Shown in pieces: positions 1-64,000 of a DNA stretch of 64,000 nucleotides (its first letter is position 1; every line of letters begins with the position of its first letter). Position numbers and translations under genes: made by a program. Source of the stretch: a virus. A model generated the notes under the pieces. That model had not been told where the DNA came from and did not search any database. It saw only the letters and a program-made list of their open reading frames with translations. The stretch lies in the IMG/VR virus record IMGVR_UViG_3300044796_000056, positions 1 to 64,000 of that record, one strand, 5' to 3'.

Positions 1-6
1 AAAGAA

Positions 7-189
7 ATGAACGCGATAAAAGTCATAGCAGTCAGTCTGCTTGTTATGCTAGGCGGCTGCGCTACCACGCAGATCGTCCCAGTTATGGTTATGCCAGATG
101 CGCCAGCCCAACTCTTAGTTCCTACTCAAGACTTGACGACCATCCCGGTTAAGAAGCCGGTAACTGAGACAAAGAATGCCACTGGATAA
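7..189 (+). CDS. small lipoprotein, probable o-spanin (Rz1-like)
   Basis: Signal peptide with lipobox LGGC followed by a Pro-rich 40 aa mature region. Confidence 0.6.
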   Translation: MNAIKVIAVSLLVMLGGCATTQIVPVMVMPDAPAQLLVPTQDLTTIPVKKPVTETKNATG

Positions 190-652
190 CGACGCACTCA
201 ACGAAAAGATTCATGGTATTGATCTGGATGTCAGTGTTCTAAAAAGGGACAATGAAATTCAGACCAAGATCTTGGATAAGCTTGATAGGACCGTTGACGG
301 TATCCACGAGCTTGCGCAATCTATGCACCGCATGGTTTCAATCCATGAGGAGAAGTTTGCCACACAAGCCGAGACCAACGACCGCGTCGAGCTATTGATC
401 GAAGAACGTCGCAACGAAACCAAAGAAGCTATGAGACAGGCCGTCGAGAAAATCGACGACGTAGTCAAGGCAGTGGAAGACTTGAAGACCAATCTGATGA
501 ACCCAACTGAATCCAAACCACACAAGGTGGGCTTTGGGGCTATTGTTGATTGGCTTGTGAACTATTGGAAGATCATCGCATTCGCTTTCGCCTTTGCCGC
601 AGGCATCATTACCCACAAATGGGGTATATTCGCTACTCTGTTTAACTCTTAA
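176..652 (+). CDS. coiled-coil protein with C-terminal TM helix (possibly holin-like)
   Basis: Heptad-rich body, hydrophobic C-terminus, adjacent to spanin-like gene. Confidence 0.4.
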   Translation: MPLDNDALNEKIHGIDLDVSVLKRDNEIQTKILDKLDRTVDGIHELAQSMHRMVSIHEEKFATQAETNDRVELLIEERRNETKEAMRQAVEKIDDVVKAVEDLKTNLMNPTESKPHKVGFGAIVDWLVNYWKIIAFAFAFAAGIITHKWGIFATLFNS

Positions 653-841
653 GGTCAAAAGACTATATACATGTGTATGGTGGGACTTTGGTGGCACGTG
701 ATACCAGGGTCTGAACACTCCATTTAGCCTCTTCAGTTTGTATAAAATGCGTCTGTAAGTTCCGTTCCGTTCATGACCGGCGCACTCATACTCACCCACT
801 CATACCTTACTCTTATACAAAACCCGCGTATAATAGAGGTA

Positions 842-1321
842 ATGTTCTACGTCTATATCTATTCCCATAACAATTCCCCGTTCTACGTGGGCAAAGGTTC
901 TGCGGATCGAGTGGCGTATCACAGACGTCGCAAAGACAAACATCCTTTCGTGCAGAAACTACAGAAACTCATAAGGGAAGGAACAGAGCCACAAGTTGGC
1001 CTGATAGCCTTTGATATTGAACTTGAAGCGTATGAGTTTGAGAATCTACTCATAATAGAAATAGGTCGCAAAGATTTGAACACCGGTCCGTTATTGAATT
1101 TGAACGACGGTGGTAAGGGTGGAATGAGAGGATACAAGAGAAGCGCAGAAACGAATCTCAAACATTCAAAGACTATAACAGGTGTTAAGAAGAGCGACAG
1201 TCACCGAGAAAATATAGCAAAGACGAAGAAGGGTTCATTAAACCCTATGAAGCGAATTGAATTGAGGAAAGCCCAAAGTGAAAGAATGATGGGTAATCAA
1301 CGAAGATTAGGTATACTATGA
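842..1321 (+). CDS. GIY-YIG homing endonuclease with NUMOD3-like tail
   Basis: FYVYIY...FYVGKG...R motif, GPLLNLNDGG, basic C-terminal repeats; ATG 842 follows TATAAT 829-834. Confidence 0.8.
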   Translation: MFYVYIYSHNNSPFYVGKGSADRVAYHRRRKDKHPFVQKLQKLIREGTEPQVGLIAFDIELEAYEFENLLIIEIGRKDLNTGPLLNLNDGGKGGMRGYKRSAETNLKHSKTITGVKKSDSHRENIAKTKKGSLNPMKRIELRKAQSERMMGNQRRLGIL

Positions 1322-2355
1322 GTTTGTATTTGGATAGAAAGTATTTATTGCTGACATCAGCGCGTCTTCGTAATTTTAAGCAAAAAAATGAGGATCTCTT
1401 CAACTTCAGTTGCCCTTTTTGTGGTGACTCGGAGAAGAACCGGCTAAAGGCTCGTGGCTACATATCCAAGAGCAAGAAGTTCAATGGCTATATCTTCACG
1501 TGCCATAACTGTAACGTCAGTACGAACTTCGATTCGTTTCTGAAGCACTTGGATACTGATAAACACAAAGAATATTTCATGGAAAAGTTCAAAGACATGA
1601 AGAAGCATGTCGAACCAACAGTGAAAGTCCCTGAGCCTGAATCCAAGCGTACCGGTATTCATGTTAGCGAGTTGGACCTACCCAAAATCAGCAGCCTGCC
1701 TGATAGTCATTACGCGCGTCAATACGTCACCAAGCGATTAATCCCGACTGAATACTGGGATGAGATATTCTTTGCGGCCGACTACAAGAAATTCCTGGAT
1801 GACCAATTCCCTGATCATGGCAAGGATACTCTTTTGGAAGACGATCCTCGGTTGGTCTTATGCTTCACTAATCTTAAGGGAGAGGTCACCAACGTCAGTG
1901 GTCGAAGTCTTACACTCGCCGATCAGAAGTTGCGTTATATAGTGGTCAAGGTGGGAGAGGGACGTAAGCTGTATGGCCTACATCGCCTCAACCTCAAGGA
2001 CCGCGTCTACGTCACCGAAGGGCAGTTCGACAGCATGTTTGTGTCCAACGCAGTCGCAGCAGGTGACTCTGCTCTTAACAAGGCCGCTGGTTGGTTGTTC
2101 GATACCCTCGGGATCAATCCTGTTCTGATCTTTGATAACGAACCGCGCAACCGTCAGATCGTTCAAACCATAAGAAATTCGATTGTGGAAGACAATTGGG
2201 ACGTCTGTATTCTTCCAAATAGTTTCCCAGGCAAGGACATCAATGAAGCAGTCCTGGCTGGCACGACACAGAAAGAATTGATGAAGGTGATTGAATCTAA
2301 CACGTTCAGCGGCCTAACCGCTCAACTGAAGCTTTCGTCTTGGAGTAAAGTCTAA
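1318..2355 (+). CDS. 61: T4 gp61-like DNA primase
   Basis: CPFCGDS..CHNC zinc finger; TOPRIM EGQFDSMF, FDNEPRN, KDINE. Confidence 0.95.
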   Translation: MSLYLDRKYLLLTSARLRNFKQKNEDLFNFSCPFCGDSEKNRLKARGYISKSKKFNGYIFTCHNCNVSTNFDSFLKHLDTDKHKEYFMEKFKDMKKHVEPTVKVPEPESKRTGIHVSELDLPKISSLPDSHYARQYVTKRLIPTEYWDEIFFAADYKKFLDDQFPDHGKDTLLEDDPRLVLCFTNLKGEVTNVSGRSLTLADQKLRYIVVKVGEGRKLYGLHRLNLKDRVYVTEGQFDSMFVSNAVAAGDSALNKAAGWLFDTLGINPVLIFDNEPRNRQIVQTIRNSIVEDNWDVCILPNSFPGKDINEAVLAGTTQKELMKVIESNTFSGLTAQLKLSSWSKV

Positions 2356-3170
2356 TGGGGATGTATGCTATCGGTTGCCCAACACCTGGTTGCGGTAATA
2401 CTCACATGTGGTTCTCTGGAAACCTGGATCAACGTTGTCCAGCTTGCAAGGAACCCAAAAAACAAGAAGAGAAAATAATGACAGATAAAATTGAAGTGTT
2501 GAATGGTGGTTATATTCGTTTGGTCGACCATATGGGCGGAGATCTTTCAGTTGTACGTTCAGCCCGCGTCTCCTATGATGCCGGTTGGCGCGAACCGGAA
2601 CTGGATGAAGTCATCGGCAAGGACGCCAAGCTGATTGCCTACTTGCTGAAGAACAAACACACATCACCATTCGAGTCCGTGACCTTCACATTTGAAGTCA
2701 AGGCTCCAATCTTTGTCTACCGCCAGTGGCATCGCCATCGTACCTGGGCATACAACGAAGTCAGTGCTCGTTACACTGAACTGGATATGGGCTTCTATAT
2801 TCCGGCTCTGGCTGACATCAATCAGCAGCACGCCAGCAACAAGCAGATGCGCACTGACGAGCAACATCCAGAGGCTCAGTGGATACAGACCCAGATGTAC
2901 TCCAGCATCATGCGCTCATATAAGACCTATCTGCGTCTATTGAACAAGGGAACGGCTCGTGAGCTCGCCCGCATTGTTCTACCAGTGGCCATGTACTCTA
3001 AGATGTTCGCCACGGTGAATCTGCACAACCTACTACACTTCCTGACGCTACGTGCGCACACTCATTCCCAGAAAGAGATCAGGGTGTATGCCGAAGCAAT
3101 CCTTCAATTGATCGAGCCAATCGTGCCGGTCACCATCAAGAACTTTAACGAACTACGCGGAGAAAAATAA
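2355..3170 (+). CDS. thyX: flavin-dependent thymidylate synthase ThyX (core probably starts at ATG 2478)
   Basis: RQWHRHRTWAYNEVSARY signature, HTSPFE, ARELARIVLP. Confidence 0.95.
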   Translation: MGMYAIGCPTPGCGNTHMWFSGNLDQRCPACKEPKKQEEKIMTDKIEVLNGGYIRLVDHMGGDLSVVRSARVSYDAGWREPELDEVIGKDAKLIAYLLKNKHTSPFESVTFTFEVKAPIFVYRQWHRHRTWAYNEVSARYTELDMGFYIPALADINQQHASNKQMRTDEQHPEAQWIQTQMYSSIMRSYKTYLRLLNKGTARELARIVLPVAMYSKMFATVNLHNLLHFLTLRAHTHSQKEIRVYAEAILQLIEPIVPVTIKNFNELRGEK

Positions 3171-3367
3171 TGTCAGCATATCAACAACAATTTGGTCGTG
3201 TCCTACCTGAAGCTTATGAGGAAGTTCAGGCATGCGCAGTTTGCGGTAAGGATCAACCTTGTGAGTGTGAAGGTATCACTGCTAGCACCATCATTACGCG
3301 TCGTGTAGACCGTAAACCTTTCGTGATGGATGACTTGAAAGTTCTGTTCCCAGAACGATACAAATAA
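3170..3367 (+). CDS. hypothetical small Cys-containing protein
   Basis: TAATG-coupled to thyX, GGAG RBS. Confidence 0.55.
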   Translation: MSAYQQQFGRVLPEAYEEVQACAVCGKDQPCECEGITASTIITRRVDRKPFVMDDLKVLFPERYK

Positions 3368-3489
3368 CAACGTCTTCTGACTTAAGAGTCGTCGAAACTA
3401 TATACGACTCAATACAAATAAATCAAGAAGAGTATTATGCGGTCAACGCATTTCCATCATATTGTTCCTAAACACATGGGTATGAAATA

Positions 3490-5406
3490 ATGTCCAACAT
3501 GTTACCTACTATTTATCAACAGTTCATTCACGTAAGCAGATATGCGCGCTTCTGTGATGACTTGGGTCGTAGGGAAACGTTTGAGGAAACCGTTGACCGC
3601 TACATTACCTTCTTCAAGGGACGTTCAGGAAAGAACAAAAGCAAGATTCCATTCGATGAATTGAAGGCCGCCATTCTTGGCTTAGAGATCATGCCTTCTA
3701 TGCGCGCACTAATGACTGCCGGTGAGGCGCTCGACAAAGACAACGTGGCTGGTTACAACTGCTCATATCTTCCAATTGACTCAGTCAAGTCCTTCGATGA
3801 GTTGATGTACATTAGCATGTGTGGTACAGGCGTCGGCTTCTCTGTTGAAAGTAAATACGTCAACAAGTTGCCCGAAGTTCCTGATGAACTTCACCCAACA
3901 GACACCAAGATCGTTTTCAAAGACTCCAAGCTGGGTTGGGCCAGTGGTTATCGTGAATTCATCTCGCTCCTTTACTCTGGCAAGATTCCTCAGTGGGACG
4001 TCTCTAAGTTGCGCCCATCCGGTGCTCGCCTGATGACCTTCGGCGGTCGTGCTAGCGGTCCAGAGCCTTTGATTGACTTGTTACAGTTCACCATCAATGT
4101 ATTCCAGAAGGCGCACGGTCGCAAGCTGAGCACCCTAGAGTGTCACGATATCGTTTGTAAGATTGCTGACATTGTAGTATCAGGAGGCGTCCGTCGCTCT
4201 GCCTTGATCTCCTTGACTGACTTAAACGATGACAAGCTACGTCACGCCAAGTCTGGTAACTGGTGGCTCGAAAACAACCAACGCGCATTAGCCAACATAT
4301 CTGCCGTGTATGAGAACAAGCCTGACATGGAAACCTTCATGCGTGAATGGTTCGCCCTACATGCTTCCCGCTCCGGCGAACGAGGTATCTTCTCACGAGA
4401 GGCTAGCCAGAAGGCTGCCGCCAAGTACGAGCGTCGTTCCGCGGACATCGACTACGGCACCAATCCTTGCTCAGAGATCATTCTACGCCCATATCAGTTC
4501 TGTAATCTAACGGAAGTGGTGGTCCGCGCCGATGATAGCCTTAAGGAATTGAAGCGCAAGGTTCGCTTGGCCACCATTCTGGGCACCCTACAATCTACTC
4601 TATCTGACTTCCGTTATCTGAACAAGAAGTGGAAGACCAATACAGAGGAAGAACGATTACTGGGCGTTAGTCTTACGGGCATCATGGATTGTAAAGTCAC
4701 CAACGGTCGTACCGGCAAGGTTGGATTCGGTTCAGGTGAAGAAGCACTTAAGGTTGCTTTGAGTATGCTTCGTGAAGAGGCCGTCGCCGTCAACAAAGAA
4801 TACGCTAAATTGATAGGAGTTGAGCCAAGTGCAGCAATCACCTGTGTTAAGCCAAGCGGAACTGTTAGCCAACTCGTGGATAGTGCGTCTGGCATACACC
4901 CTCGTTATGCCCAGTATTACATTCGTAGAGTACGTCTCGCCAAAACCGACCCACTAGGTCAGTTTATGATGACGAACGGCTACCTTGCCGAAGAAGACGT
5001 CCACAACAAGAACAATTGGGTGTTCGCCTTCCCTATGAAGGCACCAGCCGGTAGCGTACTAGTCAAGGACGTTTCAGCTATCACCCAATTGGAGTTATGG
5101 AAGGTATACCAAGAGCATTACTGCGAGCACAAGCCTTCTATTACCGTCTACGTCGGCGACGACGAGTGGATGGAAGTAGGATCCTGGGTTTACAAGAACA
5201 TGGACGGCATCTCTGGCGTCAGCTTCCTCCCTCGGGACACAGGCTCTTATCGTCAGGCACCATATGAAGAAATTGATGAGACTAAGTATAATGAGATACT
5301 GAAGACTCAGAATGTTTCAATTGACTGGACAAAGTTCAAAGAAGAAACAGATACCACGACGGCTGCCAAAGAATTGGCATGCAGCGCCGGTGTCTGTGAA
5401 TTGTAA
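3490..5406 (+). CDS. nrdJ: class II (B12-dependent) ribonucleotide reductase
   Basis: TNPCSEI, VKPSGTVS, C-terminal CSAGVCEL; no nrdB nearby. Confidence 0.92.
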   Translation: MSNMLPTIYQQFIHVSRYARFCDDLGRRETFEETVDRYITFFKGRSGKNKSKIPFDELKAAILGLEIMPSMRALMTAGEALDKDNVAGYNCSYLPIDSVKSFDELMYISMCGTGVGFSVESKYVNKLPEVPDELHPTDTKIVFKDSKLGWASGYREFISLLYSGKIPQWDVSKLRPSGARLMTFGGRASGPEPLIDLLQFTINVFQKAHGRKLSTLECHDIVCKIADIVVSGGVRRSALISLTDLNDDKLRHAKSGNWWLENNQRALANISAVYENKPDMETFMREWFALHASRSGERGIFSREASQKAAAKYERRSADIDYGTNPCSEIILRPYQFCNLTEVVVRADDSLKELKRKVRLATILGTLQSTLSDFRYLNKKWKTNTEEERLLGVSLTGIMDCKVTNGRTGKVGFGSGEEALKVALSMLREEAVAVNKEYAKLIGVEPSAAITCVKPSGTVSQLVDSASGIHPRYAQYYIRRVRLAKTDPLGQFMMTNGYLAEEDVHNKNNWVFAFPMKAPAGSVLVKDVSAITQLELWKVYQEHYCEHKPSITVYVGDDEWMEVGSWVYKNMDGISGVSFLPRDTGSYRQAPYEEIDETKYNEILKTQNVSIDWTKFKEETDTTTAAKELACSAGVCEL

Positions 5407-5415
5407 GGGGAGACG

Positions 5416-5610
5416 ATGAGCAAGGAAACTATCCAAATCGTATGTGAAGGCTGTGACTCTGAATATAAAGTCACATTCGACACCGCTATGACCGACGGCA
5501 TGCCGGATATGTGCTGCTTCTGTGGTAATCCAATTGACCTGGATACCGAAGAGCATGACGTAGACGATGACTCTGATACCGACGAGGACGAAGACACCAA
5601 CTGGGGTTAA
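5416..5610 (+). CDS. small zinc-ribbon protein with acidic tail
   Basis: CEGC...CCFC, GGGGAG RBS. Confidence 0.7.
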   Translation: MSKETIQIVCEGCDSEYKVTFDTAMTDGMPDMCCFCGNPIDLDTEEHDVDDDSDTDEDEDTNWG

Positions 5611-5613
5611 TTT

Positions 5614-6165
5614 GTGATTGTATCATTTGACTATAGTATGTCTTGCCCTTGTATGTGTATCCAGTTCAAACCGGACTGGAACAACAGCGAGTTCTATTTT
5701 CTTACGGACGTGAAGAAATATGAAGGACCCCACTTCCTAGGGCAAGTCAATGGTCAGTTACATTCTGAATACAAGACCCAGGAAGAGCGATTCCATCAGA
5801 TATCTGATTACTTCATCAAACAACTAGAGCGTTTAAGGGTGTCTCCAAACACTCCAGTCTACATTGAAGATTACTCCATGGGTAGTAAAGGACGCGTCTT
5901 TCATATCGCCGAGAATACCGGTTTGCTAAAGCACAAACTGTGGGCGCTCAACTACGGTATTACGACCATCCCTCCTACCGTCATCAAGAAGGTGGCAACC
6001 GGTAAGGGTAATGCCAAGAAGGAACAGATGTACGAAGCCTTCGTCAAGCAGACCGGCATCAAACTCCAGACCATGGGTTCCGGTAAGAACATCGGCTCTC
6101 CTGTCTCAGACATCGTTGACGCCTACTTCATCGCCCAGTACGGCTATACTCTTACACATCCATAG
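5614..6165 (+). CDS. RuvC-like Holliday junction resolvase
   Basis: DYSMSCP, IEDYS, IKKVATGKGNAKKEQM, DIVDAY motifs. Confidence 0.85.
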   Translation: MIVSFDYSMSCPCMCIQFKPDWNNSEFYFLTDVKKYEGPHFLGQVNGQLHSEYKTQEERFHQISDYFIKQLERLRVSPNTPVYIEDYSMGSKGRVFHIAENTGLLKHKLWALNYGITTIPPTVIKKVATGKGNAKKEQMYEAFVKQTGIKLQTMGSGKNIGSPVSDIVDAYFIAQYGYTLTHP

Positions 6166-6212
6166 AGTATAATAGAATCCTACAGTCGGATAAACCCTCT
6201 GAGGATTGAGCG

Positions 6213-6587
6213 ATGTCAAAATGTCCATTTACCGGTTGCGCACTGGAAAAAACCGGTGGTTGTGAACCTTCGTACAGAGAAATTTGCAAACATCATGCCG
6301 AGGAAATGAAGATGGATATTTCACAGTTACATGCCGCTCTTCGTCGAGGCGTCGTACATGTCGTGTTCACCAAGGCAAATGGCCAGGAACGCGCCATGAA
6401 GGCCACACTCAACGATGCTTTCCTTCCCGAGGAAAATCGTGGACGAAGCACCCTGACCGAGACAGATTCCACTGCAATCTCAGTATGGGATGTCGAAGCC
6501 AAGGGTTGGAGAGCCTTCCGCCTCGATTCTCTTAAGGAAATCAACGGTATCTCTGTTTCTTCTTCGGTTTCAATGCTTTCTGAGTGA
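6213..6587 (+). CDS. WYL_2/SH3-like (Sm-fold) domain protein
   Basis: VVFTKANGQERAMKATL...WDVEAKGWRAFR. Confidence 0.75.
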   Translation: MSKCPFTGCALEKTGGCEPSYREICKHHAEEMKMDISQLHAALRRGVVHVVFTKANGQERAMKATLNDAFLPEENRGRSTLTETDSTAISVWDVEAKGWRAFRLDSLKEINGISVSSSVSMLSE

Positions 6588-6628
6588 TCCTCTAAATAGA
6601 GGGTAGCCAACCCTCTTGGAGCCACCCG

Positions 6629-7189
6629 ATGCTGATAGTCAAGGGATTAGATAACCCTCGCGATGTCAAGCTTGTAAAACAGTTTGCACGCTATTGTCTC
6701 GGTCGATTCCTTACACCGTATCGCATCAAAAAGCTAACCATTCAAATTGACTTCGTTGACCGCAATGAAGTTGACCCTGACGAACGAGACGATCTCAACA
6801 AGTATGAAGCCTGGATGAATCCTTCATCTGACACCAAGGATCATTACTTCGTCACTCTAGCTAAGTTCGCCATCAGCAAAAAGGCAACCAAGCCGCTCAC
6901 GAAATACAAGAAGACCCTTCAGTATCTTGCCCATGAGCTAGTACACGTCAAGCAGTACGTCCTGGGTGAGATGAAGGATCTATATAAAGGTGAAAACATC
7001 ATTGGAACGATGTTCCATGGTGTTGAATATTTTGAACCCAAGCCAAAGAAAGCAGCCGGTCCATTCGCGGCCGAGTGGGCTTACTATGATTCCCCTTGGG
7101 AACTTGAAGCCTACGGTCGAACCGAAGGTCTCTACAACATGTTTTATGATGAGCACGGCAAGCCATGGCGAGTAGCGCAGAAAATCTAG
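6629..7189 (+). CDS. zincin-like metallopeptidase
   Basis: LAHELVHVKQY and PWELEAY; CTAAATA late-promoter motif upstream. Confidence 0.75.
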   Translation: MLIVKGLDNPRDVKLVKQFARYCLGRFLTPYRIKKLTIQIDFVDRNEVDPDERDDLNKYEAWMNPSSDTKDHYFVTLAKFAISKKATKPLTKYKKTLQYLAHELVHVKQYVLGEMKDLYKGENIIGTMFHGVEYFEPKPKKAAGPFAAEWAYYDSPWELEAYGRTEGLYNMFYDEHGKPWRVAQKI

Positions 7190-7366
7190 ACGTCTATACT
7201 CCGGTCCCAATGCCGTGGTTCTGTTTGAAGTGTAACGCCACCGTTGGTTGCGAACAAGTCCAACCATACCCTCCTATCTTTATGCCTGCTTCCAGATACT
7301 GGAAGTCACTCGGTCATCCAAACAAGACCATCGGTGCATTCTGCTCAGCCAACTGCGCAGCCGCGT

Positions 7367-7687
7367 ATGGTTAAGAAGCAGATTTGGATTGTGTATTGGA
7401 TACTTGCTGCCCTGAGTGTGGTTGACTTCCTAATAACCAAGACCATCCTTACCTTTGAGTCAGGTATGGAAGCCAACCCATCCATGGCCTATATTATAGC
7501 CCAGTTCGGCATTAATGGGATTCTGTTCGTAAAACTCTTCTGGTTGATCCTTCTCGCCGGTGGCATCCTAGCCATTGCGGATCGCCGCTACAAGATTTTG
7601 TTCTGGGCCATAGCCATCATCGATGTACTGATGTTGGTTAACTTAATATGGTCGGACAAAATACTCTTCCAAGTCTTTTACTCTTAA
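7367..7687 (+). CDS. membrane protein (DUF5658-like)
   Basis: DFLIT...EANP motif and three hydrophobic helices. Confidence 0.6.
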   Translation: MVKKQIWIVYWILAALSVVDFLITKTILTFESGMEANPSMAYIIAQFGINGILFVKLFWLILLAGGILAIADRRYKILFWAIAIIDVLMLVNLIWSDKILFQVFYS

Positions 7688-7705
7688 AGTTTGTTAGAGT
7701 ATAAT
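7679..7705 (+). promoter_or_regulatory. representative ACTCTTA-N13-TATAAT promoter (about 12 copies)
   Basis: Copies at 808, 6147, 7679, 9971, 10506, 18350, 21851, 25828, 29879, 34018, 38379, 39440. Confidence 0.8.
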
Positions 7706-7752
7706 TGAACGTGACGTTTGATTTGAATTGACTTTACATCAATGGAGATATC

Positions 7753-8679
7753 ATGAAATCTTTTCTAGGAGCCTTCCTGGCTCTAGCGCTCTTGGGCGCA
7801 ACGGCAGCGCAGGCTTGTAATGGCCCGCAACCGCCGAACTGTAACTGCAACCAGAGCACTGGCCAATGGGAAGTGAATGTATCGGCATCAGCCGGTGCGA
7901 GCTCTTCTTCTAAGGCAACTGGTGGGAATGCTTCTGCTACTGGCGGCAATGCCAATCAGCAGCAACAGCAATCCCTAAATAATTCGGGCAACAGTTCAAA
8001 CACCAACAATGTGAGCGCTACCGGTGGCACGAACACGAACAAAGTCAGCAATGCCAACACCAACAATGTTTCCAACGTTGCAAATGGTGGGACTGGTGGT
8101 GCCGGCGGTTCTGCTTCTAGCTCTATTGCCTCTGGTGCTGTTAAGAATACTAATACTCAAACCACTAGCATTGGTGCTGTTGGATCTACTTCATCTGTAG
8201 GCAACGTATCCGGTGGCACATCCAGTGCCTCTGCTGATGGCAATGGTAACGGTTCCAATAACACCAATGTGACCTATGAAGCTGCGAAGACCTATCGTCA
8301 GCCGGTAGCCACTGCTTATAGTGCGTCACTGACGAGTGGTATGGACACCTGCTTGGGTTCGGCTTCTGCCGGTGCTCAGACTCAAATCCTTGGCTTGACG
8401 TTTGGTAAGACTTACGTTGACAAGAATTGCGTCCTGATCAAGCAGACCAAACTACTGCGTGAGGCCGGTCTTGAGCGTTCAGCCTGTAAGCGTATGCAGA
8501 TGCATGCCGAAGGTGCGGACATCAAGGAAGCCATGGCAGAAGCTGGTGAGGATTGCCCTCCGCTGGCCGCTCCTACTCCGGTAGAGGCTCCTGTAGCCGC
8601 TGCTCCGGTCGATGCTGTGACTCATCAAGAGCTCCGCGTTGTAGAAGACCGCATCACCACGAAGGTGCTGAGCAAGTAA
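7753..8679 (+). CDS. secreted Gly/Ser/Asn-rich protein with Cys-containing C-terminal domain
   Basis: Signal peptide (AQA), low-complexity repeats ATGGNAS, GGAG RBS. Confidence 0.75.
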   Translation: MKSFLGAFLALALLGATAAQACNGPQPPNCNCNQSTGQWEVNVSASAGASSSSKATGGNASATGGNANQQQQQSLNNSGNSSNTNNVSATGGTNTNKVSNANTNNVSNVANGGTGGAGGSASSSIASGAVKNTNTQTTSIGAVGSTSSVGNVSGGTSSASADGNGNGSNNTNVTYEAAKTYRQPVATAYSASLTSGMDTCLGSASAGAQTQILGLTFGKTYVDKNCVLIKQTKLLREAGLERSACKRMQMHAEGADIKEAMAEAGEDCPPLAAPTPVEAPVAAAPVDAVTHQELRVVEDRITTKVLSK

Positions 8680-8680
8680 T

Positions 8681-9184
8681 ATGAAGAGCCTATTCGTAAT
8701 GATGGGCGTCATGGTGGCAGGGCTGGCATTAGCCGGTCCTGCCATTCACGATGACTCTACCGAAGCTAGTCGCCAATTGAGCGAGCAGTGCACTAAGGTA
8801 GGCAAGTTCGCTCAGGCGATTGCCACAATCAAGGCTACCGGAGTTGCCGAGTCTGATTTTGAACATTACATTTCACAACCGATTATCCAATCGTTCCCTA
8901 TTACACTTATCCGGCATCAGGTATACGCATCTAACATGCGACCCACGGACGCATTCCAGATCTACTATGAGCGTTGCCTTGTAGTGGGCTACGATAACAT
9001 TCTCCAATCCATGAAGGACGCTGACGAACTAGTCAATCTCCGGGAAGAGAACCGAACATTAAAGAGCCAGTTGGCACAAAAGCAAGACCAACTGAACCAG
9101 TTACAGCGTGCCCTGGATAACCAGCCGGTACGAACCAAAGAAGTGCTTGTGCCCACTTACGGCACACCAATCGAGAATCACTAA
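8681..9184 (+). CDS. secreted hypothetical protein with coiled coil
   Basis: Signal peptide ALA; translationally coupled. Confidence 0.65.
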   Translation: MKSLFVMMGVMVAGLALAGPAIHDDSTEASRQLSEQCTKVGKFAQAIATIKATGVAESDFEHYISQPIIQSFPITLIRHQVYASNMRPTDAFQIYYERCLVVGYDNILQSMKDADELVNLREENRTLKSQLAQKQDQLNQLQRALDNQPVRTKEVLVPTYGTPIENH

Positions 9185-9447
9185 TGCCAGCTAACCGTCG
9201 CGAAGAACTCCTACAGATCCTCCAAGAAGAAGCGGCCGAGGTCATCCAGGCAGCCTCCAAGCAGGTAAGGTTCGGTGTCAATACACGCAACCAAGATCAT
9301 CTTGAATTGGAGATGGGCGACCTAGCAGGTGTCATCAAGCTTCTCCTTATGGAAGGTTACGTCAGCGATGACAAGGTCTGTGAGAATGCCGAGGCCAAGA
9401 TAGTGAAGCTGGACGGCATTATGACGTTCAAGCGGGAGCCGGTATGA
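9184..9447 (+). CDS. MazG-like all-alpha NTP pyrophosphatase
   Basis: EEAAEVIQ..SK...ELEMGDL. Confidence 0.7.
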   Translation: MPANRREELLQILQEEAAEVIQAASKQVRFGVNTRNQDHLELEMGDLAGVIKLLLMEGYVSDDKVCENAEAKIVKLDGIMTFKREPV

Positions 9448-9824
9448 ACATCACCGAATACCAAGCCTGGGTTGCCAAGATGTGGTCCAGCAGCCGTCCT
9501 CTTAAGGCCGGCAAGCGCGAGTATACTCTCAAGGACAACTACGTCATGACGACCGGCTTGGCTGGCGAGACCGCCGAGGTTGTCGAGGCTGTCCTGAAGT
9601 TCGTGGTGGCGATAGGTAAGGTTACTGAACGATCCAAGAAGGACGTCCGGGACGAGCGGAAGCTAGAGAAGAAAGAACTTACGAAAGAGTTGGGCGACGC
9701 TCTCTACTATCTACTGGCCGTTGCTCATAAGAGTGATATCAAGGCTCAAGACATCATCAATGTCAACGTAGATAAACTCACAAAGCGTTACGCCAAGAAG
9801 AAATACGCACGAAAGGCTAAATAA
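9444..9824 (+). CDS. mazG: MazG-like nucleotide pyrophosphohydrolase
   Basis: GLAGETAEV...KELGDALYY...NVDKLTKRY. Confidence 0.85.
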   Translation: MNITEYQAWVAKMWSSSRPLKAGKREYTLKDNYVMTTGLAGETAEVVEAVLKFVVAIGKVTERSKKDVRDERKLEKKELTKELGDALYYLLAVAHKSDIKAQDIINVNVDKLTKRYAKKKYARKAK

Positions 9825-9844
9825 CTCCAGGGCAACCTGGAGTT
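9823..9844 (+). terminator. hairpin after mazG
   Basis: AACTCCAGG-GCAA-CCTGGAGTT perfect stem, weak U tract. Confidence 0.4.
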
Positions 9845-10004
9845 GACGTTGCGACTAGGATCGATCATTCTACTCATCTTTATACTAGGCATATTTGCCA
9901 TAGGTGAGACGTGGTTGCTCCAACACAAAGACGATCCCCGCATTCATGTCCATCACACCTGCCCAGACTTTACTTCTAAGACTGACCACGGTATAATATA
10001 AGCC

Positions 10005-10229
10005 ATGGACGTAAATACTGCCATAGAAATAGCTAACTCAGCGGGTGGCATCTACCGCTGGGAAGGCAAATTGAATTTACACGCGGTGTATTTCGATTAT
10101 GGTGGCATGTACTTCACGGTCAAAGAGCTAGCCGGTATGCCAGAAATGCAATACGAGGCTATCATCCATTCTGTAGCTGAACGAGAGGCCTATCTGGCCG
10201 AGACATATGGCGGACCCACGAAACACTGA
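10005..10229 (+). CDS. hypothetical protein
   Basis: ATG 7 nt after TATAAT (leaderless). Confidence 0.6.
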   Translation: MDVNTAIEIANSAGGIYRWEGKLNLHAVYFDYGGMYFTVKELAGMPEMQYEAIIHSVAEREAYLAETYGGPTKH

Positions 10230-10389
10230 GAAAGAGATCGACTACCGGAAGCCCACAAGGATTAACCGGAATGTCAGGAAGACGGAAAAGAAGCAGGCTG
10301 CTGCACCGCATCGGCGCTCGGAAGCCTATCACCGTGAACGGTTCGACACTCGCCGCGCGATTGACTTGATGGATGATGACGAATTTTAA
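10207..10389 (+). CDS. hypothetical basic protein
   Basis: Overlaps upstream ORF end. Confidence 0.5.
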   Translation: MADPRNTEKEIDYRKPTRINRNVRKTEKKQAAAPHRRSEAYHRERFDTRRAIDLMDDDEF

Positions 10390-10539
10390 GAGTTAGATCA
10401 ATTACTTAAGACTGAATTGACCTGATTCTACTATATAGGATACTTGAAGTACTTAACTTAAGACCTCAGAACATTACGAATTGATTAAGATCAATTCTTA
10501 GACTTTACTTCTGAGAAAACTAGAGTATAATAGTCTTCA

Positions 10540-11562
10540 TGGTTGAGGTAGCGGCACAAACCGCACCTGAACCTTCGATGGGGTCGTCAGAGAACCGCAC
10601 TAGAAGGTCGAACAGGATGTTCGATAGTCGAAACCGGGAGTCACCAACAAGGTGACGTTGACGACGCAACTCATGGGCCCTCTCCCATGCCAGGCACGCG
10701 GTCACTCTACCACAGAACCGCTGGAACAAGATTTCTTTTGATACGGTCAGCGTCCTCTCAACATGGACTAGCGTTTGGTTGTAAAGCCATCGATGACTCC
10801 GGATTACGTAACCGGAACATATTCTTCAATACATATGGGTGGGCAACGACCACCGCCGAAAATGCCAGGCTAATGTTGTTGAACTGTCTTTAAGTGTCCG
10901 TCTAGATAACGGTAACACCAAGACTCCGGATCAGTAACCGGAAATTATCTTCTGGGTTGCCTCCGCCGCCAACTTCTCTGGTCCATCCGCCAAAGGGTGG
11001 CACTGCTTGACAAAATTATATCCGCAGTGAAAGTGAGGAAATATTCCGATGGCTAACGCTGTCGTGACCAACAGGCCGGAAACGGTAAGCGTTGGTCTAG
11101 CCGTAAAGGTAGAAGTAAGAGCCAAGTGGATTGCCACCTTGAGGCTCATGAGCACTGCTGAGTGAGGCAACGTTGAGTTGCACCAGCACTCTTTAAGTAG
11201 GGTAGAGTGACATACTTGCCTGGTCGGATGATACGTGAGTAGGGTTGCAAACCGGAAACGTATCAGCGTGTGAAAATCATCGCCGTGCGGGACACCGAAA
11301 TGTCCCAGTCATTCAAGGTTTACTGGACCGGCTGCAACTGGTCCAGTAGAAGTCAGGCACGGCAAAGACTAAGCTTGCAGGTTGATGTCGAAACCGAGTA
11401 TGGTCGTCTAGTGGATAGGACGCTCCCGTTAAGGGGGAAACGAGTGTTCGAATCACTCTCATGCGTTGTCCTGACTTAAATTATCGAAGTGGGTTCAACT
11501 CCTACGGGTGCCCGGTGGCTAGCGTACATCGGCGAAACGATGTGACAGCCGGAGAGACGGCA
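10540..11562 (+). ncRNA. large ornate structured RNA, GOLLD-like
   Basis: ~1 kb without credible ORF after promoter 10506-10531; long-range helix 10690-10711 with 11201-11223; E-loop/GNRA hairpins; directly precedes the tRNA array. Confidence 0.65.
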
Positions 11563-11571
11563 AAGATTTAT

Positions 11572-11646
11572 TCCGACTGACGCGCAAGGTGTGCGGTGCC
11601 GCTGTTAACGGCCTGTGGATAGGTTCGATTCCTATAGTCGGAGCCA
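11572..11646 (+). tRNA. tRNA-Asn(GTT)
   Basis: Cloverleaf, loop CTGTTAA, CCA. Confidence 0.92.
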
Positions 11647-11650
11647 ATTT

Positions 11651-11726
11651 GGGTTTATAGCACAACGGCCAATGCATCCGGCTCTTAACCGGTAAGATCA
11701 GGGTTCGAATCCCTGTAAACCCACCA
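11651..11726 (+). tRNA. tRNA-Lys(CTT)
   Basis: Loop CTCTTAA, CCA. Confidence 0.95.
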
Positions 11727-11732
11727 GAAGAT

Positions 11733-11786
11733 TGATGTGTTGACCTTACGTCGCCGGTTGCGGAATGACGGGTCTAGACATCACCA
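11733..11786 (+). ncRNA. CCA-terminated hairpin RNA
   Basis: TGATGT/ACATCA stem plus CCA; internal GACC/GGTC and CGTC/GACG stems. Confidence 0.45.
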
Positions 11787-11835
11787 CGTCGAGTCGTGGC
11801 GTTTCGCGCAACAACGAAAGAGCGCGCTTGAATTC

Positions 11836-11909
11836 GGGCGGTTAGTATAGCGGGATTATGCCTGGCTTGCATCCAGGTGACAGGGGTTCGACTCCCCTAC
11901 TGTCCACCA
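11836..11909 (+). tRNA. tRNA-Ala(TGC)
   Basis: Loop CTTGCAT, G3-U70, CCA. Confidence 0.95.
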
Positions 11910-11914
11910 ATCCA

Positions 11915-11948
11915 TGGGCGAAGCGGCGAAAGCCTTAGTAGTCCACCA
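11915..11948 (+). ncRNA. 34-nt CCA-terminated minihelix
   Basis: TGGGC/GTCCA stem, GGC-GAAA-GCC, CCA end. Confidence 0.45.
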
Positions 11949-11954
11949 GTTTAT

Positions 11955-12035
11955 GTCCTGTCACACTCGGCGAGTGGTTGGCGTGCAGACGTGTACGTCA
12001 GACGAAGAAGGCTTCATTAACCTCGCAGGACTCCA
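11955..12035 (+). ncRNA. tRNA-like RNA without an anticodon loop
   Basis: GTCCTG/CAGGAC plus TCCA, D-like hairpin, 9-bp central stem with tetraloop, degenerate T arm. Confidence 0.55.
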
Positions 12036-12042
12036 AGTTTAC

Positions 12043-12117
12043 GCGGATGTGGCAGAATGGTAATGCCCAACTTTGCCAAAGTTGTGCTCGAGGGTTCGAT
12101 TCCCTTCGTCCGCTCCA
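12043..12117 (+). tRNA. tRNA-Gly(GCC)
   Basis: Loop TTGCCAA, TCCA. Confidence 0.93.
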
Positions 12118-12121
12118 TTTC

Positions 12122-12197
12122 GGGTTATTAGCTCAGAGGCAGAGCATCCGGCTTTTAACCGGTAAGGTCGAGATATCGTAATTCTCATAACCCACCA
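12122..12197 (+). tRNA. tRNA-Lys(TTT)
   Basis: Loop CTTTTAA, atypical T loop ATCGTAA, CCA. Confidence 0.9.
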
Positions 12198-12204
12198 AGT
12201 TTAT

Positions 12205-12279
12205 GGCGTGTCTATGGTTGAGGTTGGATCGCACCCAGCAGGACTTGAAGCAAGGAGTTAGTAGCTCTCCACGCCACCA
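12205..12279 (+). ncRNA. D-armless tRNA-like RNA (CGC in a 7-nt loop)
   Basis: GGCGTG/CACGCC plus ACCA; GTTGG-ATCGCAC-CCAGC arm. Confidence 0.5.
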
Positions 12280-12286
12280 GTATTAT

Positions 12287-12360
12287 TCACTGATCGTCCA
12301 GCGGCAGGACATCTGGCTCTGACCCAGAGAACCTAGGTTCGAATCCTAGTCGGTGATCCA
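12287..12360 (+). tRNA. tRNA-Gln(CTG)
   Basis: Loop CTCTGAC, CCA. Confidence 0.93.
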
Positions 12361-12374
12361 GACTATATAATCTC

Positions 12375-12677
12375 ATGCGCAAAGTAAGATTTCCTACTGA
12401 TATTGAACGTGCAGCCTACAGACGCAAAGTCGTCGCCCGTTTCAAACGGTTGAAAGGCTGTACTGACTGTGGCTACAAAGCCAATTCAGCAGCGTTAGAA
12501 TTTGATCATGTCGACGAAACTACCAAGACCAAAACGGTAGGATCGTTGATGTACAACGGATGGAAAGACATCAAGAATGAAATAGCAAAATGCGTCGTAC
12601 GATGTGCGAATTGCCACGCTATCAGAACACTTGAAAGAAACTACCGTAAGAAAGATTATGCCCGAGTGGTGGAATAG
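12375..12677 (+). CDS. small HNH endonuclease
   Basis: CTDC...LEFDH...CANCH; 3' end overlaps tRNA-Leu. Confidence 0.85.
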   Translation: MRKVRFPTDIERAAYRRKVVARFKRLKGCTDCGYKANSAALEFDHVDETTKTKTVGSLMYNGWKDIKNEIAKCVVRCANCHAIRTLERNYRKKDYARVVE

Positions 12678-12742
12678 GCAGACACACCGCGCTTAGAACG
12701 CGACGCGAAAGCATGCAGGTTCGATTCCTGTCTCGGGTACCA
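12660..12742 (+). tRNA. tRNA-Leu(TAG)
   Basis: Loop CTTAGAA, long V arm, CCA. Confidence 0.93.
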
Positions 12743-12748
12743 AGTTTT

Positions 12749-12808
12749 GCTAGCAGAACGTCCTCTCACACCAGGCAATTAGAGCCGAAATGTCAAGACG
12801 CTGCGGCT
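12749..12808 (+). ncRNA. repeated pseudoknot RNA motif, copy 1
   Basis: 36-nt core shared with copy 2, different but paired outer stem. Confidence 0.65.
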
Positions 12809-12814
12809 ACCGTT

Positions 12815-12891
12815 TGCGGGTTGGAGAAGTGGCTATCTCGCTTGCCTCATAAGCAAGAGATCCTGGGTTCGAGTCCCAGACTCCGCTACCA
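12815..12891 (+). tRNA. tRNA-Met(CAT), initiator-like acceptor end
   Basis: Loop CTCATAA, unpaired 1-72, CCA. Confidence 0.88.
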
Positions 12892-12998
12892 AATTTGTGG
12901 ACTATTCATCGGGCGAGAGCATCCGCTGTAACAGGCGCGTGATGCCAGTGCAGGTGCTCAATCCATCGTTCTGCCTGACGATACAGGCTTCTTATTCT

Positions 12999-13073
12999 GC
13001 CTTCAAAGCGTAAAAGGTGACGCGGTGGTTTTGTAATCCACAGAACACGGTTCGATTCCGTGTGAAGGCTCCA
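12999..13073 (+). tRNA. tRNA-Thr(TGT)
   Basis: Loop TTTGTAA, CCA. Confidence 0.9.
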
Positions 13074-13083
13074 AGTTTAGTTG

Positions 13084-13150
13084 CCAGTTCTACCGGTCTC
13101 CGAGCCGGTCACCCGACACTAGTGTGGCAGGGTGCACAAATACTGGACCA
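13084..13150 (+). ncRNA. CCA-terminated three-way-junction RNA
   Basis: CCAGT/ACTGG plus ACCA; ACCGG/CCGGT and CACCC/GGGTG arms. Confidence 0.5.
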
Positions 13151-13163
13151 ATTCAAAGTTTAT

Positions 13164-13249
13164 GCGTCGTTGTGTGAGTGGTTAAAACAATCTGTCTGTA
13201 AAACAGATCTCTTCGGGGTACGGTGGTTCGAATCCATCACGGCGCACCA
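13164..13249 (+). tRNA. tRNA-Tyr(GTA)
   Basis: Loop CTGTAAA, long V arm, CCA. Confidence 0.93.
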
Positions 13250-13259
13250 ATTTCAATAT

Positions 13260-13338
13260 GGCACCTTAGCATAGCCTGGCTTAATGCGCTACCCTGTCAC
13301 GGTAGAGATCACGGGTTCGAATCCCGTAGGTGTCGCCA
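13260..13338 (+). tRNA. tRNA-Asp(GTC)
   Basis: Loop CTGTCAC, GCCA. Confidence 0.93.
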
Positions 13339-13343
13339 ATTAT

Positions 13344-13418
13344 GCCTCGTTAGCTCAGCGATAGAGCGCCTCGTTTACACCGAGGATGTCGGCGGTTTGA
13401 TCCCGTCACGAGGTACCA
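13344..13418 (+). tRNA. tRNA-Val(TAC)
   Basis: Loop TTTACAC, CCA. Confidence 0.93.
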
Positions 13419-13424
13419 GTTTAT

Positions 13425-13499
13425 GCCTCACTCGTCCAAAGGCAAGGACGGCTGCCTGATTAGCGGCAAATCGCGGTTCGAGTCCGTGGTGAGGTACCA
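13425..13499 (+). tRNA. tRNA-Ile(GAT)
   Basis: Loop CTGATTA, CCA. Confidence 0.9.
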
Positions 13500-13505
13500 A
13501 TCAAT

Positions 13506-13579
13506 GTCCGTCAAGTGTTACGGTAGCACAGCTGTCTCCAAAACAGCGGGCCGGGGTTCGACTCCCTGGATGGACGCCA
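13506..13579 (+). tRNA. tRNA-Trp(CCA)
   Basis: Loop CTCCAAA, GCCA. Confidence 0.92.
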
Positions 13580-13583
13580 AATT

Positions 13584-13658
13584 GCCCTTATAGCATAACG
13601 GATAGTGTACAGTCCTGCGAAGACTGTGATCCAGGTTCGATTCCTGGTATGGGCGCCA
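13584..13658 (+). tRNA. tRNA-Arg(GCG)
   Basis: Loop CTGCGAA, GCCA. Confidence 0.9.
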
Positions 13659-13666
13659 ATTTGTAA

Positions 13667-13724
13667 AGCCGGAACAGGCCTCTCGCACCAGGCAATTAGA
13701 GCCAAAATGCCAAGCCTCCCGGCT
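13667..13724 (+). ncRNA. repeated pseudoknot RNA motif, copy 2
   Basis: AGCCGG/CCGGCT and AGGC/GCCT stems around the shared core. Confidence 0.65.
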
Positions 13725-13733
13725 AATTTATTT

Positions 13734-13807
13734 CAGGGTAAGGTGTTACGGTAGCATCCGAGTTTTGGAAACTTGTGGCCGGAGTTCAACTCTCCGTACC
13801 CTGACCA
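13734..13807 (+). tRNA. tRNA-Pro(TGG)
   Basis: Loop TTTGGAA, C1-G72, ACCA. Confidence 0.88.
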
Positions 13808-13813
13808 ATTTAT

Positions 13814-13887
13814 GCGGGATAAGTGTTTGGGTTACACGATAGTCTTCCAAACTATCATAGCGGGTTCGAGTCCCGCACTCCGCTCCA
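13814..13887 (+). tRNA. tRNA-Gly(TCC)
   Basis: Loop CTTCCAA, TCCA. Confidence 0.88.
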
Positions 13888-13894
13888 AGTTTAT

Positions 13895-13968
13895 GCTTCT
13901 TTCACACAACTGAATCAGTGTGTAAACCATGTGAGCGCGCAAGCGGGTCGTTGGTAGAGGAGCTCCCA
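13895..13968 (+). ncRNA. acceptor-stem-closed structured RNA
   Basis: GCTTCTTT/AGAGGAGC stem, CACAC/GTGTG arm, GCAA tetraloop arm. Confidence 0.4.
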
Positions 13969-13982
13969 ACCTCCTTTATTAT

Positions 13983-14057
13983 TCACTGATCGTCTAATTG
14001 GCAGGACGCGAGGCTTTGACCCTCTGAATCTAGGTTCGAGTCCTAGTCGGTGATCCA
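13983..14057 (+). tRNA. tRNA-Gln(TTG)
   Basis: Loop CTTTGAC, CCA. Confidence 0.92.
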
Positions 14058-14063
14058 GTTTTT

Positions 14064-14139
14064 GCTCCTATAGAATAGAGGCCCAGTTCGCGACCCTCTC
14101 AAGGTTGACACACCGGTTCGAATCCGGTTAGGAGCGCCA
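14064..14139 (+). tRNA. tRNA-Glu(CTC)
   Basis: Loop CTCTCAA, GCCA. Confidence 0.9.
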
Positions 14140-14146
14140 AATTATT

Positions 14147-14223
14147 CGGAGTGTAGCTCAGCCTGGTAGAGCGCGTGCCTTGGGCGCATGAGGTCGCAGG
14201 TTCGATTCCTGTCTCTCCGACCA
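14147..14223 (+). tRNA. tRNA-Pro(TGG), second copy
   Basis: Loop CTTGGGC, canonical CGGAGTG start, ACCA. Confidence 0.92.
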
Positions 14224-14346
14224 TCTTTAAGTTGACGAGAGTTGGCCGTGTCATGAGCGGCATCGCCTCAAGCTGGTACTGTCATGGGTATCACGGCGGA
14301 CTACCGAATATTCCCGGAACCGTTCAACTTAATCTTTTCAGTTTAT

Positions 14347-14423
14347 GCACTTATCGTCTAGTGGCTCAGGATACTCGCCTTTCAAGCGGGATGACTGGGG
14401 TTCGAATCCCCATAGGTGCGCCA
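14347..14423 (+). tRNA. tRNA-Glu(TTC)
   Basis: Loop CTTTCAA, GCCA. Confidence 0.93.
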
Positions 14424-14428
14424 ATTAT

Positions 14429-14503
14429 GCCTCTGAAGCTCAATGGAAGAGCAGCACGCTTCGAACGTGTTGGGTGCAGGTTCGAGTCCTGTCAGGGGTG
14501 CCA
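14429..14503 (+). tRNA. tRNA-Arg(TCG)
   Basis: Loop CTTCGAA, GCCA. Confidence 0.92.
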
Positions 14504-14580
14504 AATATGGACAAGGGTCCCGGTGAGTGTTCCACTTCACTGTACAACTAGAAGCCTGATGTATTTCAGGCAAGAATTAT

Positions 14581-14657
14581 GTCCTCTTAGCTCAACTGGA
14601 TAGAGCGCCGAGCTTCTACCTCGGATGTTACGGGTTCGAGTCCTGTAGAGGATGCCA
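14581..14657 (+). tRNA. tRNA-Arg(TCT)
   Basis: Loop CTTCTAC, GCCA. Confidence 0.94.
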
Positions 14658-14661
14658 TTTA

Positions 14662-14769
14662 TGACCGGTCTTGAGATGTAGGACACTACGATTTGATAGA
14701 CGGATAAGTTCAATCTTGCCGCATACATATCAGCAAGTGGATTCGCGACTCGCGCGAACACGGTCACCA
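14662..14769 (+). ncRNA. 108-nt CCA-terminated structured RNA
   Basis: TGACCG/CGGTCA plus CCA; internal T-loop-like AAG-TTCAAT-CTT. Confidence 0.5.
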
Positions 14770-14776
14770 AGTTTAT

Positions 14777-14852
14777 TCTCCTGTACGCCAATGCCAGAGC
14801 GGCTGCCCAATACGGCAGTGGAAGTGAAGGTACAGTCCTTCCGGGAGAGCCA
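14777..14852 (+). tRNA. non-canonical or pseudo tRNA (6-nt anticodon and T loops)
   Basis: TCTCCTG/CGGGAGA plus GCCA; CTGCC-CAATAC-GGCAG; GAAGG-TACAGT-CCTTC. Confidence 0.6.
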
Positions 14853-14857
14853 ATTAC

Positions 14858-14933
14858 GTCCTTGTAGCTCAGCGGATAGAGCGGCGATCTCCTACATCGC
14901 AGGTCGTGGGCTCGACTCCCACCAAGGACTCCA
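14858..14933 (+). tRNA. tRNA-Arg(CCT)
   Basis: Loop CTCCTAC, CCA. Confidence 0.92.
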
Positions 14934-15092
14934 AGTTGCTCCACATTCCGGCCGGAGTGTACCCAATCCGCTAACGCAGAACGGGGCAATGCCAGGGAGC
15001 ATTCAGTTTAGTCAGTACCGGTCACACGTCACCTGAAGACATAGGGCAGACCGGCTAAGAGATAGCATGCCAGACTACTGACATTTGATTAT

Positions 15093-15168
15093 GGAGTTTG
15101 TCAGCCAGCGGTTAGGCTCCCTCTCTGTGAAAGAGGTAACTCGGGTTCGAATCCCGACATTCTCCCCA
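15093..15168 (+). tRNA. tRNA-His(GTG)
   Basis: Loop CTGTGAA, G-1/C73, CCA. Confidence 0.85.
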
Positions 15169-15218
15169 ATAATTTTACCTTTCAATATATAAAAGTATCA
15201 TCACTCTTTGAGGGTACT

Positions 15219-15929
15219 TTGATGCGCAACCCGCTACTAGCTGCTTTGATGGCTCTGTTGTTTGGTTGTACGCAAAGTAATTACGAACAGTCACTGACAG
15301 CAATTCGACTAGACATGGATGACGGTAGCATTTGCTCCGGCACCATAGTGGGTCCTCACGTCCTATTGACAGCGGCGCACTGCCTTGAGCGAGAACCTAT
15401 CATCAATCTGGATAAGATCCAAGATGATCAACAGGGTCCTCCTGCTCCACCAAAGAAACCCGAACCAAAGAAGCCTAAGAAACCATTCAACTTCTTGGAC
15501 TTGATCACGATTCCTCCTCCATTCACGTCAGTGGCCATCAATGGCCGTGAAACAAAGATTCTGTCTATTGTGCCTGATCACAACGACCATGTCTTAGTCG
15601 AGGTAGACTACACGTTCAATCACTATGCCTCCTTGGCGGTCAACCGACCAGCTGTGGGTGGCAAAGTTCATTACTGGGGCAACCCTGCCGGTAAGCTCAT
15701 GGTCTACCGGGAAGGCTACGTCAGCTTCTACGATAAGACGATGATGGAAATGGATGTCAACGGTTTCTTCGGTGACAGTGGTTCCGGTATCTTCAATGAA
15801 GCCGGTCAGATTGTAGGAGTCATGAACGTCATAGACTTCGATCATCACCACGGTTTACAATTTTCATTGATGGGTTCTGAGCAGCTAGAATTTACTCCAC
15901 AACAGTTGGATATGCTCGGGATTCAATAA
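15219..15929 (+). CDS. trypsin-like serine protease, lipoprotein
   Basis: Lipobox LFGC; LTAAHC and GDSGS catalytic motifs. Confidence 0.88.
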   Translation: MMRNPLLAALMALLFGCTQSNYEQSLTAIRLDMDDGSICSGTIVGPHVLLTAAHCLEREPIINLDKIQDDQQGPPAPPKKPEPKKPKKPFNFLDLITIPPPFTSVAINGRETKILSIVPDHNDHVLVEVDYTFNHYASLAVNRPAVGGKVHYWGNPAGKLMVYREGYVSFYDKTMMEMDVNGFFGDSGSGIFNEAGQIVGVMNVIDFDHHHGLQFSLMGSEQLEFTPQQLDMLGIQ

Positions 15930-15936
15930 AGTATAT

Positions 15937-16028
15937 GGATGGTTGGCAGAGTCCGGCTTATTGCACTAGTCTTGAAAACTAGCAGACCAGAAATGGTCAC
16001 GTGGGTTCAAATCCTACACCATCCGCCA
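15937..16028 (+). tRNA. tRNA-Ser(TGA)
   Basis: Loop CTTGAAA, long V arm, GCCA. Confidence 0.94.
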
Positions 16029-16110
16029 GAGCAAGGGAGACATGTTGGTTCGACTCCAACCGTGAACAGTACGGCTGCACGCAGGATATCTGGAACATCC
16101 GCTCCCGCTT
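16029..16110 (+). ncRNA. T-arm-first (circularly permuted) tRNA-like RNA, YrlA-like topology
   Basis: GGGAG/CTCCC closing stem; perfect T arm GTTGG-TTCGACT-CCAAC at the 5' side. Confidence 0.45.
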
Positions 16111-16178
16111 GATCTAGACGCTCTCACTGCTTAGCGATACAGAGCAGTTGACCGGGAAGAAAGGTTCCCACGAATTAT

Positions 16179-16268
16179 GGGTGATTGGCCGAGCGGTTTA
16201 AGGCACCTGCCTAGAAAGCAGAAGAGGGCTAACGTCCTCCGTGGGTTCGAATCCTACATCACCCGCCA
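16179..16268 (+). tRNA. tRNA-Ser(AGA)
   Basis: Loop CTAGAAA, long V arm, G73, CCA. Confidence 0.88.
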
Positions 16269-16282
16269 GATTAAATGATTTT

Positions 16283-16359
16283 GCCCCACTGACGGAATTG
16301 GCATACGTACCACACTCAAAACGTGGGTTTTCAGGGTTCGACTCCCTGGTAGGGCACCA
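16283..16359 (+). tRNA. tRNA-Leu(CAA), short variable loop
   Basis: Loop CTCAAAA, ACCA. Confidence 0.85.
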
Positions 16360-16518
16360 GATGTCTTGATGTTGATGTTTACAAGGTGACTTATGCGATA
16401 GCAATACGACCCTTAATGAAATTTTACTTATAGAAAGTTTATAGATTGATTTTACATGTAATGGCGCAGAAAGTTGCCGGTCTCATAAACTGGCGATCAA
16501 TGGGCCATGAAGTGTAAC

Positions 16519-16591
16519 GACTTGCCAATTGTTAAGGCAGCATGCCCGGCTTTAAACCGGGAAGAGTTGGTTCGATTCCAACGACAAGTCA
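16519..16591 (+). tRNA. tRNA-like gene with TTA (ochre) anticodon
   Basis: CCCGG-CTTTAAA-CCGGG, perfect T arm, GACTTG/CAAGTC; no encoded CCA. Confidence 0.6.
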
Positions 16592-16744
16592 TAGAAGATT
16601 GTATGCATTCCTAATGTCCGAGTCTGGTTACAGGTATACAATCTACAGGTCTTAAGGATACGAGCAGGCAACGTTGTTCTCCTGCTACGTTTAGGAACAC
16701 GTCCTTACGGTGTGCTGGCCACATAAAAGGTTCCTACTTATTAC

Positions 16745-16819
16745 GGGTTCTTAGCTGAGACGGATTAGCGCTGGTCTGAAAAGCCGGAGAGGAAGGATCG
16801 TTACCTTCAGTGCCCACCA
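16745..16819 (+). tRNA. tRNA-Phe(GAA)
   Basis: Loop CTGAAAA, atypical T loop, ACCA. Confidence 0.88.
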
Positions 16820-16903
16820 ATTTCGATTTTGGGTTCGACACCCAACGTTCAAGGACACCCGCAAGGGTGACTTACACTTGCGGCAGGAGCAATCATTTAT
16901 TAC

Positions 16904-16981
16904 GGTGATGTGGCGGAGATGGCTCATCGCGCTTTCCTCATAAGAAAGAGAACACTGGTTCGAGTCCAGTTATCACCACCA
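16904..16981 (+). tRNA. tRNA-Met(CAT) (elongator or Ile2)
   Basis: Loop CTCATAA, ACCA. Confidence 0.9.
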
Positions 16982-17039
16982 AGTTTAGGTCTGCGTTAGA
17001 CCGTAAGGTCTCTATCTGGTTGACATGGGACGCAGTAAT

Positions 17040-17123
17040 CGCTAACACCAAAGGAACCGCTAAGAACCGCAATCGGTTCTTGATGAGCAATCATCAGTCG
17101 GTAACGAACCCCATTAGCGTCCA
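17040..17123 (+). ncRNA. CCA-terminated structured RNA
   Basis: CGCTAA/TTAGCG plus TCCA; AAGAACCG/CGGTTCTT and TGATGA/TCATCA arms. Confidence 0.5.
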
Positions 17124-17133
17124 ATCTTTATAT

Positions 17134-17228
17134 GCTCCATAGCTCAGGTGAGCGGGTGCGTTTTATAAGCGCGCGAGAGTGGCCGGACTGGCTGCAACGG
17201 GCAGGTTCGAGTCCTGTATGGAGTACCA
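17134..17228 (+). tRNA. tRNA-Ile(TAT) with long variable arm and short D arm
   Basis: GCTCCAT/ATGGAGT, loop TTTATAA, ~25-nt extra arm, ACCA. Confidence 0.8.
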
Positions 17229-17232
17229 TCAT

Positions 17233-17310
17233 GCCTCTGTGGCGAAACTGGCAAACGCGGCGAACTTAAAATCCGCTCCATTGTGGGTTCGACTCCCTCC
17301 TGAGGCACCA
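17233..17310 (+). tRNA. tRNA-Leu(TAA), short variable loop
   Basis: Loop CTTAAAA, ACCA. Confidence 0.85.
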
Positions 17311-17312
17311 TT

Positions 17313-17532
17313 TGATTGATCTCCCGGGATGTGCCGGGTGAAGATTCGGGTCGGCGAAAGCCGAGAGCGAGAGTGAGTGTAAGCCTGTAAGATCGGGTCA
17401 GCTGAGTACAGCACATGCTTCTAAAGAGTCGATGACAACTACCAGCGAAGACAGGGTCTTTGATACGCTGGGATACAAATCCTGAACTGTTGTCTAAAGC
17501 ACCACGAGCGGTAGTCCAATCCGCATCAATCA
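17313..17532 (+). ncRNA. 220-nt structured RNA of unknown class
   Basis: TGATTGAT/ATCAATCA closing helix filling an inter-tRNA gap; TCGGC-GAAA-GCCGA. Confidence 0.5.
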
Positions 17533-17540
17533 TCTTCTTC

Positions 17541-17614
17541 GACTGTATAGCTCAATGGTAGAGCAACGCCACGACACGGCGAAGACCAAGGCTCGATTCC
17601 TTGTACGGTCACCA
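17541..17614 (+). tRNA. tRNA-Val(GAC)
   Basis: Loop ACGACAC (non-U33), ACCA. Confidence 0.85.
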
Positions 17615-17616
17615 TA

Positions 17617-18144
17617 TCAATTCAAAGGCAATCCTCTTGACTTACGACCGTTGCCCCTATTCCTACCATGAGCAGTAGGAGTCATCGCGTGGCAATTAGG
17701 ACACAACAATCTAAGGTTTGATGGGAGATTATTCCCAGCATTCCCATCGATATGATCCAGTTCAAGTGGAATGGGTGATACTTTCCAATCTGTTAGAAGA
17801 CAGTCTTCACATTTATGTCCTCTCAAATCTATGAGATATCTTTTCAGATAATATCTATCGGTGTAGCTGCCAGAAAGTATTTTTTGCTCTCGATTATCAC
17901 GTATCTTTTCAAGGGTGAGTTTGTCTGATTTAGGCTTGCCTGTTCCTAATCTGTTATTGGTCAATTTGATAGCACAAGAATGAGAACAGAAAGTGTATTT
18001 CCTACGGTCATAATCTATCACCTTCCCACACCACTTACATAGTGTGGGATTTTCTAGATAGTGTTTTATATTCGCTGCTCGTTTTGCGTTGGATGTTGCT
18101 ATGGAGGCAGCGCCTCCCAATTTTCCCGCTTCTGATTTGTTCAT
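17617..18144 (-). CDS. HNH homing endonuclease
   Basis: CKWC/CSHSC, LELDHIDGN...NLRLLCPNCH; AT-rich and antisense to the array. Confidence 0.9.
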   Translation of the reverse strand: MNKSEAGKLGGAASIATSNAKRAANIKHYLENPTLCKWCGKVIDYDRRKYTFCSHSCAIKLTNNRLGTGKPKSDKLTLEKIRDNREQKILSGSYTDRYYLKRYLIDLRGHKCEDCLLTDWKVSPIPLELDHIDGNAGNNLPSNLRLLCPNCHAMTPTAHGRNRGNGRKSRGLPLN

Positions 18145-18146
18145 AT

Positions 18147-18220
18147 GCCCTTGTAGTCTAATGGTAAGACAGTTTCTTGGTAAGAAACAGTATTTAGTTC
18201 GATTCTAAACTAGGGCACCA
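18147..18220 (+). tRNA. tRNA-Thr(GGT)
   Basis: Loop TTGGTAA, ACCA. Confidence 0.88.
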
Positions 18221-18231
18221 TTATTCGTTCC

Positions 18232-18260
18232 TCACAGTTCGATTCTGTGTTGGGGCTCCA
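18232..18260 (+). pseudogene. orphan 3' half of a tRNA
   Basis: CACAG-TTCGATT-CTGTG-TTGGGGC-TCCA with no matching 5' half. Confidence 0.6.
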
Positions 18261-18383
18261 GTTTCGATGATTTGTCAAGTCCCATATTTCGTAGGAGTGT
18301 CTTCTAACGAGGATTCTCGAGACCAAACAAGCCATCGATCTCAATTGTTTACTCTTACAGTTAGATAGAGTATGATAGTATAC

Positions 18384-18539
18384 ATGAAGACGGTCGCTAT
18401 GGTGATTGTGTTCGCAGCCTTAACGGGCTGCGCCAATGCCCGTATCTATGCGTTTTGTGATAAACGTATCGACAAGGACCAGAAGACACATTATCATTGC
18501 GACAAACAACATATGATTGGTTTTGGCTATAAATTCTGA
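18384..18539 (+). CDS. small lipoprotein (51 aa, not in ORF track)
   Basis: MKTVAMVIVFAALTGC lipobox; ATG just after promoter. Confidence 0.6.
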   Translation: MKTVAMVIVFAALTGCANARIYAFCDKRIDKDQKTHYHCDKQHMIGFGYKF

Positions 18540-18547
18540 GGTGTGAC

Positions 18548-18877
18548 TTGAGCAACATTGTACTATTGAAATTGATCAGCGACGTTGATTTGGTCGCACA
18601 ACGAGTTTCCGAGCCGAACGTAGCACCGCTGAAGGTTCAGCATTGCGTTCAGCTATTGATGCAGCAGGATCCTCAATCCGGTAAGATTGGTTTCGTACCA
18701 ATGCCGTGGGGAGTGCTGGCAGGTTCTGATTTTATCTTCACGTTCGATGATACGAAGCTGGTCTATGGACTAGAGGCTCCGGCCGAACTTGAAGCACTGT
18801 ATCGTAAAATTCATGGTATGGTGGAATTGCCTTCCAAGGGACTGTTGATCCCAGGACAAGGTCCAAGCAAGAGATAA
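18548..18877 (+). CDS. conserved T4-like hypothetical protein
   Basis: GAGGTG RBS; LLKL..G/D and F.PW pattern. Confidence 0.6.
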   Translation: MSNIVLLKLISDVDLVAQRVSEPNVAPLKVQHCVQLLMQQDPQSGKIGFVPMPWGVLAGSDFIFTFDDTKLVYGLEAPAELEALYRKIHGMVELPSKGLLIPGQGPSKR

Positions 18878-18883
18878 GTTTAT

Positions 18884-18961
18884 GTTGTGGTGGCTGAGCG
18901 GCCCAAAGCATCTGTCTGCAAAACAGTAACACCATCGGTTCAAATCCGATCCACAACTCCA
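18884..18961 (+). tRNA. tRNA-Cys(GCA)
   Basis: Loop CTGCAAA, U73, CCA. Confidence 0.92.
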
Positions 18962-19013
18962 AATTCGCGCTGCGTGCTAAATAATATCATGATGTTACAT
19001 TGATAGGTGATTT

Positions 19014-19619
19014 ATGTCAGCGATGGATGTGTTGGTTGTCGATAAGGGTGGAAACCCTCGGGACTGGTTGAACTACCAGGACACCGTTAAGGCTTACGCA
19101 GAGGATAGGGTTATTTGTAACCTAGGATCTCACGTGCGCACTTATGTCGGTGGCCGCAATTCAACTGGCAAGCTCTCTAAGATTGAGATCTCATCTATTG
19201 TTATGGTCACCGGCCCAGTGCTTGGTGAGAAGTTCAAGTTCCGTGTAACCAAGTTCGCTGAGCGTCCTATTCTGTACGCTCGTGACTGCTACATGTGCGC
19301 TTACTGTGGTATCGTCCATAAGGACACGAAGTCAATTGATCTTCATTTGACCATTGATCATGTGATGCCTCGCTCACGCGGTGGTGATCACACTTGGACG
19401 AATACGGTAACGTCGTGCGCTGCTTGTAACCACGGTAAGGCAGACAGGACTCCGGAGGAAGCAGGAATGCAGCTTCTGTATGTTCCTTACGCACCTAACC
19501 TTCAGGAGAAGCTACTTCTGAAGAACCGCAAGGTGAAGGCCGATCAGATGGATTACTTGTTGTCTGTCATTCCGAAGACTTCAAGGATTCACCAGAACGT
19601 TCAACATTTGCGTAATTGA
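19014..19619 (+). CDS. HNH endonuclease (McrA-like)
   Basis: RDCYMCAYCG, TIDHVMPRSRGG..W.N.V.SC..CN. Confidence 0.9.
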   Translation: MSAMDVLVVDKGGNPRDWLNYQDTVKAYAEDRVICNLGSHVRTYVGGRNSTGKLSKIEISSIVMVTGPVLGEKFKFRVTKFAERPILYARDCYMCAYCGIVHKDTKSIDLHLTIDHVMPRSRGGDHTWTNTVTSCAACNHGKADRTPEEAGMQLLYVPYAPNLQEKLLLKNRKVKADQMDYLLSVIPKTSRIHQNVQHLRN

Positions 19620-19622
19620 TAT

Positions 19623-19712
19623 AGAAGGTTGCCAGAGTGGTCTAATGGCGCAGTTTGCTAAACTGATGGTTCCGAAAGGGGCACAAGGGTTCAAATCCCT
19701 TACCTTCTGCCA
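19623..19712 (+). tRNA. tRNA-Ser(GCT)
   Basis: Loop TTGCTAA, long V arm, GCCA. Confidence 0.94.
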
Positions 19713-20030
19713 GAGTTTCCGGTTAACCTCGTAAGAGGCCCAATCGGTTCGTTGAGTATAGAGGCTCAATGTTCAGGTATTGCAACCTGTGATAAGCCTT
19801 GGGACAAATAATGTCACTCCCGCCGTTGCTAAGTGGATAGGGCATAACAAACTCCGAGGATACATTTGATATGACGAGTAAAGAAGAGGTATGGGCCGAT
19901 CGTTGCTTCGTCATGATGGAGATAAGGAATCTTGTTCCACTACTCCAGGGAGAGCTCCTTGCCCGGTACAACGAGTTCCTTCTCAAGCCGATTGAGTACC
20001 GCAACTATATTCGTGAACTGGTGATACATT

Positions 20031-20498
20031 ATGACACGTGACGCACAAACAATCGCAAAAGAACTTCAAGAGATCGAACGCAAGAAGCGCGACCTTCAAG
20101 ATGAACAAACTAAGCTCTACTGGGCTTCCGAGCGCTTGAAGCGCCAAGCCAAGAAGAGCACATTGACGGCTGGTAGCTGGGTGAATGGCATAGGCCAGAT
20201 CATCACGACTGGAGATCTTTGTGTTGGTGTCACGGCTAACCGAGGAGCCAAAGTCACGGTTGGTACCTTTGCAGGATTCAGAGAACGTGGTGGCAAGGTC
20301 ACTTCAGTCAGTCTGAACATCATGAAGGAAGTCTATTACTACCAGACAACCGATGGTAAGCTTCACAAGCGATATCCTCTGGTTGATGGACGTAGGAACT
20401 ACAGCATCTCTTACTCCAGAATCAAGAAGCAAGAGATCCGCCGACAGTCATTCACACAGATGCGGGTTTACAAGATCCAACCGACGCAGACAGATTAA
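20031..20498 (+). CDS. hypothetical protein, paralog of 20846-21370
   Basis: Shared N.xG.II..GD motif. Confidence 0.6.
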   Translation: MTRDAQTIAKELQEIERKKRDLQDEQTKLYWASERLKRQAKKSTLTAGSWVNGIGQIITTGDLCVGVTANRGAKVTVGTFAGFRERGGKVTSVSLNIMKEVYYYQTTDGKLHKRYPLVDGRRNYSISYSRIKKQEIRRQSFTQMRVYKIQPTQTD

Positions 20499-20570
20499 CG
20501 CGGCTGGATTAGCAGCCAAACGGACGCCACACCGTCTGAGAGCCCAAGACCGGTTAAGGGTGCAGGAAAT

Positions 20571-20789
20571 GTGGCACTGATTCAACAAGTCGACCTAACG
20601 CGGCAGATAAGGATGTTTGTCGAGGAAGTTCGCGACTGGCGCAGAGGACGAGTAGGAGCGAAAGCGACAAACTACCGTGATACAGCCAGCAATCTAAACA
20701 GAACCAGGGAATCCTTTGCTTATTGGTTCGGGTTAGAGCACCCACTCAACGGAGTGGGATTGATCGAAAGGTCTTTAGGCAAATGTTAG
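20571..20789 (+). CDS. hypothetical protein
   Basis: AGGA RBS before GTG. Confidence 0.4.
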   Translation: MALIQQVDLTRQIRMFVEEVRDWRRGRVGAKATNYRDTASNLNRTRESFAYWFGLEHPLNGVGLIERSLGKC

Positions 20790-20845
20790 GATAGAACAGA
20801 ATCGCGGCTACGGACTTGTTGATAATTTATTAAGATGGAGTTAAT

Positions 20846-21370
20846 ATGGCATTGCGCAAACCAGTTGAACTTCCCTATGAGAATGATCTAGGTCACATCA
20901 TCAATGTTGGTGATAAGGTCTTGATCGTAACTACCGGCTACAGTCACAGCGTCTCGGTACGCATGGGCACCTACCTGGGCAAGATCCGCGACGACAAGGA
21001 CAGCGATTACGAATCTGGTTGTGTCGTGATGGTAGATGAAGAGCGCAGGGTTCTCCGTCACAAGGAAACCAATGAGGAGCTCGACTGGGAGAAACACATC
21101 GAACCGGCTACCGGTCCACGTCCTGAGTATCCCACACTACACCATGTGCAATGGCTGAGCAGAGTTCGTCTGACTGATGAACAGAACAAAGAGAATGCTG
21201 AACGCCAGGCAGCGCACAAGGTTGCCACCGATCTGTATAATGCTAAGCAGGTGGAAGTGATGAAGAACTTCCACCACGTCTATGAACCATACACTCGGCG
21301 CACAACTTTGCAGCGGAACCGGATCTATCCAGTGAACATGGGTCTCAAAGAGTTCATCCGACAGATCTAA
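20846..21370 (+). CDS. hypothetical protein
   Basis: GGAG RBS; paralog of 20031-20498. Confidence 0.65.
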   Translation: MALRKPVELPYENDLGHIINVGDKVLIVTTGYSHSVSVRMGTYLGKIRDDKDSDYESGCVVMVDEERRVLRHKETNEELDWEKHIEPATGPRPEYPTLHHVQWLSRVRLTDEQNKENAERQAAHKVATDLYNAKQVEVMKNFHHVYEPYTRRTTLQRNRIYPVNMGLKEFIRQI

Positions 21371-21385
21371 TAAATATCTGATAAC

Positions 21386-21460
21386 GCTCTGTAAGTGTTA
21401 CCGGTAGCACAGTTGTTTCGTAAGCAACAGGCTAGGGTTCGACTCCCTAACAGAGCACCA
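21386..21460 (+). tRNA. tRNA-Thr(CGT)
   Basis: Loop TTCGTAA, ACCA; TAAATA late-type motif upstream. Confidence 0.92.
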
Positions 21461-21474
21461 CTTCAAGGATCCGC

Positions 21475-21789
21475 ATGCTTCCGATGATCAAGTGGACGGA
21501 GAAGCGCTCCCGGCAGCGCAACATGACCCTACACAATCACGTAGCCGTCATGGTCATCAAAGATGGCAAACGTCTTTGGGGGAAAGTTCTCAACCTTTCA
21601 ATTGGTGGCGCATTGATTCACTTTGATGAAAGTTTGGAAGCCACTAAAAACAGTCGCTTGGAACTTGTTTTCACCAACGCGCTAAATAACGGCAAGCTAG
21701 TCAAGGTCTTCTTCAAGATGGGAACTGTGATCCACATCACAGGTGGCAATATTGGTCTAGCGATAGGAAATCGAACGATCAAACTCTAA
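21475..21789 (+). CDS. PilZ-domain (c-di-GMP-binding) protein
   Basis: EKRSRQR (RxxxR) and NLSIGGA (D/NxSxGG) motifs. Confidence 0.8.
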   Translation: MLPMIKWTEKRSRQRNMTLHNHVAVMVIKDGKRLWGKVLNLSIGGALIHFDESLEATKNSRLELVFTNALNNGKLVKVFFKMGTVIHITGGNIGLAIGNRTIKL

Positions 21790-21886
21790 ACCTTCCAGGA
21801 GCTCCATGCTCACCTTAATCACCATTTCTGCTGGTATTTTGGTCACACTTTACTTCTGTGCTGTGTTCGAGTATAATAGTCGTCAT

Positions 21887-22339
21887 ATGAACAAGACTCT
21901 CTACATCGTCCGAGGCCTGCCAGGTTCTGGTAAGTCTACTCTTGCGGCCCAAATGGCCGAGGAGAAGGGTATCACCTACCATGAGACCGACCAATTCCTC
22001 TACAACGATGCTGGTGTCTATGAATGGTCAGAGGAACGGCTGGGCCGAGCTATTGACCTTTGCTATGATCAGGTTTTGTCCAAGATCAACGACGGCAAGT
22101 CTGTGATAGCCGTTGGTTGCTACACCCGCTGGCGCGCCTTCCGTGACTATGTGGAATTGGGTCACAAGCACGGCTACCAGGTAGAGATCATCACTTGCCT
22201 GGGCGAGTTTGGATCCATCCACGGGATTCCAAAGGACAAGTACGAGAAGATGAAGACCCGTTTCATCGCCAGCAAGGCTCTCCCTCAGCAAGCCGGTATC
22301 AAGTACACCGAGCATCTGCCAGAACCGTGCTTGTTTTGA
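21887..22339 (+). CDS. P-loop kinase (AAA_33 / polynucleotide-kinase-like)
   Basis: LYIVRGLPGSGKST, SIHGIP. Confidence 0.85.
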   Translation: MNKTLYIVRGLPGSGKSTLAAQMAEEKGITYHETDQFLYNDAGVYEWSEERLGRAIDLCYDQVLSKINDGKSVIAVGCYTRWRAFRDYVELGHKHGYQVEIITCLGEFGSIHGIPKDKYEKMKTRFIASKALPQQAGIKYTEHLPEPCLF

Positions 22340-22540
22340 CCAGATTCTGTTCTTACAGAACCGGATAGACGAACTGTCGGAGGAGATCTCCTCCCTTCGG
22401 GCATTAAGTAAAATGACTCAGTCACAAGGCCACCTCTCTGCCATCCGGCTCCTAGAGACGAGGAGAGATTCCTTTCTACAGGCCATCGAGCTATGGCGCG
22501 CCGTTCTGAAGGTCTACCCGAACATTGAAGAAGTTCAGAA

Positions 22541-22621
22541 CCGTTAACTAGCGCTCGAAAATATCTTAAGAATAAGTTAAATCAGCAACTATTCATAAGA
22601 ATTAGGCGTATAATAGTCCAC
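22541..22621 (+). repeat. promoter cassette repeat copy 1
   Basis: CGTTAACTAG...TAAGTTAAATCAGC...GCGTATAAT-7nt-ATG. Confidence 0.75.
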
Positions 22622-22846
22622 ATGAATAAAGAAATACCTGCTCGTTTCGTCGGCCGCGTCGGTGATCGTCTCCTAGTGAATGCTAGTGAGTTCCTCGGTA
22701 CTCCGGCTGCTATGTCCACCGTCGTTGAAGTCACTGACTTCGGCTATCTGGTTCACGTTGACGGTGATGAGCCTGAGTGGTTTGGTCCTGTGGATTTCGA
22801 CGGTAACGTCCTGATTGAATCTCCCTCCGGCTTGGTGCGCGCCTAA
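22622..22846 (+). CDS. hypothetical protein
   Basis: Leaderless start after cassette repeat. Confidence 0.65.
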   Translation: MNKEIPARFVGRVGDRLLVNASEFLGTPAAMSTVVEVTDFGYLVHVDGDEPEWFGPVDFDGNVLIESPSGLVRA

Positions 22847-23088
22847 TGTACAAAGTCTTCGACAAGCGTATTTCTGGAATGAAGTACGAGCTCCGTGAGA
22901 TCCAGCCTACCCTCGGCAAGAACTACTGGATCGTCCGCGATGAGACCGGCAAGATGGTCGCTCTTTGCTTCGACAACATCTACCTTTTCCCTCTCGCTTC
23001 CCACTACGCTCTGATCTTGGATGAGAAAGCTCAGCAGGCGTATGATCTTGCCCGCGATCAACAGGACGCGGCTGAAGCGTACCGCTGA
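22846..23088 (+). CDS. hypothetical protein
   Basis: TAATG coupling. Confidence 0.65.
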   Translation: MYKVFDKRISGMKYELREIQPTLGKNYWIVRDETGKMVALCFDNIYLFPLASHYALILDEKAQQAYDLARDQQDAAEAYR

Positions 23089-23140
23089 CGAAGATGAAGA
23101 GCGTGCACGACGTGCACTGTACGACACCGTCATCGTGTGC

Positions 23141-23231
23141 TAAACCGGTACTAGTTAACGTTCTGGAAATATTGTTCGCTATTAAGTTAAATTAGCACCC
23201 TAAGTGACAGATTAAGCGTATAATACTTCCC
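23141..23231 (+). repeat. promoter cassette repeat copy 2
   Basis: CGGTACTAGTTAACGTT...TGTTCG...TAAGTTAAAT...GCGTATAAT. Confidence 0.9.
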
Positions 23232-23474
23232 ATGACTACAGAAACTGAAAAGCGCAAGGAAGCCACCCAGGCCAAGGCCGCTGCGTTCATCGCCGCTGTC
23301 CAGGCTGTGATGAAGGCTCATGAAGTCACCGAGTTTGCGGTGCACATGGAGTCTGGTCGCGGCTGGGAAGGTTACACTGGCGCGCACATTGAGATCGAGT
23401 TTGCGTCGCATTCGACGGAAGCCGGTTACGAGTACTTCGACACGACTGAGATTTCTGGGATTGAGGTAAAGTAA
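23232..23474 (+). CDS. hypothetical protein
   Basis: Leaderless start after repeat. Confidence 0.65.
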   Translation: MTTETEKRKEATQAKAAAFIAAVQAVMKAHEVTEFAVHMESGRGWEGYTGAHIEIEFASHSTEAGYEYFDTTEISGIEVK

Positions 23475-23847
23475 TGACTCTCAAGATCAAGTGGAAGGTT
23501 GCCGATGCGCCGACTGGCCGGTATCGTTCTTTTCAGAGCCGCTCCTGGCCGTCTGCGTCTGTGAACGACAAGCAGGTCGCCTATGTGGTCTGCAAGTTCA
23601 CCGGTGATCAGGGTGCCCTCTTCGCTGACTACAAAGCGCGTCTGGCCAAGGACTGCTCTTCTGGTTGGGGTCCCGCTGAGTTGATCGTGAAGATCGCTGA
23701 CTACCATGGTGATCCTCTCAACCCAACGCCTCCTTCGTCTGGAAGCAGTTGAAGGCTCGTTTTCAGAACATGGATGATGTGAAGGCTGCCGTGCTGGCGT
23801 TCTACACCAAGAATCCTGACTGGTTGCCCAAGGAACAAGTCAAGTGA
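23474..23847 (+). pseudogene. hypothetical protein, apparent frameshift near 23722
   Basis: Alternative frame continues NASFVWKQLKARF... to TGA 23845-23847, overlapping the next GTG start. Confidence 0.5.
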
Positions 23848-24044
23848 TACTCGAAGGCATTACACAGAAAGGCCGGAACCGCGTCAACGAGCTAGGCTCG
23901 GAATGGCAGTTGGTGCGGGTGGCCGATTCTGTTCAATTCAATCCGGAGCGCGGCCCATGGCTGCTGGTTCAACCTCCCGGTCGGCCGGACAAGAGCCGCT
24001 GGGTGCATCACCGCCATGATCCTGACTTCAAAGTGATCCAGTAA
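23844..24044 (+). CDS. hypothetical protein
   Basis: GTGA coupling; ends at next repeat. Confidence 0.6.
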   Translation: MILEGITQKGRNRVNELGSEWQLVRVADSVQFNPERGPWLLVQPPGRPDKSRWVHHRHDPDFKVIQ

Positions 24045-24131
24045 ACGGTACTAGTTAACGTTTCGTAAATGTTGTTCGAAAATAAGTTAAATCAGCACCC
24101 TAAGTGACCGATTAAGCGTATAATACTCTGT
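24042..24131 (+). repeat. promoter cassette repeat copy 3
   Basis: Near-identical to copy 2. Confidence 0.9.
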
Positions 24132-24350
24132 ATGCTAACTACTAAACAACAGATTGAAATGTGCGGTGAAACCTTCGCCGATCTTAAGGCCGGATACGAG
24201 CAGGCGCTCGGTCACAAATTGGTCTACGTTTCCGGTTTCCTCAGCGACGCCCAGGAAATGATGGTCCACGGTCAGACGGAGGGTGCCCGCAAGATTCTGA
24301 ACGCGGCCAAATACCTCCTGTCCCTTCAAGTCGAAAAGGATCTGTCGTAA
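24132..24350 (+). CDS. hypothetical protein
   Basis: Leaderless start after repeat. Confidence 0.65.
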   Translation: MLTTKQQIEMCGETFADLKAGYEQALGHKLVYVSGFLSDAQEMMVHGQTEGARKILNAAKYLLSLQVEKDLS

Positions 24351-24715
24351 TGATCAGCAAACAGCATGCGCAACTCGTCCACAGGGACCTCCTGGCCGCT
24401 ATCGACGCGGTTTGTAAGGACCACGGACTGACGCGCGTCAAGAGCTCCCTCTCCTACGGTGCCATGTTTGACATGCGCCTGCAATTGCAGACAGCCGGTG
24501 GACCTACCAAGGAAGAGGTCACCTACAACCGGTATGCGCCGTTCCTGCGTCTGCCGCCGCTCCACACCAAGTTCAACCACGACAGCTTCGAAGTTGTGGG
24601 TCTGCGCGTTGGTGGTCCGTACAAGTCGCTGATCTACAAGAATCTGGCGAACAACAAGCTGTACAAGATGTCCGTCCAAGACGCCATCACAACCTACCCG
24701 GATCTGCGCAAGTGA
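24350..24715 (+). CDS. hypothetical protein
   Basis: TAATG coupling. Confidence 0.65.
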   Translation: MISKQHAQLVHRDLLAAIDAVCKDHGLTRVKSSLSYGAMFDMRLQLQTAGGPTKEEVTYNRYAPFLRLPPLHTKFNHDSFEVVGLRVGGPYKSLIYKNLANNKLYKMSVQDAITTYPDLRK

Positions 24716-24939
24716 GTGGTTTCGTGTTCAAAGCCGGTCCGCCCAAGGCATGTGAGGCAGCTTCGATCAAACAGATCGAGGCGCTCGCCAACCAGAAGGC
24801 AGCGGCTATCACTGGCGCGAAGTCGGTTGGCGGTGGCACCATCAAGGTGTTCACGGCTCCACACGTTCCCTTCAATTACTACATCAAGGACAGCGCGGCT
24901 CTCCGTAAGATCCTCGCGCGGTTCGGAGTGGAAATCTAA
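24712..24939 (+). CDS. hypothetical protein
   Basis: GTGA coupling. Confidence 0.55.
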   Translation: MSGFVFKAGPPKACEAASIKQIEALANQKAAAITGAKSVGGGTIKVFTAPHVPFNYYIKDSAALRKILARFGVEI

Positions 24940-25163
24940 TGTACGGCATCACTGTCACCAACTGGACCGAGGCAACTCGCACGCGACTTCAATTCGGTTG
25001 CTTCGATGTGGCACAGGTCGTCAAGACCAAGCTGGAAGCATTGGACCTACGCTCCATGAATTGGGACATCGGCCCGATCGAACAGATCAGCACAGCCGGT
25101 TACGATCGCGGCAGCAATGAGAAGGCTCGTGCCGACCTGATCATGTACATCCTTCTGTCATAA
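24939..25163 (+). CDS. hypothetical protein
   Basis: TAATG coupling. Confidence 0.6.
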   Translation: MYGITVTNWTEATRTRLQFGCFDVAQVVKTKLEALDLRSMNWDIGPIEQISTAGYDRGSNEKARADLIMYILLS

Positions 25164-25250
25164 ACCGGTACTAGTTAACGTTCCGGTAATTCTGTTCGCA
25201 ATTAAGTTAAATCGTGCCCCTTTCTGTACGATTCAGCGTATAATGGCTAC
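25161..25250 (+). repeat. promoter cassette repeat copy 4
   Basis: Same motif blocks and spacing. Confidence 0.85.
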
Positions 25251-25267
25251 ATGATTAAGAGAACACC

Positions 25268-25561
25268 ATGCGCTTCAAACCTCTGAAAAACACGACACGA
25301 CTTTGTTTCCGTTTCGATGATTGTCATGAGTACAACGTCAGCATCACGACGCTGGACCGGACCATCGGCTCGGCACACCATCTGCGAGCAGCCCATGCGG
25401 CGTTGCGTGCGCTCGAAGCAGTCCGGCGCGTTTCCTATGAAATCGGCGATCGTCTGGATGATAAAGTCAAGGATGATACGGAAGTCTGGTCTCCCAAGGT
25501 CGAAGGTTGCTGGGATGGTGAGAACGTCTCTGTGGAGATCCTTCCCAAGCGAAAACGTTAA
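25268..25561 (+). CDS. hypothetical protein
   Basis: Fills the cassette between repeats. Confidence 0.55.
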   Translation: MRFKPLKNTTRLCFRFDDCHEYNVSITTLDRTIGSAHHLRAAHAALRALEAVRRVSYEIGDRLDDKVKDDTEVWSPKVEGCWDGENVSVEILPKRKR

Positions 25562-25641
25562 CTCGTCACGCTTTCAAAAGATTGTTCGGGAATAAGTTAA
25601 ATCAGGAACCTTTCCGCCAAAACAGGCGTATAATACCTCCC
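25553..25641 (+). repeat. promoter cassette repeat copy 5 (upstream box inverted)
   Basis: AACGTTAACTCGT...TGTTCG...TAAGTTAAATCAG...GCGTATAAT. Confidence 0.8.
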
Positions 25642-25827
25642 ATGATCAAGCTAACGAAAGAACAGAAGAAAGCGCTCACCGCGTACAACTACGCGCTGCA
25701 GCAGGAAGACCGTTACATGGGCTCTGTGTTTGTCACGGCCCACGGCCAGCGGCTCCAGGAAGCCAAGACCAAGGTAGCCTATGACGCCTGCAAGGCTCTC
25801 GGCATGACCCACGAACACGGTCTGTAA
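25642..25827 (+). CDS. hypothetical protein
   Basis: Leaderless ATG after repeat. Confidence 0.6.
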   Translation: MIKLTKEQKKALTAYNYALQQEDRYMGSVFVTAHGQRLQEAKTKVAYDACKALGMTHEHGL

Positions 25828-25864
25828 AACTCTTACAACAGAACAAGGTATAATAGGAACCATC

Positions 25865-26737
25865 ATGTCATTCTCACCCATGCTCGCGGACAACGCACCG
25901 AAAGTGCTCAAGTATCCGCTCCTGGCTTCCTCCAAGCTTGACGGCATCCGATGTACCGTGATCAACGGTGTGGCCATGAGCCGCTCCTTCAAACCGCTGC
26001 CCAACCAACACATCCAAAAGATGCTGTCGGAAGGCTTCGACGGTTTGGACGGTGAATTGATCGTCGGTCCGGTCGGCGCGAAGGACGTCTTCAACAAGAC
26101 CACCAGCGCCGTCATGCGCCGTGAAGGCACTCCGGACTTCGTGTTCTACGTGTTCGACAACATCTACGCGGGCGACGGTGTACCTTTCTGCGAGCGCTAT
26201 GAATCGCTCCTGAAGATGGATATCCCGGCTCCTGGTCAAGTGCTCCGGCACAACCTGATCACCAACGAAGACGAGCTCAATGCCTATGAGTCCAGCGTGC
26301 TGGCCAATGGCTTGGAGGGTCTCATCGTTCGTGATCCGCAGGGTCCGTACAAGAATGGCCGCAGCACTGCCAAGCAGGGCTGGATGCTGAAGATCAAACG
26401 TTTCACCGACTCGGAAGCTGAAATCATCGACTTCCAAGAGGAAATGGAGAATGGCAACGTGGCGACGAAGGATGCCTTCGGTCGCACGGAACGCTCCAGC
26501 CACCAGGACAACCTGATCCCGAAAGGCACCCTTGGTGCGCTCGTGGTCAAGGACATCAAGACTGGCGTCAAGTTCAACATTGGAACCGGCTTCACAGCTG
26601 CTATGCGCAAGGACTACTGGGACAGCCGCAAGAAATTGATGGGCAAGCTAGTCAAGTACAAGTTCTTTGAGGTCGGCACCAAGGACGCTCCGAGGCATCC
26701 AGTTTTTATAGGATTTCGGGACAGGATGGACCTGTGA
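25865..26737 (+). CDS. minimal ATP-dependent DNA ligase
   Basis: KLDGIR, LDGEL, EGLIVR, LKIK, GTGFT, PRHPVF. Confidence 0.95.
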   Translation: MSFSPMLADNAPKVLKYPLLASSKLDGIRCTVINGVAMSRSFKPLPNQHIQKMLSEGFDGLDGELIVGPVGAKDVFNKTTSAVMRREGTPDFVFYVFDNIYAGDGVPFCERYESLLKMDIPAPGQVLRHNLITNEDELNAYESSVLANGLEGLIVRDPQGPYKNGRSTAKQGWMLKIKRFTDSEAEIIDFQEEMENGNVATKDAFGRTERSSHQDNLIPKGTLGALVVKDIKTGVKFNIGTGFTAAMRKDYWDSRKKLMGKLVKYKFFEVGTKDAPRHPVFIGFRDRMDL

Positions 26738-26949
26738 TGGACAAGCAACCTGCTCAAACACTCGAGATTCTGAGAGAATGGATGAAACCCATCGTTCAGA
26801 AGCGTGCCGAAGCAAAGGCTGAAGAAAGTGCTCGGTTCCGGGAGAACCTACTCACCGAAATCTGCTACCGAGGATTTGCTTACAACGTGCGTTCCCAGTC
26901 CGGTATTGATAGTTTGCGTCGAGCGATTGAACGTAATGGTGAAGCATGA
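26734..26949 (+). CDS. hypothetical protein
   Basis: Coupled to ligase. Confidence 0.5.
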   Translation: MMDKQPAQTLEILREWMKPIVQKRAEAKAEESARFRENLLTEICYRGFAYNVRSQSGIDSLRRAIERNGEA

Positions 26950-27335
26950 AGAACATTATGAAAACTATGATCGCTTTGTTGATGTTTTCCGCTGTTGCAT
27001 CGGCCGCTGATTGGCAATACGTGGACACTAACGGCCAGCCGTTCACGAATCGGGGAAATAATATTTTCTATGACAAGGCATCCGTTGTCATTAACGGCGA
27101 CAGTAGAAAGGTATGGTTGAAGTTCCATCCTGTGGGACCAAAAGCTTCTGGTCCCGATAGCGACCAACTGTGGTCCATACGTTGCCACGACCGGCAGTAC
27201 AAGATACTGGTTTTAATGGATGGGAGAGGAAATGATCTCGCGGCTCCCGACAATCCATATCTTCGCCACGACTACATAGACATTGAACCAGACACGTGGA
27301 TGGAAGACTTATTGACCCAAGTTTGCGCTCACTGA
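26946..27335 (+). CDS. secreted protein (surface-adhesin-E-like fold possible)
   Basis: Signal peptide ASA-ADW; terminal Cys pair. Confidence 0.6.
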   Translation: MKNIMKTMIALLMFSAVASAADWQYVDTNGQPFTNRGNNIFYDKASVVINGDSRKVWLKFHPVGPKASGPDSDQLWSIRCHDRQYKILVLMDGRGNDLAAPDNPYLRHDYIDIEPDTWMEDLLTQVCAH

Positions 27336-27410
27336 TCACTTCATCAAACACCTCATCGAAAAGATTAGATCATGAACCACAGGAACCGGCTTGAACAACA
27401 AGGTGATTGT

Positions 27411-27761
27411 ATGACTTTCGAGGAATGGTGGGACTTTACATACGTCCGCAAGGGTTTCATGGGAGACCAACCAGGTGTCATGGGCGCGGCCTTCAAAGAG
27501 GTCGCCGAGAAAGCCTGGGACGCGGCACTTAGTATGGACGCTCAGCAACCGTTGCCACCACGGCAAGGTGCGATCGTCAAGTGGGTGGCACATCATGACT
27601 ATGTGCCGCCACCAGGTGACGCGCGCAACGAGCGATCCCTGGTTTTTATTGGAGAAATACCCAACATGCCAGGCCATGGTGTCTTTGCCGGTGGATCAGG
27701 AAAGATGCACATAGGCTACCACATCAACGAGTTCGTTGAGTTAACAGAGGATGAAGTATGA
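27411..27761 (+). CDS. hypothetical protein
   Basis: AGGTG RBS; MTFEEWW; FIGEIPNMPGH. Confidence 0.6.
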   Translation: MTFEEWWDFTYVRKGFMGDQPGVMGAAFKEVAEKAWDAALSMDAQQPLPPRQGAIVKWVAHHDYVPPPGDARNERSLVFIGEIPNMPGHGVFAGGSGKMHIGYHINEFVELTEDEV

Positions 27762-27973
27762 GTCAAAATCAATCCAGCACTGGCGGTTCCGCTAGCGCTA
27801 CTGGTGGAAGCAGTGAATCGAGCTCTAGCTCGTATTCATCCACCACTACCTATTACGGCCATGGTGTCTCCCCGACCCAATGCCCTGAGATCAGTGCCAG
27901 CGGTGCAGCTGCCGGGCTGACGATCCTTTTGATGGGTCTTGCCATCGCCATGGGTCGCCGTAGGAAGGTCTAA
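27758..27973 (+). CDS. Ser/Gly-rich peptide with VPEID/PEP-CTERM-like sorting signal
   Basis: CPEISASGAAAGLTILLMGLAIAMGRRRKV: PEI motif, TM helix, Arg cluster. Confidence 0.65.
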   Translation: MSQNQSSTGGSASATGGSSESSSSSYSSTTTYYGHGVSPTQCPEISASGAAAGLTILLMGLAIAMGRRRKV

Positions 27974-28212
27974 TGAAAGTCCCTTCACCAGCAGCGGTTA
28001 TACTCGCCCGTAAGGGTAATGACGCCAATGTTCCTGTCCTAGATCGGATGGTGGCACTCGCCACACTTGGGGCCATGGCCGAGGCCGGTGAAGTCTTCAT
28101 TGAAGTCCCAGACGACTTGATCCTGGCCGTGCGCCTATCATCTCCAAAGGAAGACAAACCCAAGGAAGAATACGTTTGGCGAAATGGTGCGTGGGTCAAG
28201 AAACGGTACTAG
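27973..28212 (+). CDS. hypothetical protein
   Basis: TAATG coupling. Confidence 0.55.
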   Translation: MKVPSPAAVILARKGNDANVPVLDRMVALATLGAMAEAGEVFIEVPDDLILAVRLSSPKEDKPKEEYVWRNGAWVKKRY

Positions 28213-28289
28213 TTAACGTTTTCAAAAGATTGTTCGTAATTAAGTTAAATCAGCACCCTAAGTGCTAGATTTGGCGTATAATAGTCTTC
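28201..28289 (+). repeat. promoter cassette repeat copy 6
   Basis: Same motif blocks and spacing. Confidence 0.9.
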
Positions 28290-28460
28290 ATGAAATACAG
28301 AATCTATTGGACGAATTTCGGCTACTACAGCCAGGACGAATTCACCACTCTGGCCGAAGCCATCGCCTACGGCAAAAGCAAGTGTTTCGAGTTCCAAATC
28401 TCCCACGACTGTAACGTCGTCGCTTCCTGGTCGCCGATCGGCGGTCTGAGGACTATCTAA
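28290..28460 (+). CDS. hypothetical protein (56 aa, not in ORF track)
   Basis: MKYRIYWTNFGYY..., leaderless after repeat. Confidence 0.6.
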   Translation: MKYRIYWTNFGYYSQDEFTTLAEAIAYGKSKCFEFQISHDCNVVASWSPIGGLRTI

Positions 28461-28461
28461 G

Positions 28462-29124
28462 ATGAACACTCCTGTGTACACTGACCAGCAGCTGGTCCTC
28501 CAGTCTCTCCTCGAATCTGGTCTTGTGCCGGCTTGGCGTCAAGACTTCGCTCGCAGCATCTCGCTGGAGCCGCGCCTCTCGCCCAAGCAGGCCATGTGGT
28601 TGGACAAGATCGTCACCGAGGTCTGTAATGCTCCTCCGGCTGCGGCTCCGATCAACGGTAACTTTGACGCCATCTTCAACATGTTCGCGACCGCCAGCAA
28701 ACATCTGAAATTCCCCAAGGTCCAGTTGGATTCTGATGTCGGTCACGTGAAACTGTCTGTGGCTTCCAAGAATGCCAAGTATCCCGGTTCGATCAGCATC
28801 GTCCTGGACGGTTCGCGCGGTTTCGTTGGTCGCATTCGGTTGGATGGTACGGTTGACATCAATCGCCAGGGCACGGACATCAGCCAAGAGATCATCGCTT
28901 TCCTGGTCGAGTTCAACAAGGATCCGGTCAAGATGTCGGTCGAGCAGGGCAAGCTTCACAGCCGCTGCTGCTTCTGCGCCTTGCCGTTGAAGACCCAGGA
29001 GAGCCTCGCGGTCGGCTACGGTGACGTCTGTGCCAAGCACTGGGGTTTGCCGTGGGGTAAGAAGAAGATCACGGATCCTGAGATCCTTGAGGCTGCTCAT
29101 CTTACCTTTCAACGGGTGAAATAA
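28462..29124 (+). CDS. DUF6011-like zinc-binding protein
   Basis: CCFCALPL...ESLAVGYGDVCAKHWG. Confidence 0.75.
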   Translation: MNTPVYTDQQLVLQSLLESGLVPAWRQDFARSISLEPRLSPKQAMWLDKIVTEVCNAPPAAAPINGNFDAIFNMFATASKHLKFPKVQLDSDVGHVKLSVASKNAKYPGSISIVLDGSRGFVGRIRLDGTVDINRQGTDISQEIIAFLVEFNKDPVKMSVEQGKLHSRCCFCALPLKTQESLAVGYGDVCAKHWGLPWGKKKITDPEILEAAHLTFQRVK

Positions 29125-29275
29125 TGACGCAGGTTCAACTCCGCAACCGGCGCTCGATCATCGTGAACGAGCTCACCAAGATGTCATACGACGGTTGGCA
29201 CAAATACAAGGGTGTGGACTATCTGCCTTTGGAAGCAGAGCTCCGTCAGATTGAACCCAAGATTCATAGGAACAG

Positions 29276-29785
29276 ATGAGTCTGAAATTCACTCCGCTCT
29301 TTCTTTTGGGTTCCTATGCGTTCGCAGGGACGCCGGATACCTATGTCCGTTCTGATTCTCCTGCTTTCGATACCCTGAATCAAGCAGCCCAGGCCGCGCT
29401 CCAAAATGCCGTCTATGACTCTAGGATGCAGGGTTTCGAGTATGGTGGAGCTATCATACAGGTAGACAATAAATTCTACTACACATACCCGGTGACGATT
29501 GGAGATCCGCTCAAGGTGGAGTTTACAATCAAATTCCATCACACGGATAAACTGGTGGGTTTGTATCATACGCACCCTGAAAATAGGTCGAGCCTAGATG
29601 TCTGCGATACAACACGGTTCTCTAATGAGGACATAGTGATGGCCAGACAGTTGAAGGTTCCTTCCTATATCTGGGTAGAGAAGACCAACAGTTATCGGGT
29701 TTTCTTACCAGGTCAAAGCATCACGTCCCTAATAAGGAATGAACATGATGTCTTGGAATACACGTCAATAGGACAAGCTATATGA
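29276..29785 (+). CDS. secreted JAB/MPN-like (DUF4329) protein
   Basis: Signal peptide AFA; EYGGAI...YHTHP...FSNEDI. Confidence 0.7.
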   Translation: MSLKFTPLFLLGSYAFAGTPDTYVRSDSPAFDTLNQAAQAALQNAVYDSRMQGFEYGGAIIQVDNKFYYTYPVTIGDPLKVEFTIKFHHTDKLVGLYHTHPENRSSLDVCDTTRFSNEDIVMARQLKVPSYIWVEKTNSYRVFLPGQSITSLIRNEHDVLEYTSIGQAI

Positions 29786-29911
29786 GCATCCGCATTATCT
29801 GGCCTGAGAATAAAAGAGTCTCAGATATGCAGATCACTATTTGGTTCGAAGACATTCGGGCTCTGGCGGATGCCGCTTAACTCTTAAGATAGAACAGAGT
29901 ATAATTGATAC

Positions 29912-30799
29912 ATGGATGAATTGCGTGAGTTCGTTGAGAACAACCCTAAGCTGGTGACTCGTCGTGAGTCTGTCCGGTATCCGGGTCTATACGTCATCAA
30001 ATACACCCGAAAGGTGTTCTACGATGCTCTCTGGAATGACGTTCTAGAAGAGTGTCGAGGTCTTGTTGTCGATGCGGAATGGAACCGCGTCGTCAATCCC
30101 TTCCGAAAGATCTACAATCGCGGCGAGCGGGGAACGGATTTCCCGCTTGACGAGCCGGTGGTAGCCGTCCAGAAAGTCAATGGCTTCATGGCGGGAGCAA
30201 CTTACATTGAAGGATATGGAGTCGTGGTGTCAACTACCGGCTCCCTGGACTCACCATTTGTGGAGATCGCGGAACGTCATCTGCGGTCCAAGATTTGTAA
30301 TTGGATAGACAAGGTTGGTCACAAGATCACTTGGCTATTCGAGATTTGTGATCCCTCTGACCCGCACATCATCCAGGAGACTCCTGGCGCCTATCTAATA
30401 GGCGCGCGTTACGTGACCGGTGATATGATGTCAGAGGGAGCGCTAGATTCTATGGCTCCTGGTATGGGTGCAATGCGGCCTAACCATCTGCGTATACCGT
30501 TCGAGTCCGTCCTGTTGGCTATGACCAACTGCCGACTCGAAGGCTTTGTGGTTCACTCCCATCGCCTGCAGAAGTCACTGAAGATCAAGTCACCATACTA
30601 TTTGGTGACCAAGTTCCTTGCTCGTATGCGGGCGGAACGTTTCCTGGAGCGGATCAATGATCCAAAGCTGCGGGAGACCGTCGATGAGGAGTTCTACCCT
30701 CTGTTGGACCATTTATGGGCCAACCAGATATCATTCAACCTACTAAACGATGAGCAGGCCAAGATTGCCGTCATCCGTAAATTCTTGGAGACTATGTAA
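29912..30799 (+). CDS. RNA ligase 1-like protein
   Basis: EECRGLV, PFRKIYN, KVNGF (motif I), FEI, EGFVV, KIKS. Confidence 0.85.
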   Translation: MDELREFVENNPKLVTRRESVRYPGLYVIKYTRKVFYDALWNDVLEECRGLVVDAEWNRVVNPFRKIYNRGERGTDFPLDEPVVAVQKVNGFMAGATYIEGYGVVVSTTGSLDSPFVEIAERHLRSKICNWIDKVGHKITWLFEICDPSDPHIIQETPGAYLIGARYVTGDMMSEGALDSMAPGMGAMRPNHLRIPFESVLLAMTNCRLEGFVVHSHRLQKSLKIKSPYYLVTKFLARMRAERFLERINDPKLRETVDEEFYPLLDHLWANQISFNLLNDEQAKIAVIRKFLETM

Positions 30800-30953
30800 T
30801 GACTAAAGCCGAATTGAAGAAGAAAATGGAAGATTTCATCCAATCACAAGATAACCGTGATAGAGATGAAGCATATGGGACTGATCGAACATTCGCAATA
30901 TCAGTGCTGAAAGAATTTGCCGAAACTATCAACATAGAATTGGGAGTGGAATA

Positions 30954-31574
30954 ATGGATAAGTCTTTGATGCCTGTTGGTTTGGGTATGATTCCTGCCGT
31001 CATCGAATCCGGTGCGCGCGGTGAACGAACTTATGACATCTATTCACGCTTGATGCGTGAACGGGTCGTCTTTCTGGTTGGACCTATCGACGACTGGTGC
31101 GCCAACGTGCTGGTCGCCCAGCTGCTGTATTTGGAGCATGAGAGTCCTGAGCAGACCATCAGTCTCTACATCAATTCTCCAGGCGGCTCAGTAACATCAG
31201 GTCTGGCAATCTATGACACGATGAAGTTCATCCGCGCACCCATCAGCACGATCTGTATCGGTGAGGCGGCAAGCATGGGAGCATTCATCCTGGCGTCAGG
31301 TACTAAGGGCAAGCGCTTCATTCTACCCAACGCCGAGGTTATGATTCACCAGCTGTCCGCCGGTTTCGCCGGTCAGGGAACCGACATCGCTATCCACGCG
31401 GCTATGATTGCTCGCACCAAAGCGAAGCTGAACCGCATCATGGCGACCGAAACTGGTCACACTGCAGAAGAGGTAGAGAAGGCTTCTGAGCGTGATAATT
31501 TCTTGACCGCTGAAGAGGCTTTGGGTTTTGGTATCGTTGACCGAATCGTGACGAGAGCTCCTTCTGAAGACTAA
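30954..31574 (+). CDS. clpP: ClpP protease subunit
   Basis: YDIYSRL, YINSPGGSV, AASMG, MIHQ, RDNF. Confidence 0.96.
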   Translation: MDKSLMPVGLGMIPAVIESGARGERTYDIYSRLMRERVVFLVGPIDDWCANVLVAQLLYLEHESPEQTISLYINSPGGSVTSGLAIYDTMKFIRAPISTICIGEAASMGAFILASGTKGKRFILPNAEVMIHQLSAGFAGQGTDIAIHAAMIARTKAKLNRIMATETGHTAEEVEKASERDNFLTAEEALGFGIVDRIVTRAPSED

Positions 31575-31580
31575 ATATAG

Positions 31581-31653
31581 AAAACGTTAACGAGTACCGT
31601 TAATAAGTTAAATTCGACTTGACTTCTCGTACAGATTAGGTATAATAGTTCAT
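31581..31653 (+). repeat. promoter cassette repeat copy 7 (short; upstream box inverted)
   Basis: AACGTTAACGAGTACCG-TTAA-TAAGTTAAAT...TATAAT. Confidence 0.7.
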
Positions 31654-31826
31654 ATGTTTAAAGTGATTGTTTTGATCCATATCATAGCCAGCGGGCACGT
31701 CGATATAGTAGAGACTATTATGCCCGTTCAGACATATGAGAGAGCACAGCAAGTTTGCGCTTATCAACTGCACCAAATTCAGCCCGCAGTAGGAACGTAT
31801 CTTACATGTGATATAGAAGGAATAAG

Positions 31827-32347
31827 TTGAACTATTCCCTTCATTATAAACGGTTGGTAACGAGGTCTCCTCAGAGGAAACCCAAGGAGGGTTACTTTGA
31901 ACGGCACCATATCGTCCCGAAGTGTATGGATGGATCAGATTTGGTTTCCAATCTGGTCTATCTAACACCAGAAGAACACTATGTCGCTCATCAGTTGCTG
32001 GTAAAGATGTATCCGGAAATCTGGGATTGATACGAGCCGCTAACGTGATGAATAAGGGTAGCGGTAACAGTAAAACATATGGTTGGCTTCGACGGCAACT
32101 TAGCTCGGCGCAAACAGGTAGCAAGAATCATATGTTTGGGGTTAGAGTATTTGGAAAAGTCAATCCTAATTTCGGTCGTAAATGGTCTGAAGAAAAGAAA
32201 CAGGCTATGAGCGCCCTAAAGAAAGGTTGTCGTGATAGTAGTGAAACGAAAGCAAAGAAGAGTAAGTCTAAGAGCGCCACCCATAGGGCGAACATAGCCA
32301 AGAGCAAGTTAGGTAATATAAATGGCTTCAAGCGGAAAGTAGCATGA
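31827..32347 (+). pseudogene. HNH (Mob-like) homing endonuclease split by a frameshift near 32014
   Basis: ERHHIVPKC..G.D..SNLV.LT.EEH..AH in one frame; NUMOD3-like tail in the -1 frame. Confidence 0.8.
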
Positions 32348-32913
32348 GTATCTGGTTCACGAGCGATTTGCATTTTTCTCATAAGAATATAGCCAAGTTC
32401 TGTCCGAAGACTCGACCGCATTCTGATCCTATGGAAATGGACAACCATATGATTAATCGCTGGAATACTCAAGTTAAACCAGAAGATACGGTTTGGGCAC
32501 TCGGAGATATTTTCTTCTGCCAGGCCGACCGGGCCAAGACCATCATGGAGCGCCTGAATGGGCACAAGCATCTGGTCTACGGCAACCACGACCAAGTGAT
32601 ACGCGGAGACAAGGTCCTTCAGGGCATGTTCGACTCAATCCATGAGTACAAGGAAATACACGTTGACGGCAACATGTTGTGCTTGTTCCATTATCCTATC
32701 TATGAGTGGAACAAGATCCACCACAACGCCATCCACTTACATGGTCACATCCATGAGCGGTTGAGCGGCGTGCCGGGCAAGATCTTGAACGTCTGTGTTG
32801 ACTCACCTACGTTCGGTGACGGCTCTTATTCTTTGTACCACAGTGACATCGTTTTGGCGGCGGCTAGGAAGTTGCCTGAGCGTCCTCATGGTTCAGCCGG
32901 GAAGACACAATAA
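32344..32913 (+). CDS. calcineurin-like metallophosphoesterase
   Basis: SDLH, LGD, GNHD, HGHIH. Confidence 0.92.
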   Translation: MSIWFTSDLHFSHKNIAKFCPKTRPHSDPMEMDNHMINRWNTQVKPEDTVWALGDIFFCQADRAKTIMERLNGHKHLVYGNHDQVIRGDKVLQGMFDSIHEYKEIHVDGNMLCLFHYPIYEWNKIHHNAIHLHGHIHERLSGVPGKILNVCVDSPTFGDGSYSLYHSDIVLAAARKLPERPHGSAGKTQ

Positions 32914-33512
32914 TGGCACGACGTAATTACATGGTGGACGTTGAGACCCTGGACGTGGAAAGTACGTCCGTGGTCCTCTCCTGCGCCATCATCGAGTTCA
33001 GCCTGGATGAAGTTCCAGACTATCAGAAGATCTTCGGCCGCGCTCTCTTTGTCAAGTTTGACGTGGAAGAGCAGGTCGCCAAGTTTAAGCGCACGATCAA
33101 GAAGAGCACTCTTGAGTGGTGGGCGACTCAGCCTCTGAGCACCCGCACAAAGAGTTTGGTGCCGTCAACCTTTGATGTGGATGCGGCTACCGGCTTACAG
33201 ATGATTCGCGACTATGCGGACCTGGACTCCAATTCTGACAAGAACCGGAACGTCAAGTTCTGGGCACGTGGTATCCTTGACCAGAGCACTCTGGATAGCC
33301 TGAGCAACGCAACGAGCGGTGATATCCTGGTCCCGTACAACAATTGGTTTGATGTACGCACGTTCTTGTTCGCTCTGTACGAGAGTGAGAGCGGCTACAT
33401 TACAGTGCCTGGTTTCGACCACAGGAACGTGGTCACCAAGCACGACCCGGTGCATGACTGTGCCAACGATTTGATGATGATTTTGAGTGGCAATTTGCCC
33501 AAGGCAGAATAA
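32913..33512 (+). CDS. DEDDh 3'-5' exonuclease (DexA/Rv2179c-like)
   Basis: DVETLD, WARG..D, DVRT, HDPVHD. Confidence 0.85.
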   Translation: MARRNYMVDVETLDVESTSVVLSCAIIEFSLDEVPDYQKIFGRALFVKFDVEEQVAKFKRTIKKSTLEWWATQPLSTRTKSLVPSTFDVDAATGLQMIRDYADLDSNSDKNRNVKFWARGILDQSTLDSLSNATSGDILVPYNNWFDVRTFLFALYESESGYITVPGFDHRNVVTKHDPVHDCANDLMMILSGNLPKAE

Positions 33513-34014
33513 GTTGAAGTATTTGTTTCTGGACATCGACGGTGTCCTCAATAATTATCCATGGTATGAAAAGATGTACAAGGAGAATCCTCCTTCCATC
33601 CGTAATAACATGACACCTGAAGAGCGCGCCCTGATTGACTTTGATCCGGCCAACGTTGCTCAGCTGGAACGCATCGTCGTTTCTCAACCAGACCTTTGGA
33701 TCATCATATCTTCTTCCTGGCGTCGTCTCCATTCTTTGGCCGAAATACGCGGCTACATAATCAATAAGGGTGGAATAGAAGCCGGCAAGCGTGTCAAGGA
33801 TAAGACGACCCACCAGCCGGCATTGTTCAAGATTCGCGGTCAAGAGATCAATCACTGGTTGGAGAATTATTCCGACGAGCCGCACCCTTATGTAATCTTG
33901 GATGACGACAGTGACATGCTTCCTGAACAGAAAGCCGGTCATTTTGTACAGACACATTATTTGGGTGGACTAACACCGGAATTGGCAGACGAAGCCATCA
34001 AGATCTTAGGGTAG
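33487..34014 (+). CDS. HAD phosphatase (RNA-repair HAD_SAK_2-like)
   Basis: FLDIDGVLN, ISSSWR, RG.EI..W, YVILDD. Confidence 0.88.
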   Translation: MAICPRQNKLKYLFLDIDGVLNNYPWYEKMYKENPPSIRNNMTPEERALIDFDPANVAQLERIVVSQPDLWIIISSSWRRLHSLAEIRGYIINKGGIEAGKRVKDKTTHQPALFKIRGQEINHWLENYSDEPHPYVILDDDSDMLPEQKAGHFVQTHYLGGLTPELADEAIKILG

Positions 34015-34049
34015 ATATACTCTTAAGGTTGAACGGAGTATAATAAGTT

Positions 34050-34235
34050 ATGTGGAAGAATTTCAAAGAATTCCTTGATCGTGAACAGAAAGTCGTCGGC
34101 GTAGTCGGCAACTTCTTGGTACCATTCACCATAGGTTACTTACTCAACTCCGTCATGACGATTCACAATTGGCGGTTTTGGGTTATCATTGTTTTAGTAT
34201 TGGCGTATCGAGGCACTAGAGGCAAAAATGGCTAA
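34050..34235 (+). CDS. small membrane protein
   Basis: Two hydrophobic segments; leaderless after promoter. Confidence 0.55.
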   Translation: MWKNFKEFLDREQKVVGVVGNFLVPFTIGYLLNSVMTIHNWRFWVIIVLVLAYRGTRGKNG

Positions 34236-34635
34236 GCAGACTCAATCTTTTCGTTTATTCCAGCTGCTAAAGAGCGGCGAACCGGTCAAGACTCAGGTTT
34301 TGTCCGAGACTCTGAAGATCCATATCTTCTCAGTGCCGGTCTACATCCATGAACTGAAGAACCAGTTCAAGGCTGAGATCAAGTCCATCCGCGAAGGCCG
34401 CAAGGTTGTTGCGTATCAGCTGATCAACGCCGACAAGGTAAAGGTGCCAGAGTTCCGCAAGAACAGCTATGGTGAAGTGCCAAAGGCTAAGACCAGCGTC
34501 GTGCAGTCCATTGCCGAGGAACTGGAGTCAGCCAACACTGGTGTGGTCGGCGAGCGCGAGTTCGCGGACATTAAGTCCAGTCTTGGTCTTGGCGGCGGCT
34601 TTGGTGGCTTTGGTAATACCGGCAGCGACTACTAA
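34228..34635 (+). CDS. putative winged-helix DNA-binding protein
   Basis: HTH-like N-terminus and REGRKVVAYQL wing. Confidence 0.55.
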   Translation: MAKQTQSFRLFQLLKSGEPVKTQVLSETLKIHIFSVPVYIHELKNQFKAEIKSIREGRKVVAYQLINADKVKVPEFRKNSYGEVPKAKTSVVQSIAEELESANTGVVGEREFADIKSSLGLGGGFGGFGNTGSDY

Positions 34636-34823
34636 TGCTGTTGGCGCAGACCGCCAGAGGCATCCTAAGCGGGGATATCGGTGCCACGTTTCAAGACAAG
34701 ATTGAAGCGTACAAATTCTACAACGACAACTTCATGTTGGGAGAGCTAACACCATCCCAAACAGAAGAGTTCAGAACACTGGTTGAGGGTGGAATAATCG
34801 AAGTTCCTGCTTTCCAGTCATAA
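34635..34823 (+). CDS. hypothetical protein
   Basis: TAATG coupling. Confidence 0.55.
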   Translation: MLLAQTARGILSGDIGATFQDKIEAYKFYNDNFMLGELTPSQTEEFRTLVEGGIIEVPAFQS

Positions 34824-35005
34824 TGGCACGCAAGGTAGAATACATCGTCATAGACGATTACGGGGACGATTGGGAAGAAGGTTCAATTGCTTTCGGACCA
34901 TTCGATACACGAGAAGAAGCAGATGAACAAGCCGAGGCAGAGAATTATCACTCTGCTTCCATCGTCAAGGTGGTAAACGGTAAGCGTGTGGAGCAATTAC
35001 GATGA
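34823..35005 (+). CDS. hypothetical acidic protein
   Basis: TAATG coupling. Confidence 0.55.
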   Translation: MARKVEYIVIDDYGDDWEEGSIAFGPFDTREEADEQAEAENYHSASIVKVVNGKRVEQLR

Positions 35006-35406
35006 TTTACCAATTTAAATTACTTCAACCACAAGAGTACGCGGGCCAAACCCTACCTATCGGCACGATCATCGAGATAGAGATGAAGTATGCCGAATAC
35101 GATGAGTTCTTCAAGGACAATGAAAAGACCCTTGAACGTTACATCGGCACGGCTCCTTCTGTGGTTTGGGATGGTGTCCATTACGGCACCACAACATCTG
35201 ATCGAGCCAGCGATGGCTTCAAGGAAGTCCTGGCCAAGATCGGTGAGAATCATCCATCCAGTCCTCTGGCCGACCGGTTCCGCAAGAACAAGACCATCAA
35301 AGAGATCAGGACCAAAGAGACGGTCAAGAAGCATCGCGACAAGGCAGCTAAGGCCGCCAAAGATGCGGTATCCAAGCGCAAGGGTAAGATGTGGGATAGA
35401 CCTTGA
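35002..35406 (+). CDS. conserved T4-like hypothetical (FmdB-like)
   Basis: GFKEVLAKIGENHPSSPLA motif upstream of exonuclease. Confidence 0.6.
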   Translation: MIYQFKLLQPQEYAGQTLPIGTIIEIEMKYAEYDEFFKDNEKTLERYIGTAPSVVWDGVHYGTTTSDRASDGFKEVLAKIGENHPSSPLADRFRKNKTIKEIRTKETVKKHRDKAAKAAKDAVSKRKGKMWDRP

Positions 35407-36116
35407 TCTTCACCCATAGCTTCGTAGAGGCTCCTCCCCTGCCGGTAGAGACGGCTGCTGATGGTGTACGACATTACGTCACACCTGCCGGCAACCAATA
35501 CGAGAGCGTGACTACGTTCATCTCCCGTCATTGGGACAAGGCTTTCTTAGAGGCATGGAAGAAGCGTATCGGTGAGGCTAAGGCCAACAGTGAGAGCGCC
35601 AGAGCAAGGAACCGAGGCAGTATCTTACACAAGAGCATTGAGCACTATCTGCGCAATGAAGAATTGGATCTAAGAAAGACGCTATCAGCACATGTGCTGA
35701 CGAAGACTCTCTTCATCCAGGTCAAGCCTCTACTAAACCGGATCAATAACATTCGGCTGATTGAAAAACCACTTTGGAGCGACGAGTTAAAGCTAGCCGG
35801 TACTCCTGACACGATTGCAGATTTTGATGGCTTGCTTTCCACGATTGACTTTAAGGGGAGCACGCGAGACAAGAAAGAAGAGTACATTACAACGTATTGG
35901 TTGCAGTGCGCAATCTACAACACGATGTACAATGAGCGCTATGGTGAGATGCCTAGCCAGTCTGTGATTATTATGGCGGTTGAGGATAACCCTCAACCGC
36001 ATTTGTTTGTTGAACCTTCTTACAAGGGTCTCCAGCGGCTCCAAGAGTTCGTAGAAGACCCGGTGAAGTTTCAAGCCGATTTGGTGAAAGCAAAGAAAGC
36101 AGTGGCCAAGAAATGA
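35403..36116 (+). CDS. PD-(D/E)XK (Cas4-like) exonuclease
   Basis: YESVTT, RG..LH..IE, AGTPD, IDFK, QCAIY. Confidence 0.88.
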   Translation: MIFTHSFVEAPPLPVETAADGVRHYVTPAGNQYESVTTFISRHWDKAFLEAWKKRIGEAKANSESARARNRGSILHKSIEHYLRNEELDLRKTLSAHVLTKTLFIQVKPLLNRINNIRLIEKPLWSDELKLAGTPDTIADFDGLLSTIDFKGSTRDKKEEYITTYWLQCAIYNTMYNERYGEMPSQSVIIMAVEDNPQPHLFVEPSYKGLQRLQEFVEDPVKFQADLVKAKKAVAKK

Positions 36117-36319
36117 ACCATTATCATGATCAGTTTCCTTTCAGGATTCAACTGAACCGGGATTACTATCCAAAGATATCGGAGATCTACCAGCAACTTC
36201 GTACGTTCGGTGAAATAGGCGGCGAGTGGACGGCATATGATATGTTCGGGTATCAGCATATCTACTTCAAGAAGGAAGAAGATTTGAAGAACTTCCAGGA
36301 ATGGGTCAAGACGCTGTGA
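36113..36319 (+). CDS. hypothetical protein
   Basis: ATGA coupling. Confidence 0.55.
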   Translation: MNHYHDQFPFRIQLNRDYYPKISEIYQQLRTFGEIGGEWTAYDMFGYQHIYFKKEEDLKNFQEWVKTL

Positions 36320-36741
36320 AAGAGAAGAATTGGCAGGCTTGGAAGTATCTCATGGTCAAAGACAATGAGCACGGCCAATCTGGTTTGTATGCGATGATTG
36401 ATATTCCATACAAGACAGTCATAGGCGCATTTGGTGGCAAGATAGAATGCGTCAGTCCTATACCTGAAAGGATCACCAACTCTATCATTCAGATTGCGAT
36501 CAACCGAGAGCAGGACATACTTTTGATCCTGACCGGAGAGAAAGATTTTCGGTGGGAGGGTATCAGCTATATGAACCACTCCTGTGAACCTAACGCCAAC
36601 ATGGTTGCTCAAACTATAATCGTTGCCAATCGAGACATCAAACGTGGCGAAGAGATTACGGTAGACTACAACAGTTGGAACTTCATTGGTGAGGGTGTGC
36701 CTTGCTGGTGCCCAAAGTGTGATGGTAAGGTGACCATATGA
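36301..36741 (+). CDS. SET-domain protein-lysine methyltransferase
   Basis: G.GLYA, NHSCEPN, RDI..GEEITVDY, post-SET CWC..C. Confidence 0.9.
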   Translation: MGQDAVKEKNWQAWKYLMVKDNEHGQSGLYAMIDIPYKTVIGAFGGKIECVSPIPERITNSIIQIAINREQDILLILTGEKDFRWEGISYMNHSCEPNANMVAQTIIVANRDIKRGEEITVDYNSWNFIGEGVPCWCPKCDGKVTI

Positions 36742-37112
36742 ACAATCCCATGGGACCTATGGAGTTCGAGGAGTGCCCAAAGTGCACTGGCCGTTCCCAT
36801 GAAACATTGTGCGACAGCTGCAAACACAATAAGGAAACGATCAATTCTCTGTGGAAAATGATTCAGCAGCCCGAGGAAGCCTACCTTACTCCGCCACCCA
36901 TAAAAGGCGACGTGGCGCTTCCGAACGGCTGCCATCTTTTCTGGCATATGACCGAACAGGGACGTGAGTATTTCTCAGACGAGATAGGCGGTGGTGTCTA
37001 TGTCTGGCACACAGCGCTGGTAGATAGTGAAACACTGATAGCTGCAGTGAATCAAGAGAACATATTTCGCCGCCGAGAGTACGAGATAGAACAACGAAAA
37101 GCGAAAGGCTAA
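36738..37112 (+). CDS. hypothetical protein with CxxC pairs
   Basis: ATGA coupling. Confidence 0.55.
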   Translation: MNNPMGPMEFEECPKCTGRSHETLCDSCKHNKETINSLWKMIQQPEEAYLTPPPIKGDVALPNGCHLFWHMTEQGREYFSDEIGGGVYVWHTALVDSETLIAAVNQENIFRRREYEIEQRKAKG

Positions 37113-37121
37113 ATAGAACAT

Positions 37122-37197
37122 CGATGTGTAGCTCAAACTGGCTAGAGCAGGATCTCTAAAATCCAAGATCAGGGTTCGATGCCCTGCACAACGGCCA
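37122..37197 (+). tRNA. amber suppressor-type tRNA (CTA)
   Basis: GGAT-CTCTAAA-ATCC arm, canonical D and T arms, GCCA; follows CTAAATA. Confidence 0.85.
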
Positions 37198-37213
37198 AAT
37201 TCAGGGGAAAAGA

Positions 37214-37675
37214 ATGCTAGTATCACTTGTCAAAGATCTTCATGACACACGCACATCAGTCACCACGATTGATGAAGTTCATTTGCCAAATACGGCTGTG
37301 AACACTGGTCATACCACTCCACAGGGCTGGGCTATTTGGAGCATCGTTCCCGAGCACATCGAGCAATGGGGTAAGAAGGTTGCCGCTGAAGTCAAGGCAA
37401 AGGTAGAGGTCAAGGCCAACACCGTCGTCACTGAAGTCAAGACTGAAGTGAAGAAAGTCGAAGCAGAGGTTAAGGTTGCTCCAGTAAAGACTGAAGTTGC
37501 CAATGTTGCTGCTAAGGTCGAAACGGTAGCCAACACGGTTGCCACAGAAGTCAAGACTGAAGTGAAGAAGGTTGTTGCTGAAGTCAAGGCCGAAGCCAAC
37601 ACCGTCGTAACAGAAGTCAAAGCCGAGGCAGCTAAGGTTGTCACCGCAGTTGAGAACTTGGTCAAGAAGATCTAA
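37214..37675 (+). CDS. Val/Lys/Glu/Ala repeat protein
   Basis: ANTV(V/A)TEVK(T/A)E repeated three times. Confidence 0.7.
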   Translation: MLVSLVKDLHDTRTSVTTIDEVHLPNTAVNTGHTTPQGWAIWSIVPEHIEQWGKKVAAEVKAKVEVKANTVVTEVKTEVKKVEAEVKVAPVKTEVANVAAKVETVANTVATEVKTEVKKVVAEVKAEANTVVTEVKAEAAKVVTAVENLVKKI

Positions 37676-37794
37676 ATGAACGGCACAGAAACAATCATCA
37701 GAGTAGAAGTATAATCATGGCGACCAAGATATAGAAAGTTCCTGACACGTAGAACTTTTGTTATGCACGAGGTCTAAGTTACCTATATAGGAGT

Positions 37795-38346
37795 ATGCCA
37801 GCATATTCTTATCTCTTGCACCATAAACCTACAAACACATTTTACTACGGTGTTCGCTGGGCTAAAGATTGTCACCCAGATGAATTTTGGAGAACATATT
37901 TTACATCAAGTAAAAAGAACGTTCCATTACTTCGCACACTATTTGGTGATGATAGTTTCGAGTTTGAGATCCGGAGGGTATTCAAGTCTGGTAAGAAAGC
38001 GGCAGACTGGGAACACAAAGTATTGCGTAGAATGCGCGTATTGGATAAACCCGATCTTTGGTTGAATAGGACAACAAACACATCTTGGTTATATGATATA
38101 AATCCATTCAAAGGGAAACACCACTCAAACGAAACCAGGCAGCGTATAGCCACCACTCTTGTTCAGAAAAGCATAAGACCGCCCAATACAAGGGGTATGA
38201 CTCCTTGGAATAAGGGCATCCCACATTCAGAAGAACAAAAGAAGAAAATGAGTGGAAAGAAGTGGATCAACAACGGTACTCTTGAGCGTAAAATACATAA
38301 TGAAGAAAAGATACCGACCGGTTGGAAAAAAGGCAGAATGTTGTAG
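37795..38346 (+). CDS. GIY-YIG (Seg-like) homing endonuclease
   Basis: YSY...FYYGVR, YFTSS, TPWNKG, WINNG, GW.KGR; AT-rich. Confidence 0.85.
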   Translation: MPAYSYLLHHKPTNTFYYGVRWAKDCHPDEFWRTYFTSSKKNVPLLRTLFGDDSFEFEIRRVFKSGKKAADWEHKVLRRMRVLDKPDLWLNRTTNTSWLYDINPFKGKHHSNETRQRIATTLVQKSIRPPNTRGMTPWNKGIPHSEEQKKKMSGKKWINNGTLERKIHNEEKIPTGWKKGRML

Positions 38347-38421
38347 AATTACATCAGAGGACCTCCCTCGTTGTAATTGACTCTTACGAAAGATTCAGTT
38401 ATAATAGATGGAGACTCAAAA

Positions 38422-39126
38422 ATGATGAATTTCAAAGCAGCATTCAAAGCGTGTGCCGACGCCAAGGATATTTCCAGCGTTGACATCGTACAATACGCTA
38501 TCCTTCGCGCCATGAAAGCGAAGACGGCTCAGACTATTGAGGACCGTATCAAGATAGCATCAACCTTTATCCGCCGGCACTTTCGTTCTGTGAAGAATAG
38601 AAAGATGCTCGATAATGGGGTTGATCCAGAAAGAGCGGTTAGGAGAGCGACCGAAATTACTAAGAGTGCTAAGGTCATCTGTGGCATTCTAGAAAAGAGT
38701 ATGTTTACTGATGAACGTGAGCGCATCCTCTACAAAAACATCGCGGTGGCTTTATATGAGCAGTACAAGATCCCTGCGGATCTTTACACCAGACATTACG
38801 TCTACATCTTCGTGCGTCAAGATATGACGCCGGAGTATCAGCTAGTCCAGGCTAGCCATGCGGCGGCTCGCATGGGACAACGTCTAGGATCCAATGGCAT
38901 TGACCAGGGCAAGTTTGATGAGTTGTATTTCAGTGTGATTGGTGTCCCTGATCTTCATGGTCTTGCCAAAGCATTGGAAGACTTCAAGCAGCGCGGTATC
39001 AAGACCTATCCGTTCATTGAGCCAGACATCGGAAACGTGATGACAGCATTCGCTTCCGACCCGGTTTGGTCACATGATCGTAAGGGATTGCTATCTTACA
39101 AGAGATTGGTCTTCAAGAAGGACTAA
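38422..39126 (+). CDS. protein with C-terminal peptidyl-tRNA hydrolase 2-like domain
   Basis: YIFVRQDM....LVQASHAA...FIEPDIGN..TAFA. Confidence 0.7.
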   Translation: MMNFKAAFKACADAKDISSVDIVQYAILRAMKAKTAQTIEDRIKIASTFIRRHFRSVKNRKMLDNGVDPERAVRRATEITKSAKVICGILEKSMFTDERERILYKNIAVALYEQYKIPADLYTRHYVYIFVRQDMTPEYQLVQASHAAARMGQRLGSNGIDQGKFDELYFSVIGVPDLHGLAKALEDFKQRGIKTYPFIEPDIGNVMTAFASDPVWSHDRKGLLSYKRLVFKKD

Positions 39127-39129
39127 ATA

Positions 39130-39415
39130 GGTTTGAATGATTGTAAACGCCTGACTAAAGGCATGTTGGACTGGGGTTCGATTCCCCACGGTTCCACCAA
39201 ATTTCAGGACCATGCTAGAGGGTCCATTATGGGGCCGATCGGTTTCGACAGCGTGAGTAATACACCAAGTGCAATCCGGTATGCTACGACCGTAACAGTG
39301 CAAAACCATAAATGCATCTAACGATGACATCTATGACACCGTAGAGTTGGCTCTAGCAGCCTAACCCTCGGGTCTGAGTTTCGGCCGCTTCCTTGTAAAC
39401 AGAATAAGCGGCCAC
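39130..39415 (+). ncRNA. ssrA: two-piece (circularly permuted) tmRNA
   Basis: T arm plus CGGTTCCACCA ends at 39199 before GGGGCCGA..GGTTTCGAC at 39231; tag ORF 39314-39364 ASNDDIYDTVELALAA*. Confidence 0.9.
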
Positions 39416-39502
39416 TCTTTAACTTAATCAGGCCAGTTTTACTCTTACAGTTTCCAGGCGTATAATAGATAATGTGAACTCCCTTAAACAAGGAAATACA
39501 TT

Positions 39503-40168
39503 ATGAAAACCGCGCAGTGGTTATACCGGCTGTCGATGGTTATTATGGTTGGAGTGTTGATCTACGCATTGTATCAGACTTATTTGACTGTGAAGTGGTG
39601 GCACAATTTCCACCAGCAACATCAACAGATGGAACAAACCATCACTGATCAATCGGGTAAGATCACAGAACTGGAACGGAAAGAAAAGTTCTACGAAGAT
39701 ATAGTCGTGACTCAACAGAATGAGATCGCGGCGAAAGCAGCCGCCAAGAAAGCCAAGGCCGACTTTGTGGCTTCTGAATTGAGATGTCTTGCGGATAATA
39801 CGTATGCAGAGGCCGGGTTTGAACCGGCTGATGGCCAGTTGGCTGTAGCAACGGTGGTGATGAACCGGGTGGTTGATCCTCAGTATCCAAAGACAGTTTG
39901 TGGTGTTGTTTACGAGCGGCACTTGAATAAAATGAACAACAAGATCGTTTGTCAGTTCAGTTGGACGTGTAAGCCTCGCCATCGTATGGCCACGGCAGTT
40001 TACAAGTCCATTATGGAGATGGTGAAGGGTGTTTATTTCAAACATGTACGCAGTGACGAAGTTGCCGACGCAACCCTCTACCACGCCGACTATATCCAGA
40101 CTCCTAACTGGGCAACCGATGAAACCAAGCTGGCTCAGATCGGTCATCACATTTTCTATTCCCACTGA
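39503..40168 (+). CDS. SleB/Hydrolase_2 cell-wall hydrolase, membrane anchored
   Basis: CLA.N.Y.EA, AVA.VVMNRV, CQFSW, IGHHIFY. Confidence 0.9.
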   Translation: MKTAQWLYRLSMVIMVGVLIYALYQTYLTVKWWHNFHQQHQQMEQTITDQSGKITELERKEKFYEDIVVTQQNEIAAKAAAKKAKADFVASELRCLADNTYAEAGFEPADGQLAVATVVMNRVVDPQYPKTVCGVVYERHLNKMNNKIVCQFSWTCKPRHRMATAVYKSIMEMVKGVYFKHVRSDEVADATLYHADYIQTPNWATDETKLAQIGHHIFYSH

Positions 40169-40176
40169 GGTCTATT

Positions 40177-40491
40177 ATGTTTGATATGAGTCCTCCTTTG
40201 AATGACGTGGAGCGCATGACTCCCGTAAGCACCGAACCTCTTAAGTTTCCACGTTGGGAAGTTCCCTCCTGGAACGAGTCACCCGACTCTGATCGCACCG
40301 ACGAAGAATACTTCGATGCTGATGGCCGTATGGTGGGCGGAGTCCGCCCTTTCGGCAACAAGTGGTCTGCCTGGCGATTCAATAACACTAGTGTGACCGA
40401 TAACACATCACACGTTGTGGGTGTTGATCTAGGTATCTATTATACCAAAGAACAGGCCAAGGCATCTGTGGTAGCTTTCTCTCTGAAATGA
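40177..40491 (+). CDS. hypothetical protein
   Basis: GAGG RBS. Confidence 0.55.
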   Translation: MFDMSPPLNDVERMTPVSTEPLKFPRWEVPSWNESPDSDRTDEEYFDADGRMVGGVRPFGNKWSAWRFNNTSVTDNTSHVVGVDLGIYYTKEQAKASVVAFSLK

Positions 40492-40754
40492 AATCGATCA
40501 TCCACGTCAATGCCCAGCTGATCAAGCGCAATATTAAGAACAAGACCACTCATCCGGTGGTCCGCGTTCAGCAGGGTTCCAAACAACGTTACTGCTCGGA
40601 AGCCATCATAGATGGTCCTAGCAGGATCGTATACAGTCCAGAGCGACCGCTAAGTTGTGGCGCCAGGCTTTGGATTGAGACAGAGGCAGACGTCACTCTC
40701 GTTGACGAGACAACCTACGCAAAGATGCGGGAGATCATGAATGATAAGAATTGA
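40488..40754 (+). CDS. conserved phage hypothetical protein
   Basis: IHVN..., PLSCGARLWIET. Confidence 0.65.
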   Translation: MKSIIHVNAQLIKRNIKNKTTHPVVRVQQGSKQRYCSEAIIDGPSRIVYSPERPLSCGARLWIETEADVTLVDETTYAKMREIMNDKN

Positions 40755-41877
40755 TCCGGCTCCTAAGCTCGATTATTCCCAGGTGATGTTGGTTCCCCGT
40801 TATAGCCAAGATGGGCCCTCATCCCGCAATAGTGTATACCTAAAAAACAAGGATTACATCATCCCTGTAATCGCCGCCAACATGGATGGTGTCGGTACAT
40901 TTGAGATGGCCCGCGAACTTTGTCGCTGGGACTTGATGACGGCACTCCAGAAGCACTACACGTTAGAAGAACTGTTAGAGTTCTATCTTCATACTCTTGA
41001 AGAAGGCTATACCAAGAACGTGGTCTATTCCATGGGGATCAATCAACCTGATTTGATCAAATGGAAAAACTTCTATGAAGAGTTAACGGCTCGCGGTCAC
41101 GTTATTCCTACGGTCTGTGTTGATGTGGCTAATGGCTATACAGAAGCAACGGCGGATGCCATACGCTGGATCAAGTCTTCATTCAACACAACCATCATGG
41201 CTGGTAATGTGGTCACCAGAGAGGGAGTCTTCCGTCTCGCCGAGGCCGGTGCCAACATAATCAAGATTGGTGTGGGTCCGGGCTCTGTTTGTACGACCCG
41301 TAAGCTGACAGGTACAGGTTATCCTCAATTTAGCGCAGTACTGGAATGCGTCCAGGCAGCCAAGGCATGGGTAGAGAAGTTCCCATTCCCTATTACACAT
41401 GGACCTCGTGTGATGCAACCTCCCAAGATTGTAGCAGACGGTGGTATTACATGTCCTGGTGATGTGGCCAAAGCCTTTGCGGCCGGTGCCGATTACGTCA
41501 TGATCGGCGGTATGTTCGCTGGTCATGATGAGGGTGGTGGCACGCCATGTGATGCCCTAGGCAATGAGAAATACATTCAAGGTGCTACCGGTACGATTTT
41601 CAACTATGCGCCAATGTCTCATCGTAAGTTTTATGGTATGGCCAGCAAGTGTGCTCAAGATAAACACAATGGCGGTGTGGCTGAGTATCGAGCCAGTGAA
41701 GGTAAAGAGGTCGTGGTGCCCTATAGGGGCAAGGTCTCCAACACTGTAAAGGAATTGCTGGGCGGTCTACGGAGCGCCTGTGCCTATCAGGGATGCCAGC
41801 ATCTAGAGGACATAAGTAGTGATGTCCAATTCATCCAGGTAGCCAACCAGACAAATAATATCTTTGGGGCATCATAA
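40741..41877 (+). CDS. guaC: GMP reductase
   Basis: [33 protein letters not shown]. Confidence 0.93.
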
Positions 41878-42110
41878 TGGCCGAGCAAAAGTTTCCTTAT
41901 CGCATTATCATCTACTTGGTTGGCACGGATGAGCGCCGAGTGTACGGTCCTCCTATGGATTACTCCGAGGCCCAGTTCAAAGATCTTCAGTTGAAGATCG
42001 CCAAGACCCACAAGGATCCTAACAGCACGTTCGAGACCGTGGATCTTGACGGCAACGCGGTCTTTGTTCCATCACGAAACATTCAATACATAGTATTAGA
42101 GAAGGGCTAA
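41877..42110 (+). CDS. hypothetical protein
   Basis: TAATG coupling. Confidence 0.55.
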   Translation: MAEQKFPYRIIIYLVGTDERRVYGPPMDYSEAQFKDLQLKIAKTHKDPNSTFETVDLDGNAVFVPSRNIQYIVLEKG

Positions 42111-42331
42111 TGCCAACTTTAGCAGAAAAAGAAGCTTTCAGTCTCCTAATTCAGGAGAATGCTCAGAAGCAAGGAATAGAGCATATGGAGGCGATCATAG
42201 ACTATTGCGAAAAGACTGGTTTAGAAGTAGAAGTGGCCGCGACCTTGCTTTCAGCAACTCTTAGGAGTATAATTGAAATAGAGGCGCGCAAAAAGCGTTA
42301 CCTACAGAAGAGCAGCCAGTTACCGGTATGA
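42110..42331 (+). CDS. 33: late transcription coactivator gp33
   Basis: FS..I...MEAIIDYCE...IEIEA; synteny with gp59 and gp32. Confidence 0.85.
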   Translation: MPTLAEKEAFSLLIQENAQKQGIEHMEAIIDYCEKTGLEVEVAATLLSATLRSIIEIEARKKRYLQKSSQLPV

Positions 42332-42939
42332 GCCAGCACAACATTGACCCGTTCAAGATCTTTCAGATTTACCACGCGGTCTTGTTGCACTACACAACCG
42401 ACTACGACTATCAACTGTACCATGGCCAGACTTCCTACAAAGAAGCAACCTTTGAACGCCGCAAAGACAAGTATGCCTACCACAAGATGGTGCGCATGTT
42501 CGATGACGGGTACAGCGCCAAGGATATTGAATACTACTTTGCTTGGATGTTCTTTAGGACAGACAAGTGGGTAACGACACGAGAGATAAGTAACAACACG
42601 CTGCTCAGTTATGAGCTAGAGTGGAAGAACTACAGTGTGGGTGGCCGGTTGACTTGCTTCAACATGGACATCAAACACATTCAGGAAGCCGGAGGGTTTG
42701 ATCCACAGACAGTTTTCAATCTTTGTTATCAGGGTGATGTACATTGGGCATCAATGCTCATCCTGGATAAGCTAAGAGGCGCTTTCGCCGTCATGGATAA
42801 GAAGCTGCAAGGTCAACTCCTTTGGGATGACAAATACAAGAAGCTGAAGAAATTCAGACCGTTTTACAATAGCATAGAACCGATACACGAAATTGATTTT
42901 AGACATCACATACCGGAGAACTTGATATGTCAAGAGTGA
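42328..42939 (+). CDS. 59: helicase loader gp59
   Basis: Y.A..LHYT..YDY..Y.G, FE.RKDKY; synteny. Confidence 0.85.
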   Translation: MSQHNIDPFKIFQIYHAVLLHYTTDYDYQLYHGQTSYKEATFERRKDKYAYHKMVRMFDDGYSAKDIEYYFAWMFFRTDKWVTTREISNNTLLSYELEWKNYSVGGRLTCFNMDIKHIQEAGGFDPQTVFNLCYQGDVHWASMLILDKLRGAFAVMDKKLQGQLLWDDKYKKLKKFRPFYNSIEPIHEIDFRHHIPENLICQE

Positions 42940-43862
42940 ATAATAAGGTTGACGACGATGAGCCAAGCGATCGCGTTGGTGAAGTCAATGAGTTCTATAA
43001 AGGGACTCAAATGTGGGCAGTCAGCAACGGTGACTCCTACTTCCCTTGCGCGACCACGGAGCCAAAGCTTCCACCTGGTCAATACGTCATCAACTTCAGC
43101 GACCAGAAGGGTATCTTCTTCGTAAAGAAAGACATCAATCTGGACAAGCTGTTGGTACTTCCCGACTCAAAGGCCGAGCGGGTTCTAGAGTCCATCAATC
43201 ACTTTTGGGCATGTGAGCCCAAGTTCCGCGAGCATGGCTTCCTTTGGAAGCGTGGCATTATGCTTTGGGGTCCTCCTGGCTCTGGCAAGACCGTCCTGTG
43301 TCAGCAGCTTTCCAAGCAGATCGTCGACAAGGGTGGCATCAGTGTCTACTTGAACGATCCAGGCTTCACGGCCGAGGGTCTGCGGGTTCTCCGCATGATC
43401 GAGAAGACCCGTCCCATCGTTGTTATGATAGAGGACATTGACGCTATCGTTGACAAGAAGGGTGAGAGCGCGATGCTGGCCCTGTTGGACGGCGAACTAC
43501 AGATCGACAACGTCGTATTCGTAGCCACGACCAACTATCCAGAGCGCCTGGACAAGCGTCTAGTCAATCGGCCCAGCCGGTTTGACGAGATCATCAAGAT
43601 TGGAATGCCTTCTGCGGCCGCACGTGAGCAGTACATCAAGTACAAGGTTCCTCGTTTGGCGAAGGACGAGCATGCCGAGGAACTTGCGAAGTGGATTGCT
43701 GGCTCAGACAACATGAGCATTGCGCACATCCGCGAGATCATCATCTCCATCGAGTGCTTGGGTAACAGCGTCGACCAGACTCTGGCTCGCATTCGTAAGA
43801 TGAATCAGACGAAGCCTTCTTCTACTCAGGAATCTGACAAGAGTTTCGGCTTCGGCGAGTAA
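42927..43862 (+). CDS. AAA+ ATPase
   Basis: GPPGSGKT, IEDID, TTNYPERLD..L..RPSRFD. Confidence 0.9.
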   Translation: MSRVNNKVDDDEPSDRVGEVNEFYKGTQMWAVSNGDSYFPCATTEPKLPPGQYVINFSDQKGIFFVKKDINLDKLLVLPDSKAERVLESINHFWACEPKFREHGFLWKRGIMLWGPPGSGKTVLCQQLSKQIVDKGGISVYLNDPGFTAEGLRVLRMIEKTRPIVVMIEDIDAIVDKKGESAMLALLDGELQIDNVVFVATTNYPERLDKRLVNRPSRFDEIIKIGMPSAAAREQYIKYKVPRLAKDEHAEELAKWIAGSDNMSIAHIREIIISIECLGNSVDQTLARIRKMNQTKPSSTQESDKSFGFGE

Positions 43863-43970
43863 ATAAAGTTGAGAATTTAGGTCGGTTCGGTGGCGGACCG
43901 ACCTAAATAACCCTATATTATGAAGACTGTGAAACCACAATAAAACTGATACAACATAAAGGATAATAGC

Positions 43971-44990
43971 ATGTCTAGTCTAGCAAATCTTAAGAAGAAT
44001 TCAAGCCTGTCCAAGTTGACAAAGGCTCTGAAAGATACCCAACAGGGTTCCAACCGTTCCGATGACCGATACTGGCAACCAGAAGTGGATAAGGCCGGCA
44101 ACGGTTTTGCCATCATTCGTTTCCTTGACGCTCCTGCCGTAGATGGTGAGGATGGTCTGCCTTGGGTGACTCTGTTCACACATGGCTTCCAAGGTCCAGG
44201 CGGATGGTATATCGAAAACTCCCGCACGACCCTTGGCCGTGACTTCCAGGATCCAGTAAGCGACTTCAATAGCAAGTTGTGGGATTCAGGCGTCGAAGCC
44301 AACAAGGAAATTGCCCGTAAGCAAAAGCGTCGCTTGAGCTACATCAGCAACATCCTTGTGATCAAGGATCCAGTACACCCTGAGAATGAAGGCAAAGTGT
44401 TCCTATATTCTTACGGCAAGAAGATCTTCGACAAGATCAGGATGCAGATCAACCCAACCGACGAAGAGATCGCCGGTGCGGCATTGGAAGGCAACAAGCT
44501 TGAGCCAGTGAACGTGATCAGCTTCTGGGAAGGTAAGAACTTCCGCTTGAAGATCCGCAAGGTCGAAGGCTACCGCAATTATGACACGTCTCACTTTGAG
44601 GACGCGGTCACAGCGGTTGCTGATACCGACAAGGAGATCGAAGCGATCTGGAAGAAAGAATACAGCCTGAAGGACTTGGTCGCTGCCGATAAGTTCAAGA
44701 CGTACGAAGAGCTTGAGGCTCGTCTGAACAAGGTCCTGGGATTGGACGGCGCTCCTCCTGCTCCAAAGAGCACAGTGAAGAGCAAGCCAGTCACCACGGA
44801 TGAGGACAACACTCCTCCATGGGACGACGCGAAGCCAGCCGCACAGGCTCCAACTGCCAAGGTCCAGGAGAAGGAAGTTGCCAAGACTCCAGTGAAGAAG
44901 CAAGCTGCTCCTGCGAAGGAACCAGTAGCTGCCGGTGATGACGACGATAGCATGTTGAACATGTTCCGTGGTCTAGCTGATCAGGAGTAA
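43971..44990 (+). CDS. 32: single-stranded DNA-binding protein gp32
   Basis: DKAGNGFAIIRFL, HGFQGPGGWYIENS, acidic tail. Confidence 0.96.
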   Translation: MSSLANLKKNSSLSKLTKALKDTQQGSNRSDDRYWQPEVDKAGNGFAIIRFLDAPAVDGEDGLPWVTLFTHGFQGPGGWYIENSRTTLGRDFQDPVSDFNSKLWDSGVEANKEIARKQKRRLSYISNILVIKDPVHPENEGKVFLYSYGKKIFDKIRMQINPTDEEIAGAALEGNKLEPVNVISFWEGKNFRLKIRKVEGYRNYDTSHFEDAVTAVADTDKEIEAIWKKEYSLKDLVAADKFKTYEELEARLNKVLGLDGAPPAPKSTVKSKPVTTDEDNTPPWDDAKPAAQAPTAKVQEKEVAKTPVKKQAAPAKEPVAAGDDDDSMLNMFRGLADQE

Positions 44991-45016
44991 TCCAAAGACA
45001 ATCTTCGGATGGGATC

Positions 45017-45044
45017 AGGGACTCGAAAGAGTCCCTTTTCTTTT
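45017..45044 (+). terminator. rho-independent terminator
   Basis: AGGGACTC-GAAA-GAGTCCCT-TTTCTTTT between convergent genes. Confidence 0.9.
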
Positions 45045-46866
45045 ACATTGAATAAACGCCAGCGAAGCTGACGGGATGATCGAACAATTGAGCAGTTGGA
45101 CCGGCAAATGATGATTCATCATTGCGTGTCTTGATCACGACGTCGCCGCTAGAGTCTTGATTGCCTGCTACAATCGTCTTATTGATGACTGGAGCAACAA
45201 CCGTCATCTCTGGTAGGGACTCAGTTGCTTCTGCTCTTTCTGGAACAAGACTGCTGGCCGTTGCCGCAGACTTACCATCATGGGCTGCATAATAGGCCAC
45301 ACGAGCAGCATCACGAGCAGCACCAGTCAGTGCTGTACCGGCTGCGGCAGGTTCTGCTGTAGCAACCTTAGAGATAGCAGCCTTGGTGTATTGCTCAGGG
45401 TGAGCCTTCATGCGCGCCTTGGCTTCCATTGTCTCATGATCACGACCCATCAGAGGGTTAGCAGCAATCTGAGAGAAACCGATGACGTCTTTCTGAGCTT
45501 GTGTAAGATCCTTGGCATCTACTTCCTTGCCACCGATCAGATACTTGCCGTTGGTGAAACCTTTGCCGTCGCGCTCTACCTTGATGCCATACTGCTCCAG
45601 GTACTTGTCAACAGCACTCTTAGCCTCCAGAGCATCCTTACCAGAGGCCATTCGATATGTGCCATAGGCTACTACACCCAGAGCTCCTGTCTCTACAGCG
45701 GCAGTTCCGGCAGCGATAATACCCTCGGCTCCTTCGAGACCTCCGGTCAAGAGCTTCCACAGCTGCTTGCCACCCATCTTAATAGCAGAGCCGATCTTAC
45801 CAATCACCTTGAGTAACTGCTCACCAACCCACTTGGCCGTTGAAGCGAAGGCACCAAGGAGCTTCTTACCTAGCCATGCTAGAGCATCAGAAAGCAGACC
45901 TGATAGAATCTGATTCAGATTCTTGTTCATCAGTCCTTTCATAATCTTGTCGAGCTTGTCTTCGATCTCTTTATCTCTTTCCTTCTGTTCCTTCTCTACC
46001 TTGATCTGATGCTGCACCATCTTCATGGTTGCGGCTTCTTTTACGTCATCGTTCTTAACTTCAGTATGAACCGGTTGGATCTGGGCAGAGGAAACAGGGA
46101 TAGCAGGAGCCGGCACGACAGCTTCAGGACGAGCGGCTTCTACAGCAGCAGGACGAGCAGCTTCTACAGCAGCAGGAACCTCGGCAGGAGTCAGCTTGGT
46201 AGCCTTACCATTCGCGATGTTGTCCTTTGCTTTGAGAGCCATCCTTACAATCTCTGAAACGTCATCGACGTTTGCAGGGACATGTTGAATCATCGCATGG
46301 GCTTCGGCTTTCTTGAAACCAAGACCCTGAAGAGCGGTTACAGCATCATTGACAGCTTCAGTATTACGAGACATGTGCCCATTGACGACGCGCTGCGCAG
46401 ACATTACCTGGGCTTGTGCGGTTGCCTGATGAAAGGAAGCAGGAGCCGGTTGACGCAACCTCTCCGCTTTATACTGTCTTACTTCAGTGTAGAGATAGTC
46501 AACCTTCTTTACCAGGTCGGCTATCTGCTTGGAGATTTGTGAGGAAGGATCTGCGGCGGCAAGAGTATTGTTATGCTGAGCAAGGATCTGGGCAGAGCGC
46601 TCCATTTCATTCTTGTTAGCCATAGAGGCGGAGATGGATCCACCAATACCCTTACCCAATACACGAGTCAATAGACCGTGACGGAAGGCGCCACCATTGT
46701 TAGACATAGTGGCTTGTGCATTCTTGACTTCTTTGGCACGAGCCTGAGCATCCTCAAATTTCATCTGAGGATTGGCAGCCTTTAGTTGTAGAGCAATCTC
46801 ATTGATGGATGCACCGGTGCCACCCTTCACTGATACTCTTCGTCTTGGTCTCTTTCTATCTGCCAT
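45043..46866 (-). CDS. probable baseplate hub / tape-measure (gp29-like) protein with RuvA-C-like insert
   Basis: Position after gp26-gp51; Ala/Gly-rich helical; DAVTALQGLGFKKAEA. Confidence 0.55.
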   Translation of the reverse strand: MADRKRPRRRVSVKGGTGASINEIALQLKAANPQMKFEDAQARAKEVKNAQATMSNNGGAFRHGLLTRVLGKGIGGSISASMANKNEMERSAQILAQHNNTLAAADPSSQISKQIADLVKKVDYLYTEVRQYKAERLRQPAPASFHQATAQAQVMSAQRVVNGHMSRNTEAVNDAVTALQGLGFKKAEAHAMIQHVPANVDDVSEIVRMALKAKDNIANGKATKLTPAEVPAAVEAARPAAVEAARPEAVVPAPAIPVSSAQIQPVHTEVKNDDVKEAATMKMVQHQIKVEKEQKERDKEIEDKLDKIMKGLMNKNLNQILSGLLSDALAWLGKKLLGAFASTAKWVGEQLLKVIGKIGSAIKMGGKQLWKLLTGGLEGAEGIIAAGTAAVETGALGVVAYGTYRMASGKDALEAKSAVDKYLEQYGIKVERDGKGFTNGKYLIGGKEVDAKDLTQAQKDVIGFSQIAANPLMGRDHETMEAKARMKAHPEQYTKAAISKVATAEPAAAGTALTGAARDAARVAYYAAHDGKSAATASSLVPERAEATESLPEMTVVAPVINKTIVAGNQDSSGDVVIKTRNDESSFAGPTAQLFDHPVSFAGVYSM

Positions 46867-47060
46867 TAGCCTCTGCCTGTCTTCTTAGCCGCTCTTCTAG
46901 CCGCGTTCTCGAGCTTGATCTTCTCATTCTCAGCCGCTACCGTGCTCGTTATCATAGCAACGTAAGCGTCCCGTTCCCAGGGCATCATATCATCAAATCT
47001 AGTAAAGTCAATTTTTTGATGATAAAGCAAACTGAAGTTCAATTTGAATTGAGCTTCCAA
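46866..47060 (-). CDS. 51: baseplate hub assembly catalyst gp51-like
   Basis: NFSL..H...DMMPWERDAY. Confidence 0.8.
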   Translation of the reverse strand: MEAQFKLNFSLLYHQKIDFTRFDDMMPWERDAYVAMITSTVAAENEKIKLENAARRAAKKTGRG

Positions 47061-47077
47061 AGTATCATGACAAAAGC

Positions 47078-47881
47078 CTACACGAAAAAATCTTGGATTC
47101 CCTCCAAGACGATTTTGTGATCATAGCCGCACTTGGCGCACTTGATTCCTGTTTCCAATCTCGTCTGGGGCGCGTTCTTAATAAACTCGCGAATCTTTTC
47201 GTATTTATCACCAGGTAGTGCAAGGAGGAATTCTTTCAACTCCTGCTCTGTACAATCGCTGGCTGGATAGGCACTATCCTTATCATAGATCACATCCAAA
47301 CAGTTAGATGCGACCACCAACTCTACATCGTTCTCAGGGACACCCTGGAGCTTACGGAATAGGTCGAAGGTTGGAAACTTCATCCTGACACCGATATCAT
47401 CAGTAAACTTGATCTGAAGCTGGGTGTCTTTATTGACAACAGGGATGTTCAGGAAGTCAACCGGTACGTCTAGCACCATACCACAGTCTACCATTTCAGG
47501 TGGAGCACTAGGATCTGGTGGAGGAGCATCAACCAGTGTCATTACACCATTGGACATAACCTTTACAGGCTTTGGCTTCTTGACGACTTTGTTCTTACAT
47601 TGAAAATGAGTCGTTCCTCTTTCACCGATACTTCGAGCACGGAGAGCCAAGAAGATCATCTCCAGGTCGATCATCGCCATCTGGTCTACGTTGAACTCAC
47701 CAATGACGCAGTTGGAAATAATCTGCTTCAGCGATTCGGTTGTAGTACCAATATCACCAGCACTAACGGCCATGAGCATTAGCTTCTCTTCACGGACTGT
47801 GAATGGGCGAATCTTGATGGGATCTTTCTGGGAAAGTAGTTGGACATCATATATTGGATATGCTATTTGTGGTAGCTTCAT
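47078..47881 (-). CDS. 26: baseplate hub protein gp26
   Basis: LPQI..P.Y, RPFTVREEK, LRARSIGE, LEGIQDFF. Confidence 0.9.
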   Translation of the reverse strand: MKLPQIAYPIYDVQLLSQKDPIKIRPFTVREEKLMLMAVSAGDIGTTTESLKQIISNCVIGEFNVDQMAMIDLEMIFLALRARSIGERGTTHFQCKNKVVKKPKPVKVMSNGVMTLVDAPPPDPSAPPEMVDCGMVLDVPVDFLNIPVVNKDTQLQIKFTDDIGVRMKFPTFDLFRKLQGVPENDVELVVASNCLDVIYDKDSAYPASDCTEQELKEFLLALPGDKYEKIREFIKNAPQTRLETGIKCAKCGYDHKIVLEGIQDFFV

Positions 47882-47897
47882 TATAAATCACCTTGAA

Positions 47898-48764
47898 TTA
47901 AATAGATTGAATCAACTTGTTGACCTGTTGGCTGACGGCAGCACCTGCAGTACGCAGGTCAGTTTGTACAGCGGTTGTGATACCAGCCGTAGATAGGACA
48001 CCTGAAGGGAACGGCAATTGGAATGGTTGACCGAACTGTGTTGCAGAATTTGTGACGGTCGTATCAGATATCCACTTGCGGAATTGGAAGCCCAATTGTA
48101 GACGATGAATAGAATCATTGTCCCATGACTGGCTTAACGGCGCGCAAGATATAGGACATGCGTCAATAAGTTTGACAGCATAGGCAGGATTACCTTCGTT
48201 GTCGTATTGGAAGCACGTGATATCTGCTTCCCAGTTACGCTGACCATCAGATGTCTCTGCGTAATTTACCAGACCTGTCTGGGCAGGAACCATGTAGTCC
48301 ATCCACGCATCAAAGAATCTCTTTTCCCACATGTCGCCGGTTACGACAACTGTGAAAGATGCTTGCCCATATTGGTTGTGGTGAGGAATACGTTCAATGA
48401 AAGAATACTTGCGATACTCAATCATGTTGATATCGCGCCCAGGAAGCTCGGAGACTTCACACTGGAGACTAAGATCCTGCATACTCACGCCTGGATCTAT
48501 CGTACCGGATGAGCGCAGACCACTAGGCACAGAGAAACGCACATCGAACTTATCAGCACGAGCCGTTTCACGGTGCTTGTGTAGATTACCAACGAACTTG
48601 TTAATATTAAAGTTCTGATTCTGTAGAGGAGCCGTCAGGTTGGTGATCCCGATTCCATTACGATTCAATTGAATGTCGAATACACCTGGCAACCCTGGGA
48701 TAGCCAACTGCGCCTCAGCACTTGAGTCAAGTGGGTTAAAGGGGTTTAGGTTGAAGTCAGCCAT
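47898..48764 (-). CDS. 54: tail tube initiator gp54-like
   Basis: C...ELPGR, RFFDAWMD, tube-protein pattern; synteny. Confidence 0.75.
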   Translation of the reverse strand: MADFNLNPFNPLDSSAEAQLAIPGLPGVFDIQLNRNGIGITNLTAPLQNQNFNINKFVGNLHKHRETARADKFDVRFSVPSGLRSSGTIDPGVSMQDLSLQCEVSELPGRDINMIEYRKYSFIERIPHHNQYGQASFTVVVTGDMWEKRFFDAWMDYMVPAQTGLVNYAETSDGQRNWEADITCFQYDNEGNPAYAVKLIDACPISCAPLSQSWDNDSIHRLQLGFQFRKWISDTTVTNSATQFGQPFQLPFPSGVLSTAGITTAVQTDLRTAGAAVSQQVNKLIQSI

Positions 48765-49291
48765 TAGTAGGGTTTGCCTTTCTTAAATTGCGTCACAGGA
48801 AGCATGATCATGTTCTCCCAATATTTAGGGTCAATGTCTAAGAACGGAGAACGAACATGATTGAACAGGTATCGCTTGATGCAGACCTTGTATGCGTCTA
48901 GTTGTGGTACGTCGCGCAGAGTTGGATATTCAACCTTCAGTTTGCTACTCAGGTTATAGGTTTTCTTGAAGCCATCAAACATCTTACGATTAGAGGCGAA
49001 GGCTTCCAACTGCTCAAAGAAAGACAGCCGCGCGCCTGGTGGTAGATAGTGAAAGTTTAACCCAAGGAAGCCATCAGCATAATAGTTGAGCGGCAATACC
49101 AGAGGGAACCGGTCATAGTAAGGCAATTCTTTCTTGAGCTTTGGATCATACCAGAAGAAGTTCAGTCGACCCAGCTTAGGGACTCCAAGGATCTTACCGA
49201 TACCCTGAGCCTGAAGCATTGATGCATTGGTAGCGAATCCAAGAATGACCTTCTTGAACCACGCGATAGAATTGTCTTGGGGATTTGCCAT
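48764..49291 (-). CDS. 2: DNA end protector gp2
   Basis: YDPKLKKELPYYDRFPLV, GLNFHYLP, CIKRYL. Confidence 0.92.
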   Translation of the reverse strand: MANPQDNSIAWFKKVILGFATNASMLQAQGIGKILGVPKLGRLNFFWYDPKLKKELPYYDRFPLVLPLNYYADGFLGLNFHYLPPGARLSFFEQLEAFASNRKMFDGFKKTYNLSSKLKVEYPTLRDVPQLDAYKVCIKRYLFNHVRSPFLDIDPKYWENMIMLPVTQFKKGKPY

Positions 49292-49294
49292 GGA

Positions 49295-49741
49295 TTATTT
49301 AGTGCCTTTCTTGAAGATGTCATCTTCCGTCAGAATCTGAAAACCCCAGCCCTGAGTCTCGGCAAAAGCCTTAGCGAACTTCCATTTGGCCTGGTTCTTG
49401 GCAAACTCTGCAAGCTCTCCATAGTAACGCTTCGTCTTACGCTTTGGTGTCTTAGGAGGAGAGCAATATTTCTTTGGCTTGACTTCTAGGATCAGGCGCT
49501 TCTCTGTGCCATTAGGTAGCTTGGCTAACACAACAAAGTCAGGGAAGTACCGGTGGACCTTATTATCTATCGGTGACATGTACGGTATGGCTAGCTCTTC
49601 AGATGACCATTCGATGATCTGGTCCCATTCGTCTAGTTTCACCATCACATTGCGTTCCCAAAGAGAGCGCCACACAATCTGCTCCACTTTGCCCCTGTAC
49701 TTAGCCGGGTTCCGAGGAGTAAAGATCCCTTTGTAGGACAT
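49295..49741 (-). CDS. 4: head completion nuclease gp4
   Basis: P.NP.KY.G, RSLWE, WSSEE, RYFPDF, EVKP, NQAKW. Confidence 0.94.
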   Translation of the reverse strand: MSYKGIFTPRNPAKYRGKVEQIVWRSLWERNVMVKLDEWDQIIEWSSEELAIPYMSPIDNKVHRYFPDFVVLAKLPNGTEKRLILEVKPKKYCSPPKTPKRKTKRYYGELAEFAKNQAKWKFAKAFAETQGWGFQILTEDDIFKKGTK

Positions 49742-49754
49742 GGTCTAGAATACC

Positions 49755-49762
49755 TATAAATA
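49755..49762 (+). promoter_or_regulatory. T4-type late promoter TATAAATA
   Basis: Exact gp55 consensus upstream of gp48; CTAAATA variants at ~6592, 18977, 37109, 39123, 43903, 54932, 60142. Confidence 0.8.
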
Positions 49763-49788
49763 GACAGTAATCATCTATGTAGGTCTCC

Positions 49789-50952
49789 ATGGCACTACCT
49801 GTTCAAGTAAACCCCTCTTTGTCTTCCACGACACCGACCGCGCAGTCTCAATCAGCAGGCTCCGGTCCTTTGTCTGCTGCGGACGGAGATCCATTTGGCC
49901 TTCAACAGCTTCAGTACCCTCTGTCCGGTATCGGTCAAGAGGTTCCTAACTATGTGGTGTTCTACATAAACTTGCCGACTGCGTCCAAATATGTGACGAG
50001 CGCCAACAAGGTAGCCGGTGCTAAGAGCGCATCCACACAGAACTATGACACTCTATTAAGCCAGGGTGGTACATATCAACCCGTAGCCAATAATCAGGCC
50101 ATAGGTTCTTCTGCGCTATTAAATGGTGCGGTGACTGCCTTAACTAAGAGTCCGGCAGCCGGTATTAGTAGTCTAGCTCCAACTGCCATCGGTTCTGCTG
50201 TAACCGAGACCCTGAACCTACGTCCACGTCTATCACGCATCAAGCAGACAGTTGCTCTGTATATGCCTGATACTCTAGCCACAACTTACGAGCACGACTA
50301 TTCTGGTATTGATGCAACGACTGCTTACGGTGATGCCGCACGATTTGCTGCTCTAGCTGGTAGCGTTCAACAGATAGGAGACACTATCAAGGACATCATT
50401 GGTACGGGCCAGCGCGTCATAACCAATGCTCCTAACAAACAGTTTAACAAAGCTGCCAGCGCTGAGTTGGTCAGCAGAGCAGCAGAAGATGCAAATGCAG
50501 GTGTGGTGGGCCCAGGTTTCACAGATCTTCAAATGAAGTCTATGGGTCGTGCCATTAACCCTCATGCTGAGATGGTCTTCAAGGCGACCAAGAATCGTGG
50601 ATACAATTTCGTATTCGACTTGGTACCTCGTTCCCAGGCAGAAGCAATAGCGATCCAGAACATCATCAAGACGTTCAAATTATATGCTGCTCCAGAAGTA
50701 ACAAGTGAGAACGCAGGTCGTTATTACATTCCACCCGCACTATTCGATATCAAGTTCTATTTCCAAAGCCAAGAGAACCCAACCATAGCTCGCGTATCTA
50801 CTTGTGCACTTACAAGTCTGAACGTCAACTATAATGGTGGCAACCAGTTTGCTACGTTCAATGACGGTTCTCCAATCTTTATCAACATCACTCTCTCATT
50901 CACAGAAGTCGATATCATCACTAGACAACTTATCGATCAGTTTGGCTATTAA
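49789..50952 (+). CDS. 48: baseplate tail-tube cap gp48
   Basis: LQYP, LYMP, NPH.EM.FK, PRS..EA, L.F.E. Confidence 0.88.
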   Translation: MALPVQVNPSLSSTTPTAQSQSAGSGPLSAADGDPFGLQQLQYPLSGIGQEVPNYVVFYINLPTASKYVTSANKVAGAKSASTQNYDTLLSQGGTYQPVANNQAIGSSALLNGAVTALTKSPAAGISSLAPTAIGSAVTETLNLRPRLSRIKQTVALYMPDTLATTYEHDYSGIDATTAYGDAARFAALAGSVQQIGDTIKDIIGTGQRVITNAPNKQFNKAASAELVSRAAEDANAGVVGPGFTDLQMKSMGRAINPHAEMVFKATKNRGYNFVFDLVPRSQAEAIAIQNIIKTFKLYAAPEVTSENAGRYYIPPALFDIKFYFQSQENPTIARVSTCALTSLNVNYNGGNQFATFNDGSPIFINITLSFTEVDIITRQLIDQFGY

Positions 50953-50953
50953 T

Positions 50954-51628
50954 ATGGAATACTTCGACCAATTCCCCAATTTGTACTATACGTTCGACCC
51001 AGAGCGTATTGAGTTCTACACGCTGAAAAACATATTCACACGCGTGAACTTGTTGAGTTCAGTGATGCAGAATTCTCTTGTATATTATCAGTACAGTTTT
51101 AAGGACTCTGATACCCTTGAGAATCTGGCCTATAAGTATTACGGTGATGCCAAGCGTCATTGGATAATCATATTTGCTAACTTGATCATTGATCCTTACT
51201 TCGATTTACCTTTGCGTCAAGATGACTTCGCTAACAACGTAATCCTAGCGTATGGGTCAGAGGCTAATGCTCAGAGTACTCTGTTTGGTTACCAACAGAA
51301 CACTACTGTCACAACGAGTTTCCAAGGCCAGTCAAACACTCAGAGCACACTCGCTTGGTTGACTCCTACACCATTTACATTCAATTTCACTACAGGGGAA
51401 GTCGTTCCTGCAAGCCTACCAGGTCTCGGTGAGAGCATTACAACGTACACAGGTACGGCTCAAGCACCAGACGGAAGCATCGTTACGACGACCACGACCT
51501 TGACAGGTGTTAGTGTTTACGACAATCTAGTAGCCGTCAATGAAGCCAAGCGCAATATAGTTTTGATTGACGCAAGCTACGCTCCACAGATAGAGGCTCA
51601 ATTCCAGTCCCTATTGTCTTCATCTTAA
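50954..51628 (+). CDS. 53: baseplate wedge gp53
   Basis: YF..FP, LAYKYYGD...HWII..N.I.DP, E.KR.I. Confidence 0.9.
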   Translation: MEYFDQFPNLYYTFDPERIEFYTLKNIFTRVNLLSSVMQNSLVYYQYSFKDSDTLENLAYKYYGDAKRHWIIIFANLIIDPYFDLPLRQDDFANNVILAYGSEANAQSTLFGYQQNTTVTTSFQGQSNTQSTLAWLTPTPFTFNFTTGEVVPASLPGLGESITTYTGTAQAPDGSIVTTTTTLTGVSVYDNLVAVNEAKRNIVLIDASYAPQIEAQFQSLLSSS

Positions 51629-51642
51629 TGGCTCCCTAGATC

Positions 51643-52947
51643 ATGACTGATACATCCTCTTCAGATACACAAGGTCTACTGAATACTACAGACTACCAAC
51701 TAAACACGTTGGTGGTAGTAACCAGTGACGGTGCGTACAATGATATTACCCAGCTGATGGTTGAATTGAATATCTATGAGGATATCTGGTCACCCACTAT
51801 GTCTGGTATGATGATCATGGGTGATGCTTTGGATATGATCAGCAGCAACAAGATGCACGGTAATGAGTATCTACTAATCAGCGTAGACAAGCCTGGTTTG
51901 AATAATCCAATCGTTAAGACGTTCCGTATATACAAGATTGGCGAACGTTCACTGGGCTCCAACGGTCTACAGAACTACAAGGTCTTCTTCTGTTCAGAAG
52001 AGTTCTTCCTATCTGCTCAGACGTTGGTCAGCAAGTCATACAAAGGTTTGACTGTCGGTAAGATGGTAGAGGATCTTTTGTTGCGCAAGTTGAAGGTACT
52101 CCAGTCTAAGATCGCTATGATAGAACAGACCGGTGGCAATTTCGACTTTATCATTCCTCGTATGCAGCCACTACAAGCGATAAGTTGGCTATGTCCACGC
52201 GCCTACAATACGAATCGTAACCTCTACTTTTTCTTTGAGAATAGAGATGGCTTCAACTTCGTTTCCTATGAGACGTTGCTGGGTATAGTTCCATATGGCA
52301 CGTTTACCTACGGCATCAAGACCGACCAAGACCCTGTAAAGAACAGCGGCATGTTCAATATATTGACTGTGGTCGAGGACTTCGACGGTCTGAAGGCTCT
52401 ACGCTCAGGAGCCTTCTCTTCAACACTTGCAACATTTGATGTCATCAATCGAAAATATACGGCTAAGAACTTCAATGTGACCCAGTTAGCTAACAATGCT
52501 ACTCTGAACTCTGACCTGCCCGCGAACGACTTCAACAATCGTCTAGGCGCGAGCTTCTACAATACCACTGATAACATGTTGAAGTATGTGATAATGAATG
52601 ATGCTGATCCTACCAGGAATCCTCAGCGTTACGACAAGTGGCTGCCTCAAACCGCTAGCCGACTTGGCTTGCTAAATAGTTTTAAGATGATCGGTGTGCT
52701 ACCAGGAGACGTCAACATCAAGGTAGGTATGACCATCAATGTGAATATCCTGAAACAAGAAGTCCAAGATGGTACGACTGCTTTGAACAAAATGCGATCA
52801 GGCCGCTACCTGATTGCAAGCGTTCACCACAAGTTCATCCAAAGCATTATGTCTACGGTCGTTGAGTTGCTATCTGATACTACGAGTGTGTCCATGAACG
52901 CTCCTCTAGCAACATCACCAACCATAGCCCAAGTGATTACACAGTAA
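51643..52947 (+). CDS. baseplate hub gp27-like
   Basis: NIYEDI, FFFEN..GF.F.S, SGRYLI..V.H; lies between gp53 and gp5. Confidence 0.7.
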   Translation: MTDTSSSDTQGLLNTTDYQLNTLVVVTSDGAYNDITQLMVELNIYEDIWSPTMSGMMIMGDALDMISSNKMHGNEYLLISVDKPGLNNPIVKTFRIYKIGERSLGSNGLQNYKVFFCSEEFFLSAQTLVSKSYKGLTVGKMVEDLLLRKLKVLQSKIAMIEQTGGNFDFIIPRMQPLQAISWLCPRAYNTNRNLYFFFENRDGFNFVSYETLLGIVPYGTFTYGIKTDQDPVKNSGMFNILTVVEDFDGLKALRSGAFSSTLATFDVINRKYTAKNFNVTQLANNATLNSDLPANDFNNRLGASFYNTTDNMLKYVIMNDADPTRNPQRYDKWLPQTASRLGLLNSFKMIGVLPGDVNIKVGMTINVNILKQEVQDGTTALNKMRSGRYLIASVHHKFIQSIMSTVVELLSDTTSVSMNAPLATSPTIAQVITQ

Positions 52948-54935
52948 TGACACAGCTTAACAAATACTTCTCCGGAGAGGATACCTTCCAGTGGTTTATT
53001 GGCGTCGTTGAATCGCGCCAAGATCCTATGGAGCTCGGTCGTCTCCAGGTTCGTATCTTCGGTGTTCATAACCCGGCTTTGACTGAGGTTCCTTCTGTTG
53101 ATCTTCCTTGGGCTGTCGTTCTTCAGGGAACGAGCGGCAAAGCCTTCTCCACACCAAAAGAGTCAGACGTAGTAGTCGGTTTCTTCCTAGACTCTAGCAA
53201 GCAAGTCCCTTGTATCTGGGGTGTGGTACCTGGTATTGAAACGAATCCTCCTAACTTGGGATCAGGTTTTCACGACTTGCGTCCAGAGTCAGTTATCGCC
53301 TTGGCTCCAAAGGTTCCTGCGGGTCGCACATACAGCACAGATGGCTCCGGCATCAAGATAGACGAAGCTAACGTAGCAGATCCTGCTGTCCTTGAGTCTC
53401 TTCGCCATCCTAATGCTGATGAACTAAATCAGCCGTCTATCAGTGGTGTTTCCCGTTACCAGAACTTAGCTAATACCGTCATCGCGGCTCGTAAGGCTAA
53501 CCTGGATAAGAACGTTCCTATTGCTGGCGGTGGTCAATGGTCTGAGCCTTATCCAGCATACAACCCTGAGTATCCTTATGATGTGGCTACCGTTACTGAA
53601 TCGGGCCATGTCTTCGAGTTAGATGATACACCTGGCAGCGAACGTATCCATGCAGCGCATCGCAGCGGATCATTCTATGAATACTATCCAACAGGCACAC
53701 TGGTAGAGAAAATCACCAAGAGCCGTTACACCATAGTCATGGCAGATGATTATGTCCACGTAATGGGGGATGTCAACCTAACAGTTGGTGCGGGTGTCTA
53801 CATAAAAGTAGCAGGCGATGCTGTGATTGAAGTGGGTAATGATGCTAGCATGAATGTGGCTGGCGACTTCAACACGTCCGTTGGAGGAGGTTTCAACGTC
53901 AAGGCTCAGAGTATCAATCTAGAAGCAGAAGAGGATATCACTCTTATATCTGATACCCAGTTCCTGACGGCAGCGGCTACTCTGGACATCACGAGCGCGG
54001 CGACCACGTTCGGCTCTGATGGTGATATGAACATCACAGGCAGCGGCCACGTCAACATGCAGGCAGCAACTCTTAACCTTCTAGCCACAGAGCAAGCTGC
54101 TCTTACAGGAGCAACTGTAGGAATTAGCGGTCTGATCCAGCTAGACCAATTGGTCTCTGTGAACCAGGGAGCTCCTTCTGCCGGAGGAGCCTCTACGCCT
54201 GCCTCTGGGCAGAGTGCAGGTCTACCTGGTGCGATCGCCAAGGGTACACCCAACACAGGAGAGGCGGATCCCGAGGTCGTGCCTGTCCCTTATGATATCC
54301 AAAGAGTTACATTGGATGCATACACAGGCACCTCTTACGTTCAACAGCAATTCTTACAGCCTGGTGCAAACAACACCATGGTTGCTCCGACGGCACCAGC
54401 CAACACGGCTGCTTGTCAGTACGATGCTTCTACGAAGACGTTCCTTTCTCCTCCAAGCTCTTGGGCTATCAGCGAGAACGGTCTGGGACTGATCCAGAGC
54501 TTCGAAGGTTTTGCCAAGGTAACGTCTCCAAACATGGCTACAGCATATCCAGATCCTGCTACGGGTGGCGAGCCTATAACTATCGGCTACGGCACCACGG
54601 CAGTCGCTATTGGTCAACCAATCACCTTGGGTGAGATGATCAGTCGCGCAACGGCTCAAAGCTACCTGGAGACGGCAATCAACACGAACTTCTTACCAAC
54701 ACTTCAGCAGGCAATCACGGTGCCTCTGACCCAGAACATGATCGATGCTTGCTTGAGTCTGATCTACAATATTGGACCGGGCAACTTCCTGAAGTCTTCA
54801 GTAAGAACGTTCGCCAATCAGCAGAACTGGTGCGCAGCCGGTAATGCCTTCTTGTTGTGGAACAAAGCAGCCGGGCAGGTTGTGGCTGGTTTGACCTCTC
54901 GTCGCACGCAGGAAAGAGCTCTCTTCTTAACCTAA
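52947..54935 (+). CDS. 5: gp5 baseplate spike with C-terminal GH24 lysozyme
   Basis: WFIGVVE..DP..LGR.QVR OB fold; TESGH.FE.DDTPG.ERI; FEG..AYPDP..TIGYG; WNKA..GL..RR..E. Confidence 0.92.
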   Translation: MTQLNKYFSGEDTFQWFIGVVESRQDPMELGRLQVRIFGVHNPALTEVPSVDLPWAVVLQGTSGKAFSTPKESDVVVGFFLDSSKQVPCIWGVVPGIETNPPNLGSGFHDLRPESVIALAPKVPAGRTYSTDGSGIKIDEANVADPAVLESLRHPNADELNQPSISGVSRYQNLANTVIAARKANLDKNVPIAGGGQWSEPYPAYNPEYPYDVATVTESGHVFELDDTPGSERIHAAHRSGSFYEYYPTGTLVEKITKSRYTIVMADDYVHVMGDVNLTVGAGVYIKVAGDAVIEVGNDASMNVAGDFNTSVGGGFNVKAQSINLEAEEDITLISDTQFLTAAATLDITSAATTFGSDGDMNITGSGHVNMQAATLNLLATEQAALTGATVGISGLIQLDQLVSVNQGAPSAGGASTPASGQSAGLPGAIAKGTPNTGEADPEVVPVPYDIQRVTLDAYTGTSYVQQQFLQPGANNTMVAPTAPANTAACQYDASTKTFLSPPSSWAISENGLGLIQSFEGFAKVTSPNMATAYPDPATGGEPITIGYGTTAVAIGQPITLGEMISRATAQSYLETAINTNFLPTLQQAITVPLTQNMIDACLSLIYNIGPGNFLKSSVRTFANQQNWCAAGNAFLLWNKAAGQVVAGLTSRRTQERALFLT

Positions 54936-54960
54936 ATAGTTGATTCAAGAAGGTAGCAGC

Positions 54961-55380
54961 ATGCCAGGACCGGTCAATCTTTCAACTCCTCTTCAGACAA
55001 GAATCTACTCAGACTTCAATGTAGACTTCTTACCTCATCCAATAACAGGTGATCTGTTGAAGGTAACGGGTGTCAACTCTGTCATTCAGTCTATCGCAGA
55101 CTTGGTACAGACGAACCACTATGAGAGACCATTCCATCCCGAGATTGGTGGAAACGTTCGCAAGTTGCTGTTTGATCTTCTGAACCCGATTACCGCTAAC
55201 TTGATCAGCGAAGAGATCAAGGACGTCTTGGCGAACTATGAGCCACGTGCTACAGTACAAGATGTCATCGTTGCGACAAACTCGCAATTGAATGGTTACA
55301 ACATAACGATTATATTCACAGTCGCTGGTGGAATATCTACTCCGATCGAAATCAGCGTCTTCTTACAACGGTTGAGATAA
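54961..55380 (+). CDS. 25: baseplate wedge gp25
   Basis: YSD...F..HP.TGD, ERPFHPEIG, YEPR. Confidence 0.93.
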   Translation: MPGPVNLSTPLQTRIYSDFNVDFLPHPITGDLLKVTGVNSVIQSIADLVQTNHYERPFHPEIGGNVRKLLFDLLNPITANLISEEIKDVLANYEPRATVQDVIVATNSQLNGYNITIIFTVAGGISTPIEISVFLQRLR

Positions 55381-55381
55381 T

Positions 55382-57451
55382 ATGGCAGCCACAGCAAATA
55401 CTAGCAAGCTTCAATTAACCAGTCTTGACTTCGATAGCATCAAGACGAATCTGGTCACGTTCCTTCAGGGACAAGAACAGTTTGCTGACTACGACTTCAC
55501 TGGGTCTGCCTTCAATGTCTTGATCGACTTGCTTGCTTACAACACTCATTACAATGCAATTTACTTGAACCTTGTAGCCAATGAAATGTTCTTGGATACT
55601 GCGGTCCTACGCTCCACGGTGGTTTCTCATGCTAAAGCACTGGGCTATACTCCTCGCTCTACAACTTCTCCCCAAGCAACTGTCAATGTATCCATCACAC
55701 CAGCCGTCACGGACAACACGTCCATATTGACACTGCCTCGTTTCAGTCAGTTTTCTTCTGACTCTTTGAATGGTACCAGCTATAACTATGTGACCTTGGA
55801 TGACCAGACAGTTACGATCGACGGCGGCACATTCAACTTTACTGAAGTTCAGATTGCAGAAGGACAACCAGTCGTTGTGACCTTCCAAGTCGATAGCCTA
55901 ACGAATCCAAACCAGATGTTCCCTATCACTAGCGCGAACGTCGACACGGCTACATTCCAAGTCATTGTCCAGACTAGTCAGACCAACACTACGAAGCAAA
56001 CATTCACGCTGGCTACCGATCTGACGACTATCGATGCGAACGCATCTGTATACTTCCTTGAGGAAGGTGCTAATGGTTCATATCAGATTTATTTCGGCGA
56101 CGGAGTGATTGGCCAAGCTTTATCTGATGGTAATATTTTGGTTGTGTCTTACCTAACTACAGCAGGTGATGCATCAAATGGGCTTGACGGATTTGCACTA
56201 CAATCTAATCTATTGGCGGGCTCAACGGCTAACGTTACTACTGTCAATCCGTCCGCAGGCGGATCTCCAATTGAGTCTGTTGCTTCTATCAAGTTCACAG
56301 CGCCCAAAGCATATGTGGCCCAAAACCGCGCAGTCACAGTCAACGACTACGTCGCGCTGATCAATAAGAATTATCCGTTCTTCGATGCTGTTACTGTTTG
56401 GGGCGGTGAGACTGAATCACCTCCTGTATACGGAACGGTGTTCGTATCTGGTAAGCCTAAGAACGGTTATGGTATTACAGTACAACAACAGCAATACATC
56501 ATACAGAACGTCATTAACCCTATCAGTGTGCTGACGGTTACTCCAGTCTTCGTTCTACCAGACTACAACTATTTGAACTTCAGCTTTGACGTTGACTATG
56601 ACTCAACACAAACGCAGCTGACAGAGACCCAAGTCATCGGCGAGATCACGGCAGCCGTCGAAAATTTTGCTAACTTGAATTTCAACACATTCAATTCTAC
56701 GTTCCGTCTGTCACGTTTATTGAGCTCTGTCGACTCTGCTGATAACAGCATTCTGGGCTCTGACTGCTCTATCTTAATTCAGAAGCAGATCATACCTGCT
56801 TTGGGTGTGAGCCAGACCTACCAGATGAACACAGGCGTCCAGTTGCTACCCGGCACTCCTGCTGCTCACTTGTATAGCTCTCCAAGCTTTACGATCAACG
56901 ATGCCGGTGGTGTTCCTCGAGCCGCATTCATTGAAGAGACACCAAACTCTTACTCTGGTTTGAACAATATCAACATCGTTCAGCCAGGCAGCGGTTACTC
57001 ATCGCCTCCAACTCTAACAGTTACGGGAGATGGAGTAGGTGGCAATGCCTATGCAACGATCGTCAATGGCCAGGTCCACTCTGTCATCATCGATAATGCC
57101 GGCTCTGAATATACGACCGCAACTGTTACAGCATCTGGTGGCGGTGGTCTGGGCGCAAGCTTCTCTGTCATTCTACAAGGACAGTATGGCACGCTGCGCA
57201 CATACTACTATGATGCGACGAACAACAAGGTCATTCTAAATCCTAATGCCGGAACTATCGACTACATAAACGGTATCATTACACTGAACAACTTTGCGCC
57301 GATAGCGATCAACAATCAATTTGGCCAATTGAATATCTACGTGCCACCAGCAGCACTATCATTCTCTTCAAGCAGGAACATTATCCTGACATTGAATCCA
57401 AATGACCAGAACGCTGTGCGTGTTACAATGAACGATGAGAACAATTACTAA
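55382..57451 (+). CDS. 6: baseplate wedge gp6
   Basis: LDFD.IK, DYDF.GS, LAYNTHY, QNRAVT..DY, WGGE. Confidence 0.95.
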   Translation: MAATANTSKLQLTSLDFDSIKTNLVTFLQGQEQFADYDFTGSAFNVLIDLLAYNTHYNAIYLNLVANEMFLDTAVLRSTVVSHAKALGYTPRSTTSPQATVNVSITPAVTDNTSILTLPRFSQFSSDSLNGTSYNYVTLDDQTVTIDGGTFNFTEVQIAEGQPVVVTFQVDSLTNPNQMFPITSANVDTATFQVIVQTSQTNTTKQTFTLATDLTTIDANASVYFLEEGANGSYQIYFGDGVIGQALSDGNILVVSYLTTAGDASNGLDGFALQSNLLAGSTANVTTVNPSAGGSPIESVASIKFTAPKAYVAQNRAVTVNDYVALINKNYPFFDAVTVWGGETESPPVYGTVFVSGKPKNGYGITVQQQQYIIQNVINPISVLTVTPVFVLPDYNYLNFSFDVDYDSTQTQLTETQVIGEITAAVENFANLNFNTFNSTFRLSRLLSSVDSADNSILGSDCSILIQKQIIPALGVSQTYQMNTGVQLLPGTPAAHLYSSPSFTINDAGGVPRAAFIEETPNSYSGLNNINIVQPGSGYSSPPTLTVTGDGVGGNAYATIVNGQVHSVIIDNAGSEYTTATVTASGGGGLGASFSVILQGQYGTLRTYYYDATNNKVILNPNAGTIDYINGIITLNNFAPIAINNQFGQLNIYVPPAALSFSSSRNIILTLNPNDQNAVRVTMNDENNY

Positions 57452-60144
57452 TGACGCAGCCAGTAGGTATTGGTCCATTTGACGGAAACGTCATAACCAA
57501 TACGGTCAGCACTTTTGTCTTCTCTCAATTCCCTGAGTTTATCCGGGAAGGTTCTCCTACGTTCGTAGCCTTCCTCCAGGCTTACTTCGAGTTCCTAGAG
57601 ACGGTAGAGTTGCCTTCTCCAAATGCTAATAACGTCATCTACAATGCGAAAAACTTGCTGAACTATAAGGACGTGGATAATACCACGGACCTGTTCATCC
57701 AATACTTCATCAATGACTTCTTACCCTACTTCCCAAATGATGTAGCCCTTGATGAACGTAAGCTGATCAAGGTCGCCCGTCAGTTCTACCAGCAGAAGGG
57801 CACTCCACAGTCTATTCAGTTCTTGTTCCGCGTCCTATACAACAAGGAAGCGGACATCTATTTCCCAAAGAATAACATTCTGAAGTTGTCTGATGGTAAG
57901 TGGACTCTTCCACAGGCTCTACGTTTGTTGCTTGACGCTAACAACATCAGTTTCCCGGTTCAATCTCTGGTCAATCTGATAGGTACGGGTAGCGAGTCAG
58001 GAGCACAATGCGTCATTGAAGCAGCCAACAAGGTTGTGGATCCAAACTTGGGTTTCGAGATCGTTGAGGTCTATGTCTCTGGTATTACAAAGCCTTTCGA
58101 TGACTTAGAGTCTTTGATTGTCAATTATGGTACAGACGCCAACGGCAATCCTCTGATCTTTGAAGAGAAGATCATCGCCGCTCTATCCAGCATCCAGATA
58201 GATCCACACAACCAAGGTCTGACCTACGTCACTGGTGATCCTGTCGTATTGACCGGAGGTCTTGAACCTAACGATCCTCAAGCACAAAAGGCTGTAGCCT
58301 ACGTCGGCAACGTCACGACTGGTTCTGTGACTTCTATTAACGTGAATTTCGGTGGCTATGACTACCGTGACAACCCTAACACGCTGGTCACATTCACTGC
58401 GGCTCCTGGAGACAACGGAGTAGGTGCAGAGGCAATCGTCTCTTCTATCGACACAGCCAATGCTGTATACTTAGAAGTCAATATAGATTGTTTGGAGTTT
58501 CATCAGAACAATACGCTTGGTGGTTCTGGTTGGGGATTCGCCAATGACTCTGTTGCTAATGGCAACACTCCTATGAGTCGGGCATTGACGTTTGCTAACC
58601 TAGAGTTTGCGCCTATCCGCACAATGACTGTAACTCAACAGGGTGGTGGTTATGGGAAGGTGCCTTCTGTTGATATGGAAGTCATCTATTACACTGACCT
58701 GACAAACGCTTTGATTGAAGCAGATGATCCTACAGCCAACACTACGTTCCAGAACATCGATGACTTGGGTCTATTCGCAGCGGTCCAGGTACTGAACAGT
58801 GGCAGTGGTTACTCTAATGCATCAGACTCTATCTATCTGAACACCAATATTGGTAGCAACGCTGCCTTCGGGTTCTCTACCGGAGTCAATGGAGCTATCA
58901 CCAGCGTCACTGTAAATAATCCAGGACGTGGCTACATCGACATCCCTAACGTCGGTCTATACCTAGCCAACACCGCTAACCGTAATGCTCCTTCTTTGGG
59001 AACCGGTGCCGTGCTCGAGGCTTTCGGTTACGGCCAGGGTGCCAACCTGACGATCGGTGTCAACAAAATCGGTCAGATTATAGACTTCAACCTAGTCAAC
59101 CGTGGCTTCGATTACATCGCGGCTCCTAACGTATCTCTACGCATACAAGACGTCACCATCAATCCATTGGGTGCTGAGCAGTTCCCTGAACCAGATGCTA
59201 TTATCTATCAGGGAGCCAATGCCAATGTCGCAACCTACACAGGATATGTAGACTCAGAGCAACCAAACAACGTTATCCGCATCTACAACTACAAGGGAGC
59301 CATCAACGTCTTCCAGAACTTGGTAATGACGTTGACGAACGAGACTGTGATCAATGTGTCTATTAACACATATGCTACACAACCTGTAGTCACCTACGGC
59401 AACGGTCTGGCTAAGGCAAACGCAATCTTCTTGAACGGTTTGATTCAGTACCCAGGATTCTACCTGAACACTGACGGTATGATGTCTGCTGATCAATACT
59501 TCCAGGATGCCAACACATATCACAACTACAGCTATCAGATCATCGTAGAGGAAGCTCTAGCAACATACAAGAGTGTCCTGATGCAATTGGCTCATCCAGC
59601 CGGTATGTCTATGCTGGGTATCTATGCTGTCCCTGCTACCGAAGAAGTATCTACAGCATTCAGTTCTAACATCCAGTACACGAATGACTTGACTGGTACG
59701 ATCAACGTTTCTAACAACTTGGTCACTGGACTTGGTACTCAGTTCAGCACCTGGGGAATCAAGGCAGGCGATTTGATCACGTTCGACACGAGTGGTCCAT
59801 CTACTCGCCAAGTCACCAAGGGCATCATCTCTGTTGCTAACAACACGAGTCTAACTCTGGAGTCTAACACCCAGTATGTTTACAACGGCTCTGCCTCTGT
59901 TGCTAACAGCAGCAATGTAATCACTCTATCTGTAAATGACGTATCAGGCAACCTGGTCATCGGTGATAACGTAGCGATCTTGATCGACAACGTCGTTACG
60001 TCTCTATACATCACGGTATTGAATCCTCCTAACCAGATCAACGTCAATGCAGCTATCGTTGTTGGTGGAAACGATGTACCAATCGCATTCACGCGTGAGT
60101 ACACAGGCGCAAGCTTCGTAATCACTGCTCCTGTAGCAACCTAA
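57451..60144 (+). CDS. 7: baseplate wedge gp7-like
   Basis: Q.PEF.RE, FY..KGT..S..FLFR.LY, YHNYSY, HPAG. Confidence 0.85.
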   Translation: MTQPVGIGPFDGNVITNTVSTFVFSQFPEFIREGSPTFVAFLQAYFEFLETVELPSPNANNVIYNAKNLLNYKDVDNTTDLFIQYFINDFLPYFPNDVALDERKLIKVARQFYQQKGTPQSIQFLFRVLYNKEADIYFPKNNILKLSDGKWTLPQALRLLLDANNISFPVQSLVNLIGTGSESGAQCVIEAANKVVDPNLGFEIVEVYVSGITKPFDDLESLIVNYGTDANGNPLIFEEKIIAALSSIQIDPHNQGLTYVTGDPVVLTGGLEPNDPQAQKAVAYVGNVTTGSVTSINVNFGGYDYRDNPNTLVTFTAAPGDNGVGAEAIVSSIDTANAVYLEVNIDCLEFHQNNTLGGSGWGFANDSVANGNTPMSRALTFANLEFAPIRTMTVTQQGGGYGKVPSVDMEVIYYTDLTNALIEADDPTANTTFQNIDDLGLFAAVQVLNSGSGYSNASDSIYLNTNIGSNAAFGFSTGVNGAITSVTVNNPGRGYIDIPNVGLYLANTANRNAPSLGTGAVLEAFGYGQGANLTIGVNKIGQIIDFNLVNRGFDYIAAPNVSLRIQDVTINPLGAEQFPEPDAIIYQGANANVATYTGYVDSEQPNNVIRIYNYKGAINVFQNLVMTLTNETVINVSINTYATQPVVTYGNGLAKANAIFLNGLIQYPGFYLNTDGMMSADQYFQDANTYHNYSYQIIVEEALATYKSVLMQLAHPAGMSMLGIYAVPATEEVSTAFSSNIQYTNDLTGTINVSNNLVTGLGTQFSTWGIKAGDLITFDTSGPSTRQVTKGIISVANNTSLTLESNTQYVYNGSASVANSSNVITLSVNDVSGNLVIGDNVAILIDNVVTSLYITVLNPPNQINVNAAIVVGGNDVPIAFTREYTGASFVITAPVAT

Positions 60145-60168
60145 ATATGTGAAATCACAGGTATTCTC

Positions 60169-61833
60169 ATGGCCAATCCTCTTCTACAATCTCAACCATT
60201 CCCAACCGTCGAAGGTCGCGTAAAGCGAGCTCTTGACGCTATCCAAGAACTTGGTGGAGAGACCGGTGATAATGTCTACTTGGGCATAGGCCATGGCTAT
60301 CCCTGGGCAGCCAACGATACGATGATTCCTGTTCCTCAGAATACTACAGACTATGCCAACCAGGTCCACCGCGACTTGGTTGCTCTTAAGAAGCTTTCTA
60401 TCTCTACCGCCTCTCTGGTTGTTCAACGCCATGACTGGGTGGCCAACACTTACGTCTACGATCCATATCAAGAGTCTGTAGATATGTTTGCAACCGAACA
60501 GGACATTGCTTGTAACGGAACGGTCAGCGTGACCAACAGCAACATTCTGGTCGGCGTTAATACGACCTTCAACGTAGACTTCAGCATTGGCCAAACGGTC
60601 CAGTTGAACGGTGACGATATCTTCTCTATTGACCAACGCTTCCAAGTTATCAATATAGCTGGTCCAAACTTGATGACTATAAATTCTAATACAGTCGGCA
60701 CATTCACCAATGCTACATTGACAAAGGTCATCGATACCTCTCCAAACTACGCATTGAATTTCTATGTGCGTAACATCTATGACCAGGTCTTCATCTGCTT
60801 GGCAAATAACAACGGCAGCGTTTCTACGGCTATGCCTCAGATCAGTCTTGGTGGTCAGCTACCACAAGATCCATACATCATCGCGGATGATGGTTATCTT
60901 TGGAAGTATCTATACACGATGTCTAGTGGTTCAAAAAAGTTGTTCTTCACTGAGAACTGGATGCCTATCGGTTCAGATCCTAGCGTTCTTGGAGCAGCTG
61001 TCGATGGTCGTTTAGATATCATCAACATCCTGGATGGTGGAGAAGGATACAACAGCAATGTTGCTGCTTGCTCTGCTCCAATTCTTGTCCTTGTAGGAGA
61101 TGGTACAGGTGCTAACCTTACGGCTCAAGTGGACTCCAACGGTACGATCACCGCAGTCAATATCCTCAATGGTGGACAGAACTACACTACCGCACAACTC
61201 TATGCTAACACTGGAGCTAATGGGGTTGGTGCCCTATTTGATGTTGTTATCGGACCACGTGGAGGATACGGAAGCAATGTGGCCCTGGAGTTAGGTGCCA
61301 CAACTCTTATGGTCAGCACGAGTTTGACGGACACAGAAAATGGTACTGTTCCTGTACAAGACATCTCTGGCGCCTATTTCACATATCGTCAGTTGTCTCT
61401 GATCTTGAATCCAGAGACCTCTAGCAGCAATGTCGCAAGCAACACCAACTATGATATGACACTGGCTATTCAGGTGTCTCCATTGGGTAATGCTATCTTC
61501 AATATGGGTGACATTGCTTACCAAAACTTCGCCAATGGTGTGCTCCAGGGCGCAACCTTCACGAGCACGGTTGTGTGGTATGATGCAAGTACGCAAGAAT
61601 TACACCTAAATAACATCGGTGGTACGGGTGTGTACACTCCTAATCAACCTATCAAGGGTGTTACACGAGGATCTTCATTGAATGCAGCGCCTTACATCAC
61701 GGCTGCTGGATTCGCTGCAACAGAACCAGAGGTTGATACGTTTAGCGGTGTGGACATCTACTTCGAGAACGTTGCTCCAATTCAAAGATTCCCTCTACAG
61801 ACCGAAGAGATCAGATTGATCATAAGCTTCTAA
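60169..61833 (+). CDS. 8: baseplate wedge gp8-like
   Basis: YLGIG, R.DW, FYV.N...VF.CL.N, DGYLWKYLYT, E.IRLII.F. Confidence 0.85.
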   Translation: MANPLLQSQPFPTVEGRVKRALDAIQELGGETGDNVYLGIGHGYPWAANDTMIPVPQNTTDYANQVHRDLVALKKLSISTASLVVQRHDWVANTYVYDPYQESVDMFATEQDIACNGTVSVTNSNILVGVNTTFNVDFSIGQTVQLNGDDIFSIDQRFQVINIAGPNLMTINSNTVGTFTNATLTKVIDTSPNYALNFYVRNIYDQVFICLANNNGSVSTAMPQISLGGQLPQDPYIIADDGYLWKYLYTMSSGSKKLFFTENWMPIGSDPSVLGAAVDGRLDIINILDGGEGYNSNVAACSAPILVLVGDGTGANLTAQVDSNGTITAVNILNGGQNYTTAQLYANTGANGVGALFDVVIGPRGGYGSNVALELGATTLMVSTSLTDTENGTVPVQDISGAYFTYRQLSLILNPETSSSNVASNTNYDMTLAIQVSPLGNAIFNMGDIAYQNFANGVLQGATFTSTVVWYDASTQELHLNNIGGTGVYTPNQPIKGVTRGSSLNAAPYITAAGFAATEPEVDTFSGVDIYFENVAPIQRFPLQTEEIRLIISF

Positions 61834-61843
61834 GAGTACAAAT

Positions 61844-64000
61844 ATGACAGGTTTTCCAATATCACTGAACGTTGCTCCATACTACGATGATGCAAACACT
61901 GCCATCGAGAACAACTATGTTCAGATACTCTTTAAGCCAGGTCTAGCTCTACAGACTCGTGAAGCAACTCAGTTGCAGGACATCCTGCAAAACCAGATCA
62001 GCCAGTTGGGAGATTTCGTTCTGGCAGATGGTTCCCCGGTCCAAGGTGGGCACGTTTCTTTCGACGGAACGGCCCAAGCACTAACACTGCAGCAACAGTA
62101 TGCCAATGCCGACATAAATCTATCTGACTTCTTTGTCAATGGCGAGCCTACTTTAATCATCAATGCCTCTGGTAATACGATCATCAAGGCAGTCGTCATC
62201 GGTGTCGATACGACACAGACCAATCCTGTTATCGTTGTCAAGTATCTGACCGGCACCCAGTTCGCTGACGGTGCGGTTATCCAGGTTGCTACCGGTGTTC
62301 AGTCTCAGGCTCAACTACAAGCAAACAACTCTAGTTCAGAGGCCTCTGTTGCTTCTATCAGCGCTGGCGTGTTTTACTCTGGCGGCTACTTCGTAACCGT
62401 CCAACCAACGACTATCGTTATCTCTTCTAGCAACTCAGCACCAACCTGCTATGTTGGTCTAGAGATCGAAGCCTCTATCATCAATTCTGGTGAAGACTCA
62501 TCTCTATTGGATCCTGCTCAGGGTAGCTTCAACTACCAGGCTCCTGGCGCCGACCGTGCACAATACAATCTGAACCTGGCATACAGAACGTTCGATTCTA
62601 CAGACACGACTGCCTTCTACAACTTGGTCACCATAGAGAATGGTTTGATCACGAGCCAAGTAGAGTATCCAGTCCTTGGAACGATCAACAACACGCTAGC
62701 AAAGCGTACCTATGACACCAATGGTGACTTCGTTGTCAAACCATTCATCATCACAACCGGTGTCAACCAGGCGAACGCCGAGCAATACGGTATCACCGTC
62801 TCTCCAGGTGAAGCATTCGTCAAGGGTTTCGAGTTCGAGACCGTCGGTGCGCAGACTCTGTATGCTGACAAGGCTTTGGATACCAACACCATTTCTGATT
62901 ACACGTTCTCCCTAGAGTACGGTAACATTCTGACTGTAACCAACCTGTATGGTGGTAACACTTCAGGATCATTCAACATCGCTGGTTACCAGAACGTAGA
63001 CGTTCACTGCGTTGCCTCTGGTCAAATCGTCAATGGTCCATTCGCTGGTGATTATGCCGCTACCAAGATGGGTACGGCTCGTGTCCGTGACATCGAGACC
63101 AATGGAACGGGCGGCTCTTACTTCGCATACATCCTTGACTTGAACCTGACACCAAACACCTTGATTGCTACTGCCGGTAGCGCAAACAGCTTCACGTTCC
63201 CTGCGACCTTCGCTAACGTAGCGTCTAACGCATACGCCAATGTACAGGTGACTATCAACACTGGCGGTTTCATCGATCAAGCAACTATCCTTTCTTACAA
63301 TTCTTCAAACAGAATCGCAACTCTGGATCGCTTGCTTTCTACCGCAGCAAACTCTACCTCTAACGTCAGCTTGAACTACGGTATCAGTGACATTGACTCT
63401 TTGGTTATCCAGCCAAGCGGTCAGGGCAACACCTATTACACGCAGGAAGCGGCCAACGCTGTCGATGCTTGTATGGATGTCAGCTTCCTAGGCCGCAACA
63501 TCAATGGTAACACTCAGCTATTGGATCAACAGTTCAACAAGTTGATCTGGGCTCTACCACAGAGTCCGGTTGAGCAAAACTCTATCAATGACGCAAGCTT
63601 CGGTGCTCGTAACTGTCTGTTGAATCAGAGTTTCGCCAACACCTCTTTGACCATTAGCTCTGGCTCTGGTCTAGGCACACAGCAGTTCTTCCCTTACGGT
63701 TTCGAGAACCAGTTGCTACCTGATGCTGTAGCCACCGAGAACTTCATTGTTATCGTCCGCAACGCTCTGTCTAGCAACTTGTCTAACGGACAAGTTCTGG
63801 TAATGAACCGCAACCAGCTGGGTGGATCTGCCGGCAATGGTGTGTTCCAGGTAGATACAACCCACGTCACGATAGCAACTAGCGCAAGCTCTGCCTTCAA
63901 TGGCGACGTCTACTTCACGGTATCTCAGGCAAATGCTTCTACCTCTGTTCGTCGTACTAAGACTCTGTTCGGTAACACGAGCAACGTGGTCCTAGCAGCA
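61844..64000 (+). CDS. DUF4815/VrlC-like large virion (tail) protein, truncated by window end
   Basis: NVAPYYDD, ILFKPG..LQ.RE.TQLQ.ILQNQ, L.DPAQGS.NYQAPGADR, LA.RTYD..G.F; open to the end. Confidence 0.88.
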   Translation, partial: MTGFPISLNVAPYYDDANTAIENNYVQILFKPGLALQTREATQLQDILQNQISQLGDFVLADGSPVQGGHVSFDGTAQALTLQQQYANADINLSDFFVNGEPTLIINASGNTIIKAVVIGVDTTQTNPVIVVKYLTGTQFADGAVIQVATGVQSQAQLQANNSSSEASVASISAGVFYSGGYFVTVQPTTIVISSSNSAPTCYVGLEIEASIINSGEDSSLLDPAQGSFNYQAPGADRAQYNLNLAYRTFDSTDTTAFYNLVTIENGLITSQVEYPVLGTINNTLAKRTYDTNGDFVVKPFIITTGVNQANAEQYGITVSPGEAFVKGFEFETVGAQTLYADKALDTNTISDYTFSLEYGNILTVTNLYGGNTSGSFNIAGYQNVDVHCVASGQIVNGPFAGDYAATKMGTARVRDIETNGTGGSYFAYILDLNLTPNTLIATAGSANSFTFPATFANVASNAYANVQVTINTGGFIDQATILSYNSSNRIATLDRLLSTAANSTSNVSLNYGISDIDSLVIQPSGQGNTYYTQEAANAVDACMDVSFLGRNINGNTQLLDQQFNKLIWALPQSPVEQNSINDASFGARNCLLNQSFANTSLTISSGSGLGTQQFFPYGFENQLLPDAVATENFIVIVRNALSSNLSNGQVLVMNRNQLGGSAGNGVFQVDTTHVTIATSASSAFNGDVYFTVSQANASTSVRRTKTLFGNTSNVVLAA

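Follow-up and report, generated by a model that had tools for sequence, protein, structure and literature searches.

Does a phage that encodes a permuted tmRNA beside a peptidyl-tRNA hydrolase-like gene carry a ribosome-rescue module of its own, or do these genes merely share a neighbourhood? The question is raised by a locus of an uncultured T4-like phage from peat (IMG/VR record IMGVR_UViG_3300044796_000056), whose relatives belong to a T4-like lineage from peat and freshwater. The window, i.e. the whole stretch of DNA that was analysed, comprises 64,000 nt (positions 1 to 64,000 of the record) and is part of a 76-kb contig. The Pth2-like ORF, the tmRNA with its pieces, the promoters of these two, the suppressor tRNA, the flanking ORFs and clpP are all encoded on the + strand. 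A preliminary description, made from the letters alone, had joined a Pth2-like protein, a permuted tmRNA and ClpP into one module for self-supplied trans-translation and peptidyl-tRNA recycling. The reading that we consider fairly probable is that a functional phage two-piece tmRNA is located in a conserved block, which it shares with an amber-suppressor tRNA and the gene of a divergent Pth2-fold protein that has two domains.

The tmRNA occupies positions 39139-39413 and is called as permuted by both tools that had been proposed for checking it. ARAGORN predicts a permuted tmRNA (tmRNA*) at 39107-39455 with the tag ASNDDIYDTVELALAA; the Rfam model tmRNA_permuted (RF04321) aligns over its entire length (model positions 1-213 of 213) to 39139-39364, with 129.2 bits against a cut-off of 47. 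The Rfam model beta_tmRNA (RF01850) is passed as well (92.4 bits, cut-off 84). ARAGORN overlooked the tmRNA in six relatives where Rfam and nhmmer detect one; therefore, tmRNA counts that are based on ARAGORN only under-report these genes.

The permuted order described earlier, with the acceptor 3' piece ahead of the 5' piece, is borne out by these calls and by the sequence. According to the Rfam alignment, the sequence and covariation, the acceptor piece (39139-39199) consists of the 5' strands of P2, the T-arm, the 3' acceptor strand CGGUUCC, the discriminator A and an encoded CCA (39197-99). It is followed by an intervening segment of 31 nt (39200-39230; sequence and MFE fold), which is presumably excised. 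The hairpin that had been noticed between the pieces, GGACC/GGTCC in DNA letters, is indeed located here (GGACC at 39207-11, GGUCC at 39221-25; sequence and MFE fold), and a 5-bp stem within 31 nt is by itself unremarkable. The spacer is unconserved and measures 3-89 nt in relatives (3-5 nt in two of them); the contig of a lake-water relative departs from the window exactly past the CCA at 39199. The coding piece (39231-39413; ARAGORN, Rfam, sequence and covariation) starts with the 5' acceptor strand GGGGCCG (39231-37), continues with the GGUUUCGAC motif and the 3' strands of P2, contains a small hairpin (39277-92) and the tag frame (39314-39361), and ends in a covarying hairpin (39383-90/39406-13) followed by ACUCUUU. 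The resume codon is GCA (Ala) at 39314 and the stop is TAA at 39362-64. As stated before, the encoded tag ends in LAA; the same ending is found in 11/11 relatives, 10 of which have ALAA, while the residues before it vary.

The two pieces share an acceptor stem in which 39189-95 pairs with 39231-37; its positions 4-6 covary, and G3:U70 is present in 11/11 phage tmRNA homologues. Across these 11 homologues, 89.4% of the cells are paired (about 43% in a control with slid partner columns), and compensatory changes are observed at 21 pairs; none of 500 shuffles reached the observed values. Judged from its sequence, the tmRNA bears every hallmark of a working two-piece tmRNA, and it is under purifying selection.

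The late-type promoter suspected upstream of the tmRNA holds as well. The motif CTAAATA (39123-39129) overlaps the stop codon of the Pth2-like ORF and lies 9 nt before the first tmRNA helix, at an offset that is identical in L002, L004, L005 and L006. With 13 copies against an expectation of about 4.8, it is enriched on the + strand, often just ahead of structural genes; the - strand has three copies. A copy at 37109-37115 lies directly 5' of the suppressor tRNA. The Pth2-like ORF is preceded by a sigma70-like, early-type promoter that is absent from the preliminary description, TTGACT-17-TATAAT (38377-38405; 11 of 12 consensus positions), which gives a 5' UTR of about 16 nt and belongs to a class, TTKACT-N16/17-TATAAT, that recurs just ahead of gene starts in the window. 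In the one RNA library that contains it (metatranscriptome run X2, assembled contigs), the locus is part of a 15-kb contig whose depth is flat and indistinguishable from carried-over DNA; hence, this contig shows neither RNA ends nor transcription.

Less straightforward is the nature of the ORF that adjoins the tmRNA (P0001, 38422-39126, 234 aa). It consists of a helical N-terminal domain (residues 1-119) and a Pth2-fold C-terminal domain (residues ~124-229, nt ~38791-39108), and its AF2 model has a pLDDT of 88. No Pfam or NCBIfam model matches P0001, and PF01981 gives no match even at E 10, neither with the whole protein nor with the C-domain alone; weak matches to PF01981 are found in 26 of 149 family members (best E 4.4e-5). 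In contrast, the top 12 Foldseek matches of the P0001 model are all Pth2 (probability 1.00, TM 0.69-0.74), and VIA-align superposes the C-domain model on six solved Pth2 enzymes (1q7s, 3erj, 1rlk, 2zv3, 1wn2, 1xty) with Z 13.2-14.0 and an rmsd of 2.3-2.6 A over 105-108 residues. In BFVD, the matching entries are phage proteins that carry the name peptidyl-tRNA hydrolase, and the family profile reaches a solved Pth2 in the PDB (24bt_A) with E 8.9e-5. On the basis of the predicted model, the C-domain is confirmed as a divergent member of the Pth2 fold. The earlier claim of an adjacent Pth2-like gene thus stands with respect to adjacency, fold and family profile, but not with respect to the Pfam PTH2 model, which fails. 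For the N-domain, the best fold match (Z 6.7) is at noise level, a second comparison gave Z values of 5.3 at most, and there are neither language-model neighbours nor family matches.

Activity of the Sulfolobus Pth2 enzyme requires two conserved residues, an Asp in the D-A-G loop and a Lys in the G-K motif. According to the profile alignment, R132, D134, Q143, H146, D202, T208 and P214 of P0001 fall on conserved Pth2 positions, D202 being placed on the conserved Asp and H146 on the conserved His of 24bt_A. Y139/Q140 are placed on the Lys-Lys position, i.e. a Tyr stands where Pth2 has the Gly-Lys lysine, and six residues are missing in the loop after the conserved Asp. The C-domain motifs RxYVYIFVRQD, YQxVQxxH and FxEPD are invariant across sequences that are 33-80% identical, which suggests that an active site or a binding site has been conserved. 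We infer a hydrolase activity; given its sequence, P0001 may also have a changed substrate or no catalysis. The family comprises 387 clusters at 50% identity and has no Pfam model. Its more distant members lie within tRNA gene arrays, which fits a tRNA-directed enzyme, and many members of the family have no tmRNA or suppressor nearby.

Upstream of the Pth2-like gene, ARAGORN predicts an amber-suppressor tRNA (37122-37197) with the anticodon CUA, an encoded CCA and G73, which scores 41.1 bits with the Rfam tRNA model and is only 67-71% identical to the nearest phage tRNAs; the tRNA genes number 37 and form a near-complete set. A tRNA(CUA), which the preliminary description had not linked to the module, is the most consistently co-located partner of the Pth2-like gene and the tmRNA. 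In L002-L009, L012 and L016 it precedes the Pth2-like gene by 0.15-2.6 kb; for L014, ARAGORN reports a tRNA at the equivalent upstream site but does not determine its anticodon. A recoding of TAG was considered and rejected, as the standard code accounts for 88-91% coding and TAG as a sense codon adds just 0.4-2.5%; neither this contig nor the complete relative has a credible gene that TAG interrupts. Of 80 ORFs, 9 end with TAG, which makes it the rarest stop, and TAA terminates every baseplate or tail gene at 49.8-61.8 kb. A search for back-up stops after TAG-ending phage genes gave no signal. Similarly rejected was a gating of the Pth2-like gene by TAG: although the TAG that ends the upstream gene is in frame, the next in-frame TAA is reached within 10 codons, and the 5' UTR measures no more than about 16 nt.

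How firmly these genes belong together was read from the synteny of IMG/VR loci. Of the 13 nearest loci, 12 (L002-L012, L014) have a permuted tmRNA behind the Pth2-like gene, and in most cases a tRNA(CUA) precedes the two; L002-L009 and L012 possess the entire trio, as does the window. Its recurrence in roughly a dozen contigs of related phages shows that this translation-maintenance block is real and conserved. Synteny extends to the flanking ORFs. The downstream neighbour, a cell-wall hydrolase of the Hydrolase_2 family (39503-40168) with its own promoter TTTACT-17-TATAAT at 39438-66, is kept in L002-L005, L012 and L014. Just 5' of the suppressor tRNA, a conserved ORF of 124 aa (36738-37112), without family match in Pfam and NCBIfam, has homologues at the same place in L002-L005 and L012. 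Since gene order is generally conserved among related T4-like phages, adjacency alone is no proof of coupling. Pth2-like genes with a tmRNA within 5 kb are also found in unrelated jumbo-phage backbones (L039-L043, L050, L060, and with a weaker match L057); the two-domain homologue of XacN1 has no tmRNA within 6 kb. Among cultured phages, blastn of the locus yields nothing, the tmRNA alone matches only in its T-arm, and tblastn detects no full-length two-domain P0001 (best coverage 61%, C-terminal domain only).

The third component of the proposed module, clpP at 30954, is a genuine gene. The ORF (30954-31574, 206 aa) scores 249.6 bits with Pfam CLP_protease (PF00574) and 296 bits with NCBIfam NF001368 (cut-off 249), and the motifs of the Ser/His/Asp triad, AASMG, MIHQ and ERD, are all present; with a model for the ClpP-related head-maturation protease it stays below the cut-off (86 versus 120). 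Its place in the module is weaker than stated: clpP is only loosely linked to the Pth2-like/tmRNA pair, being 7.5 kb and about 20 genes away, and it is located within 10 kb of the pair in only one close relative. The notion of self-supplied trans-translation was overstated. A ClpX-type ATPase, SspB or a release-factor domain was not found on the 76-kb contig, and SmpB (PF01668) was detected neither here, on a contig of 44% completeness, nor in G001, a relative that is 98% complete. The RNA therefore presumably relies on the host's SmpB, AlaRS, EF-Tu, RNase P and ClpX, and the function of the tmRNA would depend on compatibility with the host. In keeping with a role in translation maintenance, the related phages G001-G003 encode a GGQ protein (RF-1 domain, ArfB-like), and G001 also encodes ClpP; an ArfB-like GGQ protein was not found on this contig.

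The two-piece tmRNA had also been taken as a clue to the host. It does pass the beta model, but among the tmRNAs of sister phages those of L003, L005, L008 and L009 pass the alpha model (L004 and L007 the beta model), and Melnitz possesses an alpha-type ssrA, yet its host is not an alphaproteobacterium (PMC9004378). The type of tmRNA therefore seems to be a weak host clue. The best bacterial matches of ClpP are 56-63% identical, with Betaproteobacteria at the top and Gammaproteobacteria and Firmicutes nearly equal; a BLAST search of the tmRNA against five of the genomes with the best ClpP matches returned nothing significant.

If the locus is a translation-maintenance block, as we favour, a precursor RNA would be transcribed from the late-type CTAAATA promoter, supplemented by read-through from the early sigma70-like promoter of the ORF, and would end at the 3' hairpin 39383-39413. 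The strands 39189-95 and 39231-37, whose pairing is shown by covariation, would give an acceptor stem like that of a tRNA, with the T-arm as its stacking partner. Host RNase P would cut before G39231 and 3' trimming would halt at the CCA at 39199; removal of the 31-nt spacer would leave two RNAs joined via the acceptor and P2 helices. The molecule, in which G3:U70 and A73 are present, would be charged by host AlaRS and brought by host SmpB and EF-Tu to ribosomes that are stalled on broken or stop-less mRNAs. Translation would resume at GCA 39314 and add ASNDDIYDTVELALAA, and the ALAA end would mark the product for ClpXP, the ClpP of which may come from the phage. The Pth2-like protein would most likely hydrolyse peptidyl-tRNAs or N-blocked aminoacyl-tRNAs that have fallen off ribosomes, bringing the tRNAs back into the pool. 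Block and tRNA genes together would sustain translation in an infected cell with damaged mRNAs and tRNAs.

The suppressor tRNA allows for another interpretation, according to which tRNA(CUA), the Pth2-like protein and the tmRNA form one late circuit in a standard-code phage. The suppressor would force read-through of UAG, mostly in host messages, and ribosomes would reach the 3' ends of mRNAs; the extended products would receive the tmRNA tag and go to ClpXP, and clearing the by-products would fall to the Pth2-like protein and, in relatives, also to the ArfB-like protein. The purpose would be host shut-off or amino-acid recycling, not general maintenance. Such a circuit is in line with the co-location of the trio, the same CTAAATA motif before both RNAs and a genome that is not recoded and has TAG as its rarest stop; furthermore, read-through by suppressor tRNAs is a documented source of SsrA substrates, with which SsrA copes (Ueda 2002, as cited in PMC8012679). 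We nevertheless regard it as unlikely: no suppressor target was found, TAG-ending phage genes lack special back-up stops, and many members of the Pth2-like family are located among ordinary tRNAs. Of similarly low probability is a counter-defence kit against abortive-infection toxins of the host, namely mRNA or tRNA nucleases, which generate stop-less messages, and GNAT toxins that acetylate aminoacyl-tRNA. Here, ribosomes trapped on cleaved mRNAs would be released by the tmRNA, and the Pth2-like enzyme would strip blocked aminoacyl-tRNAs. An Rnl1-type RNA ligase gene at 29912-30799 and the near-complete tRNA set would suit such a kit; PTH2 genes of jumbo phages occur in a context of RNA repair and ribosome rescue (Iyer et al. 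2021, PMC7824862), and Pth is described as a detoxifying enzyme against a tRNA-acetylating toxin in the account of PMC9241777. However, no defence or anti-defence gene is specifically linked to the locus, and the chemistry is the same as in the translation-maintenance reading, from which the purpose alone differs.

Finally, the linkage could be meaningless: a Pth2-fold ORF with lost or changed activity would be placed beside ssrA by inherited gene order and by the clustering of RNA genes in large phages. The synteny of the flanking ORFs, the XacN1 homologue without a nearby tmRNA, the Tyr at the Gly-Lys lysine position, the shortened active-site loop and the missing Pfam match are all compatible with this explanation. 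Yet the invariant C-domain motifs and the renewed proximity to a tmRNA in unrelated jumbo-phage backbones speak against it, and we consider it quite improbable.

So far, phage tmRNAs, PTH2 genes and orphan suppressor tRNAs have been reported separately and are largely unexplained. Here, all three are found in fixed order in a standard-code T4-like lineage, two of them with the same late-type promoter motif. This leads to the testable proposal that some phages carry a package to cope with, or to exploit, failed translation termination. If UAG read-through were indeed the purpose, orphan phage suppressor tRNAs would gain a function besides recoding; if the parts merely travel together, the locus is still a well-documented example of translation-maintenance genes in large phages. 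Furthermore, a sizeable protein family without Pfam model, which combines a helical N-domain with a divergent Pth2 fold and its Tyr-for-Lys variant, becomes a target for biochemistry.

Each part of the locus is of a known kind, as the tmRNA of Melnitz and the PTH2 of jumbo phages illustrate. Buchholz et al. (2022) list 53 two-piece tmRNAs among 402 tmRNA-bearing phage genomes (PMC9004378). The Methylophilales phage Melnitz and the pelagimyophages likewise possess a permuted ssrA in a lytic T4-like myovirus (PMC9004378), and the baseplate wedge proteins of HTVC008M and Melnitz match that of our phage with 38-40% identity. In Melnitz, ssrA is located behind an early promoter and a glutamine riboswitch, beside a transcription co-activator (PMC9004378), whereas here it follows the Pth2-like gene and a late-type motif, with the amber-suppressor tRNA upstream. 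Bacterial two-piece tmRNAs are known from Alphaproteobacteria, some Betaproteobacteria and cyanobacteria (Keiler 2000; Sharkady and Williams 2004, as cited in PMC9004378). They share with the phage RNA the gene order, the acceptor stem in trans, G3:U70, the encoded CCA, the Ala resume codon and a tag ending in ...ALAA; in contrast to them, the RNA described here is phage-borne, has no smpB nearby and a spacer of only 31 nt, and past the tag it retains no more than a small stem and a single terminal hairpin, which covaries. With the ssrA/ClpXP system of E. coli it has in common the C-terminal LAA degron and a ClpP with intact catalytic triad and host-like N-terminus, but the 16-residue tag lacks the SspB-binding sequence of E. 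coli and neither ClpX nor SspB was found on the contig.

A physiological link between tmRNA and Pth has been reported (Singh and Varshney 2004), and bar minigenes of lambda become toxic if Pth is in short supply, both as related in PMC8012679; together with the coping of SsrA with suppressor read-through (Ueda 2002), these links speak for the translation-maintenance reading. A fixed trio of tRNA(CUA), Pth2-like gene and tmRNA was not found described in the literature searched. With archaeal and eukaryotic PTH2, P0001 shares the alpha/beta fold (Z 13-14), and the R-x-D, Q-x-x-H-A and Asp motifs align; with the PTH2 genes of large phages, its family shares the location among tRNA genes. P0001 differs from PTH2 by an additional helical N-domain of 120 residues, a sub-threshold score in Pfam, the Tyr in place of the Gly-Lys lysine and a shorter loop past the Asp, and its gene is fixed beside a tmRNA in this phage clade.

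The window covers positions 1-64,000 of an IMG/VR virus contig of 76,220 bp (CheckV completeness 44%), identified as a T4-like myovirus by its genes for baseplate wedge, hub-lysozyme, tail-tube cap, gp32-like SSB and ribonucleotide reductase. The baseplate wedge protein shares at most 40% identity with those of the Pelagibacter phage HTVC008M, the Methylophilales phage Melnitz, the Caulobacter phage Cr30 and cyanophages. The DNA originates from a peat metagenome, and a second peat sample contains it at an identity of at least 99%. According to ARAGORN, 37 tRNA genes lie at 11.4-21.5 kb, and a tRNA(CUA) stands apart at 37122-37197. Rfam alone annotates tRNA-like elements at 11397-11466, 16528-16582 and 17541-17611, one of which covers just model positions 9-63. 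In the Rnl1-type RNA ligase gene (29912-30799), a 787-nt contig from a DNA run of the source sample swaps 31 bases (29970-30002) for 727 other letters; this insertion is a population variant, possibly a mobile element or intron.

The permuted tmRNA reported in the preliminary description was confirmed by both tools proposed for checking it: ARAGORN calls it with the tag ASNDDIYDTVELALAA, and it reaches 129.2 bits with the Rfam permuted-tmRNA model (threshold 47) and 92.4 bits with the betaproteobacterial one (threshold 84). Its layout, all on the + strand, was read against the Rfam alignment. The acceptor piece (39139-39199) comprises five- and six-pair P2 strands, a 5-bp T-arm with the GGUUCGAUUCC loop region and, up to 39199, the acceptor strand CGGUUCC, discriminator A and CCA. 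Beyond a 31-nt spacer (39200-39230) with a GGACC/GGUCC hairpin, the coding piece starts at G39231 and carries the GGGGCCG 5' strand, the universal GGUUUCGAC motif, the P2 return strands and a 4-bp hairpin. The tag frame occupies 39314-39361 (stop 39362-64), and a terminal 8-bp hairpin (39383-90/39406-13) precedes ACUCUUU. Folded as a single sequence (z = -1.9), the RNA again shows the outer P2, acceptor stem, spacer hairpin and terminal hairpin.

Whether such a sequence could be a gene fragment or decoy was examined in an alignment with ten homologues located beside relatives of the Pth2-like ORF (n=11). Standard pairs fill 89.4% of cells, versus 39-45% after the partner columns are shifted by 1-3 positions; in 21 of the 37 pairs both sides have changed, and none of 500 shuffles attains these figures. 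All eleven RNAs have G:U as the third acceptor pair, with covariation at positions 4-6. The first part of the tag varies, but its end is LAA in every sequence, as described for the window, and ALAA in ten. Pairing, covariation, the G:U pair and the tag ends together are at odds with a fragment or decoy; judged by sequence, the RNA has the features of a functional molecule that accepts alanine and encodes a tag. Spacer length varies between 3 and 89 nt among homologues; the spacer thus appears to be a disposable linker, and the hairpin singled out earlier is present but peculiar to this genome. In the contig of a lake-water relative, divergence begins exactly 3' of the tmRNA CCA.

The adjoining Pth2-like ORF (38422-39126, 234 aa) alone has no match in Pfam, NCBIfam or PDB sequences. 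Its family comprises 387 clusters at 50% identity, with the invariant motifs RxYVYIFVRQD, YQxVQxxH and FxEPD. In an AlphaFold model (pLDDT 88, 24 homologues as input), the top Foldseek matches of the C-terminal domain (residues 124-229) are all Pth2 (probability 1.00, target TM 0.69-0.74); with VIA-align, 105-108 residues superpose at 2.3-2.6 A with Z 13.2-14.0, the next unrelated structures scoring far lower. The matches in a viral structure library bear the name peptidyl-tRNA hydrolase and belong to the phages RaK2, Myrna, VH7D and Atu_ph07. A profile of 149 family representatives, 26 of which weakly match Pfam PTH2, retrieves the solved peptidyl-tRNA hydrolase 24bt_A (E 8.9e-5). Positions conserved in Pth2 are matched in that profile alignment by R132, D134, Q143, H146, D202, T208 and P214; Tyr139/Gln140 stand where the G-K motif has Lys-Lys, and six residues of the loop after Asp are absent. 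Fold and family profile hence bear out the Pth2-like gene beside the tmRNA: its C-terminal domain is distantly homologous to Pth2 and differs from it in the active site; the predicted enzyme activity is plausible. Helices make up the N-terminal 120 residues, a domain that includes a conserved LDNG loop of poor model quality and for which structural search yielded no convincing relative (best Z 6.7).

An IMG/VR scan with the family alignment returned 59 loci. In 12 of the 13 nearest (L002-L012, L014), a permuted tmRNA, detected by ARAGORN, Rfam (90-134 bits) and nhmmer, follows the Pth2-like gene on the same strand after about 20-600 nt. A tRNA(CUA) precedes this gene by 0.15-2.6 kb in L002-L009, L012 and L016; L014 has a tRNA at the equivalent position with no definite anticodon call. 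In the window this gap is widened by a GIY-YIG/NUMOD3 homing-endonuclease-like gene (37795-38346), which is absent from close relatives and therefore looks like a recent mobile insertion. The gap also holds a 153-aa ORF (37214-37675), chiefly of EVK/TEVK-type repeats, of which only the first 53 residues are conserved, in L002 alone. Synteny extends to a 124-aa ORF 5' of the tRNA(CUA) and a cell-wall hydrolase 3' of the tmRNA, so the conservation is partly plain inherited gene order. Distant family members occur within tRNA arrays without a tmRNA, which speaks for an enzyme acting on tRNAs in general rather than for a factor dedicated to tmRNA; in several jumbo-phage loci a tmRNA again lies within about 5 kb of the Pth2-like gene.

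The ClpP gene assigned to the same module is genuine, but it lies 7.5 kb 5' of the Pth2-like ORF and tmRNA, and the only close relative with ClpP is G001, a 166.7-kb, 98%-complete contig; a few jumbo-phage loci (L029, L055-L057, L060) also contain it. Its membership was therefore overstated. Self-supplied trans-translation is right in outline, but not as self-sufficiency: searches of this 44%-complete contig found neither SmpB nor a ClpX-type AAA or RF-1 domain, and G001 likewise lacks SmpB. The tmRNA would thus rely on host SmpB, AlaRS, EF-Tu, RNase P and ClpX. G001 and two further related contigs (G002, G003) encode within their tRNA arrays a small ArfB-like GGQ protein with an RF-1 domain (132-145 aa; G001:C1:110868-111053), whose counterpart was not found on this contig. 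Ribosome rescue is something in which the phage lineage as a whole has invested. As a host clue the tmRNA type is weak, since the matching Rfam model switches between alpha and beta from one sister phage to another and, as Melnitz illustrates, a phage ssrA need not fit the class of its host (PMC9004378); ClpP similarity mildly favours Betaproteobacteria.

The tRNA(CUA), an amber suppressor preceded by a CTAAATA motif of its own, is kept 5' of the Pth2-like gene in a lineage without TAG recoding. Reassignment of TAG was rejected: read with the standard code, this contig and G001 are 88-91% coding, and neither contains a credible gene split by TAG. TAG is the rarest stop, and TAA ends all baseplate and tail genes. 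The Pth2-like ORF shows no stop-codon gating: the gene upstream of it ends in TAG, with a TAA 10 codons later. Two genes 5' of the suppressor tRNA, 36301-36741 encodes a SET-domain protein (PF00856, E 1.3e-12). Passages of one published account (PMC8012679) derive SsrA substrates from suppressor-tRNA read-through, connect tmRNA and Pth functions physiologically and describe lambda minigenes as toxic when Pth is limiting. These links make a joint role of suppressor tRNA, Pth2-like protein and tmRNA in handling failed termination plausible; that they form a deliberate read-through-and-tag circuit seems to us improbable.

A CTAAATA motif at 39123-39129 (+) overlaps the ORF stop, 9 nt 5' of the first tmRNA helix; we take it to resemble a T4-type late promoter. 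The + strand of the window has 13 copies where about 4.8 are expected, the - strand 3; the copies often lie a few nucleotides 5' of structural genes (43903, 54932, 60141), and the sole exact TATAAATA precedes the tail-tube-cap gene. The motif or a one-base variant recurs at equal offset 5' of the tmRNA in L002, L004, L005 and L006, and 6-12 nt 5' of the tRNA(CUA) in the window and L002-L005. Enrichment and conserved offset support the late-type promoter proposed initially. The Pth2-like ORF has its own near-consensus promoter (38377-38405, +; TTGACT-17-TATAAT), a member of a TTKACT-N16/17-TATAAT class found 5' of several genes, probably phage early promoters. The tmRNA could therefore be produced twice, early by read-through from the ORF promoter and late from CTAAATA. 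Members of this class lie directly 5' of gene starts at 7677, 9969, 10504, 21849, 31619, 38377 and 39438.

The original observation is thus correct, and the finding is a variant on known kinds of phage translation genes. Its chief interest lies in the conserved trio and the uncharacterised two-domain Pth2-like family. The combination of suppressor tRNA, Pth2-like gene and permuted tmRNA was not described in the literature searched, and the full-length two-domain form has no homologue in the cultured-phage collection, where the best coverage is 61%, of the C-terminal domain only. Jumbo phages carry PTH2 genes, in a paper that makes no mention of tmRNA (PMC7824862). Two-piece tmRNAs account for 53 of 402 phage tmRNAs and occur in T4-like marine phages such as Melnitz (PMC9004378), which shares with the phage of the window both its T4-like nature and a two-piece tmRNA.
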